NCBI GenBank assembly: GCA_963799775.1 | Contig: CAWCYD010000003.1 | Coordinates: forward strand, 1,280,001-1,344,000 | Source: an uncultured archaeon | GTDB lineage: Archaea > Thermoproteota > Nitrososphaeria > Nitrososphaerales > Gagatemarchaeaceae | Reading direction: 5' to 3' | Length of the DNA: 64,000 nt | Shown: positions 1 through 64,000 of the stretch, piece by piece | How positions within the stretch are numbered: position 1 is the stretch's first letter | How the letters are laid out: each line of letters opens with the position of its first letter | Program-made: the position numbers and the translations under genes | Notes under the pieces: generated by a model | Told to the model about the DNA's origin: nothing | The model's input: only the letters and a program-made list of their open reading frames with translations | Databases searched by the model: none

Positions 1-1
1 C

Positions 2-415
2 GATAGGGAGAGCTACTACGCGACCTTGGGCCTCCCTCCGGATGCCACCTTTGAACAGGTGAAGTCACGCTTCAGGGAGCTCAATGAAGCGTACCTCAAG
101 ATACTCGAGCTGTCACGAAGCAGCGCAAAGGCCCGTGCGCCCGGTCGACCCGCTCAAGCCGATAACGGCGCTGTTCGGCCCAGTCCGCATCCAGACACAA
201 ATCCAAAGCAAGGGGCCTCGCCTCCGCAAGAGACGCGCACGGACCCGATAGCCAAGATCAAGGCAAGGCTCGCAAAGGGAGAGATCCAGAAAGCTCAGTT
301 TGAGAGGCTGGCAAAGGAACGCTACGACTATCTCAAGAACAAACCCTTCAGCGAGTTGACGGAGTCCGAGTTTGAGGAGAGGCTCCATGGGTTTGAGGGG
401 TTGAAGTTCCTATGA
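2..415 (+). CDS. J-domain-like protein (5'-partial), lacks the HPD loop; C-terminal SHOCT-like helix pair
   Basis: Frame open from base 2: DRESYYATLGLPPDATFEQVKSRFRELNEAYLKIL matches DnaJ helices I, II and III; C-terminal KARLAKGEIQKAQFE is SHOCT-like. Confidence 0.6.
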   Translation, partial: DRESYYATLGLPPDATFEQVKSRFRELNEAYLKILELSRSSAKARAPGRPAQADNGAVRPSPHPDTNPKQGASPPQETRTDPIAKIKARLAKGEIQKAQFERLAKERYDYLKNKPFSELTESEFEERLHGFEGLKFL

Positions 416-599
416 CCTCGGTCGCGCAGCCCGGCGAAGCGTCGGAGCCGGCATGGAGCTCTACGAATGGCTCTATGACAAGGTGGAGAACAAGTGGGTC
501 AAGATAACTGCGAAGAACATCCAAGGGAGGAGATGCGGCCGCTGTGGGTGCCCTTGCCCCTGCGCGTGCCCGGATTGTCTGCATCAATACTGCTCATAG
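412..599 (+). CDS. Small Cys-rich peptide, copy A (intact ORF 453..599, 48 aa; probable true start ATG 412 with a 1-nt indel)
   Basis: MELYEWLYDKVENKWVKITAKNIQGRRCGRCGCPCPCACPDCLHQYCS; paralog at 4274..4477; ATGA overlap with the upstream stop. Confidence 0.8.
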
Positions 600-878
600 A
601 ATTCTGTTCTCCCTCTCTAGATTCCTGCTTGCCGGCTCGGTAGTCATCTTATCATCCTCTGCGCGCCTTCCCTAATGTGACGCGCTTGGGCTTCAGAGCA
701 GTGGCGCTTGGGTGCTGTCTAATCTTCGTTTGGTTTGGCGTGATATGCATTCGGTTCCAAACGGCAACTCGACAGAGCCATTTCTTGGTAAGCCTAAAAT
801 CAATCCTAGCTGAGAGACGCATCCCTCGCACAAGCGAGAAAGGCACTCGAACGGTAAGATTGTCGTGAGAGTATGAAT

Positions 879-1112
879 CTAGGTAGAATGTGCTACTCCT
901 GCCCTACCCTTGGCTTTTTGACGCAACCTGACATAGAACAGTGTGAAAAACGCCCAACCAAAGGCGAGCGCTGGGACCGCGCGCTCGAGGCTTAGCGAGC
1001 CGAGAACAAAACCGGGTAAACTAACCCCTAAGTAGAGGAGCATCATCAAAACAATGAACTTTACGTATCCTTTAGACGCTATCCAATCCCTGAATCCCGA
1101 GAGCGGGTCCAA
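879..1112 (-). CDS. Small 2-TM membrane protein, candidate immunity protein
   Basis: 77 aa, two hydrophobic segments, basic tail; starts 6 nt after the stop of the upstream gene. Confidence 0.6.
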   Translation of the reverse strand: MDPLSGFRDWIASKGYVKFIVLMMLLYLGVSLPGFVLGSLSLERAVPALAFGWAFFTLFYVRLRQKAKGRAGVAHST

Positions 1113-1118
1113 GAGATA

Positions 1119-1965
1119 TCACCCATATCCTAATGCTTCACAGGCAGCCGCGCAAGCTGCATCAATGACATCGTATTCCTCTATAACGAAGACTATAACC
1201 ACGGCTGCTAGAATACAGACACCAAATGTGGAGATGATGCAGGCCACGAATACCACAGCTATGGTCACGATCACCACAATCTCGCACACAAGGTCACAAT
1301 CCTGATCCATATCCACCGAAATCGTGCCGCTTACGTTGAGATTCGCAGTTGAACGGGGCAGCATGGCTCCCATTTTTAGAAAGGAGGCCGCCATCAGCGC
1401 GTAGTACGAGCCGAGCTGTCTGATTGTAGAGTTTTGTGAGGCAATGTCTTGGGCAGCAACTATGCCAAGCCCGGCCGCGTTTCCTAGGAGCTGGTTGGTG
1501 AGGGTGGACGTGTAGTTCAAGACGAAGACGTCTCCCAGCTTGAGGTCTCTACCTTTGGGAATGATATTCGCTCCGAGGACTGCCAAGTATCGACTGCTGC
1601 TTGCATTCCGCGCGAGGCTCTCCAGAATCGTGACCGTGTAGGTATTCGCGACCTCAGTGTACTGGAGATAGACAATGCTCGTTCCTTTGGTAGTGCCGAC
1701 CGATGCCATCAGCGTCGATTCTCCTCGACTCAGCGTTGTATTTGAAAAACCTTCCAAGCTTGCCTTTCCGGAAGGGATGCTCGGCATAGTCTGCGGCATA
1801 GAGAAGGGCTTTTCTGAGTTCAAATGAAATGGCGAGTTCATTTCGTACACGTTGCGGATTTGAATAGGCACTTGATTAGTTGCGCCGGAAGCGGGTGTTA
1901 CCGGGTAAGATAAAGACAACAAACAAACCGGCCAGAAAGATTCCGCCTAACTCGCGTATCCTCAA
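1119..1965 (-). CDS. Secreted halocin-C8-like bacteriocin precursor (frameshift near 1905)
   Basis: TTG at 1965 plus removal of one base gives the signal peptide MRIRELGGIFLAGLFVVFILPVTPASGA; C-terminal ~60 aa is hydrophobic with 6 Cys and ends ACAAACEALGYG. Confidence 0.55.
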
Positions 1966-2392
1966 CGCTTGGGAAAAAGGCGTGAGATAACGATATATGC
2001 GTTCCGTCAAGAATTTCGGTGATTCTTTTGGTTTTCTCCCCAATTTCCGGCTGACCTATGCCATAACCTATGGGACACGCTCCCTAGCATGCTCTACGTC
2101 GAGGACAGGTTCGCGAACTATGTCCCGTTCCTTGAGCTTGTCGCCCTCAGGTGACGAGCAAGGGAGAAGAGGCTACCGCGAAGATGCAAGGCTATGTCCT
2201 GAATCTACAGGATATGCTGGGGAAGACCTACGATGCAAGAGACGTCACGTATGACCTCAAGGTCGACCTCGAAGAAATAATCTGGTGAGGGCTGAGCTAG
2301 CGCGAGACCGCGCCGTTGGCTTCGTAATCTTCCTGCTAATCGGCACGTTTGTGACCTCTTCGTGCTCTACGGACTTTCGCGGGTGTAGGAGC

Positions 2393-3361
2393 CTAGGGAC
2401 TCGCGAGGGTCAGCGACGTCACGCTCGTCGTTTCGCCGAGGGTGGTACCCTGCTCGCTAATCTGCGTCTGCTCGTATAGGATCATCGTTAGGCCCGTCCC
2501 CTGGACCGTCCCTATGCCCTCGACGAGGTTGCTCAGCGTGGTCCCGCAGTAGGTCAAGGGAAGGGACTTCAGCGTGTAGTAGGTCATCTTCACCTGCGTC
2601 GGCCCGAGGGAGACGGTCGTCGAGTTGAGGACCGCGACGTTCGGGTCAGACACGACCCCGCTCGTGTAGGTGCTCGCGTGGAACAGAATCAAGAAGGACG
2701 AGACGTCGGCCTGACCCATGGCCTCTGCCGAGGCTCCGGTGGAGTTGCCCAGGACCGGCGAGCTCACGCTCGTGGCCGTCCCGTTGGGGGCGAACATGTC
2801 GACTGTGGAGACGTTGAACCCGGTGATGCTCGTCGTGAAGTTCACCTCGTAGTACTCGAGGGAGCCTATCGTGGGCCGTCCGATAATCTGGTAGGACGAG
2901 CTCGTCGCCAAGCCCATAGTCCCGACGATGTTAGATGTCACGGTCATCTGGGAGAAATTCCCGAAGAGCTCGGCCAAAGTCGCGTTTCCGGGGCCCTCGT
3001 TGTAGAGGCCGGTCAGGTTGCCCACCAAAGCGCTGACGGTGGAGTTGAGCTGGGCCATGCTTTCCGTGCTGTTGAACAGGCAGGGAATGGAGGTGGTCGA
3101 AGACGAGCTCGTGCTGGTCGTAATCGGGATCGCGCTGCTCGGCGAGCTCGTCGAGCTCGTTGAGGTAGCGGTGGTCGACATCGAAGAGGTGGAAATGGCC
3201 TCGGTGCTAGAGGAAGACGTGCTTCCGCTGGAAGAAGGCGCCTGTGATAGCGAGAGGACGGCCGCCGCTCCGACGGCAGAGACCCCGATTACCGCTACGA
3301 CGACAAGGGCCAAGACCCTTGGGACGCCTGCGCGTCTGGCCAAACGGGAAGAGTCCGCCAA
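2393..3361 (-). CDS. Membrane-anchored/secreted Ser/Thr-rich surface protein
   Basis: N-terminal TM/signal, S/T linker, beta-rich domain with many N-x-S/T sequons. Confidence 0.75.
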   Translation of the reverse strand: MADSSRLARRAGVPRVLALVVVAVIGVSAVGAAAVLSLSQAPSSSGSTSSSSTEAISTSSMSTTATSTSSTSSPSSAIPITTSTSSSSTTSIPCLFNSTESMAQLNSTVSALVGNLTGLYNEGPGNATLAELFGNFSQMTVTSNIVGTMGLATSSSYQIIGRPTIGSLEYYEVNFTTSITGFNVSTVDMFAPNGTATSVSSPVLGNSTGASAEAMGQADVSSFLILFHASTYTSGVVSDPNVAVLNSTTVSLGPTQVKMTYYTLKSLPLTYCGTTLSNLVEGIGTVQGTGLTMILYEQTQISEQGTTLGETTSVTSLTLASP

Positions 3362-3644
3362 GTGCCGGAGTTCAACAGGCGCCGAGCGAACTTATGGGTT
3401 GTGAAGGCCGAATCAATATTCCAGCGGCCAGTCGATGTCTCCAAGTCCAGAGAATGGGAAGGAGCCCAGGGAGAAGATTGTTCCCATATCATAATATCCA
3501 AAACAGACACTTTTGGTCACCTTGCTGAGAGGCCGACCTCCGCATATCCCCATTTTGCCTTTGCCGCAGCGCTAGCGGCAGTCCTCCTAGTCCGAGCGAG
3601 GCAAGTCCCTCGAGGCCGCTAACCGCGAATCATAGACGAGCTCG

Positions 3645-3773
3645 TTAAGACTTGTCGTTCGCCCCCCGTCTTCTACCCCTGACTGCCCGGTCTACCATCT
3701 TCTCGAAAGCCGCGTCGTCATTGAGAAGCCTGTCCAGCTTCTGTAACTCCTTTTTTGTCAGTGGCTTGCTCAA
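3645..3773 (-). CDS. Small helical protein (42 aa), possible paralog of 5311..5472
   Basis: MSKPLTKKELQKLDRLLNDDAAFEKMVDRAVRGRRRGANDKS, translated by hand (below ORF-track cutoff). Confidence 0.45.
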   Translation of the reverse strand: MSKPLTKKELQKLDRLLNDDAAFEKMVDRAVRGRRRGANDKS

Positions 3774-3889
3774 GGACTTTGCCTCTGGGTCGTCGAAATT
3801 GGAGGTGAGGCCGTCTAATGACTGCCGATTTGATTGCAGTCTTTATACCGAGCTCCGCATCTCGAATGGATTGCAGTTGCGAACCTTCG

Positions 3890-4144
3890 CTAGATCGGCC
3901 CCTTGTGCGCCTTGAGGACCACAGAGCTTGCGGTGCTCCTGATTCCTTTGACCTTCATGATCTTGTGTTCGAGGAGCTCCCTGAAGTCCTCGAGGGTGTC
4001 CACAGAGAATAGCGTCAGGAGGTCGAACTCTCCGGTGACCTCGTAAAGGTGCACAAGGTCTTCGAGCTTGGATAGGGCTACGACTACGTCATCCATCTCA
4101 GGCTTCTCCACAAAGATTTCTACGAAGACCAGGAGACGGGGCAA
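3890..4144 (-). CDS. Stand-alone Lrp/AsnC ligand-binding (RAM) domain protein
   Basis: LYEVTGEFDLL...IMKVKGIRSTASSVVL motif; no HTH. Confidence 0.85.
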   Translation of the reverse strand: MPRLLVFVEIFVEKPEMDDVVVALSKLEDLVHLYEVTGEFDLLTLFSVDTLEDFRELLEHKIMKVKGIRSTASSVVLKAHKGPI

Positions 4145-4273
4145 CCCTAAACGTCATGCATCGGGGGTCACTTGGTGATATAACTTCCGCGGGGGAGAAG
4201 TACACATGGCGCCACCCTCCAGGCCGTGGCCTGGTGGTCTCATGCCTCTTGTGACGAGGACGCTCGAAGATAG

Positions 4274-4477
4274 ATGGAGGGATCTCTAGAGGTGTCAGCC
4301 TCCCAGCCTCCCGAGGGGTCTGAGAAGAACGAGGAGCCATACGAATGGGCCTACGACCAGGCTCAGAACAAGTGGGTCAAGATAACGGCGAAGAACAGCC
4401 AGGGCAGACGGTGTGGTCGTTGCGGGTGTAGTTGTCCCTGCACGTGCGCGGATTGCCTCTTCCAGTGCTGCTCGTAA
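4274..4477 (+). CDS. Small Cys-rich peptide, copy B (67 aa)
   Basis: YEWAYDQAQNKWVKITAKNSQGRRCGRCGCSCPCTCADCLFQCCS; 9 Cys. Confidence 0.8.
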   Translation: MEGSLEVSASQPPEGSEKNEEPYEWAYDQAQNKWVKITAKNSQGRRCGRCGCSCPCTCADCLFQCCS

Positions 4478-4526
4478 CTCCGTTGCGCCCATTTCGCGAC
4501 CCAGGAAGGGCTCCACGCTGGACGCT

Positions 4527-4838
4527 TTAGCTGGTGAGAGTGAGCTCTATCTTTACGTCCTCGGGAATCGAAAGCTTCGTTATCTGCCTCATGGCCCTGT
4601 CGTTCGGCTCCACATAGATGAGCCTTCTGTGAATCCTGAGTTGCCAGTGGTCGAACGTGTGGGTACCCTCGCCCGTTGGGGCTTTCCTAGTGGTAATCTT
4701 CAGCGTCTTGGTTGGCAGAGGCTGCGGGCCCACGCTCTTGACGCCCGCCTTGTCCGCGATATCCTTAATCTCCCAGGCAAGCCTGCCCAGCTCATTAAGG
4801 TTGGAGCTGGTCAGCTTGATTCTCGCATACTGTGGCAT
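4527..4838 (-). CDS. rps10: 30S ribosomal protein S10 (uS10), archaeal type
   Basis: ARIKLTS...GPQPLPTK.LKITTRKAP.GEGT.TFDHWQLRIHRRLI...IPEDVKIE. Confidence 0.95.
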   Translation of the reverse strand: MPQYARIKLTSSNLNELGRLAWEIKDIADKAGVKSVGPQPLPTKTLKITTRKAPTGEGTHTFDHWQLRIHRRLIYVEPNDRAMRQITKLSIPEDVKIELTLTS

Positions 4839-4964
4839 TGTCTTTGGGACTCGCGTCTAGGCTTGCTACTTAGGCCTTTGCCAAATCGCCCGCGAGATCC
4901 TGCAACGAAGGAATACGGACGCCCCATGCCTCGATCGGAGCATCTCCTGGCTAAGGCCGTTGGT

Positions 4965-5153
4965 TCATCTTGAAGGAGGGTTCAGGCAACGCACTTCCTT
5001 GCTGGTGACAAGCACCCGGTCGGTCGTGACCGTCTCTGTCACTGTGAAGGACACCATCCTGACGAAGCGCAACCCCGAGATGTCCCGCTCCGCGAAAGCG
5101 ACCTGCACCTTCTCGACGGTGAGCTTGAGCTCCACCATCTTGTCCCGCATCAA
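4965..5153 (-). CDS. Hypothetical protein
   Basis: 62-aa ORF, plausible composition, no motif recognised. Confidence 0.35.
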   Translation of the reverse strand: MMRDKMVELKLTVEKVQVAFAERDISGLRFVRMVSFTVTETVTTDRVLVTSKEVRCLNPPSR

Positions 5154-5310
5154 CCCTCGAATGCCCCAATAACGGCCTAATGGCGGCCACAGACAAGAAA
5201 TCTATACCAGAGGCTCAGGCCCCGCGTCAGCCTGCGGCCAAGGACCCAGGTTGCGAGAGCTATGCCGCCATGGCCGCTTAAATTCAACGACGCACTGTCT
5301 GGCCATTTGG

Positions 5311-5472
5311 ATGACCTCCTCGCTTACCGAAAGAGACCGGAAAGAGTTGGAAGAGATTCTCGCCGACCCCGTGAAGAGGGCAGAGCTAGCCAACAGGGCG
5401 ATTGATGCGTGGGTTCTTCAGGGGCTTCCAAAGTCGAGACGATCCTCAAAGAACTCGAAGAAACGCTCCTGA
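5311..5472 (+). CDS. Small helical protein with basic tail (53 aa)
   Basis: MTSSLTERDRKELEEILADPVKRAELANRAI...; CTTAAA box ~30 nt upstream. Confidence 0.5.
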   Translation: MTSSLTERDRKELEEILADPVKRAELANRAIDAWVLQGLPKSRRSSKNSKKRS

Positions 5473-5735
5473 CGCGCATTCCTCTCGCCTACAAGAGAAG
5501 CCCGGAGCGATTCTTCAGAGAACTCTCGACGCTTGAGATTGTGTTAGGGATTAAAGAGAAATTGAGGCACAGTTCGCCGCAGTGAGCAGGTCGCCCTGCC
5601 CACAAACGGAGCGAGCAGACAATGCTTATGGCAGGCTCGAAACTTCCCGCGCAGACGAAAGACTTGCAGCGCTCTAGCGTCGTCCCAAAGAAGAAGAAGC
5701 CTCCGCACTAGGCATTACGAGGAACCGACCCAGCC

Positions 5736-6296
5736 TCATTCGTGGTATTTCTTCTCGCCCGCTCGGATCGCCACCTTGAGCCAGTTCTCCTGCGGCGGGA
5801 GGGGGCAGACGAATCCTTCGTTATAGGCGCAGTAGGGGTTGTAGGCGTAGTTGAAGTCCACGAGGTATCTGTCGTCGTGCTGGACCTCCATGTCGAGATA
5901 CCGCCCCGACCCGTAGGTCTCCTTCCCTGAGGTCGCGTCCCTGAAGGGGACGAAGAGGTTGCGGTCTTCGCGCTCGGCGGACTGGTAGGCTAGGAGCTGG
6001 AATGGCGGGCCGTTGAGAGTTAGGTCGAAGCGGCCCACCTTGTTGAAGAGCTGGCGCGTCCCTTTGCTCGTGGTCATCATGAGGCCCCGCTCTGGAGACC
6101 TGCTGAGCTTCGTGTCGAAGCGAAAGGCAGGGTCCGGCTCGAAGTAGTTGAGGCCCACAAACTGACTGGAGTGCGCGAACGGCGAGTCGGGGCCGTTCCG
6201 GAAGAATTCGTTCTTCTGCTCCCTGAACCTGAGAAGGGCTCGCCTCCAAGTCTCGAGCTCATCAGGCTGCATCGTGGGTCTCATGAGAGGAGTCAA
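5736..6296 (-). CDS. DUF1684 family protein
   Basis: FVPFRDATSGKETYGSGRYL...DFNYAYNPYCAYN...CPLPP.EN.L...IRAGEK. Confidence 0.92.
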   Translation of the reverse strand: MTPLMRPTMQPDELETWRRALLRFREQKNEFFRNGPDSPFAHSSQFVGLNYFEPDPAFRFDTKLSRSPERGLMMTTSKGTRQLFNKVGRFDLTLNGPPFQLLAYQSAEREDRNLFVPFRDATSGKETYGSGRYLDMEVQHDDRYLVDFNYAYNPYCAYNEGFVCPLPPQENWLKVAIRAGEKKYHE

Positions 6297-6361
6297 GGAT
6301 AACCTTTCTCAGTGGTCCGCCACCAATGCTTAATTCGAGGCGTCAAAGGCCCGCATGTTGA

Positions 6362-6703
6362 TTGGTGGAAGAGAGAGTGGCTGAATCAACGAGAAGGACG
6401 ACGGCAATCAAGTACAGACGGCTCGACGACCTCGTGAAGTTTGTGAGCATGACCCCGCAGCCTTTTCTGAACCACATCGAGCGGGCTGGGAAGCATCTCT
6501 ACTTCTTCGTGCTGCCGTTCTCGGGCGGGCTCTTGGTCTCCTACCTCTCGGCTGACAAGAAGATAGAGGGCGAGTATATCACGATCAACAGGATGTCGGG
6601 ACGCTTCTCGGCCTCGAGCAAGCCTAGCTTCGACGCCCAGTCTCTAGACATGCCGATCCTTGAGGTCGAGGCCACCGACCTCTTGGACGCCATGACGTCC
6701 TAA
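6362..6703 (+). CDS. Conserved hypothetical archaeal protein
   Basis: 113-aa globular ORF with upstream CTTAAT box; resembles small TACK-type hypothetical proteins. Confidence 0.6.
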   Translation: MVEERVAESTRRTTAIKYRRLDDLVKFVSMTPQPFLNHIERAGKHLYFFVLPFSGGLLVSYLSADKKIEGEYITINRMSGRFSASSKPSFDAQSLDMPILEVEATDLLDAMTS

Positions 6704-7017
6704 GCTCAGGCGCCGCCGAAATCGACGAACTCGGCAAGCGGATGGACGTGACTCAACGTCTCGCCGTGGTCGAGGAGCAGCTCAAGGAGCTGCGGACGAG
6801 AGCCTAGTCTATCCAGATGGAACTCAGGATGGGCAGCTGCCCGTCGTCAGGAGAATGGACCCGGGACTTGCCATTTTCCGACTCTTTCTTGACCGCCAAG
6901 TCAAGCGACAAGCCTTTGGCCACCGGCGCATGCCGGTATTTAGGCTCCAGGAACATTCTTCTAGAATCATCGTGCGATGACTCGTTCCAAAACCTATTAT
7001 CGGACTAGCCCGGGAGC

Positions 7018-7377
7018 ATGGTAGGCCCGATGGACTCTCTCACAAAGCTCAAACTGACTCTCGCCATAATGGCGAGCAGAGTCCGACCCAGAAAGAGACG
7101 TGTTGATTTCGGGGCGCCCAGTCCTCACAGCCAGCGTTGGGACGAGAGGGAGAGGACGGAGTCCATGCGCGCGCAGCAGGTCGGCGCGCAAGGCTCGCGT
7201 CGTGCCCTCAACATGAGGGTCTTGGCGCTCATCGGCACCATGTTTGCTATCTCGCTCTTGGCCGACCTCCTCCTGCCCCCTATCATGGGCACCGCAGTGA
7301 GCTTGGCACTCTTGGGCGGCGCGCTCGCGTACATTTTGTATGTGAGGCGCAAGCGCTCTTCATATCGGCCGATGTAG
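7018..7377 (+). CDS. Small 2-TM membrane protein (start may be 7165)
   Basis: Two hydrophobic helices followed by RRKR. Confidence 0.55.
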   Translation: MVGPMDSLTKLKLTLAIMASRVRPRKRRVDFGAPSPHSQRWDERERTESMRAQQVGAQGSRRALNMRVLALIGTMFAISLLADLLLPPIMGTAVSLALLGGALAYILYVRRKRSSYRPM

Positions 7378-7398
7378 CAGCCCGCGAAAAATAGCCCG

Positions 7399-7650
7399 TT
7401 ACTTTCCGAGCGCCTTGCCAAGCAGGGCGTAGAATTCCTCCGCAGCCTCTAAAGAGAGGTTGAACCCCTGCTTCGTGGGCCCGCTGTAGCGGTTCCCCTT
7501 CACCCACGCTCGCATCGCGACCACTTCGCGCTTGTCCCTCTTCGTCACTCCCCGCTGGAACTTCACGACGGTTGCCTCGCCGAGCTTGAGCTCCCCGACG
7601 TCGCTCACCTGCTCCCAGTATTGTTGCCCGCCACCCGTCTCTTCTGACAT
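7399..7650 (-). CDS. PC4/YdbC-like ssDNA-binding protein
   Basis: VAMRAW...PTKQGFNLS..A.EF..LL parallels the PC4 motif VDIRE.W...PT.KGI.L. Confidence 0.65.
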   Translation of the reverse strand: MSEETGGGQQYWEQVSDVGELKLGEATVVKFQRGVTKRDKREVVAMRAWVKGNRYSGPTKQGFNLSLEAAEEFYALLGKALGK

Positions 7651-7777
7651 CTCGCTAACCTGCCATTGCTTACCGCCCTCTGCCTTAAGTCGCTATCTCT
7701 CGGCTGATGCATCAGAAGACGGCTAGGCTGTGATTGGGGAACTTTATCTGCGGCCCAAACGCGGCGCGCATCGTCAC

Positions 7778-8836
7778 ATGAGCCCCGACGAAGCGCTGAA
7801 CGAGAAGGTCGCAAAGAAGATCCTGACAGAGACCCTCCGGATGAAGAGGGGCGAGACTCTGACGATAGAGACCTGGAACAACGGTCTCGCATTCGCCCAG
7901 AGGCTCGCGCTTGAGGCGAAGCGGATGGGCGTCATTCCCGTGATCGTTTTCGAGGACGAGCAGGGCTACGTCGACGGCGTCAAGGTCACGCCGAAAGAGA
8001 TACTGGGGACGATGGGCAAGCAAGAGTACGGCCTGCTGTCAGGATCTGACGCTTACGTCTTCATCCCCGGGCCGCCCATCGGCGCATACTCCCCCCGCCT
8101 CACCAAACAGGAGCACTCTGACTCGACAAAATACAATACCTCGTGGTACGAGGCAGCGGAGAAGGCGAAGCTGAGGGGGGCAAGGCTCCCCTGGGGCTAC
8201 GTGGGAAAGGAATACGCGAAGCTCTATTCGAAGGGGCCCGAGGAGTTCGCACGGGCGCAGCTAAAGGCGGCCCTCGCAGACTTTTCGCAGCTTTCGGCCA
8301 CAGGCAGAGCCGTTGGGAAGGTCTTGCTCGACGGGACAAAGGCGACCCTCATCTCTCCAGGAGCGAGACTGGAGCTCGTGCTACAAGGCGACGCGGAGCT
8401 GGAGGATGGGATGGTCGACCAGGCCGATGTTCTGGGCGGGTACAACATGACCTTCGTTCCCCCAGGCTATTTCATGAAGCAGGTCGATACGACCTCCGCC
8501 AACGGAAGGGTCAAGCTCTCGCCGTCGATGACCCGGCTCGGTCTCCTTCGAGATGCCGAGCTGGAGTTCGACGGGGGAAGGCTCACGAGGTGGAAGAGCG
8601 AGAGTGCGGGCAAGGTGCTTTCGCAGCTCGTAGAGGCCGTGCCTTACGAGAATCGAACCTTGTCGTCGATAATGGTGGGGCTCAATCCCTTGATGAAGTA
8701 TGACTTTGGTCAAGACAGGATGGTCTGGGGCTCCTTGAACCTCGCTGGGTTCGGGTTCGCCGGGGTCGTGAGGAAGGGCACCCTTAGGGCGGGAGACAGG
8801 ATCATCGTCGACAAGGGCAGCCTCTCCTTCCCGTAG
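7778..8836 (+). CDS. M29 (aminopeptidase T)-like protein, metal ligands apparently lost
   Basis: KILTETLRMKRGETLTI N-terminus, VPPG, LEFDGG and GLNP motifs. Confidence 0.7.
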   Translation: MSPDEALNEKVAKKILTETLRMKRGETLTIETWNNGLAFAQRLALEAKRMGVIPVIVFEDEQGYVDGVKVTPKEILGTMGKQEYGLLSGSDAYVFIPGPPIGAYSPRLTKQEHSDSTKYNTSWYEAAEKAKLRGARLPWGYVGKEYAKLYSKGPEEFARAQLKAALADFSQLSATGRAVGKVLLDGTKATLISPGARLELVLQGDAELEDGMVDQADVLGGYNMTFVPPGYFMKQVDTTSANGRVKLSPSMTRLGLLRDAELEFDGGRLTRWKSESAGKVLSQLVEAVPYENRTLSSIMVGLNPLMKYDFGQDRMVWGSLNLAGFGFAGVVRKGTLRAGDRIIVDKGSLSFP

Positions 8837-8924
8837 CACCCGTATCCTGTCAATTCTCTCGAAGCCCGAGGTGGATTCGATTTGGCTCTGCTGCGTTAAT
8901 GGGGTCCAGGCCTTTACTCTCAAC

Positions 8925-9068
8925 ATGACTCAAGCATATTGCGTGAAGGAGAAGACGAAGAGAGACATTTCCTCGCCCCGCGAAATCACAATGAAGAACG
9001 GACGACGCGCGATGCAGGGAACCTGCTCCTCCTGCGGCACGAAGCTTTTCAGAATCCTGGGCAACTAG
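8925..9068 (+). CDS. DUF5679 zinc-ribbon-like small basic protein
   Basis: AYCVKEK...MKNGRRAMQGTCSSCGTKLFRI. Confidence 0.85.
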   Translation: MTQAYCVKEKTKRDISSPREITMKNGRRAMQGTCSSCGTKLFRILGN

Positions 9069-9180
9069 GACTCCCAGCGACCCTTTCTGGGCCATTGGCG
9101 CCAGCTCCATCGGAGATACTGGCGCTGCGGGCCCGAATGGGACGCGTGGGCGCTTTTATCCTCATTCTCATTCTGTAGCC

Positions 9181-9532
9181 ATGTCACCGACGCTCGTCCT
9201 TGACGTGGTCTCGAACGGGAACACAGGCCTGGCGCAGCTAGCATCCGCATCCACAGCGGCCGTTAACTCGACGTCCACGGCGGGCATAATACCCGAGATT
9301 CAGAACTTCGCGAACTCAGTCGCGGCCAACGCCAGCCTGGTCACAGTGACGCTGGACAACGCCATCCTCGACATGGCAAAAGCGGCTGTCGTGCTCCTGA
9401 TAATCTCCGGGGTTCTCCTCTGGTTCTCTAGAATCGGCAGGAGATTGGGGAAGTGACCTCGTGGAGGGAGGGATCATAATCGCCGTTTTCATCGAGTTCG
9501 TGGTCCCCTTCCTGATGAGCATACGCTATTGA
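9181..9532 (+). CDS. VirB2/TrbC-pilin-like 2-TM protein (extra T at 9454)
   Basis: Removing T9454 joins LLIISGVLLWFSRIGRRLGK to DLVEGGIIIAVFIEFVVPFLMSIRY*. Confidence 0.5.
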
Positions 9533-9623
9533 CGGCCTCAGACCTGCTGTCCCGTTCGTCAAGGGTAAGCCCTGACAGAGGATTCAAAAAGGGGGAAGAG
9601 AGTTTGACGCTCGAACAAGCAGC

Positions 9624-10232
9624 ATGGTCGATTCCAAGGCGTGGATTGGTCCGCTCGTCGTCGTGGTGCTAATCCTCGCTGCGGGGTACCTGGTCGCCTA
9701 TCCGACCTTGGCCTCGCAATCGCAGACCCAGTCGCCCGCCGCCACCGTCGAACAAACGAACACCGTCACGGTCACAGCCACCGCGACAGGCGCTTCCCCC
9801 GCCGGCTCCAGTGGACAAGCGACCACCGTCACAGTAACCACGGCCCTCTCTTCGTCCCTCGCCTACACGGTGAACCTGGCCTACAAGGCGGGCATCGGCT
9901 TCTATCTGGTGGACTCGTCAGGCCTTACCCTGTACTTCAGGGCGACCGACCCGGGAAACGGGACGAGCACTTGCACAGGGGGGTGCATCACCTTCTGGCC
10001 GGTCTTCTATGCTGGGCCCGGGCCCATCGTCCTTCCTCCCAACCTCAGCGCAAGCAGCTTCGGGAACGTCACGCGCCCGGATGGGAAGCTGCAGACGAGC
10101 TTCGACGGATACCCCCTCTACTACTTCCCTACCGACAAAGCGCCTGGGCAGACAACCGGGGAGGGGAAGAGCAACTTCTACGCCTGCTGCACTATCCCGG
10201 GCACGACCTCAAGCAGCACCACCTCTGGCTGA
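9624..10232 (+). CDS. Membrane-anchored protein with Lipoprotein_15 (COG4315-type) repeats
   Basis: GLTLYF..D..G.STCTGGC..FWP and TRPDG.LQ..FDGYPLYYF..D..PG..TGEG. Confidence 0.85.
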   Translation: MVDSKAWIGPLVVVVLILAAGYLVAYPTLASQSQTQSPAATVEQTNTVTVTATATGASPAGSSGQATTVTVTTALSSSLAYTVNLAYKAGIGFYLVDSSGLTLYFRATDPGNGTSTCTGGCITFWPVFYAGPGPIVLPPNLSASSFGNVTRPDGKLQTSFDGYPLYYFPTDKAPGQTTGEGKSNFYACCTIPGTTSSSTTSG

Positions 10233-10250
10233 GGAAGCAGGGGGCGACAA

Positions 10251-10841
10251 TTGACCGTCGATGAAAGAAGGATGACCGAGAGAGTCATCTCGTCCAAGGT
10301 GATCTACAAGGGAAGGGTCGTCAAGCTCCGAAAGGATGTCGTCAAGTTGCCGGACGGGAGGCGGGGCACGCGAGAGATAATGGAGCACCGGGGGTCTGTC
10401 GCGATAGTCCCGATTCTCGACGACGGGAGCATCGTGCTCATCAGGCAGTTCCGGCTGGCGACAGGTGGCGTGATCTGGGAGGTCCCCGCGGGCGGGATGG
10501 AGCGCGGGGAAGACCCCGAGACGTCTGCGAGGAGGGAGCTCGAGGAGGAGACCGGGTACCGCGCCGGGAAGATGGAGCTGCTCTTCGAGGCCTACCTTGC
10601 GCCTGGCTACAGCATGGAGCTCATGCACTTCTTCCTGGCCAGCTCGTTGAGGAAAGGAGAACAGCGGACCGATGAGGAAGAGGTCATCGAAGTCCGACGT
10701 TTGAAGCCAGCCGCCGTCGTCCGCATGGTAAAGTCGAACCAGATAAGGGACGCCAAGAGCATCGCTGCGCTCGCATATCTGCAAGCCTCGGGGAAGCTGG
10801 GCGCATCCGGCGGCGGAAGGCCAGCGACCCGCCGATCGTAG
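10251..10841 (+). CDS. NUDIX hydrolase, ADP-ribose pyrophosphatase type
   Basis: Nudix box GGMERGEDPETSARRELEEETGY; IRQFR and YLAPG motifs. Confidence 0.93.
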   Translation: MTVDERRMTERVISSKVIYKGRVVKLRKDVVKLPDGRRGTREIMEHRGSVAIVPILDDGSIVLIRQFRLATGGVIWEVPAGGMERGEDPETSARRELEEETGYRAGKMELLFEAYLAPGYSMELMHFFLASSLRKGEQRTDEEEVIEVRRLKPAAVVRMVKSNQIRDAKSIAALAYLQASGKLGASGGGRPATRRS

Positions 10842-10971
10842 ACGACAGTTTCAGCATTCTTATTAGCCACTTTCGGAAAATCGCTCACGCTTGATGCGAC
10901 CCTCGTGTTGCCAGGGTCATCGTCTCAAAGCCCTGAATCCAGAATGAATCTCGTGAAGTGAGCCGCCCTCG

Positions 10972-13900
10972 ATGATTGGAAAGTTGGAAAGTCTGCGCCT
11001 GCCCGGTCCGTCGACCCGGCGAAGGAAGCGGGGTGCCGGAAGGGCGATCCTAGGCCTCTCGTTCATCGCCATCCTCCTCGTCTCCTCGATTGGAAACGCC
11101 GCGTTTTCGGTCTTGAAAGCGGCCCCGCAGACCCAAGGTCGGGAGCCTCTTGCGACCGCGGCGGTCCCAAGGATCATCAACACGCAGGGCCTCCACGGCC
11201 CCGTGAACCCGTTCATCGACATCTACTCTGGATATTCGCAAGAGCCGGCGCCGATGGGGATCGCCGACTACGGAATCGGGCCGAGCGGGGCATATCAATA
11301 CTCGACCAACTCGTCGTTGGGCACAGTCGACCTCGTGACCCTCTCCGCCAAGAACTCCACGGGCTACCCCTGGATCTCGATCCAACTGAACGTGAATCTG
11401 CAGTTCACCAACGGAGGAAGAACATCGGTCTACTGGGTGCAGGACGTGGCCTACCTTGACACCTTCAACAACTCGGTCTTCTTCATCGACAACGTATGGA
11501 ACTCGTCGACCCGCGGAGCGGGGATGAGAGGCGGCATCCAGGGCAACGGGGTCGTCGCCCGCTCCGGGATCCAGACATACTACTATGACGTCGCCGATGC
11601 CTCGCTCTCTGGCAACGGCGTCGAGCTCGTCTACCCGTCCCTCGTGCAGCTCCGAGTAAACTCGACTGTCAACGCAGCCAAGCAGCCCATTGTGACCTTC
11701 GAGTACAACGATGGCTTTGGCTGGGAGGAGTACGACTCGGTCGATTTCGCGTTCGTCCGCCAGCTGACGTCGATGAGCGGGTTCGTGGTCAACGGGTTCA
11801 GCTACAGCCCTGTCAACTACTACGACTCCGAGCTCATCCTGGGCGGACCTGGAGGCGGCGCGTCGACGGCGGACCTGGGTTCGGACGTCAGCCTTCAGCT
11901 GGAATACTGGAACGGCCACAACTACCAAGTGATCACAAACGCCTACGACTTTGGAAGCGACACTGGAGAGACGATCTCGAATGTGCTCGCTCAGAAGGGG
12001 TACAACCAGGTCAACGGAGGCGTGGAGGCCCAGATCCAGAGCGCAGCGGGTTCAGTCGGGAAGATCTGGGACCAATCAGCCGTCAGCATACTGGACCTGA
12101 AGACCTCGATCGCCTCGGGGTCCTCGCCGTCACCAACTCGTCCAGCGCGGCAGGGACGTCCGGGCAATATCCGTTCACGAACGGCGAGGTCACCGTCACT
12201 CTGCAGCCCGGGTCTATGAGCTCCAGGTCTACTCGGGCACGACGATAACCACCGAGGGAAAGTACTCCCTGACGGCGGGTCAGCTCCTGCAGCTCCGGAC
12301 CCCTCTTGGAATCATCCCCTTCACCTTGAGCTTCTCGGTGGTCGGAGGGGGCTCCGGCTACTCTCCCCCGACTCTCACGTACGTCAGCAGCGGCGCGACA
12401 TTCATGTCCCCTCTTGGGAGCGCGGCGACGGTCTATCAGCTGGACTCGGGGACCACGTGGTCGGTCTCCTCGCAGCTTCCAGGTTCGACGGGGACACAGA
12501 GGTGGATGACGGCGCAAGCCACCACGGGGGCCGCGTCGTCAGGCCTTTCCGAGGTCATGACCTACTACCACCAGTTCCTCGAGACCGGCTCATACTCGGT
12601 CAGTGGAGGAGGCACCGGATACTCTGCGCCCTCCGTCTCGGTTACGCAGTTCGGACAAAAGGCATCCCTCCTCTTGGGGACCACGACGTCCTCCTTCTGG
12701 CTGGACAGCGGGAGCCAGTATTCGGCGGCCGCCACTCTGCCCGGGTCCAGCGGCGTTGAGCGATGGTTCGCATCTGTGCCTACAGGGACGGTCACCGGCC
12801 CTGGCTCGCTCCTGTTCAACTATGCCAACCAATTCTATCTCGGAGTCTCTGGAGGCGCTGCGCTTTCCCAGTGGTACGGCGTCGGGGCCCTGGCCAAGGT
12901 GAGCCAGCCGATCGCTTACGGCCGGTCGTCGGGCACGGGACAGAGGGTGTCATCCTATTCGGTGGACGGTGGGCCTCAGACGACGGTCCCACCGGGCCAG
13001 GGGAACTTCACAGTGTCGGTCACGATGAACGCCCCCCACACAATCACCTTCGTCTCGGTCGCGCAGTATCAAGTGGCCCTCGACAGCGTCTCCTCCCAGG
13101 GGCTCGCTTCGATCACACCGCCCACGATAAGCGGAGACCCCTACTGGTATGACTCCGGCTCGAAGGTGAGCGTCTCGATAAACGGCACTTGGGGCAGGTC
13201 TGGGGGGCAAGGCACTCGACTCGTATCCTACTCGATCAATGGAGGGACACAGGTCCAGGTGCAGTCGAAGGGGCCGGTCTCAGTCCTCTCCGTCCCAGCA
13301 ATCTCGGCGCCAGAGTCGATAACGGCCAGGTCGATCACCCAGTATCTTCTTGACACCAGCGGCGGCTCCGTCGCCTCGATCACCCCCACCGCCCTGACCT
13401 CCGACCCAGGGTGGTACGACGTCGGGACGACGGTGAACGTGCTCTACAACTATTCCTGGAACGAGACGTCAGGACAGGGCAGGCTCAACGCAGTGTCGTA
13501 CGCGATAGACTCGGCGCCTCCGACGCCCCTTCCAAGGCAGGGAGGCGGCACCTTCAGCGTGGGATTGTCGATGGACGCGCCCCATCAGATCGCAGTGGGG
13601 CCGGTGAGGCAGTACCTGCTCGCCTATTCCGGAGGCTTCGGAGTGACCCTGTTCCCCCAATCCCAGACGGGGGACGGCTTCTACGACGCAAGTTCGAGCG
13701 TCACGTTGACGAGCGACTACTCGACGGACATCGTCCCCGGGCAGGAGAGACAGGTGCTGACCGGATACACGCTCGACTCTACCGACGTGACGATAGGTCC
13801 CAACACGACGGGCACTTTCACCACACCTCCGATCGTCATGGACTCATACCACACCCTAACCTTCCATTCTGGGATCCAAGACCTCGTGAAGTTCTCCTTC

Positions 13901-14458
13901 ACCGACGGGACGGGATCGGATGTCATCACCCCTAGCTCCTTCGCGATCCAGGTGAATAACACGCTCGAGAATCAGAGCACGTCCAGCCCCGAGCTGTGGA
14001 TCGACAACGGGACGAGCTTCACGGTCGCGGGGGTCACCTGGGAGGGGGTCGACGTAAAGCCTCTCAGCGTGACCGTCTACTCGGTGACCGGCCCCGCCAA
14101 CGTCGCAATCAAGGCCAGAGCGTATCCCGCCAATGTCAAAGTCGTCGACCTGTTCGGTCTGGCTATCGCGGGAGCCCAAGTATCGGCGAGGTTTGCAAAC
14201 GGGACCGCGGCGACCAGGCCCACCAACTCAAGTGGCTTGGTCGGCTTTGGTCTCGTCCCGATAGGGACGTATCAGGCTACGGTCTCGAGCTTCGGGTTGA
14301 CCGGTTCGAGCTCTTTGGACGCATCGACGAGCCCTACGGCGACTTTGAGGGCTCCCCTGAGCACGCCTGTGGTCGCCACCCTGTCCGTCCTGGTCGCGGC
14401 GGTCCTGATCGCCCTTCTAGTGGTCAGACGACGCGGTCGAGTGCGAACCGCCACGTAA
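10972..14458 (+). CDS. Thermopsin (peptidase A5) with C-terminal beta-repeat stalk and TM anchor (frameshift ~12120)
   Basis: PAPMGIADYG, SIQLNV, YWVQDV, FIDNVWN, DSELILGGPGGG and DFGSDTGE motifs; TM plus RRRGR at the end. Confidence 0.9.
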
Positions 14459-14550
14459 AGCGATCTAGCCCAACGCAAGTTTGTGTCATCGGCAGGTCTG
14501 CGTCCGGTTCTTATACGACGACTCGTCTCTGACGTCTGCTCTGACCGAAC

Positions 14551-15381
14551 ATGGCAAGTTCGTCCTCCCATGGCTCGCCCAGGCCGACCGCCATCCTTCC
14601 TGACGACCTGGAGATCAGCAAGCCGGTCTTCCTAAAGTCCTACGAGGCGGCGGTAAGCTCTCGCAGGAAGAGACTCCGGGCCCTTGTGAAGAGCCCGGAC
14701 GAAGAGGCGGTTCACGACGCGCGCACCGCGGTCAGGCGGCTCGAGGCGCACATCGAGGTGCTCCCCGGTAAGGTTCGGAGAAGCGCGAAGATGGCCGAGC
14801 TGCAGAAGAGAGACGACAGGGTGATGAGACTGACCGCTGAGGTCAGGGATCTGGACGTCATCGTGGAGGAGGTGGTGAGGCAGGACGCCGCGGCGAAAGA
14901 ACGGCTGCTGTCGAGGATTGACGAGGACAGGATGGAGGCCTGGGAAAGAGCGGCGGCTGCGATGGCCGCTGGCCTGAAGGCAAGACCACCAAGCATTGAC
15001 CCAGAGGATCTCTCACAGGCACGGCTGCAAGAGAGATTCGAGAAGGTCGCCCGAAGGCTGGCCCGCGAGATCGAGAAACTGATGCCCTTGGTCGTGGCAG
15101 ACCCCGATGAACATGAACGGCTGCATAAACTCAGGATAAAGTGCAAAAAGCTCCGGTACGTGCTCGAGTTGGCGCTGGTCGAGAACTCTCCTCTGGTGGC
15201 AAGGCTCTCTCGGTGGCAGACCGCGCTTGGCGAAGTCCACGATTGGGACATGACCCTGTCGTATCTTAACTCTCTCGATCCTCCGCCCGAGAGGGACCTT
15301 CTTTTGAGAGGAGAGAAGAGGCGCGAGAGGCAGTTCCGCGCGTTCGCGAGGTCCACCCGGGCTCAGGGAGCGGCTGGCTGA
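14551..15381 (+). CDS. CHAD domain (polyphosphate-binding) protein
   Basis: VHDARTAVRRL, VRDLDV, LHKLRIKCKKLRY, QTALGEVHD. Confidence 0.92.
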   Translation: MASSSSHGSPRPTAILPDDLEISKPVFLKSYEAAVSSRRKRLRALVKSPDEEAVHDARTAVRRLEAHIEVLPGKVRRSAKMAELQKRDDRVMRLTAEVRDLDVIVEEVVRQDAAAKERLLSRIDEDRMEAWERAAAAMAAGLKARPPSIDPEDLSQARLQERFEKVARRLAREIEKLMPLVVADPDEHERLHKLRIKCKKLRYVLELALVENSPLVARLSRWQTALGEVHDWDMTLSYLNSLDPPPERDLLLRGEKRRERQFRAFARSTRAQGAAG

Positions 15382-15447
15382 CCTTTCCTCGCTTCATGCA
15401 CACGCGGTCGTCCTCCGCTTTAATACTCCGGTCGCCCGAACTCCCAC

Positions 15448-15627
15448 GTGGCAAAGAAGCGCAGCAACCGGAACTCCATCACGATCACGCTCGTCAGCAT
15501 CGCCATAGGGCTTGTCGCCCTGATACTGAATCGCTCCCTCTTCGACCTTTTCTTCGTGCCGATAGTCATAGGGGTGCTGTGGAGGGACGCCGACAGGATA
15601 GGGGCACCTGCAAAAGCGGCTCTCTGA
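15448..15627 (+). CDS. Small membrane protein (59 aa)
   Basis: GTG start ~25 nt after TTTAAT; MAKKRSNRNSITITLVSIAIGLVALIL... Confidence 0.5.
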   Translation: MAKKRSNRNSITITLVSIAIGLVALILNRSLFDLFFVPIVIGVLWRDADRIGAPAKAAL

Positions 15628-15741
15628 GATGGAGGCCAAGGCACCGAAAGACCAACCCCAAAGCTCGTCCTGAGCCGCAAACGAATCTTAGATAAGATTC
15701 GAGGGTTCGTGCCTTAATCGACTGCGCAACGGGAGGAGGAG

Positions 15742-16041
15742 GTGGCTCTGCCCCAAATGATATTCCTCGACGTCCTGGTGAACCTCGTCCACTGGTTCCC
15801 AAGCGCTCGGCTCCTCTTACAAGAGGACATCCTCACCGGCTTCGCTGACCTCTTCGGCGGCGTGGTCCTCCTGATCATAGGGGTGCTCGTCATCGTCTTG
15901 ATCGTGGCCGCCGCGATAGTGTTGCTGCCTGCCATAGTCCTGGCATTTCTGGTTTGGTTGGTGACGGGGAGTTTCTTCTACGCCGGGATAGTCTTCCTTC
16001 TGGTCGCTCTGATCAGCATCGTGGCGTATGCCGGCGACTAG
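15742..16041 (+). CDS. Small hydrophobic membrane protein
   Basis: Very hydrophobic C-terminal ~60 aa; GGAGG upstream. Confidence 0.6.
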   Translation: MALPQMIFLDVLVNLVHWFPSARLLLQEDILTGFADLFGGVVLLIIGVLVIVLIVAAAIVLLPAIVLAFLVWLVTGSFFYAGIVFLLVALISIVAYAGD

Positions 16042-16125
16042 ATCTCCTTACGTGACCTCGGAGATGAGCGGCAAGAGGACATGATGTTTAATTAGAAACC
16101 TCGGACTCTGCGGTCTGAAGGCTTC

Positions 16126-17539
16126 TTGGCGAAGCGGGCGGCTACGACTCCCTGGGTCTCGGATGACATGCTCACACTCAGCGAGGCCGCCGCTCTCGTA
16201 GGCAAGACGACCAGCAACATCTCGTATCTGATCCAGTACGAGCGGTTGAGGCGATACGACCCTCGGGGCAAGCCCGTCAGAAGGGCGAAGAACGGGGCAC
16301 TGAGAGTCTCGAAGAAGGAGCTCCTGGGGTACGCCGAGGGCTGGAACCGGAGAGTCGAGTCCCGGATGCAGGAGCTGAGGATAAGCGACAGGTCGATCGC
16401 ATTCCTTGACGTCCCTGAGAGGGACAGGACAAAGCACGTCCACAGGCTTCATCCCTATCTGGGGAAATTCATCCCGCAGCTCGTGGGCCACTTCCTATCA
16501 GGATACTTCAAGCCTGGAGATTTGGTGCTGGATCCGTTCGCCGGTAGCGGGACCACGTTGGTCGAAGCGAGCGAGAGGGGTATCAGCTCCCTCGGGATTG
16601 AGGTCTCCAAGTTCAACGTCATGATCTCCAGGGTGAAGCTCGCCAGGTACGACGTTCGCCTGGTAGAGGAGGAGACGAGGGACATCCTGAGAAGGACGGC
16701 GGAGTTCAGCGCCAAGGAATTCCGTGACGACAGAGGGGCAGAGATGGATGAGCATCCAAGCGGGCTGGGCGGGTACTTGGAGACCTGGTTCGCCCCGCGG
16801 AGCCTCCGGGAGATGCGCTTCTATCGGGCACCTCATACCAGAATACCAGAACCAAGAACTTCTGAAGGTGCTGCTAAGCAGGACGGCGCGGTCCTGCAGG
16901 CTCGTCCATCACTATGACCTCGCGACGCCGACCTCGCCCGTGAGAGGCCCATATGTCTGCCACAAGCATATGGGGAAGGTCTGTTCGCCGGTTACGACGA
17001 TCCTTCCCAGGCTGAAATTCTACACCTCGGACACCGTGAGGAGGATCGCAGAGTTCGATTCTTTGAGAAAGCAGGCCGAGGCTCTGGTGATCGAGGGCGA
17101 CGCCAGGACCATCAAACTGCAACGGGAGATGTCGGCCTCCAACGAGTTCGCGACGGAGAAGGTCTCAGGCGTCATCACCTCTCCCCCTTATGTCGGGCAG
17201 ATAGACTACCACGAGCAGCACAGGTACGCGTACGAGCTTCTAGGCATCGACAGGCGTGACGAGCTCGAGATAGGGCCGAAGACGAAGGGGAAGGGTGCGC
17301 TCGCTCAGAGGGAATACGTGAAGAGCATCGTGAAGGTGCTCGAGAACATCTCGCCCGCCATGGCTCCCCGGGCATCGATACTCTTGGTGGCGAACGACAA
17401 GTTGGGTCTCTATCCTGGCATATTCGAAGACGTAGGGATGCGGGTCGAAGTGACCTTCGAGAGACCTGTCGAAGACAGGACTGAGCGGGACAAGAGGCCG
17501 TACTCAGAGACCGTGTTCTTGGCGCGCATCGTGAGATGA
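16126..17539 (+). CDS. Orphan amino-DNA methyltransferase (m4C-type, alpha motif order) with N-terminal HTH (frameshift ~16830)
   Basis: HPYLGKFIPQL, DPFAGSGTT (motif I) precedes TSPPY (motif IV); N-terminal LTLSEAAALVGKTTSNISYL HTH. Confidence 0.88.
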
Positions 17540-17573
17540 CCACGAGGGCGCAGATGGTGCAGTGAGCCCGGGC

Positions 17574-17987
17574 TCAATCTTCGGATTTCTCGATTCTCTT
17601 CGTCACAACCTTGCCTAGGGTCTCTGCCTCCCGCTTCAGCTCTTGCGCATCCCTCTCTGCCTTCTCGATGCCTTCCCTCCAAAGTTGTGAGACGATCGGC
17701 GCCAGCGTCAGCACGAGCGCAGTGATGACCGAGCCGACGGAGACGAAGGCCATGATGGAGGCAAAGAGCTTTCCCGCATCGGTCACCAGCTGAATCGGCG
17801 GTCCTTGCCCCGTCGCCAGCATGCTCTCAAAGTAGATCGCGTTCACCCAGTTCATCCCTTCGATCTCGTGGAAACCGATTGTCCCGACCACCATCACCAC
17901 GGCTATCCCTGAGACAGCGTAGAAGACCCTCCTCTTCGCGCTGAGGGACAATGAGGGGGCCTGTTGTTGGGCTGCCGCCGAGTCCAC
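17574..17987 (-). CDS. KcsA-like 2-TM channel protein with atypical filter
   Basis: GTIGFH.IEGMNWVNAIYF..MLATGQG...T.AGKLF. Confidence 0.75.
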   Translation of the reverse strand: MDSAAAQQQAPSLSLSAKRRVFYAVSGIAVVMVVGTIGFHEIEGMNWVNAIYFESMLATGQGPPIQLVTDAGKLFASIMAFVSVGSVITALVLTLAPIVSQLWREGIEKAERDAQELKREAETLGKVVTKRIEKSED

Positions 17988-18067
17988 GCTTCCTGGGTCG
18001 GCGGGGCTTTACTAATGTCTAACTGGAACTCGCCACCACAACCCTAAACTAAGAGCCAGGCCCCGAA

Positions 18068-18584
18068 ATGAGGACGGCCTTGGACACGTTCGATGCGATC
18101 TCGACAAAAATGGAGGTCCGTGAGTTCATCTCAAAGAAAGTCCCAGATGAGACGAAGAGGAAGATCCTGGAGGCTGCGAGGCTGACCGGTGTCCTCGATG
18201 AACACGCAGCACTGGCGGTTCATCCTGGTCCAGGACCGCTCCAACCTGAAGAGGCTCGCCTCGGACAGCACCTCAGGCAAGTGGGTCGAGGGGGCTGACT
18301 TCGCCATAATCGTCCTGATAGACCCCAAGGTACCCGGGAGCAACATCGACACCGGGAGGGTGGTCCAGGACATGGAGCTCGCAGCCTGGAACTTCGGCGC
18401 AGGTTCAGGGATCTTCACGGGGATCGTCGAGGGCGACCTGAGGAGGGACTATGGGGTCCCAGACTCGCTAAAGCCGGCGGCTGTGCTCGGGTTCGGTTAC
18501 GCAAAGAAGAAGCTGTTGGGGAAGAAGAAGAGGAAGCCTCTCGAGGAGCTCGTCTTCGTGGAGCGATACGGCGAGAAGATCTAG
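18068..18584 (+). CDS. Nitroreductase family protein (frameshift ~18190)
   Basis: ILEAARL, SSMNTQHWRFILV, DMELAAW..G.GS, LGFGY. Confidence 0.88.
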
Positions 18585-18649
18585 GTCGCCGGCCTCCCCT
18601 GAAGAGAGAATAGAAAAGCGGAAAAGGAGGCGTCGAGCACGACAGTGAC

Positions 18650-18992
18650 ATGTTCTCAAAAGAATTCAGCGTCGCGGTAGTAGTCTCAGACCCCAAAAAA
18701 TCCGCGTCGTGGTACGCGGAGAAGCTAGGGTTCGAGACTTCTGAAGAAGGTCACTGGGTCACCGCCTGGCAAAAGGGCGCGAACTGGAAGCTCCATCTCT
18801 GTGAGGGAGAGCTGGAACCCGGAAACACAGGCATATGCATCTACAGCGACGACGTGAAGGGCACGGTCGCGGACCTGAAGAAGAAGGGAGTGAAATTTGC
18901 GCAGGACTACACGAAGACCAAGTGGGGAGAGACAGCGCAGTTCAAGGGCACCGGATGGGAACATCATCTGGATCTCGGCCGGAGGCCCGTAG
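18650..18992 (+). CDS. VOC/glyoxalase family protein (frameshift ~18948)
   Basis: VAVVVSD...WY.EKLGF; WGETAQF then DGNIIWI in the shifted frame. Confidence 0.82.
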
Positions 18993-19070
18993 ACCGCTTC
19001 ATCAGTCTGTCTGCAAGACATCATTGGCGCTTAATACATCACCGAGCGATTCAGAAGTGTCGCGATCACC

Positions 19071-19343
19071 GTGTCGCCAGCCGCCCCGGTCCTGGATTGG
19101 ATGTTGGTGGTGAGCATCCTTGCATTCTTTGCGATGGGTGTCGACAAGCTTCTGGCAGTCGGAGGCCTGCGTAGGATAAGCGAACGGACACTCTGGTTAG
19201 CCGCGCTCGTCGGAGGCTTCGTCGGTGTGTTTCTGGGAGGCTACGTCTTCCATCACAAGACATCAAAGACGGAGTTCTGGCCGCCGGTGCTAGTCTCTGC
19301 GATCATCTGGGTCGCAGCATTCGCTTTGATCTTTCACCTGTAG
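19071..19343 (+). CDS. DUF1294 membrane protein
   Basis: MGVDK..A....RISERTL..AL.GG..G...G..F.HKTSK. Confidence 0.9.
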   Translation: MSPAAPVLDWMLVVSILAFFAMGVDKLLAVGGLRRISERTLWLAALVGGFVGVFLGGYVFHHKTSKTEFWPPVLVSAIIWVAAFALIFHL

Positions 19344-19368
19344 CGACTCCAAGTCCATCGGCGAACCT

Positions 19369-20664
19369 TCAGTCGCCGACCTCGGCCGCGGTCGGGATGC
19401 TCTTGACCCTTCGGACCGGAGAGAAGAATACCCAGAGGAAGGCCAGGGAGCCCCCAAGTGCCCCTATCACCAAGGCGGGGTACAGACCCAATGTCTGCCC
19501 GAGCAGTCCGCCTAGCAGAGAGCCGATGGGCAATATGCCTGACACCACGAATCGCATCGTCGCGTTGAGCCTGCCCTGAAGCCGCAGGGGAACGAGGGCC
19601 TGCCTGTAGCTGATCTGGTTGACGTTGTAGAGCACAGCCCCGAAAGACGTGACGAAGAACGCGAGTATCAGGAAGTAGCTCCCGTAGGGAGGGGCGGCGA
19701 GGATGAAGATGAGGGAACCCAACGAGCAGAACGCCGCTGAAGAGACGATGAGGGCGCCGACCCTCAGGTGAATGGCTAACCTGCCGGCCGTGAGGCCTCC
19801 AAGAAGGGACCCGGCGCTGCCTAGCGCGAGCATGACCCCGATGAGAAGTGGGCTCATCTTCAGGACGTTGACCGCGTACAGCAAGAGCACCGCGAAGACC
19901 GCGCCTGAGAACAGGTTGAAAGTCGCGGTGCATCCCGCTATAGACCAGAGTCTCCTCTCGTGCAGCACGACAGAAAGGCCCTCTTTGATCTCCTCGATAA
20001 TGGGCCTCCTCGAGCTTTGGGGCTTCGACTCCTCTCTTCGTTTGATCGAGCTGAGGAAGGACGCCGACCACATGAAGGAGAACGGGTTGAAGAGAAGGGC
20101 CAGCGGTGCCCCTACTATCTGGACCAGTCCTCCGGCAAGACTTGGGCCGACTACGCCCGCAGCAGCGGCGCTTGCCTGGAGCTTACCATTGGCCTCGGTG
20201 AGTTGTTCTCTGCCCACCAGAGAAGGGAGGTATGCCTGGTAGCTGATGTCGAAGACAACGGTGAACGTCCCGATCGCGAAGGTCACCACGTAGAGCAGGT
20301 CTAGACTGAGCAGGCCCAAGAGAAAGGCGACGGGGACGCTCAGAGCCAGGACCGCCCGGGAGACGTCGCTTAATATCATCAGCCGGCGCCTCCGATACCT
20401 GTCTGCCCACACACCGGCGAGCAGCCCCAAGATCAGGAACGGGACGTTCGCGAGAGCCTGCAAGAGTCCCATCTGCGCCGCCGTCACATGGAGTATCAGG
20501 ACCGCAGTCAGCGGGAAAGCGAGGGCCGCGAATTGGTCGCCGACGAGCGAGACTGTCTCTCCGGACCACATCTTGAGGAAGTCGCGATGATGCCAGAGAC
20601 TCTTGCTTGGCCCCACGACGACCTCCTTCTCGTCATTTGGAGAGGGATCCCCAGCTCCGCTCAA
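19369..20664 (-). CDS. MFS transporter (DHA3/EntS-like)
   Basis: ~12 TM; GVWADRYRRRRLMILSD and RQALVP..LQGR motifs. Confidence 0.92.
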   Translation of the reverse strand: MSGAGDPSPNDEKEVVVGPSKSLWHHRDFLKMWSGETVSLVGDQFAALAFPLTAVLILHVTAAQMGLLQALANVPFLILGLLAGVWADRYRRRRLMILSDVSRAVLALSVPVAFLLGLLSLDLLYVVTFAIGTFTVVFDISYQAYLPSLVGREQLTEANGKLQASAAAAGVVGPSLAGGLVQIVGAPLALLFNPFSFMWSASFLSSIKRREESKPQSSRRPIIEEIKEGLSVVLHERRLWSIAGCTATFNLFSGAVFAVLLLYAVNVLKMSPLLIGVMLALGSAGSLLGGLTAGRLAIHLRVGALIVSSAAFCSLGSLIFILAAPPYGSYFLILAFFVTSFGAVLYNVNQISYRQALVPLRLQGRLNATMRFVVSGILPIGSLLGGLLGQTLGLYPALVIGALGGSLAFLWVFFSPVRRVKSIPTAAEVGD

Positions 20665-20719
20665 TCACTCGAATAGGGGCGCCCTCCGTATTTGAACGAC
20701 ACCTGAGGCCGCCGCTTCG

Positions 20720-20917
20720 CTAGTTCGGACAGTCCGGCAGCTCAGACCATTGCGTGAGCGGGCCCTCGGATTTCTCGAGCTCGTAGATGGCCACCGGCCC
20801 GAACTCGCCTGTCTGCTCTAGGAAGTCTTTCAGGTTGCGAGCCTCGGTCATCGAACTCTTGGGGAACCTGTTCACCGTTCCTCCCGATGCAGTCGCTACT
20901 ACGGTGAGCCTTCGCAT
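20720..20917 (-). CDS. Hypothetical protein
   Basis: 65-aa ATG ORF with AT-rich upstream region. Confidence 0.4.
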   Translation of the reverse strand: MRRLTVVATASGGTVNRFPKSSMTEARNLKDFLEQTGEFGPVAIYELEKSEGPLTQWSELPDCPN

Positions 20918-21082
20918 TATTCCTCTCCGCTATATTCCTAGTATATTAGAGAGATTGCGCGAAATATTCAAACGCGAATAGACGGCGAAGGCGCGTTTGT
21001 CTCTCAACCTTCGTCGACATCCTCTTCTTTTTGGAAGGTGGATATGGAACAAAGCCTCGAACGCTCTTATACTCCATAAGAC

Positions 21083-21904
21083 TTGGTTATCAGGTCGAGG
21101 AAAGAAGGAAAGGTGCGTTCGAACAAGACGTTGTTGAGGGCAACAACAATTGTCATGATTCTTCTGACGATTGCAACGCTCGCCTTGCCGGTCTCGGCGA
21201 CGACATACTCAGTAATCGTCCAGACGGATGCGTCATCCTATTCAGGCGCGACACCGATCCATATCACTGGAAATGTCAGCCCTGCTCCGGGGCCATCGAC
21301 GGCGGTTATCATCACAATCTACAACAACGCGAACAAGTCGGCGGCTGCCGATGTGGGATACGCACCCGCAAATGCAGCGACAGGCGCCTTCAACTACACA
21401 TCGGTTCCCGGTGGGAATGCGGCATGGACGAGCGGCACGTTCACAGTCAACGCCACGTGGGGGGCAAATGGTTACACCGCGATAGGGACGACGACGTTCA
21501 CGTACAGCCTGCTGACGACTACAAGCTCGACGACGACTTCGACGACAACGAGTAGCACGACAATAAGCAGCACGACCACGACTAGCAGCACCCAAACGAC
21601 AACCTCGACCACCACAAGCAGCACTATCAGCAAGACGAACTCGACGACCAGTTCGACAAGCACCACCAGCAGCACGTCCTCTACGACCACGACGACGCCA
21701 CCGGTCACAATCACCTCGACCGTGACCTCGACACCGACGACGAGCTCCTCGAGCTCCTCATCGACGACATCGAGTTTGGGCACGGGCCTCGGCTCTCTCA
21801 CCTGGGTGATAGTCGCGGCGGTATTGGTGATACTGGCAGCTGTGGGCCTAGTGTTCTGGAGGAGGAAGGTTGCCAGCGATTATAGCAAGTCGGCGACCCG
21901 CTGA
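21083..21904 (+). CDS. Surface protein: signal peptide, Ig-like domain, Thr/Ser stalk, C-terminal TM
   Basis: LALPVSA signal, ~85-aa T/S tract, TM plus WRRK. Confidence 0.85.
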   Translation: MVIRSRKEGKVRSNKTLLRATTIVMILLTIATLALPVSATTYSVIVQTDASSYSGATPIHITGNVSPAPGPSTAVIITIYNNANKSAAADVGYAPANAATGAFNYTSVPGGNAAWTSGTFTVNATWGANGYTAIGTTTFTYSLLTTTSSTTTSTTTSSTTISSTTTTSSTQTTTSTTTSSTISKTNSTTSSTSTTSSTSSTTTTTPPVTITSTVTSTPTTSSSSSSSTTSSLGTGLGSLTWVIVAAVLVILAAVGLVFWRRKVASDYSKSATR

Positions 21905-21964
21905 GCTTCGACAGCCCGACGAAATCCCTTTTTATCCGACCAAGGTGCCTGCGACGAACATAGG

Positions 21965-22348
21965 TTGAGGTTCCGCTTCTACTACGCAGGGATAAGGGTC
22001 AGAGACATGAAGCGCTCGCTCGACTTTTACAGAAAGGCGATGGGCATGAATGTCGTCAACAAGGGGACCATGCCTCACGGGGGCAAGTTTGTGCAGCTTA
22101 GGGGCAAGGGGTCCAAGCAGACTCTCGAACTGAACTGGTATCCCTCCGGGAGCAGGTTCTACTCCGATTATGTGCCCGGCGAGGAGATGGACCATCTCGC
22201 CTTCGTCGTCAAGGACGCGGCCAAGGCGTACAAGGAGCTCATCTCGAAAGGCGCGACGCCCGCCGTCCCTCCGAAGGAGTCAAAGGGGACGGAGGTGTAC
22301 GTGAAAGACCCTGACGGGATCTGGATAGAGCTCCTCTCATCGGGATGA
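21965..22348 (+). CDS. VOC/lactoylglutathione lyase-like protein
   Basis: IRVRDM..SLDFY, LELNWY, DHLAF.V, KDPDG.WIEL. Confidence 0.9.
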   Translation: MRFRFYYAGIRVRDMKRSLDFYRKAMGMNVVNKGTMPHGGKFVQLRGKGSKQTLELNWYPSGSRFYSDYVPGEEMDHLAFVVKDAAKAYKELISKGATPAVPPKESKGTEVYVKDPDGIWIELLSSG

Positions 22349-22363
22349 AGGGCGGTCGGCAGT

Positions 22364-22622
22364 CTATCCTTCGAGCAGCAGTCCTAGTCGCTTCTCATAG
22401 TCGACACCAGGTCCCATGCCCCGGGCGTCCAAGACGACCTTTCCATCCATCAGCACGACCGGGATGGTGTCCCAATACTTGTCATGGAGCTCAATGTCGC
22501 TCCCGATGTCGAGGACGCTTCAACCGGAAACCGCGGGTAGACGAAAGATGGTCCAGCGCGTCCAGGACCTTGTCGCAGACGTGACACCCTTTCTTCGAGA
22601 CGAGAGTGACCTCCCTCTGCAC
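22364..22622 (-). CDS. Glutaredoxin-like (DUF836-type) protein (frameshift ~22517)
   Basis: VTLVSKKGCHVCD...DI..D.EL.DKY.DTIPVVLMDG. Confidence 0.75.
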
Positions 22623-22648
22623 GAGGGGATGGACCTCTTCCGGTCCAT

Positions 22649-23011
22649 CTATACTTTGCTTTGGTTGGACGCTGGGGCCTGGAGCGCCGTCATCTGAGGG
22701 GCCGGGGGAGGTGCCGCCTCTGCGGCCTCTTCCTGAAGCTTCCTCTTGGCAATCAAGATCCTCACTCTCTGTTGGCATTGGATCGCCCTGTCGCTGAACG
22801 CCTTCCACGGAGTGTAGTCCTGGGTGCCTTTGGCCAAAAGAAGGAGCAGGTCAGCGGCTTGGAGGTAGTCGACGATGGAGTCGCCGAACCTTCCCGCCTT
22901 TTCCTTTGCGATGGCTTCGTTGACCAGGTGGGTCGCGTACCACTCTATCTTCTGCATCCTCGAGCCCTGTGCCGCTTGAGCCGGCCTCTGGGCTGCCTTG
23001 ACCTCTGGCAT
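22649..23011 (-). CDS. Stand-alone MIT-domain-like protein
   Basis: A..LVNEAIAKEKAG.F..SI..Y.QAA.LL three-helix pattern; Pro-rich tail. Confidence 0.65.
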   Translation of the reverse strand: MPEVKAAQRPAQAAQGSRMQKIEWYATHLVNEAIAKEKAGRFGDSIVDYLQAADLLLLLAKGTQDYTPWKAFSDRAIQCQQRVRILIAKRKLQEEAAEAAPPPAPQMTALQAPASNQSKV

Positions 23012-23150
23012 ACGCTCGTCCTGACGCTAGCCCTCCCGATAGCCATCAGTGTCACATTTCCTCAACAATAGTGCGAAGTTGGGCGGACCCTCGGCCAGCC
23101 CTTGAATTTGCCCGCAGGAATGTTAATCTGGACGCCTCATCGGGCCAGGA

Positions 23151-23700
23151 ATGAAACGAGAGATGGTCCCTTCAAAGCAAGTCAGCGGCAAGTGGCTCCT
23201 CGTCCTCTCTGTGGGGGCGATAATCATCTCTCTCGCCTTCGTCGGGGTCGCGTACGTCGCGCTCTCCCCAGCCCAGGGGGGCACTCTCTTCGGGGCACCT
23301 CTTCATCAACGAGGGAGGGTTCTCCAACTCCACAGCGGGCGCGACCGCATCTTACAACGCGACGCTGACCGCGCATAACGGGAACGGCTCGATCCTCTTC
23401 ACGTTCCTCTCTGGGACCGACCTCCTGTCCAACCATCTCGTGTCCATCTCAAACTATACGGTCTCGGTGAACCAGGTCTCGGTCACCATGAACGGGCATT
23501 CATTGACCCTCCCATGGGAAGTCAATGACACAGTCTGGGCGGGCACCTACGACAGCAACTACATCGCATCGTGGGGGCCTTCGGCCCCCTCCTATGAGGT
23601 GCGTGGCCAGATCACGCCGTCCGTCTTCGGACTGCCTCCCAAAGACTACGTGGAATTCAGATTCGAAGCAGAGAGCGGCGAAGCGGCGGCGTGCTGCTAG
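23151..23700 (+). CDS. Membrane-anchored hypothetical protein (frameshift ~23300)
   Basis: N-terminal TM; beta-rich domain continues in a shifted frame. Confidence 0.5.
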
Positions 23701-23818
23701 CGGACAGGGGAAGAGAGATTCGGAGATTGCTCTGTTAAAATCTGAAACTTATTCCGAATTCCAATTCCAGGATGCGGCTCATTATATCGCGTAGCTTGCA
23801 ATCCCTTATCGAACAAAC

Positions 23819-24550
23819 ATGCAAGTGAACAGAGGCAAACTCCAACTCCTCACAGTCGCTGCGATGCTCGTCCTGGTCTCAGGCGGGATCGCCGCGTACG
23901 CGAAGAACCAATCCGTATCGGCGGCCAACGCATCTGCGCCTGCGCAGGTGGCGCTGGTCCCCGACACGACCAACTCGACTTCCTCCTCCACCACGACGTC
24001 GACATCCACCCAGACGACTTCCTCGAGCTCGACCGTGACGTCGACCGTCACCGTGACGACGACGGCATCGAGCACGACCACGACCCCACCCGCGCCACTA
24101 TGCCAGTCTCCATCGGCGACCGAGGTTGGCAGGCTTGTCTTGCCGATAACGGCGGCCGGAGCGACATCCACAGGGTCCATATCCTTCCCAATCAGCAAGG
24201 GATGCATCGCCTACATCACCTCGGTGGGCGGCATCTTCAACGTCCAGATCGTCCTGCGATACGCGAAGCCGGTGACCCAGTACAACGTCGTGCTGGTCGC
24301 CAACAGCACGGGCTACACGCTTGGAAGCATGGTCACGGGTCCAGATGGATCCGGGCAGATGCAGAACCAAGTCCTCCTGAAGCCGGGCACCTACGTGGTC
24401 TCGCTCCAGATCCTCGACACATCATCCAACCCAGGCCAAAGCACCCTTGTGCTGCAGACTGCCCAAGGGACTATCGTCTCCCCGCCGTTCCCAACCCCTA
24501 ACAGCGCACAGCAGCCCAACCAGCACGGCGACTCCGACGGGGACAAGTAA
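23819..24550 (+). CDS. Secreted Ser/Thr-linker protein with beta-sandwich domain
   Basis: Signal peptide, T/S tract, two Cys. Confidence 0.75.
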   Translation: MQVNRGKLQLLTVAAMLVLVSGGIAAYAKNQSVSAANASAPAQVALVPDTTNSTSSSTTTSTSTQTTSSSSTVTSTVTVTTTASSTTTTPPAPLCQSPSATEVGRLVLPITAAGATSTGSISFPISKGCIAYITSVGGIFNVQIVLRYAKPVTQYNVVLVANSTGYTLGSMVTGPDGSGQMQNQVLLKPGTYVVSLQILDTSSNPGQSTLVLQTAQGTIVSPPFPTPNSAQQPNQHGDSDGDK

Positions 24551-24565
24551 GACACCTTTCTTGGA

Positions 24566-24611
24566 AGGCAGGGCCAACAAACCGTTGGCCTGCCTCCTTC
24601 CCTCTCTTTTT
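24566..24611 (+). terminator. Hairpin plus pyrimidine tract after the 24550 stop
   Basis: AGGCAG(G)GCCAAC-aaacc-GTTGGCCTGCCT, then CCTTCCCTCTCTTTTT. Confidence 0.5.
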
Positions 24612-24654
24612 CCGAATCGAACTCATTTATAGTCAGACGACGGAATTCTCAGGC

Positions 24655-26016
24655 ACGAGAGCAGCAAGAGCACCCCGGTCCGAATTCTCCAGTTACCATG
24701 AGAAGCTAGCACAGGGAAAGACCACGTGCGAGGAGGCGGTCAAGGAAGAGCTCGAGAACATCGGCGAGCTCAAGCGCCTCAACGCCTACATCACCATCTT
24801 CGACGGAGAGCACGGGATAGCGCTCTCCAGGGCCCGCGCGCTCGACGGCTCGCCAGGGCAGAAGAAGAGGTTCGAGGGGCTGTATGGTATACCGCTGGCG
24901 ATAAAGGACAACATCTTCTTCGGAGGCTTTCCGACGACGGACGCCACGTTCTACTTCAAGGACTTCGTCCCGAGCCAGAACGCAGACCTGGTAGACGACG
25001 CTCTCGCTCTCGGGTGCATCCCTCTGGGGAAGACAAACCTGCACGAGATAGCCTTGGGAGCGACGTCTGCGGCCTCGTACTTTGGGCCTGTGCTAAGTCC
25101 GCTCGACCAGAAGAGGGTGGCCGGAGGTTCTAGCGGAGGGTCGGCGGTCTCCGTTGCGACCTCCAAGGGCCCTGTCTTGGGGTTCGGGTCGGACACCGGA
25201 GGTTCGATAAGGGTGCCCGCGGCCCTCTGCGGGATAGTCGGCTTCAAGCCCACCCAGGGCGCGCTAAGCTTGGAGGGGGTCTTCCCTCTGAGCGCGACAC
25301 TGGACCATGCAGGCCTCCTCACCCGGACGATGCCCGACATGACGACCGCTTTCCTCGAGCTTACGAAGAGCCGTCGGAAGGCCAGCGGAAACGAGCGACG
25401 GAAGGTCAGGGTCGGCGTCCTGACGGGACACTTCTTCGAAGAGACGGAAGAGAGGATCTCGGCCAACTTCTGGAGAGCCATGAAGAGGATGGAGTCCTCG
25501 GGGAACTTCTCGGTGAAGGAGATCCCGACCGACGCGAGCTACGAGAGGTTCACCCGTGCAAGAGGGGCGATCCAGCTCAGCGAGGCGGCATGGTTCTTCG
25601 GCGAACTCGTGGGGGATGAGAAGGTCGCGGCGAAGATGGACCCTGACGTGGTCACGCTGCTCAGACGAGGGATGAAATTCGGGCAGGTCCGATATCTTGG
25701 GGCGAACCTCACGAGGCTCGAGTCGATCCGCATATTTGGGCGCATGCTCAAGGAGGTCGACGTTCTCGCGATGCCGACGACGAGGGCCGTGGCGCCCAAG
25801 CTCGACGACGTGCGAGGGAACGAGGCAGGGAAGCTCCGGCGCGTGCTTCTCCAGAACACGGAGGTCTTCAACCTGTGCGGCTTTCCCGCACTGAGCATCC
25901 CTTCCAACCCGGGCTCAAGAGAGCTCCCCACCGCCATCCAGCTCTCGGGCAGGCTCGGAGACGACCAAGAAGTGCTACTTGCGGGCGAGCTGGCGATGCA
26001 GGCGATAACGCGCTAG
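24655..26016 (+). CDS. Amidase-signature family protein (frame open to ~24655; no canonical start)
   Basis: LNAYIT, GIPLAIKDNI, GKTNLHE, GGSSGGSAV, GSDTGGSIRVPAALCG. Confidence 0.9.
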   Translation, partial: TRAARAPRSEFSSYHEKLAQGKTTCEEAVKEELENIGELKRLNAYITIFDGEHGIALSRARALDGSPGQKKRFEGLYGIPLAIKDNIFFGGFPTTDATFYFKDFVPSQNADLVDDALALGCIPLGKTNLHEIALGATSAASYFGPVLSPLDQKRVAGGSSGGSAVSVATSKGPVLGFGSDTGGSIRVPAALCGIVGFKPTQGALSLEGVFPLSATLDHAGLLTRTMPDMTTAFLELTKSRRKASGNERRKVRVGVLTGHFFEETEERISANFWRAMKRMESSGNFSVKEIPTDASYERFTRARGAIQLSEAAWFFGELVGDEKVAAKMDPDVVTLLRRGMKFGQVRYLGANLTRLESIRIFGRMLKEVDVLAMPTTRAVAPKLDDVRGNEAGKLRRVLLQNTEVFNLCGFPALSIPSNPGSRELPTAIQLSGRLGDDQEVLLAGELAMQAITR

Positions 26017-26033
26017 TCGAGCGACGCAGGTCG

Positions 26034-26702
26034 CTACTTGCCCAGCTTCTTGATAAGGTCCTTGGAGCTCGAGACGCCCGACAGGTACCAATAGCGGATG
26101 TACTGGAGACCCACCTGGTGCTGGACGTCGCTGAAGGCCTCGACCCCGTCCTCGACCACTTCCACCTCGTATCTGCGGAAGAAGGCGTCCGCAGCGGTGT
26201 GGCGAACGCAGCAGTCCGTCGTCACCCCGGAGATCACCAGGGTGTTGGCTCCTTTTCCTCCGTAGAGGCTGCGAAGGATGTCGTCGAGCTCGGTCTGCTG
26301 GAAGCTGCTGTAAGTCGACTTTGGGACCACGTAGTCCCTCCGCTTCGGGGCTATCTCCTCGATCACACCGGCGCCCTTGGTCCCTCTCATCGCGTGCGCC
26401 TCCCACCTGTTCAGCTCAAAGTCGGACGGCTTGTGGGAGTCGTTGCAGTATACGACCGGGATCGCGTTGGCCCGCGAGGCGTCCAGGAGCGCGGCGACGT
26501 TGGGTATCTTTGGGACCATCCTGTCGCACTTCAGGACACCGTAGATGAAATCGTGGAGCATGTCGACCACGAGGACGGCGTACCTCCGGTCTTGACGATA
26601 GACCAGGGGCTCCTTGAACGAGGCGGGCGGGTAGACGACGGAGCGCGCCTCCATCTCCGCCATTGCGCGGCCGTCTTTCCCGTGGCCGTGTGCGTGTGGC
26701 AT
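26034..26702 (-). CDS. Isochorismatase/cysteine hydrolase family protein
   Basis: VLVVDML.DF, K..YSSF..T.L, GVTTDCCVRHTA.DAF. Confidence 0.92.
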   Translation of the reverse strand: MPHAHGHGKDGRAMAEMEARSVVYPPASFKEPLVYRQDRRYAVLVVDMLHDFIYGVLKCDRMVPKIPNVAALLDASRANAIPVVYCNDSHKPSDFELNRWEAHAMRGTKGAGVIEEIAPKRRDYVVPKSTYSSFQQTELDDILRSLYGGKGANTLVISGVTTDCCVRHTAADAFFRRYEVEVVEDGVEAFSDVQHQVGLQYIRYWYLSGVSSSKDLIKKLGK

Positions 26703-26751
26703 GGACCGGAGGAGCTCCGCCCCCTTAAAAATCGATGCGCTCGGTGACAGG

Positions 26752-27520
26752 TCAGGGTGCCTGCTATGACTTGGATGGTCCCGACCATCCAGTCCGGATG
26801 TATCGAGCAGTCGTATCTGTAGCTGCCTGCCACGGTGAGGGTGACGGTGTAGGTCTGCCCTTCGTTCAAGATCCCAGAGTTCCACGGTTTTGCCCCGGCG
26901 GGGATGTTGACTGACTGGACGGTGTGCTGGACGTAGTCCTGGTCGTTCCAGACTATCGTGTTGTTGACGCCGACGACGACCTTGATCTTCGAGGGCGTGA
27001 AGTTGAGCGACTCGTTGTTCCCGACGTCCTGCGGAAGAATGATCTGGACGGCGCCAGGCTGGACGGACGACGTGGAGGTGGCCGACGTCGTCGTGGTCGA
27101 GGTCGTCGTCGAAGCCTGGGTCGTTGTGGTGCTGCTGGTGCTCGTGCTGGATGTGGTGAATGATGACGTCGTGGAGGTCGTCGACATGGTCGTTGAGGTG
27201 GATGTCGAAAGACTGGAGCTGCTGCTCGTGATCGCGGTAGAGGAGGCCGAGTAAGACGAGCTGGTCTGAGAAGTCGCCGCGGAGGACTGTGTCGTCGTGG
27301 GAGTGGTGAGGCTCCCGTTTGATGAGGAGGACAGGGTGATTGTCTGGGTTGAGACCGTAGTAGTGGTGGTTATCCTGGTGTAGTCGCCGGTGGGCTGTGG
27401 GCGCTGTAGGTAGGCCTCCGCTGCGAAAAGGCTCGCGACCAGCAAGAGTATCACGCCCGCTATCAGCGCCAGAGTCGAGGCGGTAGTCGCCCTACGGCGC
27501 GACTTCATCCGGATGTACAT
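26752..27520 (-). CDS. Membrane-anchored plastocyanin/azurin-like blue copper protein on a T/S stalk (stop masked by a 1-nt indel)
   Basis: FTPS.I.V, N.D...HTV, Y.CSIHPDWMVG.I.V: His-Cys-His-Met type-1 Cu ligands. Confidence 0.85.
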
Positions 27521-27563
27521 CTTCCCCGCCGCATCTCGCGGGCCACCTTCATAACGCTCGCGC

Positions 27564-28820
27564 CTAGATGACCGATAGCTTCTCGTAGGTCGTGTCCAGG
27601 ACTTCGGTCTGCTGGATCCCGAACCAGTCCTCCAGGACGGTCGCGTAGCTCTGCCTAAAGTCGATGTTCCAGAGCAGGTTGCCTGAGGAGTCGAGGTTGC
27701 TCAGGCTCGGATAGGTCCCGTAGAGCCCTGGGCTGATGGACCCGCCGATCATGAACTGGGGGAGGGCCGTCCCGTGGTCCGTCCCGGCGCTCCCGTTCTC
27801 CTTGACACGCCGCCCGAACTCTGAGAAGGTCATCATCAGCGTGTCGTTGGCGCGACCCTGCGCGGAGAGGTCGTTGTAGAACGCGCTCACCCCGTCCGAG
27901 AGCTGTTTCAAGAGAGGGTCTTGCGTCTTCCTCTCCCCGCCGTGTGTGTCGAACCCGCCTAGAGTGACGTAGACAATCTTGGGGTTGATGCTCGAGACTA
28001 TGACCCCCGCCGCGAGCTTGAGCCTCTGGGAGAAGTCGTCGGTGGGATAGGTGACCTGCGGCGTGTAGCTGTTCGCGGCAGCCTGGATCACCGCGGAGGC
28101 AGAGATCGCGTCCAGTCCCGACTGCATCATCTGGTTGACGAGGGCGTTATACTCGCCGCACGCGCTGCACGCCGTCTCGTTGAGCTGCTGGATGAAGCCC
28201 GTGCTCATGGTGTCGCTCCTGTTCAGCGGGGCGATCTTGAAACCAGCGACCGTGTTGAACGATAGGGGCTGGGCCGTGACTCCCGTGAGGGTCTGGGGGA
28301 CGAGCTCTTGCAGGTTGACCGCCGTCGCAGGCGAGTCCATCGCGTTCGCCACGTCCATGTAGCGCCCGAGCCATCCGTTGGAGAACGGCATGTCGGGTTC
28401 CGCGCTCTCCCAGATCGCCGTTGCTTCGAAGTGCGAGAGGTTCGGGTTGGGGTAGCTCACACCCTGGATTATCGCGACGCGGTTGCTCTTGTAGAGGTCC
28501 ATCATCCCTGACATCTGGGCGTTGAGGGCGATGTCCCCGTCGATCGGGAGGATCTCGCTCGAGGTCAGACCTATCGTGGGCCTGTTCTGCAGGTACGCGG
28601 ACTGGCCGTAGGGCACGACCGTGTTGAGGCCGTCGTTCCCGCCCATGAGCTGGATTACGACGAGCGTCTTGTTGGACGCGTTCTGGAGCGTGGCGGTCTG
28701 CGCCTGGTTGGCGTCCGTAGCCTCCATCACCGTCGGGCCGAGGCTCAGCGGCGTGACGGAGGGTATCCCCGCCACCCTGGCTGCGAGCTGTCTCAGGAGA
28801 TCTCTTCGAGCGTTCTTCAA
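27564..28820 (-). CDS. DUF1501 family protein
   Basis: LVVIQL.GGNDGLN.VVP, SHF, GGFDTH, FSEFGRR..EN...GTDHG, DFR..YA. Confidence 0.93.
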   Translation of the reverse strand: MKNARRDLLRQLAARVAGIPSVTPLSLGPTVMEATDANQAQTATLQNASNKTLVVIQLMGGNDGLNTVVPYGQSAYLQNRPTIGLTSSEILPIDGDIALNAQMSGMMDLYKSNRVAIIQGVSYPNPNLSHFEATAIWESAEPDMPFSNGWLGRYMDVANAMDSPATAVNLQELVPQTLTGVTAQPLSFNTVAGFKIAPLNRSDTMSTGFIQQLNETACSACGEYNALVNQMMQSGLDAISASAVIQAAANSYTPQVTYPTDDFSQRLKLAAGVIVSSINPKIVYVTLGGFDTHGGERKTQDPLLKQLSDGVSAFYNDLSAQGRANDTLMMTFSEFGRRVKENGSAGTDHGTALPQFMIGGSISPGLYGTYPSLSNLDSSGNLLWNIDFRQSYATVLEDWFGIQQTEVLDTTYEKLSVI

Positions 28821-28831
28821 CTCATTTCACC

Positions 28832-30307
28832 TCAATTCAGGTTGTAATACGGGCTCGCCATCGCGAGGCGGACCGTATTTCTCGTCATGTCGGTCGGGTT
28901 TGTGAAGTTGGCCGTCGACGACTGGATCACGGACAGCACCTCGGAGGGCATCCCATCGGGGAAGAGGGTGTTCGCGATGGTCTGGACGCCTGTGTCGAGC
29001 GAGGCGCCGTTGCCGAAGAACTGGATCGGGTTGAGCAGGCTCGCCGCGTTCTGGCTGGTGGTCTGGATGTTGAGCGGGAAGTTGTAACGTTCCATTATCG
29101 AGCCGGTGTTGATCCACAGCATACCGATCGGCCATCCGAAGACGCTGGGCGGGTCGAAGAGCAGCTGCCCCTGGTTGTTCGTCGTGGAAATCATGTTGCC
29201 TGGGTTCGCCGTCGCGCCGAGGGAACGTAGGCCGCCGACCAGGTACTCTGTCGGGCTCTTCACGTTGGCGAGATAAGCCTGGTTCGAGATGAACTCCGGG
29301 GACGTTAGGATTGACTCGACCATCGCCCTGATGCTGTAGCCGCTGTCGAAGTAGACAGCGGAGAGCTTCTGGATGGTCTGGGGGGTCGGATTGGGATAGC
29401 CGAAGAACTGGAAGAGTTCGGTCGAGAGGTTCGTCGCGGTCTCGGGGCGGGCGACCAGGATGTCGACGATGTCCTGAGGACCGAAATTCCCTGACTGCCC
29501 GAGATAGGTCTTGGTGCTCGTGTCGTGGTTCGCCGCTATGAAGACCCCCTGTCCGGTGGAATTGATCGAATAGCCGGTGAAGGCCTTGGCCCCGTTGGTC
29601 ACGTCGTCCTGCGTGTAGGGGCCGCGCCCGGTCGAGAAGACCTCCATCACCTCCCTCGCGTAGTTCTCGTTCGGGTTGTTCTTCCTGTTCTCCACCCCGT
29701 CTAGCCAGACCAGCATGGCGCCGTCCGAGGTTATCCCCATGAGAAGGTCGTAGAAGTTCCCCAGGGCGTTCGCTCGGAGGAACTCGTTCTGCTGATACAT
29801 CAGGTAACCGTTCTGGACCTTGGAGATGGCGGTCGCGAAGTGGTTGTGCCAGAAGAGGGTCATCTTCTCCTCGAGGGGCCTGGGGGTCGCGACCATCCTG
29901 TTCAACCACCAAGTCGCAAGGTTGTTCTCCTCGTTCTGCCCTGACGGGACCGTCCCTGAATAAGACGTCCGGATGTTCGGCTGGATTGCGTTCAGCGCGC
30001 TGTTGTCTATCTGGGTGTAGTTGATGAGGTACTGGACGGCGCCTTCGAACCCCATCGCCTGGAACTTGGCCTGTTCTGCTGGGCCGCCGCCGAATCCCGT
30101 CCTCCTCAGGAGGTGGGCGATCTGGACCTGGTCCGGCATCGGGGCATTGGGGTCCACGGAGTCGAAGGAGGTGCCGCTAGGAAGAAGGCCCGCCATCTGC
30201 GCGCCCGCAGAAGCGTGAGCCACTTTGAGCAAGTCTGACCCGAGGACCGTGACCGCAGCGACGCCCGCGGTCGTCGCAGAAAGCTTGAGGAAGGCTCTCC
30301 GGTCCAT
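28832..30307 (-). CDS. Tat-exported DUF1800 family protein
   Basis: MDRRAFLK signal; HLLRRTGFG, EKMTLFWHNHFAT, PNENYAREVME.F. Confidence 0.93.
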   Translation of the reverse strand: MDRRAFLKLSATTAGVAAVTVLGSDLLKVAHASAGAQMAGLLPSGTSFDSVDPNAPMPDQVQIAHLLRRTGFGGGPAEQAKFQAMGFEGAVQYLINYTQIDNSALNAIQPNIRTSYSGTVPSGQNEENNLATWWLNRMVATPRPLEEKMTLFWHNHFATAISKVQNGYLMYQQNEFLRANALGNFYDLLMGITSDGAMLVWLDGVENRKNNPNENYAREVMEVFSTGRGPYTQDDVTNGAKAFTGYSINSTGQGVFIAANHDTSTKTYLGQSGNFGPQDIVDILVARPETATNLSTELFQFFGYPNPTPQTIQKLSAVYFDSGYSIRAMVESILTSPEFISNQAYLANVKSPTEYLVGGLRSLGATANPGNMISTTNNQGQLLFDPPSVFGWPIGMLWINTGSIMERYNFPLNIQTTSQNAASLLNPIQFFGNGASLDTGVQTIANTLFPDGMPSEVLSVIQSSTANFTNPTDMTRNTVRLAMASPYYNLN

Positions 30308-30553
30308 CTTTCACTTCACTGGCTCCATGTGTCAGTGTGGACAGCATATTAGGGCACGGAGAGTGGAATTGGAGTTTTCAATATTATGGTTGGAAGCTAA
30401 CGGAAAATATGAAAGATTTCTCGTTTTGAGATCCCCACTGGAGGAGAGGATGACAAGATGGAAGCGTCCAAAGGGAAAGGTCATGTAAGGCTCTCGTCAC
30501 CCAGGGAGGGATTTTGTGGGCGTTAACTGTCGTAGCCTGATGTTTGTCAATCC

Positions 30554-31054
30554 TCAACCTATCGCCATTATCGCCTCTTTCTTCTTCAGCGCCGCGAGCG
30601 TCTGCGTCGGTATGTGGTTCTTCCTGCCAACGACCTCAATGACCTCGCTCCAAACCACGTCCTTCACTCCGGCCATAGCCTTCACGTCCTCGATCAGGTC
30701 CATGAGTTCCTCACCACCTTGGACAAATATCTCTGCCCTGAGGTCGATGTTGAACTGCCCTATGGTCCTCGCGACGTAAGCGACCTGGTCGCGCTTCAGC
30801 AATTCTTTTCCTATCGCCAACGTTCTTCCTCCCCCAGTAGAAATCATGAACTCTATCTGTCGCAAGCCATACTTCTCCAAGGTCGAGGAGTACTTTATCG
30901 CCAGGTATTCGTCCTCCGCTTCTTTGCGCGTTCTCTCGGCGGCTTTTCGAGAGATCCCTAACTTCTCTGACAATAGCTGCGAAGCCATCGCGGCGCGAGT
31001 AGCAAGAAGGTCTTGCAGCATTTCCGCATCATGTTCAGCGATCGAACGAGCCAT
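30554..31054 (-). CDS. Lrp/AsnC family transcriptional regulator
   Basis: N-terminal HTH (LSEKLGIS); C-terminal RAM domain (V..VARTIG.F.IDL, GVKDVVWSE). Confidence 0.75.
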   Translation of the reverse strand: MARSIAEHDAEMLQDLLATRAAMASQLLSEKLGISRKAAERTRKEAEDEYLAIKYSSTLEKYGLRQIEFMISTGGGRTLAIGKELLKRDQVAYVARTIGQFNIDLRAEIFVQGGEELMDLIEDVKAMAGVKDVVWSEVIEVVGRKNHIPTQTLAALKKKEAIMAIG

Positions 31055-31273
31055 CGCGAATGCATGAAGGCGGGGATTATTAGGCTTGAGACTTTCTGGA
31101 TTTTTCCTTCAAGGCCCTCCTGCTCGCGGATGAAGTCGTGGAAGAGGGGGACCCCTCAATCATGGGCGAATCCTCGTTTGTCAGCCCCGTGGGACGAGTT
31201 CTTGGCAGAACCAGGGGGGAATCAAACTTATATACCTAGTAACCATTGACTACTAGATAGGAGAATCTGAGCT

Positions 31274-31624
31274 TTGAGCCAGACGACGCAGATAACACAA
31301 GAAGTCCTTGACGAATGCAAGATAGTCCACGCGACCTGGAACGAGCTGACAAAGGTCTGGACGCTCCCAGTGATACACAGCCTTGGACTGAAAGAGCCTG
31401 CGAGGTTCAACGAGCTAAAGCGCAGGACCGAGGGCATCAGCGCCACCAGCCTGGCCGAGAGGCTGACCGAGCTCGATAGGCAGGGCATCGTCCAACGGAA
31501 GGTCTACCCGGACACACCGCCGAGGGTGGAGTACTCTCTCACGAAGAAGGGGTGGGAGCTCCACGCGATCCTAGGCGAGTTGTCCACCTGGGCGATAAAG
31601 TGGGGCAAGTCAAAACCACAGTAG
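31274..31624 (+). CDS. HxlR family winged-helix regulator
   Basis: W...I...L....RFNELKR..GIS...L..RL.EL...G.V.RK....PPRVEYSLT.KG. Confidence 0.92.
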   Translation: MSQTTQITQEVLDECKIVHATWNELTKVWTLPVIHSLGLKEPARFNELKRRTEGISATSLAERLTELDRQGIVQRKVYPDTPPRVEYSLTKKGWELHAILGELSTWAIKWGKSKPQ

Positions 31625-31649
31625 CCGAAAGGACCGCGCTAGGAGATTC

Positions 31650-32708
31650 CTAGGCGCCCGAAGGCTGCTGCTGCGTGACGCAGTGGATCCCGCCAAAGCC
31701 GTAGACCAGCTCACGCGAGTTAATCGGCACGATCTTCCTTCCTCTGAAGAGGTCACGCAGGGTCTCGAGCGCGTCGTCGTCGCGCTTCGCGTCGTCGAAG
31801 ACCGGGACCAGCACTGCGGAGTTGGAGATCAAGAAGTTAGCGTAGCTGGCAGGGAGCCTCCCATCCTCCGCCTTGACCTCGTGTGGCATGGACATTGGAA
31901 TCACTTCGAGGCGCCTGCCGTTGGCATCTTCGTAGCTGGAAAGCAGAGCCACGTTCTTCTCCAGCGCACGATGGTTTGCGTCGCTCTCGTCATCCTCAAT
32001 CATGCAGACGACCGTGTTCTCTCTCACAAAGCGCGCGATGTCGTCGACGTGCCCGTCGGTGTCGTCACCCTCGATCCCGTTCTTCAGCCAGATTACTCTC
32101 GACACCCCAAGATAGTCGTGGAGCAGCGCCTCGAGCCGGGCCTTTCCCAGGCTCGGGTTTCGGTTCTTGTTGAGGAGGCATTGCTCTGTGGTGAGAAGCG
32201 AACCTTTGCCGTTGACGTCTATCGAGCCTCCTTCGAGGACGACCCCTGTCTGGAAGATCTTCAACCCCGTGGCCTTCGCCACCTCCGTCCCAGTCTGGTC
32301 GTCCATCAAGAGGTCGTCGTACTTGTTGCCCCAGGCGTTGAACTCCCATTTCGTGGCGGCGACCCCCTGCGCCCCTCCGCGGGCGTTGCGGACGAATATC
32401 GGGCCGTAGTCGCGGATCCACACGTCCGCGCTCTCTATCCTGTGGAAGGTCACTCTCTTTCTCGAGACGATCGAGCTCACGTGGTCCTCCATCGCCTCGT
32501 CGTCTACAAGGAGGTCGACCCTCTCTCCTGAGGTCAGAGCCTCGAGCAAGTCCGCGTAAGCCTCCTCCACTTTTGGCAGGACATCCTTCGGGAAGGTCAG
32601 AGGGTTCTTCGGCCAGGACATCCACGTGGAGTCGTGTCTTTCCCATTCCGCGGGCATCGCATAGCCCAGAGCGGAAGGAGTGTCGTGTCGAGCCTTGCCC
32701 TTGTCCAT
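31650..32708 (-). CDS. aguA: Agmatine deiminase
   Basis: MPAEWE.H, W.RDYGP, LEGGSID, DDTDGHVD, GGIHCVTQQQP. Confidence 0.95.
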   Translation of the reverse strand: MDKGKARHDTPSALGYAMPAEWERHDSTWMSWPKNPLTFPKDVLPKVEEAYADLLEALTSGERVDLLVDDEAMEDHVSSIVSRKRVTFHRIESADVWIRDYGPIFVRNARGGAQGVAATKWEFNAWGNKYDDLLMDDQTGTEVAKATGLKIFQTGVVLEGGSIDVNGKGSLLTTEQCLLNKNRNPSLGKARLEALLHDYLGVSRVIWLKNGIEGDDTDGHVDDIARFVRENTVVCMIEDDESDANHRALEKNVALLSSYEDANGRRLEVIPMSMPHEVKAEDGRLPASYANFLISNSAVLVPVFDDAKRDDDALETLRDLFRGRKIVPINSRELVYGFGGIHCVTQQQPSGA

Positions 32709-32724
32709 TCCATCGAACCCCTGC

Positions 32725-33619
32725 TCAGTTCGCCAGTCTGCGGTAGGTGGCGGGCTTCCTGTTCCTGAGGAAGCCCCATCCCTCCTCAACCTGCTTCCCC
32801 AGATTGAGGTCGCAAGACGCAATGACGATCTGCTCCTTGTCGTCGGCACGTGCGAGGACCTTCCCGAACTGGTCGCAGACGAAGGAGCCGCCCCAGAAGG
32901 TCATCCGGCCCTCCCTACCCACGCGGTTGACCGCGGCCACTATCATGCTGTTCGCGATGGCGTGCCCACGCTGGACGGTCTCCCAGGCGTCCCTCCAGTC
33001 CCCCTCTGTCTCCTCGATCCCGTCGACCCTGCCTATGGCTGTGGGATAGAAGAGGACGTCTGCCCCCATGAGCTTGACGACCCTTGCCGGTTCCGGATAC
33101 CACTGGTCGAAGCATATCAGAACGCCCAGCGATGCGGCCCGGGTCTTGAAGACGCCGTAGCTCGTCCCGCTCGCGAAGTAGTCCTTCTCGTAGAAGGACT
33201 CGTCCTGCGGGACCTGGACCTTCCTGTACTTGCCGACCATCCTTCCTGTCTCGTCGAAGACGGGCGAGGTGTTGTATAGGCGCCCCCCTGGCGCCTTCTC
33301 GTAGAGCGAGCCGCCGACCAGGGCGACCTTGAGTGCCCCGCGCTGCCTCTGAAAGGCGCTTCGTCGTCGGTCCTGGGATCCTTTCGGGTTTGACACTCGT
33401 CTCCCTTTCTTGGGGGAAGTAGCGGTATGCGAAGAGCTCGGGGAGGCAGACCACCGATGCGCCCTTATCGGCGGCCTCCCTGGTCATCTCCAAGGCCTTG
33501 GAGACGTTGGCCTCGTGGTCGTCCTCCATCGACATCTGGACGAGGCCCAGCGTGAGCTTGCGTCCTTGTCCAATCTCGTCTCTGCGATTAGTTTTCTTCT
33601 CTCTTACCATCTGAGCCAA
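32725..33619 (-). CDS. aguB: N-carbamoylputrescine amidase, carbon-nitrogen hydrolase (frameshift ~33340)
   Basis: LPELF, YRK.Q.P..F.EK.YF, ICFDQWYPE, YPTAIG, QRGHAIAN. Confidence 0.9.
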
Positions 33620-33625
33620 ACTGTC

Positions 33626-35212
33626 CTAGCCTAGGCATCTTCTGAGTTTGGCCGCTTCTATGAAAGCGTTTGAGGCGCTAGACCTCTCCCCGTCCATCGC
33701 GCACATCATGAAGGTGTTGACAAAGTTCTCGTGCTTCTTCGAGTTGTTGTCGGAGGGACCCAACGGGAGAGAGAGCGTCTCCTCCACCGTGGAGAGGTCG
33801 GCCATCACGTACCTCAGGGCCGTCTTCAGCTTCTCCTTGTTCATCTGGGTGAACTTCGCCATGAGATCGTACTTGTCGACGAGCAGGTGGACGGTCTCCC
33901 ATGACACGAGCGAGCCTGCCACTCTGTAGTCGAAGTGGATGTTCTTGTAGCAGCGCCTCAAGGCGTCGAACTCCTTGTCCGAGAGAGACCGCAGGGCCTG
34001 AGCGCCGATGAACTCCGGCGGGATGCCGAGGGAGTAGAACGCGGCCGCGAAGGGGATGGCCCTCGGCATCGTGACGCCCTTGACTCTCCTGCTGTACCCG
34101 AACAGCCCGATGTGCAGCTTGCGCGCCCTCCTCGTAGGGATGAAGGACGCGACGTAGTTGATGAGCGGAGCCAGGATCTCCACCCTCGACTGGAAGACGG
34201 GGATGAGCTTCTTCATCGAGCTCTCTATCAAGCGGACGTCGTCTTCGTCCATCTCGGACAGCTCGCCGTTGGGGAGGCGCTGGTTGAGCGTCGCTATCCC
34301 CCTCTCCACGACGTCTGCCGGATAGTCGTACCTGAACGCGGACTGGATCGTGACGGTCGAGACGCCAGAATACTCGGCGAGGAAGTTGTCTATGTTCTCC
34401 GGGTGGAGGTGCCCTCTGAAGGGCATGGTCCCGACGCCCAGGATGGGGTTCATCTTCACCCCGGTCTTCTTCTGCACCTGGGAGAGCTTCCCGAGCGCGA
34501 CCTTGGCGAGGAGGACGGCCGTGATCAGCCCATAGTTGAGCGCCGGGTCTGACCTTGCGATGAAGACCCGCATCACATCCGGCTTGACCGCCCTGACATA
34601 TTCCATCACTATCTTGTCAATCGACATGAGGGAGGGCGCGTCCTCCACCAGCGGGATGGCCTCGACCTTCTTTGGCACGAACGCCCCCACCCAGTCTTTG
34701 ACCTTCATGTCCCCCCCGAGGCTGATGTCCTCTATGCCCGCGATCGCCCTGCCGTAGCACCTGTCGAGCCACAGGAGCTCGGCGCCCTTCGTCGTGAACG
34801 GGAGGATCACAGCGGAGACCGGGACCGTCTCGCCCTCGTAGAAGGCGCTCGCCACGTCGGCCTGGAGCGGGATGGACTGCAGCGTCGAAGTGACGATCTT
34901 CCTCTCTGCCTTCTCGACGAGCGGGTTGGGGATGCGGTAGGTGAGGAAGATGTCCCGCCCGAAGACGTTGTCCATGAAGTAATCAGAATACTTGCTGAGG
35001 AGCTTCCTGACGACGTTGGTGTCCACGTCCTTGCCCTCGGAGTCCCACATGACCTCGCTGCAAGCGAGCTTGCTGTACGCGATGTAGGCCTCGTCGAGCT
35101 CCATCTCGCCCTCGATTACCCCGTTGGTGGACGACGCCCAAGGTGGTGTGTTGGCGTTGTCCGGATGCTGCGTGGTCATCGTCTTGGGGATGAATCTCTT
35201 GTCGTCTGCCAA
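33626..35212 (-). CDS. ppcA: Archaeal-type phosphoenolpyruvate carboxylase
   Basis: IPKTMTTQHPDNA, MWD.EGK, FIARSDPALNYG, PFRG, QSAFRYD, PRAIPF. Confidence 0.95.
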   Translation of the reverse strand: MADDKRFIPKTMTTQHPDNANTPPWASSTNGVIEGEMELDEAYIAYSKLACSEVMWDSEGKDVDTNVVRKLLSKYSDYFMDNVFGRDIFLTYRIPNPLVEKAERKIVTSTLQSIPLQADVASAFYEGETVPVSAVILPFTTKGAELLWLDRCYGRAIAGIEDISLGGDMKVKDWVGAFVPKKVEAIPLVEDAPSLMSIDKIVMEYVRAVKPDVMRVFIARSDPALNYGLITAVLLAKVALGKLSQVQKKTGVKMNPILGVGTMPFRGHLHPENIDNFLAEYSGVSTVTIQSAFRYDYPADVVERGIATLNQRLPNGELSEMDEDDVRLIESSMKKLIPVFQSRVEILAPLINYVASFIPTRRARKLHIGLFGYSRRVKGVTMPRAIPFAAAFYSLGIPPEFIGAQALRSLSDKEFDALRRCYKNIHFDYRVAGSLVSWETVHLLVDKYDLMAKFTQMNKEKLKTALRYVMADLSTVEETLSLPLGPSDNNSKKHENFVNTFMMCAMDGERSSASNAFIEAAKLRRCLG

Positions 35213-35340
35213 GTTCTGATGTGCGAGCGAGCGTCTCAAAGTTACCGTATTAATGTTAGACGGAACGAGATCCTCCGCGGGCTCAGCGCGAACTCGGGTT
35301 GCTCCGACTCGTTAAATATCGCTTGGCGTCAGGAGAAGCC

Positions 35341-35766
35341 ATGCCCACCAAGTACGACACCGTCGTCCAGACCAAGGCCCCTTTGAGCAAGGCGATCGAC
35401 TACTACTCGCACCCGGAGAACCTGCCGAAGGTGCACCCGGACTTTGTCAAGGGCGTCACGATAATCAGCAAGGACGGCGACACGGTCAAGCTCGAGCAGC
35501 AGATGGAGATGATGGGGAGGAAGCTCAAGGCTGTGAACACGATGACGTGGGACGCCGCGAACAACAAGTTCGTCGTAAACACACTCGAGGGCGACGGCAA
35601 GGGCAGCAAGATAACCATCGAGCTGAAGCAGGTCCCGACGGGGACTGAGGTGCACTACTGGGCGGAGATGGAGTTCGGCGCTCTCGGGTTCTTCATCAAG
35701 GGCAGGGCCAAGGACTCGTTCCTCAAGGTCGCCCAGGAAGACGCAAAAGCCCTCGACGCGACGTAG
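35341..35766 (+). CDS. SRPBCC/START-domain protein
   Basis: AP......Y...PENLP..HP; GTEVHY; C-terminal helix. Confidence 0.8.
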   Translation: MPTKYDTVVQTKAPLSKAIDYYSHPENLPKVHPDFVKGVTIISKDGDTVKLEQQMEMMGRKLKAVNTMTWDAANNKFVVNTLEGDGKGSKITIELKQVPTGTEVHYWAEMEFGALGFFIKGRAKDSFLKVAQEDAKALDAT

Positions 35767-35803
35767 CCGCGAGCGCTCCAAGCCTTCTCTAGAGAGCTGG
35801 CGG

Positions 35804-36674
35804 TCAGGGTCTCACGATCAGCGAGACAGCCAGCAGTAGCCCCACAAGCACATGGACACGGGCCACTATGGGAACTGACCTCTCCCAGGACTTACCTTTC
35901 ATTAGATCCGAACCGCCCTTCACCGCGACGGGAAGAGCGACCCAGACGAGCAAGACCGATATCGGCGCGCCGAGGACGAAGGAGGGCACCGACCACAGAA
36001 AGGCGGAAGCGATGAGAACCAGCAACAGGACGGAGCCGCGCCTCCTTCCTATTAGGACGGCGATCGTCCTTCGCCCGTGCTCTCTGTCCTTCTCTACGTC
36101 TCGTAGGTTGTTTGCGAGCAGTATCGACGTCACGAGCAAGCCGACCGGGATGGAATAGGAAAGCGCCAGGCTCGAGACCGAGCCCGACGCGGCGATGTCA
36201 GCCGAGACGACCTCGATGGGCCCCATGATGAGTCCCACGAGCAGCTCGCCGAACGGGGTCGAGGAGATGGGGAGCGGCCCCTCCGAGTAGACTATCCCCG
36301 CCAGGATCGCTAGGGTCCCGAGTATGAGCAGGAGAACCCCTCTCTCAAGCACCAGCAGGATGCCCAGGAAGAAGGCCACCCCGTAGCAGGCCGCCGCGGT
36401 GGAGATGAACCTCCCTTGCGTTGACCTCGCCCGAGACGATGATCCCGGCAAACCCCACAGAGGGGACCGTGTCCACTGCGTGCTTGTAGTCGCCGTATTC
36501 GTTGAACGCGTTCGTAGCGACCTGCATCAGCAGCGCCACGACTAGGATGTCGAGCCAGCTCAGCGGATCAAATCCGCCGCTCCTGACCGCCAGTGCACCG
36601 CCCACCAACATTGGGACGGCTGTCGCAGCGAGCGTCGGCACGCGGATGAGCCTGACGAGCTGGCCGAGTCTCAA
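35804..36674 (-). CDS. menA: 1,4-dihydroxy-2-naphthoate prenyltransferase (frameshift ~36415)
   Basis: R..TL.A...P, N..NEY.D...VD, NNLRD.E.D...GRRT. Confidence 0.9.
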
Positions 36675-38255
36675 TTCGTGGCTTCACCACTTTCGAGCCG
36701 CTGACGGACCACGCTTCTCCGCGTCTTGCCCGTCGGGGTCTTTGGCAACTCGGTCCAAAAGTGGTATTGCTTGGGGACCTTGTAACGCGCGACCCTCTCC
36801 TTCAAGAACGCAGTCAGCTCCTTGGGTGAAGGCCCTTCGTCCCCATACTCAGGTCTTCTCTCGATTACCGCCACCACCTTCTCGCCCCACGTTGCGTCGA
36901 CCAGGCCGATGACCACGGCGTCCCTCACAGCAGCGTGCTCTCGCAGCGCTGACTCGACCTCGGCGGGTAGGATCTTTTCTCCTCCACTGACTATCGTCTC
37001 TTCTTTCCTTCCGAGCACGGTAAGGCCGCCGGAATAGGGTGCCTTTTTGTCCGCTCCAGCGATACCCAGGTCGCCGGTGAGGAACCACCCGTCGCTGAAC
37101 TTTGCCTTGGTGAGGGCCGGTCTCCGCCAATAACCGACGAACAGGGTCGGACCACGGACGGCTATCTCTCCGACCTCCCCGGGCTTCGCCAGGGCGACCC
37201 GACCCTTCGTCCCCGGCCTTGTCACCGCGAGAGCATTGGGGAAGAGGGGCTGGTATGCGGGCTCTTCGGGGTGAGCTCCGACATCGGCTATGGCGACCTG
37301 GGAGCACGTCTCGGTCATCCCATAGGTCAGTAGGACCGGAAGACGCCGCTTCCTGATCTCGGCCAGGAGTTGCGCTGGGGGTTGGCCTCCTCCGAGGAAG
37401 ATGGCCCTGACCCTCTGATTGATGGGATCGGCGCCCCGCGCCTCGATGAAGCTCCCCGAGCATCGTGGGGACGAAAGATACCAGGGTGATGCCGTCATCG
37501 TCTAGAGAGCGCGAAATCCGCGCCGGGTCAAAGGTACTCTGCGTGACGATCCCGTTGCCGTAGAGGAGGCTGCGGAAGATGATGCTGTACCCCCCGACAT
37601 GATAGAGCGGCATGCAAAGCATCCACCTGTCGTCGGGAGCCGCGCCCACCCTGAGCCCTACCGAGACGGCGTTCCACATGAAGTTCGAAAGCGTGAGCAC
37701 GACGCCCTTCGGCTCTCCGCTTGATCCTGAGGTGTAGACTATCGCGTGAGGAGAAAGGAGGTCGAGATAGGCGCCTACGAGACCGCGCGAGGCGGACTCC
37801 GACTCGGCCATCAAGTCCGAGAGTCCCTCCGATCGGCGAGCGATGGGACTTCCGCTTCCTCGAGAGCCTCTGCCTCCTTCGGTCTCGATCCGCTTCGCGA
37901 CATGCCTCAGGGCGTCGTCGTACACGACCAGCGAGGGGTCTGAGTCGAGCACCTGCGAGGCCAGCTCTGGTATCGACTGCCCGTGGTTGAGGGGCACCGC
38001 CACTGCCCCGGTCCTTGCGAGGGCGTGGACGAGGGCGACGAAGGCATGGGACGGGCGGGTGAGGATTGCTACCCTGTCTCCCTCCTTCACGCCTCTAGCT
38101 TGGAGGACCGCCGAGAGCGAGCTGACGCGCTGCTGTAGTTCGCGGTATGACCACTCCAGCGTGCCCGTCTTCAGAGCCAATGCATCGGGAGAGACCTCTG
38201 AGCGCCACCTCAGCCAGTCAGGGGCCTTCCCCGCCTGTCGGAGGCCTGAGCTCAA
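36671..38255 (-). CDS. menE: o-succinylbenzoate-CoA ligase (frameshift ~37455)
   Basis: [34 protein letters not shown]; TTGA overlap with menB. Confidence 0.9.
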
Positions 38256-39127
38256 GGGAGCCACGGATACTTCTTGAAGTCTGGCTTTCTCTTCTGGAGG
38301 AAGGCGTCCCTGCCTTCCTTCGCTTCCTCGGTCATGTAGTAGAGCATGGTCGCGTCCCCGGCGAGCTCCTGGAGCCCGGCGAGACCGTCCGTGTCCGCGT
38401 TGAATGCCGCCTTCATGATCCTGATGGCGGTAGGGCTCATCCGAAGGATCTCCTCCGCCCATTTCAACGTCTCCTCCTCGAGACGGGCGAGGGGCACGAC
38501 CGTGTTGACAAGGCCCATGCTCAGGGCCTGCTCGGCGTCGTATTGCCTGCAGAGATACCAGATCTCCTTGGCCTTCTTGGGGCCTACCATGCGGGCGAGG
38601 AGCCCGGCCCCGAACCCTGCGTCGAAGCTCCCGACCTTAGGGCCTGTCTGGCCGAAGACCGCGTTGTCAGCAGCGATGGTGAGGTCGCAGACAAGGTGCA
38701 AGACGTGCCCCCCGCCTATGGCGTACCCGGCGACCATGGCAATCACCGGTTTGGGGAGGCTTCGGATCTGCCTCTGAAGATCCAGGACGTTGAGCCGCGG
38801 GACGCCGTTCTTGTCCACGTAGCCTGCCTTCCCTCTGACCCTCTGGTCGCCTCCGGAGCAGAAGGCCTTGTCGCCTGCGCCCGTGAAGATGGCGACCCCG
38901 ATTGTGGGGTCGTTCCTGACGATCGAGAAGGCTTCAGAGAGCTCGAAGAGCGTCTCGGGCCTGAACGCGTTCCTCACTTCAGGCCTGTTGATGGTGAGCT
39001 TCGCGACGCCCCCTCTCCGCTCGAAGAGTATGTCTTCGTATTTCTTGACCCTCTTCCAGCTCCCTTGCATTGGGCGTCCACCGCCCCCCGTGCTGTTGTC
39101 TTTCATCGCGCTACGTCTGCTTTTCAT
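38252..39127 (-). CDS. menB: 1,4-dihydroxy-2-naphthoyl-CoA synthase
   Basis: [44 protein letters not shown]. Confidence 0.97.
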
Positions 39128-39982
39128 TTTTGACTCGCTACCCGTAGCATCTCAGGGCTGTCTTCAAGGAAGCGGTCCACCAGGACGGCGAACTCTTCCG
39201 GCTTTTCCACGTGGACGCAGTGCCCGGCGCCTCGGACCTCCGCGAGGACGCTTCCCTGGATCCTCTTCCGCATCTCGTCTGCGATTTGCGAGTACTTCGA
39301 GTCTGCCTTCCCTACGACAAGGAGCACTGGTATCTTGAGGCGCCCCATAGAGTTCCAGAGAGGGGCCATCGCCCCGGACCCGGCTTGCCGGAGGCTCGTC
39401 GCCAAACCATGAGCGGAGTTCGAGAGGCGGTCTCGCGCGATCCCCTGGAAGACCTCCGGTGGCAGGTCCATTTTGGGTAGAGAAGGTGGGGGTCTCCTGC
39501 CAGTAGTCGACGAACCACTCGATGCCGCGCCGCTCTATTTCGTCGGCCAGAGCCTCGTCGCTGGCCTTTCTCTCCGCTCTCTCCGAGGGACTCGCGACCC
39601 CAGGCGACGTTCCTTCGAGTACCAAGCAGCTCAGCAACTCCTGGTGCTTGCAGGCCATGTCGAGGGCGATTCTGCCGCCCAGCGAGTAGCCGATGAGCGC
39701 CGCCTTCCTTCCGTGCCCCCCATGGTTCGCGAGCCTCACGACTTCTGCGATCGCGTCGGAGGTCAGGCCGACGCACATCTCAGATGGACGAGAGACGCCT
39801 GACTTCCCATGACCGGGAAGGTCGGGCAGGATGACGAAGTGGGTCTTCGATAGCCTTTCCACGAGAAGGTCCCAGGTTCGGTGTGTCCCTGTGAACCCGT
39901 GAAGAAGGACGACTGGGCTGCTGGACCTGTCTCCCCTCGTGACGAACCAGATGGCTGGCCCCCCGCCTACCCGTTTGAGCAT
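39124..39982 (-). CDS. menH: SHCHC synthase (frameshift ~39475)
   Basis: LHGFTG, GYSLGGR.A, R...D..LA, G..D.KY, GH.VH.E.P. Confidence 0.9.
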
Positions 39983-39989
39983 GGGCAAC

Positions 39990-41748
39990 TCAGCTGACCT
40001 CTCCTGCCTTGGCCGAGGGCGACGAGAGAGAGCGGAAGGTCTCATTGTGAAGCTCCAAGTTGCGTTCCCTGTCAGAGACCATGAACTCGATTATTCGGAG
40101 CCCGCTCCCCTTGGCCGAGGACGCGAACGCCCGGCCGAACGAGTCCCAGTCCGTGACTCTCTCGAAGTTTCCGCCGTAGACGAGCCTCACTCCTGAGAAG
40201 TCGAGGTCGTGCGCCTCTCCGAAGAGCCGCTCGAAGAGGTCCTTTGGCATGGAGTGCTGTGGGAGGAAGGAGAAGATCCCGCCGCCTCTGTTGTTGACGA
40301 TGATGATCGTGGCATTGAGCTTGTAGAGCCTCGAAGCCAGGAGGCCGTTCATGTCATGGTAGAAGGAGACGTCACCCAGTATCAACATGGACCTCGCCTT
40401 CGGAGGCCGAGATTCCCATCGCCGTGGATACGACGCCGTCGATTCCGTTGGCACCTCTGTTTGCGACGAACCTGATGTTCTCGCTCCCGCGGGAGAAGAA
40501 GTACTCGAGGTCGCGCACAGGCATGCTGTTGCCTACGACGACGGTGAGAGGCTTCGAAGGCGCCAGACTCGTCGAGAGTGTCTGGAAGAGCTTCCCTTCG
40601 AACGGCTCGTCCGTCTTCTCCATCATGGTTTCCATGGATGCTTCGGCGTCGGCGTCAGCTCGCAGCCACATCTTCAGCCAGTCCGCGTCTCTTCGCGCCT
40701 TGTCTTCGAGCTCGCGGTTCATGACGGCGACAGTGTGGTCTAGCTCGCCGAAGATCATGGTGGACGCCCCGAACTCCGGGTCCCTCCACCCGTTTCCATC
40801 GTCAAGGAGGATCGTCTCCGAGGCCTTGCAGAAAGAGTTCAGTTCCTTGGAGGTGGGGACGCCGCCGAGACGGATGATGCAGTCGGGCCGGTTGGCCTTG
40901 AAGTCTTGGTTGCGAACGAGTAGCTCGTAGCTTCTGACGAGGCAAGATTCGAGGCTGCGGTCCTGCCTCAGGTTCGAGAGGACGTCGGCGAGGATCGGCC
41001 ATCCGAGCCTCTCAGAGAGCCTCTCGAGCCCTTTGCGTAGCGGTGCCCCGTACTCCCCGGGCCCTGCTATAACGACTCCTCTGGTGACAGTCCTCAGGCG
41101 CTTCGCGACACGACGGACCTGCTCGTCGTCGGCGATAGACGTTGCTGCCACGACGGTCACCTTGCCGCTCTTCCGCGTTTCGTCGCCTGATTCCGAGGAA
41201 GTCCCCGAGACGAGCGGCTCCCTAAAGGAGAAGTTGACGTGCACCGGGCCGCCCGGACTCAGTCTGGCCTCGTATGAGGCCCTGGCGCCGACCCTGCGCG
41301 AATAGCGAAGAAGGTCCTCCAAGTCGGCGGCGACGGGCATGTCTTGGAACCACTTCACGTGAGAGCTGAAGAGGCCGACCTGGTCGATGGTCTGAGCGCC
41401 GCCAAAGTCACGTGACTCTGGGGGTCGGTCGGCCGTCACCACGACCATGGGGACCCGTCCGAGGCTGGCTTCAGCGACCGCGGGGAGGAGGTTTGCGGCC
41501 GCCGTCCCCGATGTGCACACGAGCGCTACAGGAGACGAGGAGCTCTTCGCTATCCCGAGGGCGAAGAAGCCAGCCGACCTCTCGTCGTATAGGGCCCATT
41601 GCCGGACATCCCCCGCCCTCTTTGCGAAGGCGATCGCGAGCGGCGTCGACCTCGACCCCGGGCAGATCACGACGTGCGTTATTCCTCCGTCTATGAGCCC
41701 GTCTACGAAGGATTGGGCGTACGATGCGAAGTCGGTCGTCCCGGTCAC
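39990..41748 (-). CDS. menD: SEPHCHC synthase (frameshift ~40388)
   Basis: CPGSRSTPL, DERSAGFFALG, TSGTAAAN, TADRP, NSMPVRD, NRGANGIDG, GD.SFYHD.NGL. Confidence 0.95.
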
Positions 41749-43241
41749 CCTCCACCTTCGGCGAGCACGTTTTCGTCGATGCCAAGCGCCAGGCCCATCG
41801 TCCCGAGCTTCAAGCTAGTCTCCTCGAACTCTTCCGGGGGCAGGGAGCCGGCCACGAGGCCTGCCCCAGCGTAGATCATCGCGCGCTTGCCTTTGATGAC
41901 CCCCGACCTGATCGCGACGACCAGGTCCGCTTCGTCCAGCCCGGGACTCAGGATGCCTACGACGCCAGAGTACCATCCCCTGTCGAGCTTCTCCGATCTT
42001 CGGATCCAGCTGACCGCCTTCTCCTTCGGCTCTCCTCCGATGGCTGGGTTCGGCCAGAGCGCGAGCGCGGCGTCCCACGCGTCATTCTCATCGAGCAGCT
42101 TCGCCCTCACGGGCGTGTGGAGGTGCTGGATCGTTGTGAGCTTCTTCAGGACCGGTTTGCTGGGAACTTCCATGCTAGAGCTGATGGGAGACAGGGCCCG
42201 GACCGCCGCCTTGACGACGAACTCATGCTCCCTCCTGGACTTCGAGTCGCCGAGCATGAGCGTGCCGAGGCTCTCGTCTGCCGCTGTGTTCTTGCTCCTC
42301 CGAGAAGAGGCCGCAAGGCAATCGACCTCGACGTCCCCATTCTTCGCCGACAAGAGGCTCTCCGGGGTGGCTCCGAGGAAGACCGAGCCCTTCACCTTGA
42401 CGGCGAAGATCGTAGAATCCGGGTTGAACGCGATCAGCCTCTTGATGACGACGGCCGCGGGGATCCTTCCCCGGAAGGTCAGGTCGACGGCGCGCGCCAG
42501 CACGACCTTCTTCAGCTCAGCGTTTGAGATCGAGTCGAGCGCCTCGCCGGCCAGCGACAGCCAGGCCTTGCGAGACGGGATGCTTCGGGCGTTCTCCAGC
42601 TTTGGGACACGTCCTATTTCGGCTTCGTGAGCTTCCGGCTCGACCCTCGCGTCGGGCTCGAGGGTCTCGGCCAGGGACCGATAGGACCGGCGTAGCTTCG
42701 CCAGGTCGGAGGAGGGCGTGAGCCGAGCGGCCAACGTGAGTAAGGTCTTCTCGCCTTCGAGTTTGAGGACAAGCGCCGGTATTGCCCAGCGGGAAGAGGG
42801 AAAGTCCCGCCAGATTCCTGCCCTCCTTCTGTTCTCTATGGGCGGGAAACCCCAGCCCCCGACTATCATGACCTTGGACGAGTCCGGCGTCGAGAAGGCT
42901 TCCGCCTCGGGGAGGGCCCGCTCGCTCCGCCGGCCGGCCCGACGCGAAGCGCTCGGATTGAAGGCCTTTGCGACGCCTAGGCCTAGCGCGACGTGGTCCC
43001 GGCCGACCAAAAGGAACGCGTCTTCGATGGGGGAGTCGAACGCGCCGAGGGGCAAGCCCGCGTGCAGCTCAATGGATGTCGCGAAGAGAATCGGCGCCGC
43101 GCCTCTCTTCGCCTCTGAGAGGCCCTCTGAGAGCGACCGGTCGACCCAGTCTTCCAAGATAGAACGTGGACGAGGCTCGGCGAACGACAGGGAGGAATTT
43201 CGATGGTCAGGCACGCCCGTCCATTTCCTTGCGATTACCAC
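41745..43241 (-). CDS. menF: Isochorismate synthase
   Basis: KKVVLAR, F.GATPE.L, K...EH.FV, IQHL.T, P.PAIGG.P, RGWYSG, AIRS, AGAG.V.GS. Confidence 0.92.
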   Translation of the reverse strand: MVIARKWTGVPDHRNSSLSFAEPRPRSILEDWVDRSLSEGLSEAKRGAAPILFATSIELHAGLPLGAFDSPIEDAFLLVGRDHVALGLGVAKAFNPSASRRAGRRSERALPEAEAFSTPDSSKVMIVGGWGFPPIENRRRAGIWRDFPSSRWAIPALVLKLEGEKTLLTLAARLTPSSDLAKLRRSYRSLAETLEPDARVEPEAHEAEIGRVPKLENARSIPSRKAWLSLAGEALDSISNAELKKVVLARAVDLTFRGRIPAAVVIKRLIAFNPDSTIFAVKVKGSVFLGATPESLLSAKNGDVEVDCLAASSRRSKNTAADESLGTLMLGDSKSRREHEFVVKAAVRALSPISSSMEVPSKPVLKKLTTIQHLHTPVRAKLLDENDAWDAALALWPNPAIGGEPKEKAVSWIRRSEKLDRGWYSGVVGILSPGLDEADLVVAIRSGVIKGKRAMIYAGAGLVAGSLPPEEFEETSLKLGTMGLALGIDENVLAEGGG

Positions 43242-43314
43242 GGCGAAGTGGTATTAATGGTTTGCAAAATCCGACTCAAACGTTAAAGGCGGCGCAGGCA
43301 TCCCGGCCCTTGGG

Positions 43315-44406
43315 TTGAGCTTCAGGGTCAGCCTTGTGAGGATCCCCCTCCTGTCGGTTTTTTCCAGCAGCAGGGGTTCGGTCGCTGCGAGGAGTGCCCT
43401 CATCCTTCAGCTCTCTCAGGACGGCGTCGAGGCATTCTCAGAGTGCGTGACCGAGAAGGAGGTCTCCAGCACGGGTGAGGACAACGCCTCGGCGCTGCGG
43501 CTGATAAGAAAGGTGCTGGGAGGAAAGATCCGCGGCCATCCTCCTAGCCCCACGGTCTTCCTGCAGGTGGCCAAGCGGGTGAGAGGAAACCCGATGGCAA
43601 AAGCCGCCGTCGAGATGCTGCTGTGGGACTACGAGGCCAAGGCTGCAGGAAGGCCCCTCGACGAGGTGCTGGGAGACTCTAGGGGATACGCGGATGCCGG
43701 GATTGCCTTGGGACTGGTCCCGGTTGGTGAGCTGATCACGCGGATTGATGAAGCGTTGGGCCGAGGCTACCGGCGGATCAAGGTGAAGATCGACAGGAAA
43801 AGCGCGCTGGAGAGGCTAGGGCAGATTAGAGACTCGTTCCCAGAAATCCGTCTCAGCGCCGACGCGAACGGCTGTTTCACGCTCAGGAGGGACATCGCGA
43901 CCTTGAAGCGAATCGACAAGTTCGACCTTCAATATCTCGAGCAGCCCCTGGCACCCCCGGGCCTGTTTGGCCACTCCAAGCTAGCGGAGAAGGTCTCGAC
44001 TCCGATCTGCCTTGACGAGTCGGTCACGACTCTAGAAAGCGCAGAGGAGGCCATCGGCTTGGGGGCGGCCCGGGTGATCAACATCAAGCCCGGCAGGGTC
44101 GGAGGGCTGCACGTGGCGATGGACATCACGCGGATTGCCAGGGAGGCTGGGGTCAACGTATGGGTGGGAGGGATGTTGGAAACGGGTGTCGGGAGGGCGT
44201 TCAACGTCGCCCTCGCTTCCCAGAGGCAAGTCGACCTTCCGGGGGACACCTCACCCAACGACCGCTATTTCGAGCGGGATATCGTGAAGAACCCCTTCGC
44301 CATGAGAGACGGACGGGTCAAGCCCAACCAGGGGCCTGGCATCGGGGTCAAGATGGACGGCGAGTTCCTGAGGACCGTGACGGTGGGGAGCTGGAAGGTC
44401 TTCTGA
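43315..44406 (+). CDS. menC: o-succinylbenzoate synthase (OSBS/NAAAR type)
   Basis: RIKVKI, DAN, EQP, DES, NIKPGRVGG, GGMLETGVGR, PGD.S...RYF..DI; divergent from menF. Confidence 0.88.
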   Translation: MSFRVSLVRIPLLSVFSSSRGSVAARSALILQLSQDGVEAFSECVTEKEVSSTGEDNASALRLIRKVLGGKIRGHPPSPTVFLQVAKRVRGNPMAKAAVEMLLWDYEAKAAGRPLDEVLGDSRGYADAGIALGLVPVGELITRIDEALGRGYRRIKVKIDRKSALERLGQIRDSFPEIRLSADANGCFTLRRDIATLKRIDKFDLQYLEQPLAPPGLFGHSKLAEKVSTPICLDESVTTLESAEEAIGLGAARVINIKPGRVGGLHVAMDITRIAREAGVNVWVGGMLETGVGRAFNVALASQRQVDLPGDTSPNDRYFERDIVKNPFAMRDGRVKPNQGPGIGVKMDGEFLRTVTVGSWKVF

Positions 44407-44488
44407 GCCGACCTCGGGTCGGCGGGCGAAGGCGAGGATGTAAGAGCCGGCCGGCACTTTACGCGCGTTACCCGTGTCCGCCGACGGG

Positions 44489-45342
44489 CTAGGCCTTTGA
44501 GATGAACTTCATGACCTCGGAGTTGAACTCGGACGGGTTCTCCATGTGGGGGAAGTGCCTCGACTTGCTTATAGTCGAAGCCTCGCTATGAGGGATTGCC
44601 TTAGCTGCCAGCTCTCCGACCTTCCTGAGCCACGCGGCCGTGTCCCACCCGTTGACCACGAGGGTGCGTCGCTGGATCTTCTTTGCTCCCTGCTTGAAAG
44701 GCGGGAGCGTCGTCCGGAGCTCGGCGATCGTCCTAGCGTTATCCAGCATTATCCCTTGTCTCTCCTTTGGCAGCTCGGCGAACGCGCCCACCTTGTTCTG
44801 GACCCCGTCCACGTTGAGCTGGACCGCCTTCTGGAGCTGACCGGCGTCCAACGCCTTGAGTGAGGGGCCGAGGACCCGACCTGGAAGCGCCTCGCGGAGA
44901 GGGCCACGCCGGGGTTGCTGACGAGGAGCGAGAAGAGTTGACCCGAGCTGTTGGGGCCCTCGATGAGGAGCGTGGCGATGGCCGGTTCGACCAGGACAAG
45001 GGAGCGTACGAGCTCGGGGTGGTCGGCTGTCAGGTAGGCTGCGACGAATCCTCCGTAGGAGTGTCCCACAAGGTGGACGGGCGCTATCCCGAGCTTCTCA
45101 ATCAGGCCCTTTAGGTCGGTCGCGTTAGCCTCTATTGTGCTGTCGCTCACGTCCCCCTGCCTCTGGTTGGGGAAGGCGTACCTCCTGCTGTAAGTCACGG
45201 TCGTGTAGCTCTTTGAGAATTCCCCGACCTGCGCCTCCCACGCCCGGTAGTCCGTCGGGATGCCGTGAGAGAACACGATCGGCGTACCCTGCCCGGAGCG
45301 CTCGTAGTAGAGCGAGACGCCTGCCACGTCCAAGCTCGGCAT
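44489..45342 (-). CDS. Alpha/beta hydrolase (frameshift ~44875)
   Basis: HG, GHSYGG, H.PH.ENP..FN. Confidence 0.88.
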
Positions 45343-45445
45343 TCTCAAAACTGCCGTCCAGCCATCTATAAGCAGTTCGGAGAGATTGAGCGAAGCTGCG
45401 CGCTCCGCATCGTTTTAATGAAACCCGCGCTTTCAAGCGCGGGCC

Positions 45446-46189
45446 TTGCCGGACAAGATGATCGAGATAGCGAACCTTTCGAAGGCCTACGGGAAGGTCC
45501 TCGCTCTCCACAACGTCTCGCTCGAGGTCGCGTCGGGAGAGATCCTGGGCCTTCTGGGCCCGAACGGCGCGGGCAAGAGCACCCTCATGAAGATAGTCGT
45601 CGGGATACTCCGGCCGACCAGCGGCTACGTCAAGGTGGGCGGGAACGACATCGCGAAGGAGCCGGAGGCGGCGAAGCGGAACGTGGGGTACCTGCCGGAG
45701 AACCCTTCGCTCTACACCGGGCTCACAGTCAGCGAGTTCCTGCGTTTTCTCGGGAAGATAAGGGACGTCCCCGACGGCATCCTGCAGGACAAGATCTCAG
45801 AGGCGCTCATGACTTTCTCCCTCGAGGAGAAGACGAACGCCCTTCTCGGCACGCTGTCAAAGGGCATGAAACAGAAGGTCGCCCTCATCGCGGCGACGCT
45901 CCACGACCCCAAGGTCCTTGTGCTCGACGAGCCGATCACTGCGCTCGACCCAAAGTCGCAGGTCTTCGTCAACAGCTGGATCGCCTCGCAGGGGAAGAAG
46001 GGGACAACCGTCCTCCTCTCTACCCACAACCTCGAGATCGCCCAGGACCACGCGACGAGGATAGCGATAATCGACAGAGGGAACATCATAGCGCTCGGAG
46101 CCCTCGATAGCCTCAGGAGGATGGCCGATGCGGGCAAGGATGCACGGCTTGACGAGGTCTTCCTCAAGCTCACGGCAGAGACGTCGTGA
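45446..46189 (+). CDS. ABC transporter ATP-binding protein
   Basis: GPNGAGKST, LSKGMKQK, LDEP, STH. Confidence 0.95.
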   Translation: MPDKMIEIANLSKAYGKVLALHNVSLEVASGEILGLLGPNGAGKSTLMKIVVGILRPTSGYVKVGGNDIAKEPEAAKRNVGYLPENPSLYTGLTVSEFLRFLGKIRDVPDGILQDKISEALMTFSLEEKTNALLGTLSKGMKQKVALIAATLHDPKVLVLDEPITALDPKSQVFVNSWIASQGKKGTTVLLSTHNLEIAQDHATRIAIIDRGNIIALGALDSLRRMADAGKDARLDEVFLKLTAETS

Positions 46190-47821
46190 CCAAGGAGCCG
46201 CGCAAGACTTGGACAGCCTCGTCGCCGTCTCGACCCTCGTCCGCTACTGGATGAAGGGGAGGTTCACGCGGGCGATGGCCGCTTGGATGCTCATCGGCGA
46301 GAGCTTCGGCGTAATCATGGTCCTGTTCGTCGGCGGGACGTTCCTCTCGTTCTCCTCGAAGTTCAGTCTGGGCGGGAGCATCTCGGACGCTAGCCTGAGC
46401 ATCCTCTTCGCCCTCTTCCTCGTCGGGCTCATCCAGAGCGGGTTCAACGGGAGCGGCCTCCCCGTCTCTTCGGCCGACGTCGACTACGTCTTCACCTCCC
46501 CTGTCAGGCCCAGCCAGGTCTTCGCCGCGAAGGTTCCTGATGAACTCTGTCACCACCGTGCTCCTCTCGTTCCCCCCGATACTGGCCCTCTACCTCAGGT
46601 TCGCAGAGTCCTACGGCACGGCGGCAGGGTCGGCGTTCCTCGCAGGCGGGGTCACGCTAGCATTCTTCGTGATGGGTCTCTTCCTCAGCGCGGACATCAC
46701 CCTCTCCCTGAACTCTCGTGCGGGCTCCCGGGTCAGGCTCCTCAGGAACGTCTTGATGGGCGCGGTGATAGTCGTCTCGCTCACCCCGCTGACGCTCCTT
46801 ATCCCTAGCGCGCCTCCCATCCTCGGCGAGATAGTCGACGTCCTCCCGAACGGGCTCGCCGCCCAGGTGAGCTTCACCCTCGTGAGCGGTCTCGGGTGGA
46901 CCTTCGCGAACCTGCTCGAGCTCCTCGGGCTTGCTGCCTGGTTCGTCTGCCTCCTCGGCATCGGGATAAGGCTGTCAAGGGGGCAGTTCTACGAGGCCCT
47001 CAGGCTGGGCGACGAGGATGGAGGGATGGGCGACCCGCTGCAGGAGCAGTCCCCGACCTCCCCGAAGCTGGAGACGGCCGGGAGGTCCGTCTGGGGCGTC
47101 GTGAGGGCGAAGGAGAGGCTCATGATGAGCAGGACCAAGGAGATGCGGAGCATGCTCATCAACACGTTCTTCCTCGCGGGGTTCATGGTGATCTACAGCC
47201 TCTCGGGGGTCTTCCAGTCATCCCCCACCTCCTTCCTGTTCATCCTCTTCATCATAGGGTCACTTCGGCTCGGGGAGCGCGGCCAGGTGGCTCGAGAAGG
47301 AGAGGCTCTGGATAATCAAGACCTCGTCCCTGGAACTTACCAGATATGTCAGAGAGGCTTATCGGGCACGGGTGACACCGCTGCTGTTGTTGCTGACGCC
47401 TGTCGCCGCGGCTGTCGGCGCCCCCCTGATACTGGGGGACTTGCAGCGGCCCACCTCTCTGCTGCCTATCGCTCTCTCGCTCCCGGGGGCGCTCGTGGTC
47501 GCGGCGATAATGATGGCGGGCGGGATGTACTTCGCCGCGAAGTTCGGGCAGAGCACATCTGACGACCTGCTCCTCGCGCAGGGGCAGGGCCTGACCGACG
47601 TGAAGAGGTTCCTCTACCAGACCGTGAACAACCTCGTCATGGTCGCCCCTGTGATGGGCCTGGTGCTCGCTTCGGGGCCTTTGGTCGGCGCCCTTGGAAT
47701 TGGCTCCCTCCCGATTCTCGGGTTGGGCCTGCTCACGGTCGAGCTCGCCTACTGCGTCTTCATCCTGAACTACCTCCTCTCGGCCGCGGGACGCTCGCTG
47801 CGCGAGAGAGAGGATATCTGA
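46186..47821 (+). CDS. Putative ABC exporter permease (frameshifts ~46535 and ~47270)
   Basis: GTGA overlap with the ATPase; multi-TM; D.DY.FTSP motif. Confidence 0.75.
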
Positions 47822-47842
47822 GCCCGGGATCTGTCGAGTTCT

Positions 47843-50012
47843 TCAGCCGATGCCGTGCCTTGGTCGGCCGCCCTCTGTGGTAGAAGACTTCTTCACGTCC
47901 TTGATGGCTTCCTCAAAGTCCTTCATCGTTATCGTGAGGTCGGCTGCGTCGCTGTCCGCCGCTTTGGCGTGAGACTTTACGTATTGCTTGATGGCGGCGA
48001 TCGAAGCGGCGTTTGCCACGGCGGCGAGCTCCGCCCCGGTGTCGCCTTCTGTTAGCTCGGCGAGCTTGGCTAGGTCCACGTCCTTAGCGAGCGGCTTCTT
48101 CTTCGTGTGGATCTTGAGGATCTCGATGCGCCCCTGCTTGTCGGGAGGAGGGATCCTGAGGATCCTGTCGAACCTGCCGGGACGGAGGAGGGCCTCGTCT
48201 ATGATGTCGGGCCTGTTGGTGGCGCCAAGGACCACGACGCCCTTGAGCTCCTCCAGCCCGTCCATCTCCGTGAGTAGCTGGCTCACCACCCGCTCGGTGA
48301 CCTGGCTGTCGGTCTCGCCCGAAGTGCGCCTGGGCGCTATGGCGTCGATCTCGTCGAAGAAGATGACGCAGGGGGCCGCGGCTCGGGCCTTCCTGAAGAT
48401 CTCCCTCACGCCCTTCTCAGACTCGCCGACCCACTTTGAGATGAGCTCCGGTCCCTTGATGCTGATGAAGTTCGCCTCGCTCTCGTTTGCCACGGCCTTT
48501 GCGATCAGCGTCTTCCCTGTTCCCGGAGGGCCGTAGAGCAAGATCCCCTTCGGAGGCTTGACGTCGCCCTTCTGGAAGAGCTTGCCGTACTTGAGGGGCC
48601 ACTCGACCGCCTCGGCGAGCTCCTCCTTGACGCTCGTCAGGCCGCCTATGTCGTCCCACTTTACGTTGGGGACCTGCACGAGCACCTCCCTCATCGCCGA
48701 CGGCTGGACGTCCCTCAGGGCGTCCTGGAAGTCCTGCATCTTCACCTTGATCTTGTTGAGCGTCTTGGGGGGAACCTTGGTCTCGTCCATGTTGATCTCC
48801 GGGAGCACCCTCCTCACCGCGAGCAGGGCCGCCTCCTTCACGAGGGCCTGGAGGTCCGCGCCCACGAACCCGTGGGTCACGCGGGCCATCTCGTCGAGCT
48901 TCACGTCGGTCTCCATGGGCATCCCTCGGGTGTGGATCTGGAGGATCTCGAGCCTGCTCTTCTCGTCCGGGATGCCCATCTCGATCTCCCTGTCGAACCT
49001 GCCCGGGCGCCTCAGGGCCGGGTCGAGCGCGTCGGGCCTGTTCGTTGCGGCTATCACTACCACCTTGCCGCGAGACTCGAGCCCGTCCATGAGGGTGAGG
49101 AGCTGCGAGACGATCCTCTTCTCCAGCTCGCCACTCACCTCTTCCCTCTTGGGGGCGATGGAGTCTATCTCGTCGATGAAGATGATGCTCGGGGCGTTTT
49201 CCGCCGCCTCCTTGAATATCCCTCTGAGCTTCTCCTCGGACTCGCCGTAGTATTTGCCCATTATCTCCGGGCCTGCGATCGAGTAGAAGTTCGCGTTCGT
49301 CTCGTTGGCGACTGCCTTCGCGAGGAGCGTCTTCCCCGTCCCCGGCGGGCCGTAGAGCAGGACGCCCTTCGGCGCCTCGACGCCCACGCGCTCGAAAATC
49401 TCGGGGTGCCTGAGGGGGAGCTCTATCATCTCGCGGATCTTCTGGATCTCCTTGGTGAGGCCCCCGAGGTCTTCGTAGGTGATGCGGGGACGCCCGGTGT
49501 TGAGGGGCTTGTGCATGGTCCCCAGGCGGAACCTCGTCTCGAGCGTGACGACGGCCGCGCCCGGCGGATTCGTCGAATCTACGATGAAGTCTATCTTCTT
49601 CCCCATTATGTTGAGAGGTAGCGAGTCGCCCTTCGTCATCACCTGGTTCTCGAGGACCATCCGGGAGGTACTCCTCGAGCCCCTCGATGTTGAGCTGCTC
49701 TGTCGGAGCGAGGACGATCTCCTGGGCCTCCTTCGCCTGAGCGGGGGCGATGGTCACCGTGTCGTCGATCCCGACGCCTATGTTGTTCCTCGTGTACCCG
49801 TCTATCCGGATGAGCCCCCTACCGTAGTCTTCGGGGTAACCCGTCCAGAGGACGGCATGGCTCTTCTTCCCCTTCCCCGTGATCTCGATGACGTCCCCGG
49901 CGGAGAGGCCCATCGACTCCATCACCTTAGGGTCCATGGCCGCTATCCCGTGGCCGACCAGCCTAGAGCTTGTCTCAGCGACCCGGAGACGCGGGTCTCT
50001 CCCTTTGTCCAT
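47843..50012 (-). CDS. cdc48: CDC48/VCP family AAA+ ATPase (frameshift ~49660)
   Basis: N-domain plus two AAA modules (GPPGTGKT x2, DEID, RPGRFDR). Confidence 0.95.
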
Positions 50013-50068
50013 GCGCGCATTTCCCTGCAAGGAAAGATAAAAACGCTAAGGACATTCTACGTTGCTCG

Positions 50069-50660
50069 ATGCGGACGACCTCTTCGAGGAAGGGGACGCT
50101 GGCGTTCGTGGTCCAGAAGCACAAGGCCACCTCCCTTCACTATGACTTTCGGCTGGAGGTCGGGGGAGTCATGCCCTCGTGGTCGATACCCAAAGGCCCG
50201 ACCCTGGACAGCAAGGTGAAGCGGCTCGCGATGCCCACCTCCGACCATGCCATGGACTACCGTCGTTTCGAGGGAGTGATCGGCAGGGGGCAGTATGGCG
50301 CCGGGCCGGTGATGGTCTGGGACGAGGGGACACTACAATCCCGAGCGGGAGGTGAGCAAGGGGGTCAGGGAAGAGGTGAGGAACAAGACCGAAGCGGAGG
50401 AGGTGGCGAGCAAGAGCCTGCGAGAAGGGAACCTGAAGTTCCGGCTCTATGGGAAGAAGCTGCAAGGCTCGTTCGCCCTTGTACGGACCAAGGGGTTCGG
50501 GGACAGCGACAGGGAGATGTGGCTCCTGATAAAGCACCGCGACGAGTTCTGCAAGGAGGGTTACGACGCCAATGACTACGTCTACTCCGCACTGAGCAAG
50601 AAGACGATGGCGCAGATCGCCTCGCAGGGAGAACTGGAATCAGGGTCGTCGTTTCGTTGA
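50069..50660 (+). CDS. Stand-alone LigD 3'-phosphoesterase domain (frameshift ~50332)
   Basis: [27 protein letters not shown]...Y..FEG.I...YGAG.V.VWD.G, WLLIK..D. Confidence 0.92.
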
Positions 50661-51053
50661 GGACGAGGGCTTGCCGCGCCTATTCTTGGGCGCGACGTGG
50701 CTCATGACGTAGAGCCCGGCGAAGAGCGCTATTGCTGCTGGGAGAGGCGGAGGGAATGGGGCTTTCTCGGGTTCTTGCGTCTTTGGGGAAGACTCTTCGG
50801 GTGCCGAGCCCAAGCTGGAAGGAGGCAGGAAGAATGAGAGGAAAACCGTAAGAGAGACCTGAACAGCGGAAGAGAGACATGAGCGAAGCGCGAATCAACC
50901 GCAGGAAAGGCAAACCTATGAGCCCAACGGAAGGAGACAACGCGAGAAGTGAGGCTCTCAAGGACGCCACACCCGATTCTGAGCCACCCTGGCGCATCAA
51001 GACGATGAAGGGAAAGAACCCCAAGGGCACTGCGGACGACGAATCTAGGTAGG

Positions 51054-51526
51054 CTACTTCAGCCCAAGGGCGTCGCTTAGGTCTATCTCGTGGTCCTGCT
51101 CTTGCCTGATTATGTCGCGCAGCGCCTCCGAGAGGGCGAACTCTCCCGCGGCCTCGGCTTGGCGGATCCTCTCCCGGTAGGACTTGATCGTCTCCTGTTC
51201 TGCCCTGAGGTCGATCTCCAGCATCTTCCTAGAGTCGTCTGAGAATTCCGCGGGCTTGCCTTTCACCGTCGGGACGCCTCCCAGGTAGTCTATCTGCCGC
51301 GCGACCTCAAGGGCGTGGCTCAGCTCTTGGCTGGCGTGTTGTTTCAGCTGCTCCGCGATGTCGCTGTACTGGGCGCCCTTCAGCGCGACGCTGAAGACCA
51401 CGTATTGGATGATCGCTTTGTACTCTCTTGCCAGGTTCATCATTTACGGCCCTTCACTATCTTCTCCCTTGCGGCAGATGAAGCCTTGGCCGCGTCAGCC
51501 GGATTGGAACCTTTCCCACGAGGCAT
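51054..51526 (-). CDS. Ferritin-like (bacterioferritin/Dps-like) protein (indels ~51445)
   Basis: LAREY.AIIQY, E..HA, I.YLGG.P, DL.AE...I..Y, I..E..H. Confidence 0.85.
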
Positions 51527-51631
51527 GAAGGAAAAGCGAATTCGACGACTTAAAAGAATTCCCGAACTTCTTGACAGTGTATTGATAATCAATCGAGAAA
51601 AAAAGGCCCTCGCGTTCAAATCGCGATGACT

Positions 51632-51733
51632 ATGAACAATTCTGAGTTGGAAGGCAAGAGGAAGAAGATGGAGGGTGCCGCTCGCGAGGAGATGGGAAAG
51701 ATGGGCCGAGTGGACACCCTACTCTTTCTCTGA
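51632..51733 (+). CDS. CsbD-like short or truncated peptide
   Basis: MNNSELEGKRKKMEGAAREEMGKMG resembles the CsbD N-terminus; only 33 aa. Confidence 0.35.
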   Translation: MNNSELEGKRKKMEGAAREEMGKMGRVDTLLFL

Positions 51734-51750
51734 ATTTTCCTCTACCGGGA

Positions 51751-53845
51751 TTATCTCGGATCGTAACGGAAGAGCAGCAGCGAGTTGGCTATCACAGTCA
51801 CCGAGCTGATGGCCATCGCGCCGGCCGCAAGGAACGGCAGGACCGAGTAGATCCCCGGTCCCCACACGGGCACGAGCGCCCCTGCGGCGATGGGGATGAG
51901 CACGATGTTGTATGCGAACGCCCAGAACAGGTTCTGCTTGATCTTTGAGAGCGTCTTTCGGCTCAGCCTGGTAGCGACCGCCACGTTCGCCAGGTCGTCG
52001 TTGACCAAGACGATCCCGCCTGTCTCCTTTGCGATGTCGGTCCCGCTTCCGATCGCCATTCCGACGTCGGCCTTTGCGAGCGCAGGCGCGTCGTTGATGC
52101 CGTCGCCCACCATGGCGACCACGTGCCCTTCCTTCTGCATCCTCTCTATCTCCTCCTCCTTCTGTCCCGGGAGCAGCTCCGCGGTGAACCTCTTGATGCC
52201 CAGGCTCTCCGCGATGGTCGCTGCGGTCCGCCGGTTGTCGCCCGTCAGCATCACGACCTCGATCTTCATCGCCTGAAGGGCTTCGACCGTCGGTCTTGCG
52301 GAGGGCTTCGCCGTGTCCGCCACCGCCACGACTCCTTCGACCCTGCCTTCGACGGCGACCATCATCGCGGTCTTCCCCTGCGCTTCTAGTCCAGACATTC
52401 TCTCTTCTGCTGGAGAGATATCGACGGCGTTGGCTCCCATTAGGCGCCTGTTCCCGAGAAGCACTGTCTTCCCCTCGACCTTTGCCTTGACGCCCATCCC
52501 CGCCACGGCCTCAAAGTCCTCCGGATCTGAGACCTGAACGCCTCGGGTCGTCGCTTCACGGAGAATCGCCACTCCTATGGGGTGCTCGGAACCCTTCTCC
52601 ACCGACGCTGCGAGATGCATGATGGCGTCGGGAGAGAGCAGTCCGACAGGGAGAAGGTCTGTCACCGAGGGCTTCCCGATGGTCAACGTGCCCGTCTTGT
52701 CGAAGGCCACGGTGTCGACCCTTGCCGCGCGTTCGAGGTTCTCGCCTCCTTTGATGAGCACCCCGCACGAGGCCCCTTTGCTGGTCCCGACGAGGAGAGC
52801 CGCGGGCGTCGCGACGCCGAGCGCGCACGGGCACGCTATCACCACTACAGAGACGAAGGCGAGGACAGAGAAAGCAAGGCTAAGATTACCGAGGAAGTAC
52901 CAGAAGACCGCGGCGAGCGTGGCCGCCGATATCACGATAGGGACGAAGTATGAGGCGATCCTGTCTGCGAGGCGCTGGATGGGCGCCCTCCCCGCCTGGG
53001 CCTGCTCCACGAGCTTGACTATCTGGAATAGAGCTGTGTCCTGGCCGACCTTCTCGGCCCTTATCCTCAGCAGCCCGGACCTGTTCATGGTCGCTCCTAT
53101 CACCCGTTCGCCGGGGTGCTTCTCCGACGGCATGCTCTCACCTGTGACCATCGACTCGTCGACGGCGGACCGACCCTCGACGACGACCCCGTCCACCGGC
53201 ACCTTCTCTCCGGGCCTGACCACGATCAAATCCCCGACCGCGACTTGCTCAACAGGGCCATCGACCTCGTTACCGCCCTCTTCGACTCTCCGGGCCGTGG
53301 TGGGTCGGAGGTCCAGGAGCTTCCTTACCGCGGCTGACGCTCGGTTCTTCGTGGCGTGCTCGAGGAACCGCCCCGCAAGGACGAGTGTGATTATAACCGC
53401 GGCGCTGTCAAAGTACACGCCAGATGAGGGAAAGTATCCCGGAGCGAAGGTCACTACGGTCGAGTAGGCCCACGCGGCCGAGGTGCACCACTGCGATCAG
53501 CGAGTCCATGTTCCCCATCCTGCTCTTCAGCCCGTCATAGGCGCCCCTGTAGAAGCGCCAGCCGATGACGAACTGCAGCGGCGTCTCCAGGGCGAAGAGG
53601 ACGTAGTCGTTCGCCCGCGACGGCAGGAGGTCGAGATACGTCAGGAGCAAGATGGGAATCGAGAGGACCACCGCTAAGATGAGCTCGATCTTGAGCGTCC
53701 GGAGCTCCTTCTCTGGGGCGAGGAACTCCCGCATGCAGCTCTCGCTGCAAAAGTAGTAGGTGACGCCCCTTACCTCGGCCTTCAGCTCCGCTGTCTTCTC
53801 GTCCACGAACATTCCGCACACAGGATCGGCCGCTATTGTTTCCAC
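51751..53845 (-). CDS. copA: Cu(I)-translocating P1B-type ATPase with N-terminal YHS/TRASH domain (frameshift ~53485)
   Basis: DPVCGM...YYFCS..C; [28 protein letters not shown]..., MAISS. Confidence 0.95.
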
Positions 53846-53912
53846 TCGCCCGATTGGTCGGGGTCGTTTGCCATCGTTGGAGCGAGGGGCGCCAGAGGTC
53901 TTAAACCCCTGT

Positions 53913-53928
53913 CCTTACGAATGTAAAG
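53913..53928. promoter_or_regulatory. Putative CopR operator at the copA promoter
   Basis: CCTTAC-gaat-GTAAAG, 7 nt upstream of the minus-strand TTTAAG box (53900-53905). Confidence 0.65.
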
Positions 53929-53937
53929 CTGTTTTGC

Positions 53938-54537
53938 TCACTTGCGTTTAGGCTTCGCGAGCCTCGACCCGAACTTGTCGAGGTAGGCGTTCCTACAGGT
54001 CTTGCAACAGAAGTAGTACCGCGCAGAGCTACCCACAATCGTGTACGGCCTCGCTCTAGCTATCTCCTCATGGCAGTAGTCGCACTTCAGGTTCATGGTG
54101 AGATTGGTCGCCGAAAGAGGCGTGGGTTCTTCCTTGACGACGCTCGTTATAATATGACTCGAAGTGACTCTGACATCTGGCCTCGCGAGCACGTTGCGAT
54201 TAAGAAAAGGCTGAAGACCGCCAACATCGTCCAAGGCAACCTTCATGATCATCCCCTGGCCCGTCGTGATGTAGATGTCTTCGACCTCGGGCAGTTTCGA
54301 GAGGTCGCGCGCGATCTTCTCGGCCGTCGACGAGTTCACTTTCAGGGAAATCACGGCAAAGACTCGGCGGCTCAGGGACTCCGCAGAGAGTATAGGAACG
54401 AATTTCTTGATCATGCCTGCCTTAATCATTCGACCTATCCGCGAGGAGACTGTCGGGGTGGTCAGCGCGGTCCTTTTCGCAATCTCCCTGAACGAAGCCC
54501 TCCCCTCGACCATGAGGCACCTCAAGGATGCGGGCAT
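53938..54537 (-). CDS. copR: CopR/CopT-type Lrp regulator with C-terminal TRASH domain
   Basis: HTH, RAM domain, CDYC...YYFCCKTC. Confidence 0.88.
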   Translation of the reverse strand: MPASLRCLMVEGRASFREIAKRTALTTPTVSSRIGRMIKAGMIKKFVPILSAESLSRRVFAVISLKVNSSTAEKIARDLSKLPEVEDIYITTGQGMIMKVALDDVGGLQPFLNRNVLARPDVRVTSSHIITSVVKEEPTPLSATNLTMNLKCDYCHEEIARARPYTIVGSSARYYFCCKTCRNAYLDKFGSRLAKPKRK

Positions 54538-54587
54538 CGGTTTCGTCGGGCTTCAAGGGAACGTCGAAGACGAGGTACCCTTAAAGG

Positions 54588-54603
54588 CTTTACGTTTGTA
54601 AAG
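54588..54603. promoter_or_regulatory. Putative CopR operator between copR and the YHS chaperone gene
   Basis: Perfect palindrome CTTTAC-gttt-GTAAAG. Confidence 0.7.
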
Positions 54604-54649
54604 GATAGATTTGATATAGGGATGGCGGTCACTCTCTGTTGAGACACCT

Positions 54650-54799
54650 TTGACGAGAGACCCTGTGTGCGGAATGATGGTAGACGAGAAGAAGACGAAG
54701 CTATGCTCGGAGCATGACGGCCACGCCTTCTGCTTCTGCTCGCAAGCCTGCAAGGCAGCCTTCGACAAGGGCCCGCACAGATACGGCCACGTGCACTAG
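54650..54799 (+). CDS. Small YHS/TRASH metallochaperone (49 aa, below ORF cutoff)
   Basis: MTRDPVCGMMVDEKKTKLCSEHDGHAFCFCSQACKAAFDKGPHRYGHVH. Confidence 0.85.
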   Translation: MTRDPVCGMMVDEKKTKLCSEHDGHAFCFCSQACKAAFDKGPHRYGHVH

Positions 54800-54875
54800 A
54801 ATTGCGCGGCCCACGACCCTGCGCATGAGTAATTCGCATCGCCCTTAAAGGGAAGGGCGTGGTCTTCGGGCACTG

Positions 54876-55697
54876 ATGCTCGAGGGCAAGGCCTGCATGG
54901 TCACCGGGGCGAACTCGGGCATGGGCAAGGAGACGGCCATGGCGTTGGCGCAGATGAAAGCCAACGTGGTGATGGTCTGCAGGGACGAGGCCAAAGGCAA
55001 GGCCGCGAGGCGAGAGATCTCGAAGAAGACAGGTAACGACTCTGTGGACCTCCTGCTCTGCGATTTTTCAGCCCTCGAGAATGTCCGAGGGCTGGCCGCT
55101 GAAGCGCGGAGCCGCTACGGCAAGCTACATGTCCTGGTCAACAACGCCGGTCTGTTCACCTTCACGGGGAGGACGAAGGACGGGTTCGAGACGACGTTCG
55201 AGGTGAACTACCTGGCGCCCTTTCTCTTGACGAACCTGTTGCTTGAGCTCTTGAAGTCCAGCGCTCCGTCCCGAATCGTCAACGTCTCCTCCGTGGCGCA
55301 CTTCAGCGGGCACATCGACGTGCCTGCGATCGAGAAGAAGGACACGCCATCGGGATGGGCGGGCTACGGCACCTCCAAGCTGGCGCTCGTGATGTTCACG
55401 TACGAGCTGGCAAGGAGGCTACAGGGGACCGGGGTGACCGCCAACTGTCTGCACCCGGGAGGAGTCGCCATTGGCATATGGCGGATGCCGACCGCTCTCA
55501 CCAGGCCCTTCATGAAGAGCGCGAAGGAAGGCGCGCAGACCGCAATCTACCTGGCTTCGTCCCCAGACGTGGAGGGCGTGTCAGGCAAGTACTTCGAGAA
55601 CAAGGCGGCCAAGGACTCCTCGGACGAGTCCCATGACGAAGCAAAGGCACGGCTCCTGTGGGACGCGACATGGAGACTAGTTGGGCTTCCGGCCTGA
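54876..55697 (+). CDS. SDR oxidoreductase (retinol-dehydrogenase-like)
   Basis: TGANSGMG, NNAG, YGTSK, LHPG. Confidence 0.92.
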   Translation: MLEGKACMVTGANSGMGKETAMALAQMKANVVMVCRDEAKGKAARREISKKTGNDSVDLLLCDFSALENVRGLAAEARSRYGKLHVLVNNAGLFTFTGRTKDGFETTFEVNYLAPFLLTNLLLELLKSSAPSRIVNVSSVAHFSGHIDVPAIEKKDTPSGWAGYGTSKLALVMFTYELARRLQGTGVTANCLHPGGVAIGIWRMPTALTRPFMKSAKEGAQTAIYLASSPDVEGVSGKYFENKAAKDSSDESHDEAKARLLWDATWRLVGLPA

Positions 55698-55720
55698 CTG
55701 CCTATCGGGAACTCTGACGT

Positions 55721-56086
55721 CTATTTCTTTCCGCGAGCTGTGTTCAGGGAGTGATCTTCGGACCCGCCCGTGCTGATGTCAATCGACTTTTCTATCATGT
55801 GGACGAAAATCTTCCCGTCACCCACCTCGTTCGTGCTGGCGCTCTTGACAATCGCGTTCACCACCTTGTCCACGTCGGATGAGTCTACCACCACTTTCAC
55901 TATGACCCTGTGCACAACGTCGGTCGTCCAGGTCCACTTACCCCGGATGTAGGAATGCGTGATGACCTTGCCCCTTCCCCTGCCCTTGGCCTCGATCATC
56001 GTCACTCCGCTCACGCCGATGTCCTTCAGCGCTTTGTCGACGTCGGGGAACTTCTCGCTTCTGATTGTCGCCTCTACTTGCCTCAT
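55721..56086 (-). CDS. P-II family signal protein, non-canonical
   Basis: EA.IR.EK...V..AL...G..GVT..E..GRG...GDGKIFV. Confidence 0.88.
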   Translation of the reverse strand: MRQVEATIRSEKFPDVDKALKDIGVSGVTMIEAKGRGRGKVITHSYIRGKWTWTTDVVHRVIVKVVVDSSDVDKVVNAIVKSASTNEVGDGKIFVHMIEKSIDISTGGSEDHSLNTARGKK

Positions 56087-56206
56087 TCCTGCACTGGACA
56101 AGGTGTTAATTCGGCGTCCATTTCAGTGTAACTCTATTTAAGGATATTCGGAATTTCTCAAACATTTAGCAAGCTCGTGTCTAGATTCCTAGCCACATGT
56201 TTGGGC

Positions 56207-56440
56207 TTACTTTCTCTTGCGTGACTTGCGTTTGGGTTTCTTCTTTGCGGCGCGCTTCTTCTTCCTTGAAGCAGGTTTCTTCTTCTTTCGCCGTGTGCCT
56301 TTGCTGGCGGGTCTTGACCCCTGGCTAATCTTCTCGTCCTCTCTATCTTCTATCTTCTCCGTCTCTGCGTCCTCAGTCTCCTCCTCCGTCTCTTCCTCAA
56401 GTTCGCCGTCTTCAGGTTCGCCGGCCTCCACCACCTCCAC
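56207..56440 (-). CDS. Disordered protein with acidic block then K/R block (frame open to ~56560; start uncertain)
   Basis: EDGELEEETEEETEDAETE...RRKKKKPASRKKKRAAKKKPKRKSRKRK. Confidence 0.55.
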   Translation of the reverse strand: MEVVEAGEPEDGELEEETEEETEDAETEKIEDREDEKISQGSRPASKGTRRKKKKPASRKKKRAAKKKPKRKSRKRK

Positions 56441-56675
56441 ATCGGGAACCGCCTCCGCCTCCCTCTCCTCGATGATTGACTCGGTTTCTTGCTCGTCGTT
56501 TGAGGCCGTTTCGACTTCGCCTGCTAGAGGGTAGGTTGAGGCCGAATTTATTGGTGCGCATCGTCAGGCAGATCTAGGAGCAGTCTGGAGGAGCTGAGAG
56601 TCTCGTTCTCATCTTTTGAGAATCGGATGGTGGCCTTAACTAAGGCCAAGCAGAATCCAAATCAAGTGATAAAGT

Positions 56676-57485
56676 GTGAGCGTTAGCATGCAAGAAGCTA
56701 GGAAGACCCCGTTCGACCTCGGAGGCAAGAATGCAGTCGTGACCGGAGGTGCGATGGGGATAGGCTTTGGGATCTCGAAACGGCTCGCTGAAGCAGGGGC
56801 GAACGTGCTCATCGCGGACGTGAACGCAGCCGCCGCAGAGGCTGCCGCTCAGAGGCTAAGCGGGTTGCGCGGCAGAGGCGCCGCCATTCAAGCCGACGTC
56901 ACGGAAGACGGGATCGGCGACAGGATCGCGAACAAGTGCGTCGAACTCTTCGGCTCGATTGACATCCTCGTCAACGATGCAGGAATATACCCCACATCCC
57001 CGGTCCTTCAGATGACTCCGGAGTTCTTCGAGAGAGTTTACAAGATCAACCTGAAGGGACTTATCTTTATTTCTAAAGCCGCGGCGTCAAGGATGGTCGA
57101 GAGAGGAAAAGGGGGTAAGATCATAAACATCGCCTCGATTGACTCCTTCCACCCTTCGGCGGTTGGTTTGGCCGCCTACGATGCCACCAAGGGAGGCGTC
57201 CTGATGTTCACGAAGGCCCTTGCTCTCGAGCTTGCTCCTAGGGGCATCGCCGTGAACGCTATCGCCCCGGGAGGCATAGCCACCGAGGGGGCATCAAAGC
57301 CCCTGGTCGGGATGACTGAAGAGCAGACGGCCCAGATGATGAAGGCGTTCACTGCCAGGATCCCGTTTGGGAGGATAGGCGTCCCTGACGACATCGGGAA
57401 AGTCGCCGTCTTCCTCGCCTCGTCGGCCTCCGACTACATGACCGGGCAGACAATCGTCGTCGACGGCGGCATGCTTCTCAGCTAG
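56676..57485 (+). CDS. SDR oxidoreductase (FabG-like)
   Basis: TGGAMGIG, VNDAG, YDATK, NAIAPG, VDGG. Confidence 0.93.
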   Translation: MSVSMQEARKTPFDLGGKNAVVTGGAMGIGFGISKRLAEAGANVLIADVNAAAAEAAAQRLSGLRGRGAAIQADVTEDGIGDRIANKCVELFGSIDILVNDAGIYPTSPVLQMTPEFFERVYKINLKGLIFISKAAASRMVERGKGGKIINIASIDSFHPSAVGLAAYDATKGGVLMFTKALALELAPRGIAVNAIAPGGIATEGASKPLVGMTEEQTAQMMKAFTARIPFGRIGVPDDIGKVAVFLASSASDYMTGQTIVVDGGMLLS

Positions 57486-57529
57486 TCCCCTGTCGTCCGC
57501 CCTGCCGAAGGCCAAGGCTCGTCGAAGGC

Positions 57530-57970
57530 TCAGCGGATCTTGACCTTGTTCCCCCTCTTTGCGATGGGGAACTTCACCCTCAGCAGTCCGTTCCGGAACG
57601 TCGCCTTCGCTTTCTCGGGTTGCACGATGGTCGGAAGGTTGATGCGGACGTTGTAGCGCTCGAATACGACGCTCTTCTGGACGCTTCCCCCGACCATCAG
57701 GTTGACAGGCTTCCTCGTCTTGGCGTCGAGTTCGACAGAGTTCTCCGTGGAGGTCAGCGCGATGTCTTTCTTCTCCACATAGGGAAGGTCGAAGGTCACG
57801 GTGACCGCCCCTCCTGTCGTGTCTATTCTGTAGAGGGGCCTCAGGCTCTTTGAGCCCAAATTGAAGAGAGGCCTCGCCTCCCCGAAGAAGTAGTCGAAGA
57901 GCGATTGGAGCGCCGCGGGGCCCGGGAGCGCGAGGTCACCGAGGGATTCAGGCTCATCGTCGTCGCTCAT
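57530..57970 (-). CDS. Hsp20/alpha-crystallin small heat-shock protein
   Basis: DLP.V.K.DI, I.LP..V....AKATFRNGLL.V.FP; GGAGG upstream of ATG 57970. Confidence 0.88.
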   Translation of the reverse strand: MSDDDEPESLGDLALPGPAALQSLFDYFFGEARPLFNLGSKSLRPLYRIDTTGGAVTVTFDLPYVEKKDIALTSTENSVELDAKTRKPVNLMVGGSVQKSVVFERYNVRINLPTIVQPEKAKATFRNGLLRVKFPIAKRGNKVKIR

Positions 57971-57984
57971 GCTCTTCCCTCCTC

Positions 57985-58849
57985 CTAACGATACACCGTG
58001 GGCGTCGTCTGAGCCCCCTGTTGCTGGATGGCCTGTTGTGTCTGGCTCATCAGTTGCCTCATGTTGAGTCTTATCTCCTCGGCCCCTGTCAACAACGGCT
58101 TCACGTCGAGTGTTATCGAGAGGAGCTTGCTCAAGACCTGGAGAGCGGCAGCGGCCGCGCCTGGGTCCGGGAACTCCGCGTAGGACTCCGCCAGGAGCGT
58201 GAGATTGGGGAGGCGTCCGCTGATGCACTGTTTCAGCAGCGTGGCGTGGGTGCTCGTGACGACGCCGTGCTCGTATGGCTTCGCGCCTATCGTCTTCAGC
58301 GACCTTCGAAGGTCCCTCGTCGTTTGTCACCGCCAAGACGGCGGGTGCCCCGTCCCCGCCTGACTCCACTCTCTGCTCAGACGGGAGTCCGGTTATCCCG
58401 ACGACCATCTTTCCCCGCTTCGCCTTGCTCCAAGATACGACCTCTGACGCGAGCTCGTACGAGAGCCTCGGAAAGAGGGGGATGTCGGAGAGGACGACTG
58501 CCAGCGAGCCCTTGCCGAAGATCCGTATGGGCTGCTTTGGCTCGGAGTTTTGGACCACCATGACCTGCGGAAGGATGTCCGAGTCCACCTGTGCCACCTC
58601 TGGCAGTTGGAGGTGCTCGACTAGGTAGGAGGCGCCTATCGTGCCGACAAGGCCCATCTCAGGTACGCCCACAACGACGCTCGGCTTCGACAGTTTTTCG
58701 GTTCCTTGAAGGTCCTTGATCCGAAGCAGAGAGCCAGGTCGGGTCAAAGCCCCGTCCCCCAGCCGGAGGTCCTTTTGCTCATACGGACCCAAACGGAACG
58801 ACGCGAGCCGCAAATCCTGCCCATCGCCGGAACTCCCATGGGACGCCAA
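57985..58849 (-). CDS. PAC2-family proteasome assembly chaperone (PbaB-like, ends ...TVYR; frameshift ~58300)
   Basis: G.P..GLVG.I.A.YL, P.RI, FPDP.AA, L...AEEIR. Confidence 0.85.
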
Positions 58850-58958
58850 AGAGACGCTCTTCGAGCCGTGATCAGAGGTCTTGCCTGCTTTAAGCGCTTG
58901 GGAGACTCGTAGCCGAGGGTTCTGTGGTCGTCTCGACTTGTGGCCACCGGGTTTCTTG

Positions 58959-59904
58959 TCATCGATCGGGGAGGATGTCGCGAGAGATCATCGTCCCTAC
59001 AACCCAGTTGGGCTGGTCGACCACCTCGTGAACCCTGACATCAGCGGCGACGCTGCACAGCACGTAGGCGTCTTCCCTGGTAAGCTCGAAGGTCCGCGTA
59101 AGATAGTCGAGCATGTTTCGCACCGACTCTTTCGTGGCTAGCATCAGGTCGGACGCGATGCCGGTCGCCACGTAGTACCCCTTCGGCGGCCTCGGGTCTC
59201 CCTTGGTGTGGTATTGCGGCCAGCGGAGCCTCGACCCGCGCTCTATGGAGAACCTCAGCGTCGCCTCGCCCGCGCACTCTATCGCGCAGACGCAGACCTC
59301 GCCGTCTCCCATCGCGGCGTGGACGTCTCCGACGGAGAACAGAGCTCCGTCCACCCAGACCGGGATCTTGATCTTGCTCCCTGTGGTCAGGTGCCGGATG
59401 TCCATGTTCCCTCCGTGCTTCCCGGGCGGCATCACGTCGAACTCTCCCCTCTCAGGAGGGACGACTCCGAGGACCCCGCAGAAGGGCCGGATGGGGATTC
59501 TGATCCCCTTCTCGAACTTTGCGAACTTCTTGTCTCTGAGGGTCCCACTTGTAGAGATACGGCTTCTTGAACTCCTCGAGGAGCCCGAATCCGGGGATGA
59601 TCGCTGACCAGCCAAAGTCGGCTACCTTGACACTCAAGGTCTCTACCACTAGAGCGTCTCCGGGCCTCGCTCCCTCGACGAGGATAGGTCCGGCCAGAGG
59701 ATAGAATTTGGAGACGTCGATTCGAGCAAGATCCTCGGACTTTGAGTTCTTGTCTAGCTGCCAGGTAGCTACGTCGTTGATCTTGAAGGTAACAGCGTCT
59801 CCTTCTCTGATGGACAGCGCGGGTTTGTGCGACCTGCTCCATTTATAGTGAAATCTATCGAGCCCTATCTTGTGGTGCAACTCAGGTCTCAGGCCCTTTG
59901 GCAC
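58959..59904 (-). CDS. Acetamidase/formamidase family protein (frameshift ~59545)
   Basis: GPI.VEGA.PGD.L.V, PF.G..GV, HGGNMD, GD.HAAMGDGE. Confidence 0.9.
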
Positions 59905-59994
59905 CGCAGTCTAGTAATTCTTTCCGCGGAACCTCACCCATCGGACTTGGCTCTCCGCTCCAGGTTAATCTAGCTCCTCTGACTCACCGCGACC

Positions 59995-60945
59995 GTGCCG
60001 CGTTCGAGGATCTACTTCGTCACCGACGTGCACGGCTCCAACAAGTGCTTCAGGAAGTTCCTGAACGCGGCGGCGTTCTACAAGGCGGACGTCCTGATCC
60101 TGGGGGGAGACATAACGGGCAAGATGATGACGCCGATAGTGGAGGACGACGGGAAGTTCCGTTGCACCTACCAGGGGGCGGAGACCGTGATGAACAGCAC
60201 GGAGGAGGTGCACGAGTTCAGGAGAAAGGCGGCGGACAGCGGGGAGTACACGCACGTAGTCAGCCCGCCAGAGCTCGAAGAACTCAACGCCGACCCGGAG
60301 AGAGTCAGCAAGCTCTTCGCCAAGCTCATGGTGGAGAGGGTGCAGGAGTGGGTCGCCCTCGCGAAGGAGCGGCTCGGGAGGACCAACGTGAAGTGCTACA
60401 TCTCACCTGGCAACGACGACCTCTTCGAGATCGACCCGGTCCTGGGCTCGTCTGAGTACGTGATCAACCCCGAGGAACGGGTCCTGGAGATAGACGGAAG
60501 GCACGAGATGATTACATTGGGGACCACCAACCACACGCCCTGGCACAGCCCTAGAGAGGAGGACGAGGACGTCCTCGCCAAAAAGATCTCAGCGATGGCC
60601 GACAAGGTGAAGAACATCAAGGAGGCGATTTTCAACATACACGTCCCGCCCATCGACACCCCCATCGACCAGGCGCCTCGAATCGACGAGAACCTCAAGC
60701 TGGTCGTGAAAGCGGGGAACGTTGAGATGGTGTCGGCTGGGAGCTCGGCGTGCCGCCAGGCCATCATGAAGTACCAGCCGATGCTGGGCCTCCATGGGCA
60801 CATACACGAGTCCCGAGGGACCGTGATGCTTGGGAGGACATTGTGCGCGAACCCGGGGAGCGAGTACACCGATGGCATCCTGCGTGGCTTCCTGTGCGAA
60901 CTCGACAGCGAGAAGGTGAAGTCCTACATCCTGACCTCGGGCTGA
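59995..60945 (+). CDS. Calcineurin-like metallophosphoesterase (Icc-related)
   Basis: TDVHGS, GGD.TGK, GNDD, HVPP, GHIHE, NPGS. Confidence 0.92.
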   Translation: MPRSRIYFVTDVHGSNKCFRKFLNAAAFYKADVLILGGDITGKMMTPIVEDDGKFRCTYQGAETVMNSTEEVHEFRRKAADSGEYTHVVSPPELEELNADPERVSKLFAKLMVERVQEWVALAKERLGRTNVKCYISPGNDDLFEIDPVLGSSEYVINPEERVLEIDGRHEMITLGTTNHTPWHSPREEDEDVLAKKISAMADKVKNIKEAIFNIHVPPIDTPIDQAPRIDENLKLVVKAGNVEMVSAGSSACRQAIMKYQPMLGLHGHIHESRGTVMLGRTLCANPGSEYTDGILRGFLCELDSEKVKSYILTSG

Positions 60946-60948
60946 GGT

Positions 60949-61716
60949 CTATTCGCTTGCGACGACAGAGTCGTCGGGTTCTGGGAGCTCATACCACCGC
61001 TTCTTCTCTCCGACACGCGCCCTCATCTTCCAAGCGAAGCTCTTGGGTTCCTCCTCGATGACCTCGAGGAGCCTCCCCGACCTCGACTTCACTGTGCTCA
61101 CGTCCGCGGACGCGAGACCGAGGACATCGACGGCGTTCGCGAGCATCGATAGGTTGACCGTGAAAGTCTTGTAAATCCCCCAGTCGTTGGCGCACAGCTT
61201 GGCGATGTGGGCGCCGTTTATCGTCTCCCCATCTGTCAACCCAACATCGTGGTCAAGGAGTAAGGCTGCCATGTCCTTGAAGTCCTTGTCATTGATTTCG
61301 ACGATCTGGAGCTTTGTGGCGAGCAGGTCGGCAAGAGGCAGTGTCATGGGTTCAAGCTCAACCCTCTGGGAAAAGTCGAACTTGTGGCACATCTCGAAGA
61401 CATCGAGGAATACGTCGACGCGCCGAGTGTTGACCAGGTCGTTGAAGATCAGCCTCTTGCCTCCCATCATCGCGTTGAACCTATGGCGCGGCTCGTAGCC
61501 CATCTGGACGAAGAACTCGTTGATTGCCCTGGACTGTGTTTCATGAGCTACAAAGTCGATGTCGACGTAGTCCCGCTGAAGGAGTCTGTTTTCGGCGACG
61601 GAGGGGCACCTCAGCGCCACCGCGACCCCGCCGATGAGCCTCAGCACTACTTGCTTCTCTGAGGAGGCCTGGACAAGTCTCTTGGCTTCGGCCAGCACTC
61701 CGGGCAGCGCGCTCAA
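60949..61716 (-). CDS. Pol-beta-superfamily nucleotidyltransferase-like protein
   Basis: LIGGVAV...DIDF...VDVF, followed by LLATK and KD.KD helical domain. Confidence 0.75.
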   Translation of the reverse strand: MSALPGVLAEAKRLVQASSEKQVVLRLIGGVAVALRCPSVAENRLLQRDYVDIDFVAHETQSRAINEFFVQMGYEPRHRFNAMMGGKRLIFNDLVNTRRVDVFLDVFEMCHKFDFSQRVELEPMTLPLADLLATKLQIVEINDKDFKDMAALLLDHDVGLTDGETINGAHIAKLCANDWGIYKTFTVNLSMLANAVDVLGLASADVSTVKSRSGRLLEVIEEEPKSFAWKMRARVGEKKRWYELPEPDDSVVASE

Positions 61717-61787
61717 TCCATCGGGACGCTGTCCTGCTTCTTCTTTAGCCCTTCCCGCGAAGATTAAGAGAGACTGCTCCTCATTCT

Positions 61788-62039
61788 GTGGCGATGACGT
61801 TCAAGGCGTACTTGGACAACATCCAAGCAAAGACAGGCAAGTCGCCCGAGGAGTTCCTCGCGCTTGCGAAGAAGAAGGGATTCATCGAGAAGGGCAAGAT
61901 AGTCGCCAAGCACGCCGAGCTCCTCTCATGGCTGAAGACCGAGATGAAGCTGGGCCACGGGCATGCGAATGCAATGATCCTCTACTTCCGCATCCAGACG
62001 AAAGACCCCAGGCTGAAGGATATGAAGCTGCCAAAGTGA
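61788..62039 (+). CDS. DUF4287 family protein
   Basis: FKAYLDNI..KTGKS...WLK.E..LGHGHANA. Confidence 0.9.
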   Translation: MAMTFKAYLDNIQAKTGKSPEEFLALAKKKGFIEKGKIVAKHAELLSWLKTEMKLGHGHANAMILYFRIQTKDPRLKDMKLPK

Positions 62040-62105
62040 AGGATTCAAGTGGGCCGGAAGGGATGCAATTAATTATTTAAGAGAATCCTCAGGCTTGCCG
62101 TGTTG

Positions 62106-62924
62106 CTAGCAGGGAGCGCTAACATCAGGAGAATGGTAGCAAATTGGTACGACACTGCCAAACGTGCCGAAATGGTCGACCATGTTGCTTCCCTCGGCAG
62201 TGAGAGTGCTTGTCGTCCCCGAATAGTATCCCACATTCTGATTGAATAGCTCTCCAGTCACCTGGGTATGCTTGAAAGTTGAGTTAGACCCTCCTCCCCA
62301 ACCAACTCCAACACTCTCAGAGAGCGTGTACTTGTTTCCGGTGAAGTAAGTTGCTCCAGGTGTCTCATAGTATGATTTCGAGGAACTGCACGTTGAGAGG
62401 TTCAGTACGAAGTACTGGAAGGTATACCCTGACTCGGTGAACTGTGTATTGCACGAAGTCACACCCCAGCCAATTGAACTAGAACCCGCATTAATCGCCA
62501 ACACAAACACATTGTTTGTGTTATTGAAGTACGAGTTGCTCCATGTAGGTGAGTAAGTTGTTCCTACCCCATAGTAGTTGCAAGATGTGTTGTTGCAACC
62601 AATAAAGTCATTCCAATAGACCGTATGGTAATCAGAGTACATGATTGCCTGATTGAAGTCTCCTTGAGTTGTTGGGGAGGTATTCGTATTGAGTTGATAA
62701 GTAAAACATTGAGACAGGGTTGTATTTCCACAGTTGTTCCCACTGTCTGTGATGTAACCGGTCTCATCAAAGTAGAACCACGTGACTACTCCGTACATGC
62801 TTATGGACGTTGATATGGCGCTGTGGTAATTGTAAGCGTAGACTGCCGGGAGAGAGGTGAAAGAAGTGACGACAAGCAATGCGGCGATTCTTATCGACAG
62901 CCGATTCGGGGAGTGTATTTTCAC
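62106..62924 (-). CDS. Secreted Cys/Tyr/Asn-rich protein, divergent thermopsin-like
   Basis: Signal peptide; YQLNTN, ES.GVG.GGG and TAE.SN motifs; AT-rich codon usage. Confidence 0.6.
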   Translation of the reverse strand: MKIHSPNRLSIRIAALLVVTSFTSLPAVYAYNYHSAISTSISMYGVVTWFYFDETGYITDSGNNCGNTTLSQCFTYQLNTNTSPTTQGDFNQAIMYSDYHTVYWNDFIGCNNTSCNYYGVGTTYSPTWSNSYFNNTNNVFVLAINAGSSSIGWGVTSCNTQFTESGYTFQYFVLNLSTCSSSKSYYETPGATYFTGNKYTLSESVGVGWGGGSNSTFKHTQVTGELFNQNVGYYSGTTSTLTAEGSNMVDHFGTFGSVVPICYHSPDVSAPC

Positions 62925-62925
62925 T

Positions 62926-63693
62926 TTATGCAGACCTCGGTATTGTCAAGTTTATCACAGATGCACCGATTACACCAACATAAGCAGCGTGATATGGAAA
63001 AAGCGGACCAAGCGGATGAACAAGACCGGCATTGGGAAAATCAGACGCCTGAATTCCTGATGCTGTGTATCCAACCGAAATTAGTAGGCCGGGAGCAGGA
63101 CCGAAGTCGCTGTAGAAACCTGTAGAATTGCTCAAAGGCGTTATAATGTATAGAACAGTGAACGAGGTTAACCCGAGAGTGGGATCGATAGAGTTTGGCT
63201 GAAGGATTGCATTAAACGAACCGGAATATGACTTCGCGCTGTAGGCCGTGACTGACGTTCCTGGAGTACTGGAAATACTGGTTGTGCTGTTAACCGTCCC
63301 CGAATTCGTGGGGAACTCAGTTCCGATCCTAGTGGTCACCGGAACATCGTTGAGCACTTGAAAAGGAATGGCCAACTTCCCGTCACTGAAGTAATTTGTC
63401 TTGAAGTTTGCGAAGTTTGCGGAGCTGTTCCAGTTTGTCTGATAAGTCACGCAGACTTCTACGGTGTGGCCAGGCTGCAACAGTAAAACCTGCTTGTTCG
63501 GTGGAGGCGAGGTGAAGACGTAATCTGTAACAGGGCTCGCAGAAGCACAAGCAGGAGGCGATGATTCAGCAGATACACCAGCCTGATTCATAGTCGATTG
63601 GGCAGAGAAATAGTATGAAGAAATGCCGGCCGCGGCGAGAACCAGAATGATGGGAATTAGCGTGATTCTGTTTATTCCGGTTCTGGACGCCAT
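62926..63693 (-). CDS. Membrane-anchored/secreted beta-rich protein
   Basis: N-terminal TM, two Cys; AT-rich; stop 1 nt before the next start. Confidence 0.7.
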   Translation of the reverse strand: MASRTGINRITLIPIILVLAAAGISSYYFSAQSTMNQAGVSAESSPPACASASPVTDYVFTSPPPNKQVLLLQPGHTVEVCVTYQTNWNSSANFANFKTNYFSDGKLAIPFQVLNDVPVTTRIGTEFPTNSGTVNSTTSISSTPGTSVTAYSAKSYSGSFNAILQPNSIDPTLGLTSFTVLYIITPLSNSTGFYSDFGPAPGLLISVGYTASGIQASDFPNAGLVHPLGPLFPYHAAYVGVIGASVINLTIPRSA

Positions 63694-63851
63694 TGTAGCG
63701 AGACTTAAAGCATCAGCCGCTTATTAAACGTTGCCGGAATCGTAATCTGAATGATACATTTCCGCTTCTTTGGACTGTAATGGCTTGCACTCCGTATACC
63801 TCACTTTGGGGTATGCCTGAAGAATAGCTTCTTTTCGTCAAATAGACTGAT

Positions 63852-64000
63852 TCTCTCCTCTTTTCTCCCCCTCACCTCGCTAGCCCATAGCAGCCGACAC
63901 CCCCGAGCGAGCAACGCGAGCGAGGGCCCCGCTTCAAGGCGGGGTGAAGGCGAAGGGCGAGCGGAGGAGCAAAGAGGGGGGAGGGAGCGAACGAAAGTGA
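63852..64000. other. Strongly structured non-coding segment (element end, origin or ncRNA), truncated by the window edge
   Basis: 63852-63868 pairs with 63966-63982 (16/17, 2 GU); inner hairpin CCCCGC-ttcaag-GCGGGG; repeated GAGCGA. Confidence 0.5.

Follow-up and report, generated by a model that had tools for sequence, protein, structure and literature searches.

A cysteine-dense micro-protein family of Nitrososphaeria with a predicted aromatic hairpin and a candidate metal-thiolate module

Described cysteine-rich small proteins and the present locus

Metallothioneins are classically recognised by low mass (<10 kDa), a high-Cys pattern of CxC, CxxC and CC motifs, and few or no aromatic residues, and their genes are often unlinked to metal-homeostasis genes. 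In the vertebrate proteins, domains of ~30 residues hold an M3Cys9 (beta) and an M4Cys11 (alpha) cluster, and SmtA has nine Cys ligands. Metallothioneins are, to our knowledge, essentially uncharacterised in Archaea. A literature search found nothing on an archaeal metallothionein, and papers naming both metallothionein and Thaumarchaeota carry no such protein in their titles and abstract openings. Proteins of the BmtA/SmtA type are small and cytoplasmic and combine a beta-hairpin with a multi-metal thiolate cluster and conserved aromatic residues, and BmtA-type proteins are an acknowledged exception to the no-aromatics criterion (PMC3323870). Haloarchaeal zinc-finger micro-proteins such as HVO_0758 and Brz are archaeal, <70 aa, Cys-dependent and built on C(P)XCG/CxxCG motifs (PMC10716476, PMC2253796). 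SCIFF and ranthipeptide precursors are likewise short (~45-65 aa), with a Cys-rich C-terminus. With all three groups the family described here shares small size and a wealth of Cys; with BmtA/SmtA it also has conserved aromatic residues and, by prediction, a beta-hairpin, and with the haloarchaeal proteins an archaeal host and one CxxCG knuckle.

The window is the whole stretch of DNA that was analysed, 64,000 nucleotides long. It holds two members of the family, and a third lies just outside it:

Copy A, 453..599, + strand: 48 aa from ATG453, 8 Cys, hairpin and 8-Cys module (ORF; BLASTP against copy B).
Remnant of the ancestral N-terminal tail of copy A, MTSVAQPGEASEPA, 412..452, + strand: frame-shifted (DNA alignment; N-terminus of protein P0001).
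Copy B, 4274..4477, + strand: 67 aa and 9 Cys from ATG4274, more likely 62 aa from GTG4289 (ORF; family alignments).
Copy C, G000:C3:1277298-1277468, 2.5 kb upstream of the window: 56 aa, 9 Cys, third paralog.

The initial annotation had described copies A and B as paralogous ORFs with 8 and 9 Cys. Their coordinates were confirmed, and BLASTP found 36/47 residues identical between them (E 4e-27); copy C, outside the window, could not have been noticed there. The three proteins have masses of 5.6 kDa (A), 7.4 kDa (B) and 6.2 kDa (C), and Cys makes up 13.4-16.7% of their residues, with 8-9 Cys in the last 20; in copies A and B every Cys falls within the last 21. Both the low mass (<10 kDa) and the CxC/CxxC/CC high-Cys pattern of metallothioneins are thus found in copies A, B and C, but each has 4-5 aromatic residues where the classical definition expects few or none. 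Copies B and C look intact. Copy B runs from an acidic tail through the hairpin YEWAYDQAQNKWVKIT and the linker AKNSQGRR to the 9-Cys module CGRCGCSCPCTCADCLFQCC and a final S, and its GTG4289, which aligns with the ATG of "MSTSQP" orthologs, is a more likely start than ATG4274.

Copy A seems to be a paralog in decay, with a 1-nt deletion that appears to sever the ancestral start. DNA alignment with 7 other family genes places a 1-nt gap just before ATG453 (~451/452), and the peptide read from ATG412 matches the in-frame N-terminus of P0001. The initial annotation had noted that the ATG412 frame resembles the N-terminus of copy B; this gap and this match identify it as the ancestral N-terminus of copy A. 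By alignment column counts, copy A is also the one row of 44 with Tyr at C65 and the one row of 44 with Ile at S42.

Family distribution, selection and predicted structure

Genome contigs were searched with the family alignment and metagenome contigs with a degenerate DNA pattern. The family is present in 13 of the 22 further genomes from its genus (probably Ca. Gagatemarchaeum), in 0/14 genomes from other Gagatemarchaeaceae genera, and only sporadically in Nitrososphaeria at large, with 2 credible hits among 400 genomes; members also occur in metagenomes. Viral contigs yielded no relative among the pattern matches listed, at least 600 in number. Two candidates were discarded: the pattern match in G256 is a chance one inside a transposase-like ORF, and the match in G177 (E 8.6e-4, 26 residues in a 305-aa frame) is probably spurious. 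The 44 aligned sequences cover the Gagatemarchaeum-type members and a divergent clade in which only a Nitrososphaeraceae MAG has a name. By record titles and a published account (PMC10640624), the habitats of named relatives are bog, palsa and acid podzol (pH 4.2). We infer a greater availability of metals in soils of this kind.

Family members follow one order of parts: an acidic tail that varies, then a beta-hairpin (YEWxYDxxxNKWVKIT), a T..N..GR linker and the module CxxCxCxCPCxCxxCxxxCC. Seven Cys and P55 are invariant in 44/44 sequences, and C52 and C65 have one exception each (43/44). The module holds 9 Cys in 29/44 sequences, 10 in 5/44, 11 in 9/44 and 8 in 1/44, and positions 49 and 60, which are coupled, are the only ones at which the number varies. 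Position 60 is Asp (29) or Cys (14) among the 44, an alternation that suggests a ligand site, and the tree indicates that the coupling of Cys-49 and Cys-60 may go back to one ancestral event in one clade. A CxxCG knuckle (C47-G51) is present in 42/44 rows; after the second CxxC (C58-C61) comes L, K or R, not G, and five more Cys lie between and after the two motifs. Outside the Cys, E24, T38, N41 and R45 never vary and at least 90% of the 44 rows keep K36 and G44; His is confined to variable positions. Conservation is highest in the Cys module, and the N-terminal 20 residues are variable and unalignable. The tail has a net charge of -3 to -5 and the core of +3, and inspection of the sequences by eye showed no hydrophobic N-terminal stretch or membrane segment.

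The Cys genes are real, and their reading frame is under strong purifying selection. Between copies A and B, five of the eight shared Cys codons (C47, C50, C52, C54, C61) differ synonymously as TGC/TGT in the DNA alignment, and Gly, Arg and Leu codons do likewise, as first reported. By the Nei-Gojobori method the two copies differ by 19 synonymous and 13 non-synonymous changes over 45 codons, with dN/dS 0.04 at saturated dS. The dN/dS check that had been advised also pointed to selection on the peptide: across the family the median was 0.107 in the Cys-gene frame (70 evaluable of 105 pairs), against 2.06 in the reverse frame and 1.6 in the +2 frame. The frame stays open in about 45 distinct homologs.

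AlphaFold2 predicted the aromatic beta-hairpin that the initial annotation had proposed in both runs (pLDDT ~78-83; strands E23-28 and E33-38 in copy B), and predicted no helix; the name "docking module" given to the hairpin is speculation. The pLDDT of the Cys module rose from 54-61 to 65-76 with a deeper alignment, as would be expected of a metal-requiring fold. Searches of Pfam-A with hmmscan at E <= 1 returned 0 families for copies A and B, metallothionein families (including the prokaryotic one) being among those unmatched, and 17 distant members matched nothing except two chance DUF hits. No NCBIfam family, precursor models included, was matched at E <= 1, and PHROGs and PADLOC gave no match to the family. 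The PDB sequence search found nothing significant (best E 0.26, a C1 domain), nor did Foldseek against the PDB (best E 1.2), and a wide fold search with VIA-align returned 0/48,161 chains at Z >= 2. The best ESM Atlas score, 0.79, is a lead only. With purifying selection and no Pfam or NCBIfam match, the family is real, selected and new, as had been claimed.

The recurrent hairpin motif, aromatic-E-W-x-aromatic-D-(3-4 residues)-K-W-x-K-I-T, resembles Kelch blade strands, the first WWE hairpin and the C-terminal hairpin of protein G B1 at the level of the motif only. The family profile matches the Kelch proteins P0014 and P0033 (Pfam Kelch), and also the repeat proteins P0028 and P0035, whose repeats we take to be WWE-like. 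A Kelch ancestry of the hairpin was rejected: hhalign gave a probability of 6% over 25 columns, there is no Pfam Kelch match and the hairpin is single. Kelch_4 was not found in G000. The likeness to Kelch and WWE is likely to be convergence.

Gene neighbourhood and candidate promoter

The Cys gene is independent of any conserved operon. The following features flank copies A and B:

Upstream ORF, 2..415, + strand: begins before the window; weak matches to a J domain (restricted to helices I-II, HPD not seen) and to SHOCT.
TATA-like box AAGATAGA, 4263..4270, + strand: ~20-25 nt upstream of GTG4289.
Small ORF, 4965..5153, - strand: counterpart in L002 (tblastn).
Overlapping ORFs, 5251..5472 and 5409..5585, + strand: counterparts in L002 (tblastn).

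Both matches of ORF 2..415 lie below the Pfam cut-off (DnaJ, E 3.2e-4 and 21.2 bits against 27.8; SHOCT, E 2.2e-3). Its stop overlaps ATG412 (ATGA), and the ORF was once translationally coupled to copy A. A paralog in L002, 62% identical, lies 330 nt downstream of copy C. A functional link between the J-like/SHOCT-like ORF and the Cys gene was rejected, as the two are adjacent in G000 and in no other genome. The ORFs at 4965..5153, 5251..5472 and 5409..5585 are 67%, 51% and 51% identical to their L002 counterparts and have no Pfam, PHROGs or PADLOC match; this context is common to copies B and C through an old segmental duplication. Directly 5' of the Cys gene at copy C, L016 and L018 is a small gene for a Zn-ribbon membrane protein. 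A link to this gene was also rejected, as lineage-specific synteny: full-length orthologs occur in G018 and G022, which have no Cys gene, and in G007 the two genes are not adjacent.

Radical-SAM/SPASM genes and metal transporters had been put forward as the conserved neighbours to look for, and neither was found among 120 neighbour proteins from 11 genomic contexts. No metal sensor, transporter or chaperone stood beside the gene in this set, and radical-SAM, SPASM, YcaO and lanthipeptide-enzyme Pfam families were found in 0/120 (+/-3.5 kb, E <= 1e-4), about half of these proteins having no Pfam match of any kind. In the wider genomes, SPASM genes occur in 5/22 congeners, in 3/13 genomes with the Cys gene against 2/9 without it, and not in G000.

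The box AAGATAGA is similar to the conserved ATTATAGACTTAATGC / GATAGACTTA boxes 5' of orthologs in L006, L007, L008, L009, L013 and L015, and could be the promoter of a copy B transcript with a short leader or none. This conserved TATA-like box upstream of orthologs suggests that the Cys gene is probably an independent transcription unit. Rfam and tRNA scans of 1..8000 gave no matches.

Candidate functions of the Cys module

The reading we prefer, with a probability of roughly 0.45, is that of a stand-alone cytoplasmic micro-protein of ~5.6-7.4 kDa whose C-terminal 20 residues bind several metals through thiolates. The CxxCxCxCPCxCxxCxxxCC module would likely form a compact M(II)3Cys9 cluster, or M4Cys11 in the 11-Cys variants, with a Cu(I)-thiolate cluster as the alternative. 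The pre-formed aromatic beta-hairpin and the T..N..GR linker would pack on the cluster and stabilise it, and the protein would serve acid-soil and peat Thaumarchaeota as a metal buffer or store of a metallothionein-like kind. Metal-thiolate chemistry is plausible from the invariant Cys pattern; that metals bind, which metal it is, in what stoichiometry, and that the protein serves as a buffer are inferred.

The cluster that in BmtA/SmtA accompanies a hairpin and conserved aromatics is, in this family, a predicted one. The family differs from BmtA/SmtA in having no sequence similarity to them, no conserved His ligands, no predicted helix and an archaeal host, and its Cys spacing is much denser, with CxC four times around the invariant CPC. 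With vertebrate metallothioneins it shares CxC, CxxC and CC motifs, and its 9-Cys (29/44) and 11-Cys (9/44) modules equal the beta and alpha counts; however, the two are not homologous, and the family has a folded hairpin, 4-5 aromatics, strongly conserved non-Cys residues and a module of 20 residues rather than ~30. In a stronger version of the metallothionein-like reading, which we hold more tentatively, Thaumarchaeota, and in effect Archaea as a whole, would here have their first metallothionein family, and one of a new structural type: a Trp-rich, autonomously folding hairpin would cap an ultra-dense 20-residue cluster, the 9- and 11-Cys forms would mirror M3S9 and M4S11, and the protein would buffer Zn or Cu in acid-soil non-ammonia-oxidisers and a few ammonia oxidisers. 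Since Thaumarchaeota are heavily copper-dependent and live in metal-rich acid soils, a dedicated thiolate-cluster protein would bear on thaumarchaeal metal economy. The ~45-residue folded core would rank among the smallest known hairpin-plus-cluster domains and would be attractive for structural, bioinorganic and protein-design work.

Several observations run against a metallothionein. The 4-5 aromatic residues depart from the classical definition, no Pfam metallothionein family is matched at E <= 1, and the coupling of Cys-49 and Cys-60 may stem from a single event in one clade. The hairpin and residues E24, T38, N41 and R45 are kept more strictly than is usual in such proteins, which a specific recognition surface would fit equally well or better. 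The distribution is patchy, and across the 11 contexts no metal sensor, transporter or chaperone is adjacent.

A structural zinc-cluster adaptor or regulatory micro-protein, in which 2-3 Zn build a rigid knob while the hairpin and the T..N..GR surface bind a specific protein or nucleic-acid partner, is somewhat less probable than the metallothionein-like reading; in principle it would be akin to the haloarchaeal zinc-finger micro-proteins. If the metals are merely structural, the family would instead be a new archaeal micro-protein recognition module. This reading would account for the invariance of E24, T38, N41 and R45, and the near-invariance of K36 and G44, across deep divergence, and agrees with a basic core and acidic tail, with the CxxCG knuckle and with the Zn-ribbon membrane gene directly preceding the Cys gene at copy C, L016 and L018. 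Haloferax possesses 43 micro-proteins that carry a pair of C(P)XCG motifs and play regulatory roles (PMC10716476, PMC2253796). However, 9-11 Cys in 20 residues go far beyond what a mononuclear zinc finger requires, the Cys gene has no conserved partner alongside, the Zn-ribbon orthologs in G018, G022 and G007 are found without the Cys gene or away from it, and Foldseek and VIA-align found no zinc-finger fold. Proteins of the HVO_0758/Brz type carry spaced C(P)XCG motifs, two (or four) in number, with one Zn each, whereas this family, from Nitrososphaeria, has 9-11 contiguous Cys and a single CxxCG, one short of the pair that defines a two-C(P)XCG Zn(Cys)4 site.

An iron-sulfur or redox-active thiol mini-protein, whose Cys would either hold an Fe-S cluster or switch between the thiol and disulfide states, is improbable. 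High Cys density and a rubredoxin-like CxxCG knuckle speak for it, and the weakest PDB sequence matches include a 4Fe-4S binding protein at a non-significant E of 9.1, but the ferredoxin-type CxxCxxCxxxCP spacing is absent, Pfam yields no Fe-S family at E <= 1 and neither PDB sequence nor fold searches gave a significant match.

Even less credit goes to a RiPP precursor (ranthipeptide, sactipeptide or SCIFF-like) with Cys cross-linked by a maturase encoded elsewhere. The ORF is small with a Cys-rich C-terminus and SPASM-domain genes do exist among the congeners, yet the precursor with a conserved leader that the initial annotation had envisaged is not supported: conservation is inverted, with a variable N-terminal "leader" and a near-invariant "core" and hairpin, and NCBIfam precursor models are unmatched at E <= 1. 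Unlike SCIFF and ranthipeptide precursors, the family has no adjacent or co-occurring radical-SAM/SPASM gene, and the reading is disfavoured because no Pfam-recognisable maturase lies nearby (0/120, about half without a Pfam match) and, across 23 genomes, the Cys gene shows no co-occurrence with SPASM genes.

Opposite-strand ORFs 348..587 and 4295..4516 overlap the Cys genes and are open in 7/16 loci, but the notion of no functional gene, with chance ORFs or the shadow of an opposite-strand gene in its place, is refuted by the frame-specific selection and by a frame kept open in ~45 distinct homologs.

Cysteine-rich genes, their frames and their starts

Both Cys-rich ORFs of the initial annotation, copies A and B, were present with 8 and 9 Cys, and a genome-wide search for further copies added a third paralog: copy C, which lies outside the window, 2.5 kb before its start.

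The gene copies and the ORFs that overlap them
453..599, + strand: copy A, ORF of 48 aa with 8 Cys
4274..4477, + strand: copy B, ORF of 67 aa with 9 Cys
G000:C3:1277298-1277468 (= L002:1483..1653, L002 being the copy C region of this genome, G000), outside the window: copy C, 56 aa with 9 Cys
348..587 and 4295..4516, opposite strand: ORFs overlapping copies A and B, shadows

Copies A and B share 36/47 residues (E 4e-27). As had been pointed out, they differ synonymously in their DNA, with TGC/TGT differences in 5 of 8 shared Cys codons and further differences in nearby Gly, Arg and Leu codons. Over a 45-codon core, the Nei-Gojobori method gave 19 synonymous and 13 non-synonymous differences and a dN/dS of 0.04 at saturated dS. 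Selection on the peptide, proposed from these codons, held in 15 genes (the three G000 copies and 12 orthologs from congeneric genomes): median dN/dS in the annotated frame was 0.107 (maximum 0.36; 70 of 105 pairs evaluable, the others saturated), compared with 1.6 in the +2 frame and 2.06 in the reverse frame. Because dN/dS is low only in the annotated frame, the opposite-strand ORFs are shadows.

Orthologs from five loci (L006, L007, L008, L009 and L015) carry a conserved 16-nt box, ATTATAGACTTAATGC, 35-50 nt 5' of the start, in otherwise unalignable upstream DNA. Variants of the box occur at L011 and L013; at L014 and L017, CCCAATAGT is found around -30. The box resembles an archaeal TATA element serving a transcription unit of its own and, since conservation reaches past the TATA itself, ATTATAGACTTAATGC might also hold a regulator site. 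The box upstream of copy B, AAGATAGA, lies at 4263-4270. GTG4289 of copy B lines up with the ATG of 'MSTSQP' orthologs, and the true product is therefore probably 62 aa.

The frame opening at ATG412 had been noted for its likeness to the N-terminus of copy B. Its peptide, MTSVAQPGEASEPA, also matches the N-terminus of the homolog P0001, where it is in frame, and relative to 7 other family genes one base is missing from copy A just 5' of ATG453. ATG412, the equivalent of the family start codon, shares an ATGA with the stop codon of the ORF 5' to it. Copy A alone among 44 aligned members replaces Cys65 by Tyr and Ser42 by Ile (copy B numbering throughout). Either copy A is a decaying paralog whose translation now begins at a new ATG, or it reflects in part an error of assembly; the G000 assembly comprises 3 contigs, with a marker-gene completeness of only 81.67%. 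A second apparent frameshift of the region lies in L002, where the paralog of minus-strand ORF 4965..5153 seems split over two frames (1559..1969(-) versus 1663..1794(-)); pseudogenes or indel errors of assembly could account for it.

Architecture, distribution and descent of the family

The 44-sequence alignment resolved four parts. A variable acidic tail (net charge -3 to -5; AlphaFold2 pLDDT about 50), probably disordered, precedes a hairpin, Y/F-E-W-x-aromatic-D-...-K-W-V-K-I-T, with E24 and T38 invariant and K36 in 41/44. In the linker N41 and R45 are invariant, with S42 in 38/44 and G44 in 42/44, and the module reads C47-x-x-C50-G-C52-x-C54-P55-C56-x-C58-x-x-C61-x-x-x-C65-C66. Its nine conserved Cys fall within 20 residues, seven of them invariant and two present in 43/44 rows. 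Module Cys number 9 in 29 sequences, 10 in 5, 11 in 9 and 8 in copy A only; the additional Cys occupy positions 49 and 60 (both in 9 sequences, C60 alone in 5, C49 alone in 1). Since the sequences with extra Cys cluster for the most part in a single clade, they may go back to a small number of evolutionary events. Position 60 holds Asp in 29 sequences and Cys in 14, an alternation suggestive of a ligand site.

The aromatic beta-hairpin proposed initially was also predicted by AlphaFold2, as strands 23-28 and 33-38 in both runs (44 sequences: mean pLDDT 68.1, 10-residue block means 53, 49, 78, 83, 76, 73 and 65; 20 sequences: mean 59.6). No solved structure resembled the model: the best Foldseek match had E 1.2, and VIA-align returned nothing at Z >= 2 among 48,161 chains.

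Searching 5.8 billion proteins yielded 9 close homologs, and 30 with a wider profile, all annotated hypothetical, the sole organism names being Nitrososphaerales and Nitrososphaeraceae archaeon. An exhaustive HMMER search of 1.84 billion representatives gave 28 matches at E <= 1e-3. Twenty are small proteins (59-151 aa) sharing the common architecture, except truncated P0032; the other eight are large and match the hairpin part of the profile only. Among the five of these inspected, P0014, P0031 and P0033 contain Kelch repeats, and P0028 and P0035 contain repeats that we take to be WWE-like; the remaining three are P0018, P0020 and P0026. No fused form bearing the Cys module was found among the HMMER matches.

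Of the 22 other genomes in the genus, 13 carry one copy each of the Cys gene; it was found in none of 14 genomes representing other genera in the family and in none of 24 representing other families in the order. In a further 400 genomes of the class it was found only in G247 and G405, plus a doubtful 26-residue match in G177. The CGCxCPCxC DNA pattern led to the same view of the distribution, apart from one chance match in a transposase-like ORF. Relatives include Ca. Gagatemarchaeum stordalenia and other bog, palsa or acid-soil Thaumarchaeota MAGs. A genomics paper (PMC10640624) gives acidic topsoil as the source of this genus, describes it as non-ammonia-oxidising and reports that its genes are frequently duplicated. 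AmoA had no match in G000, a weak negative as the search control matched nowhere either.

In a maximum-likelihood tree the genus-type sequences grouped together with support (97/98). None of 200 bootstrap trees united the three G000 copies as a clade, and copy A fell in a supported subclade (95/92) with orthologs of other genomes. By their sequences the G000 paralogs are therefore old, most genomes retaining one lineage only, and the saturated dS agrees.

Genomic setting and candidate functions

In G000, all three copies belong to a segmental duplication that is old and has been rearranged; its ORFs matched no family above its curated cut-off and did not lie beside the Cys gene in other genomes.

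Parts of the duplication and the gene 5' of copy C
2..415: J-like/SHOCT-like ORF, paralogs 62% identical
4965..5153, - strand: small ORF, 67% identity to its counterpart
5251..5585, + strand: two overlapping small ORFs, 51% identity to counterparts
L002:1663..2938: counterpart on the copy C side
L002:1142..1465: Zn-ribbon and transmembrane protein, 107 aa, copy C 17 nt downstream

A small Zn-ribbon and transmembrane protein is encoded directly 5' of copy C and of the L016 and L018 Cys genes; full-length orthologs are found as well where a genome lacks the Cys gene, and in G007 the two are non-adjacent. Its N-terminal zinc-ribbon motif, CPKCGK..SESHY.RHL..CG, recurs in 1-6 small ORFs per genome in all 23 genus genomes.

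When neighbouring ORFs were clustered, over +/-1.5 kb at 16 loci and over +/-8 kb in 12 contexts, the Cys gene alone was conserved. A Pfam scan of 120 neighbours in 11 contexts (+/-3.5 kb; L037 and the Cys genes themselves excluded) identified unrelated housekeeping proteins, among them GNAT, NUDIX, topoisomerase IB, PPDK, MFS, FolD/PurN, PIN, DUF6659 and S10. Neither kind of neighbour named initially as worth a search, a radical-SAM/SPASM enzyme or a metal transporter, appeared: metal-transporter or metal-sensor families matched 0/120, as did radical-SAM, SPASM, YcaO and lanthipeptide-enzyme families, about half of the neighbours having no Pfam match.

We favor, tentatively and at roughly 45%, a metallothionein-like multi-metal protein. 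The packing of nine conserved Cys into 20 residues of a small protein, whose N-terminus looks free of hydrophobic stretches by eye, points to thiolate-bound metals. Both the Cys density and the variation between 9 and 11 Cys are more in keeping with a bridged cluster than with individual Zn(Cys)4 fingers. With its aromatic residues, the folded hairpin is reminiscent of the way BmtA/SmtA meet the same need (PMC3323870), although these have no homology to the family. Somewhat less probable is a micro-protein in which a structural cluster supports a recognition surface, a reading favored by the unusually strict conservation of non-Cys residues. An Fe-S or redox role is doubtful. The RiPP precursor proposed initially is very improbable given the missing maturase families, and SPASM domains were absent from G000 and present in 5 of 22 congeners (3/13 with the Cys gene, 2/9 without).

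Copies A and B and 17 distant members matched no Pfam or NCBIfam family and nothing was found in print; the family is, as initially proposed, a new archaeal one. Literature searches found no archaeal metallothionein paper, no small cysteine-rich protein of ammonia-oxidizing archaea and, judged by titles and abstract openings, nothing relevant joining metallothionein and Thaumarchaeota; the available main text of PMC10640624 mentions neither cysteine nor zinc. If a metallothionein, the family would be a new structural variant within a known functional class.

Other ORFs near the copies and in marine metagenomes

Two Ser/Thr-rich ORFs with hydrophobic segments, 1119..1922(-) and 2393..3361(-) (267 and 322 aa), had no match in Pfam, PHROGs or PADLOC and may encode surface or membrane proteins. 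Divergent from copy B, 3890..4144(-) encodes an 84-aa protein consisting of a stand-alone Lrp/AsnC ligand-binding (RAM) domain; a TTATAT box lies 5' of this gene, at about 4172-4184. The ribosomal protein S10 gene, 4527..4838(-), is convergent with copy B; at L038, about 2 kb separate S10 and the Cys gene.

Marine metagenome contigs (L054, L073, L074, L083, L085, L104, L107, L115, L116 and others) contain putative genes of 30-50 aa with a CxxCGCxCPCxCxxC-type module only, lacking the hairpin. They had no Pfam or NCBIfam match and do not come from the sampled Nitrososphaeria genomes. The mini-ORFs of the 'MSICSECGC...' group (L063:676..798, L066:1430..1552 and L117:2193..2315) are enclosed by ORFs of 345-437 aa read in a different frame of the same strand, and probably represent frame shadows rather than genes.
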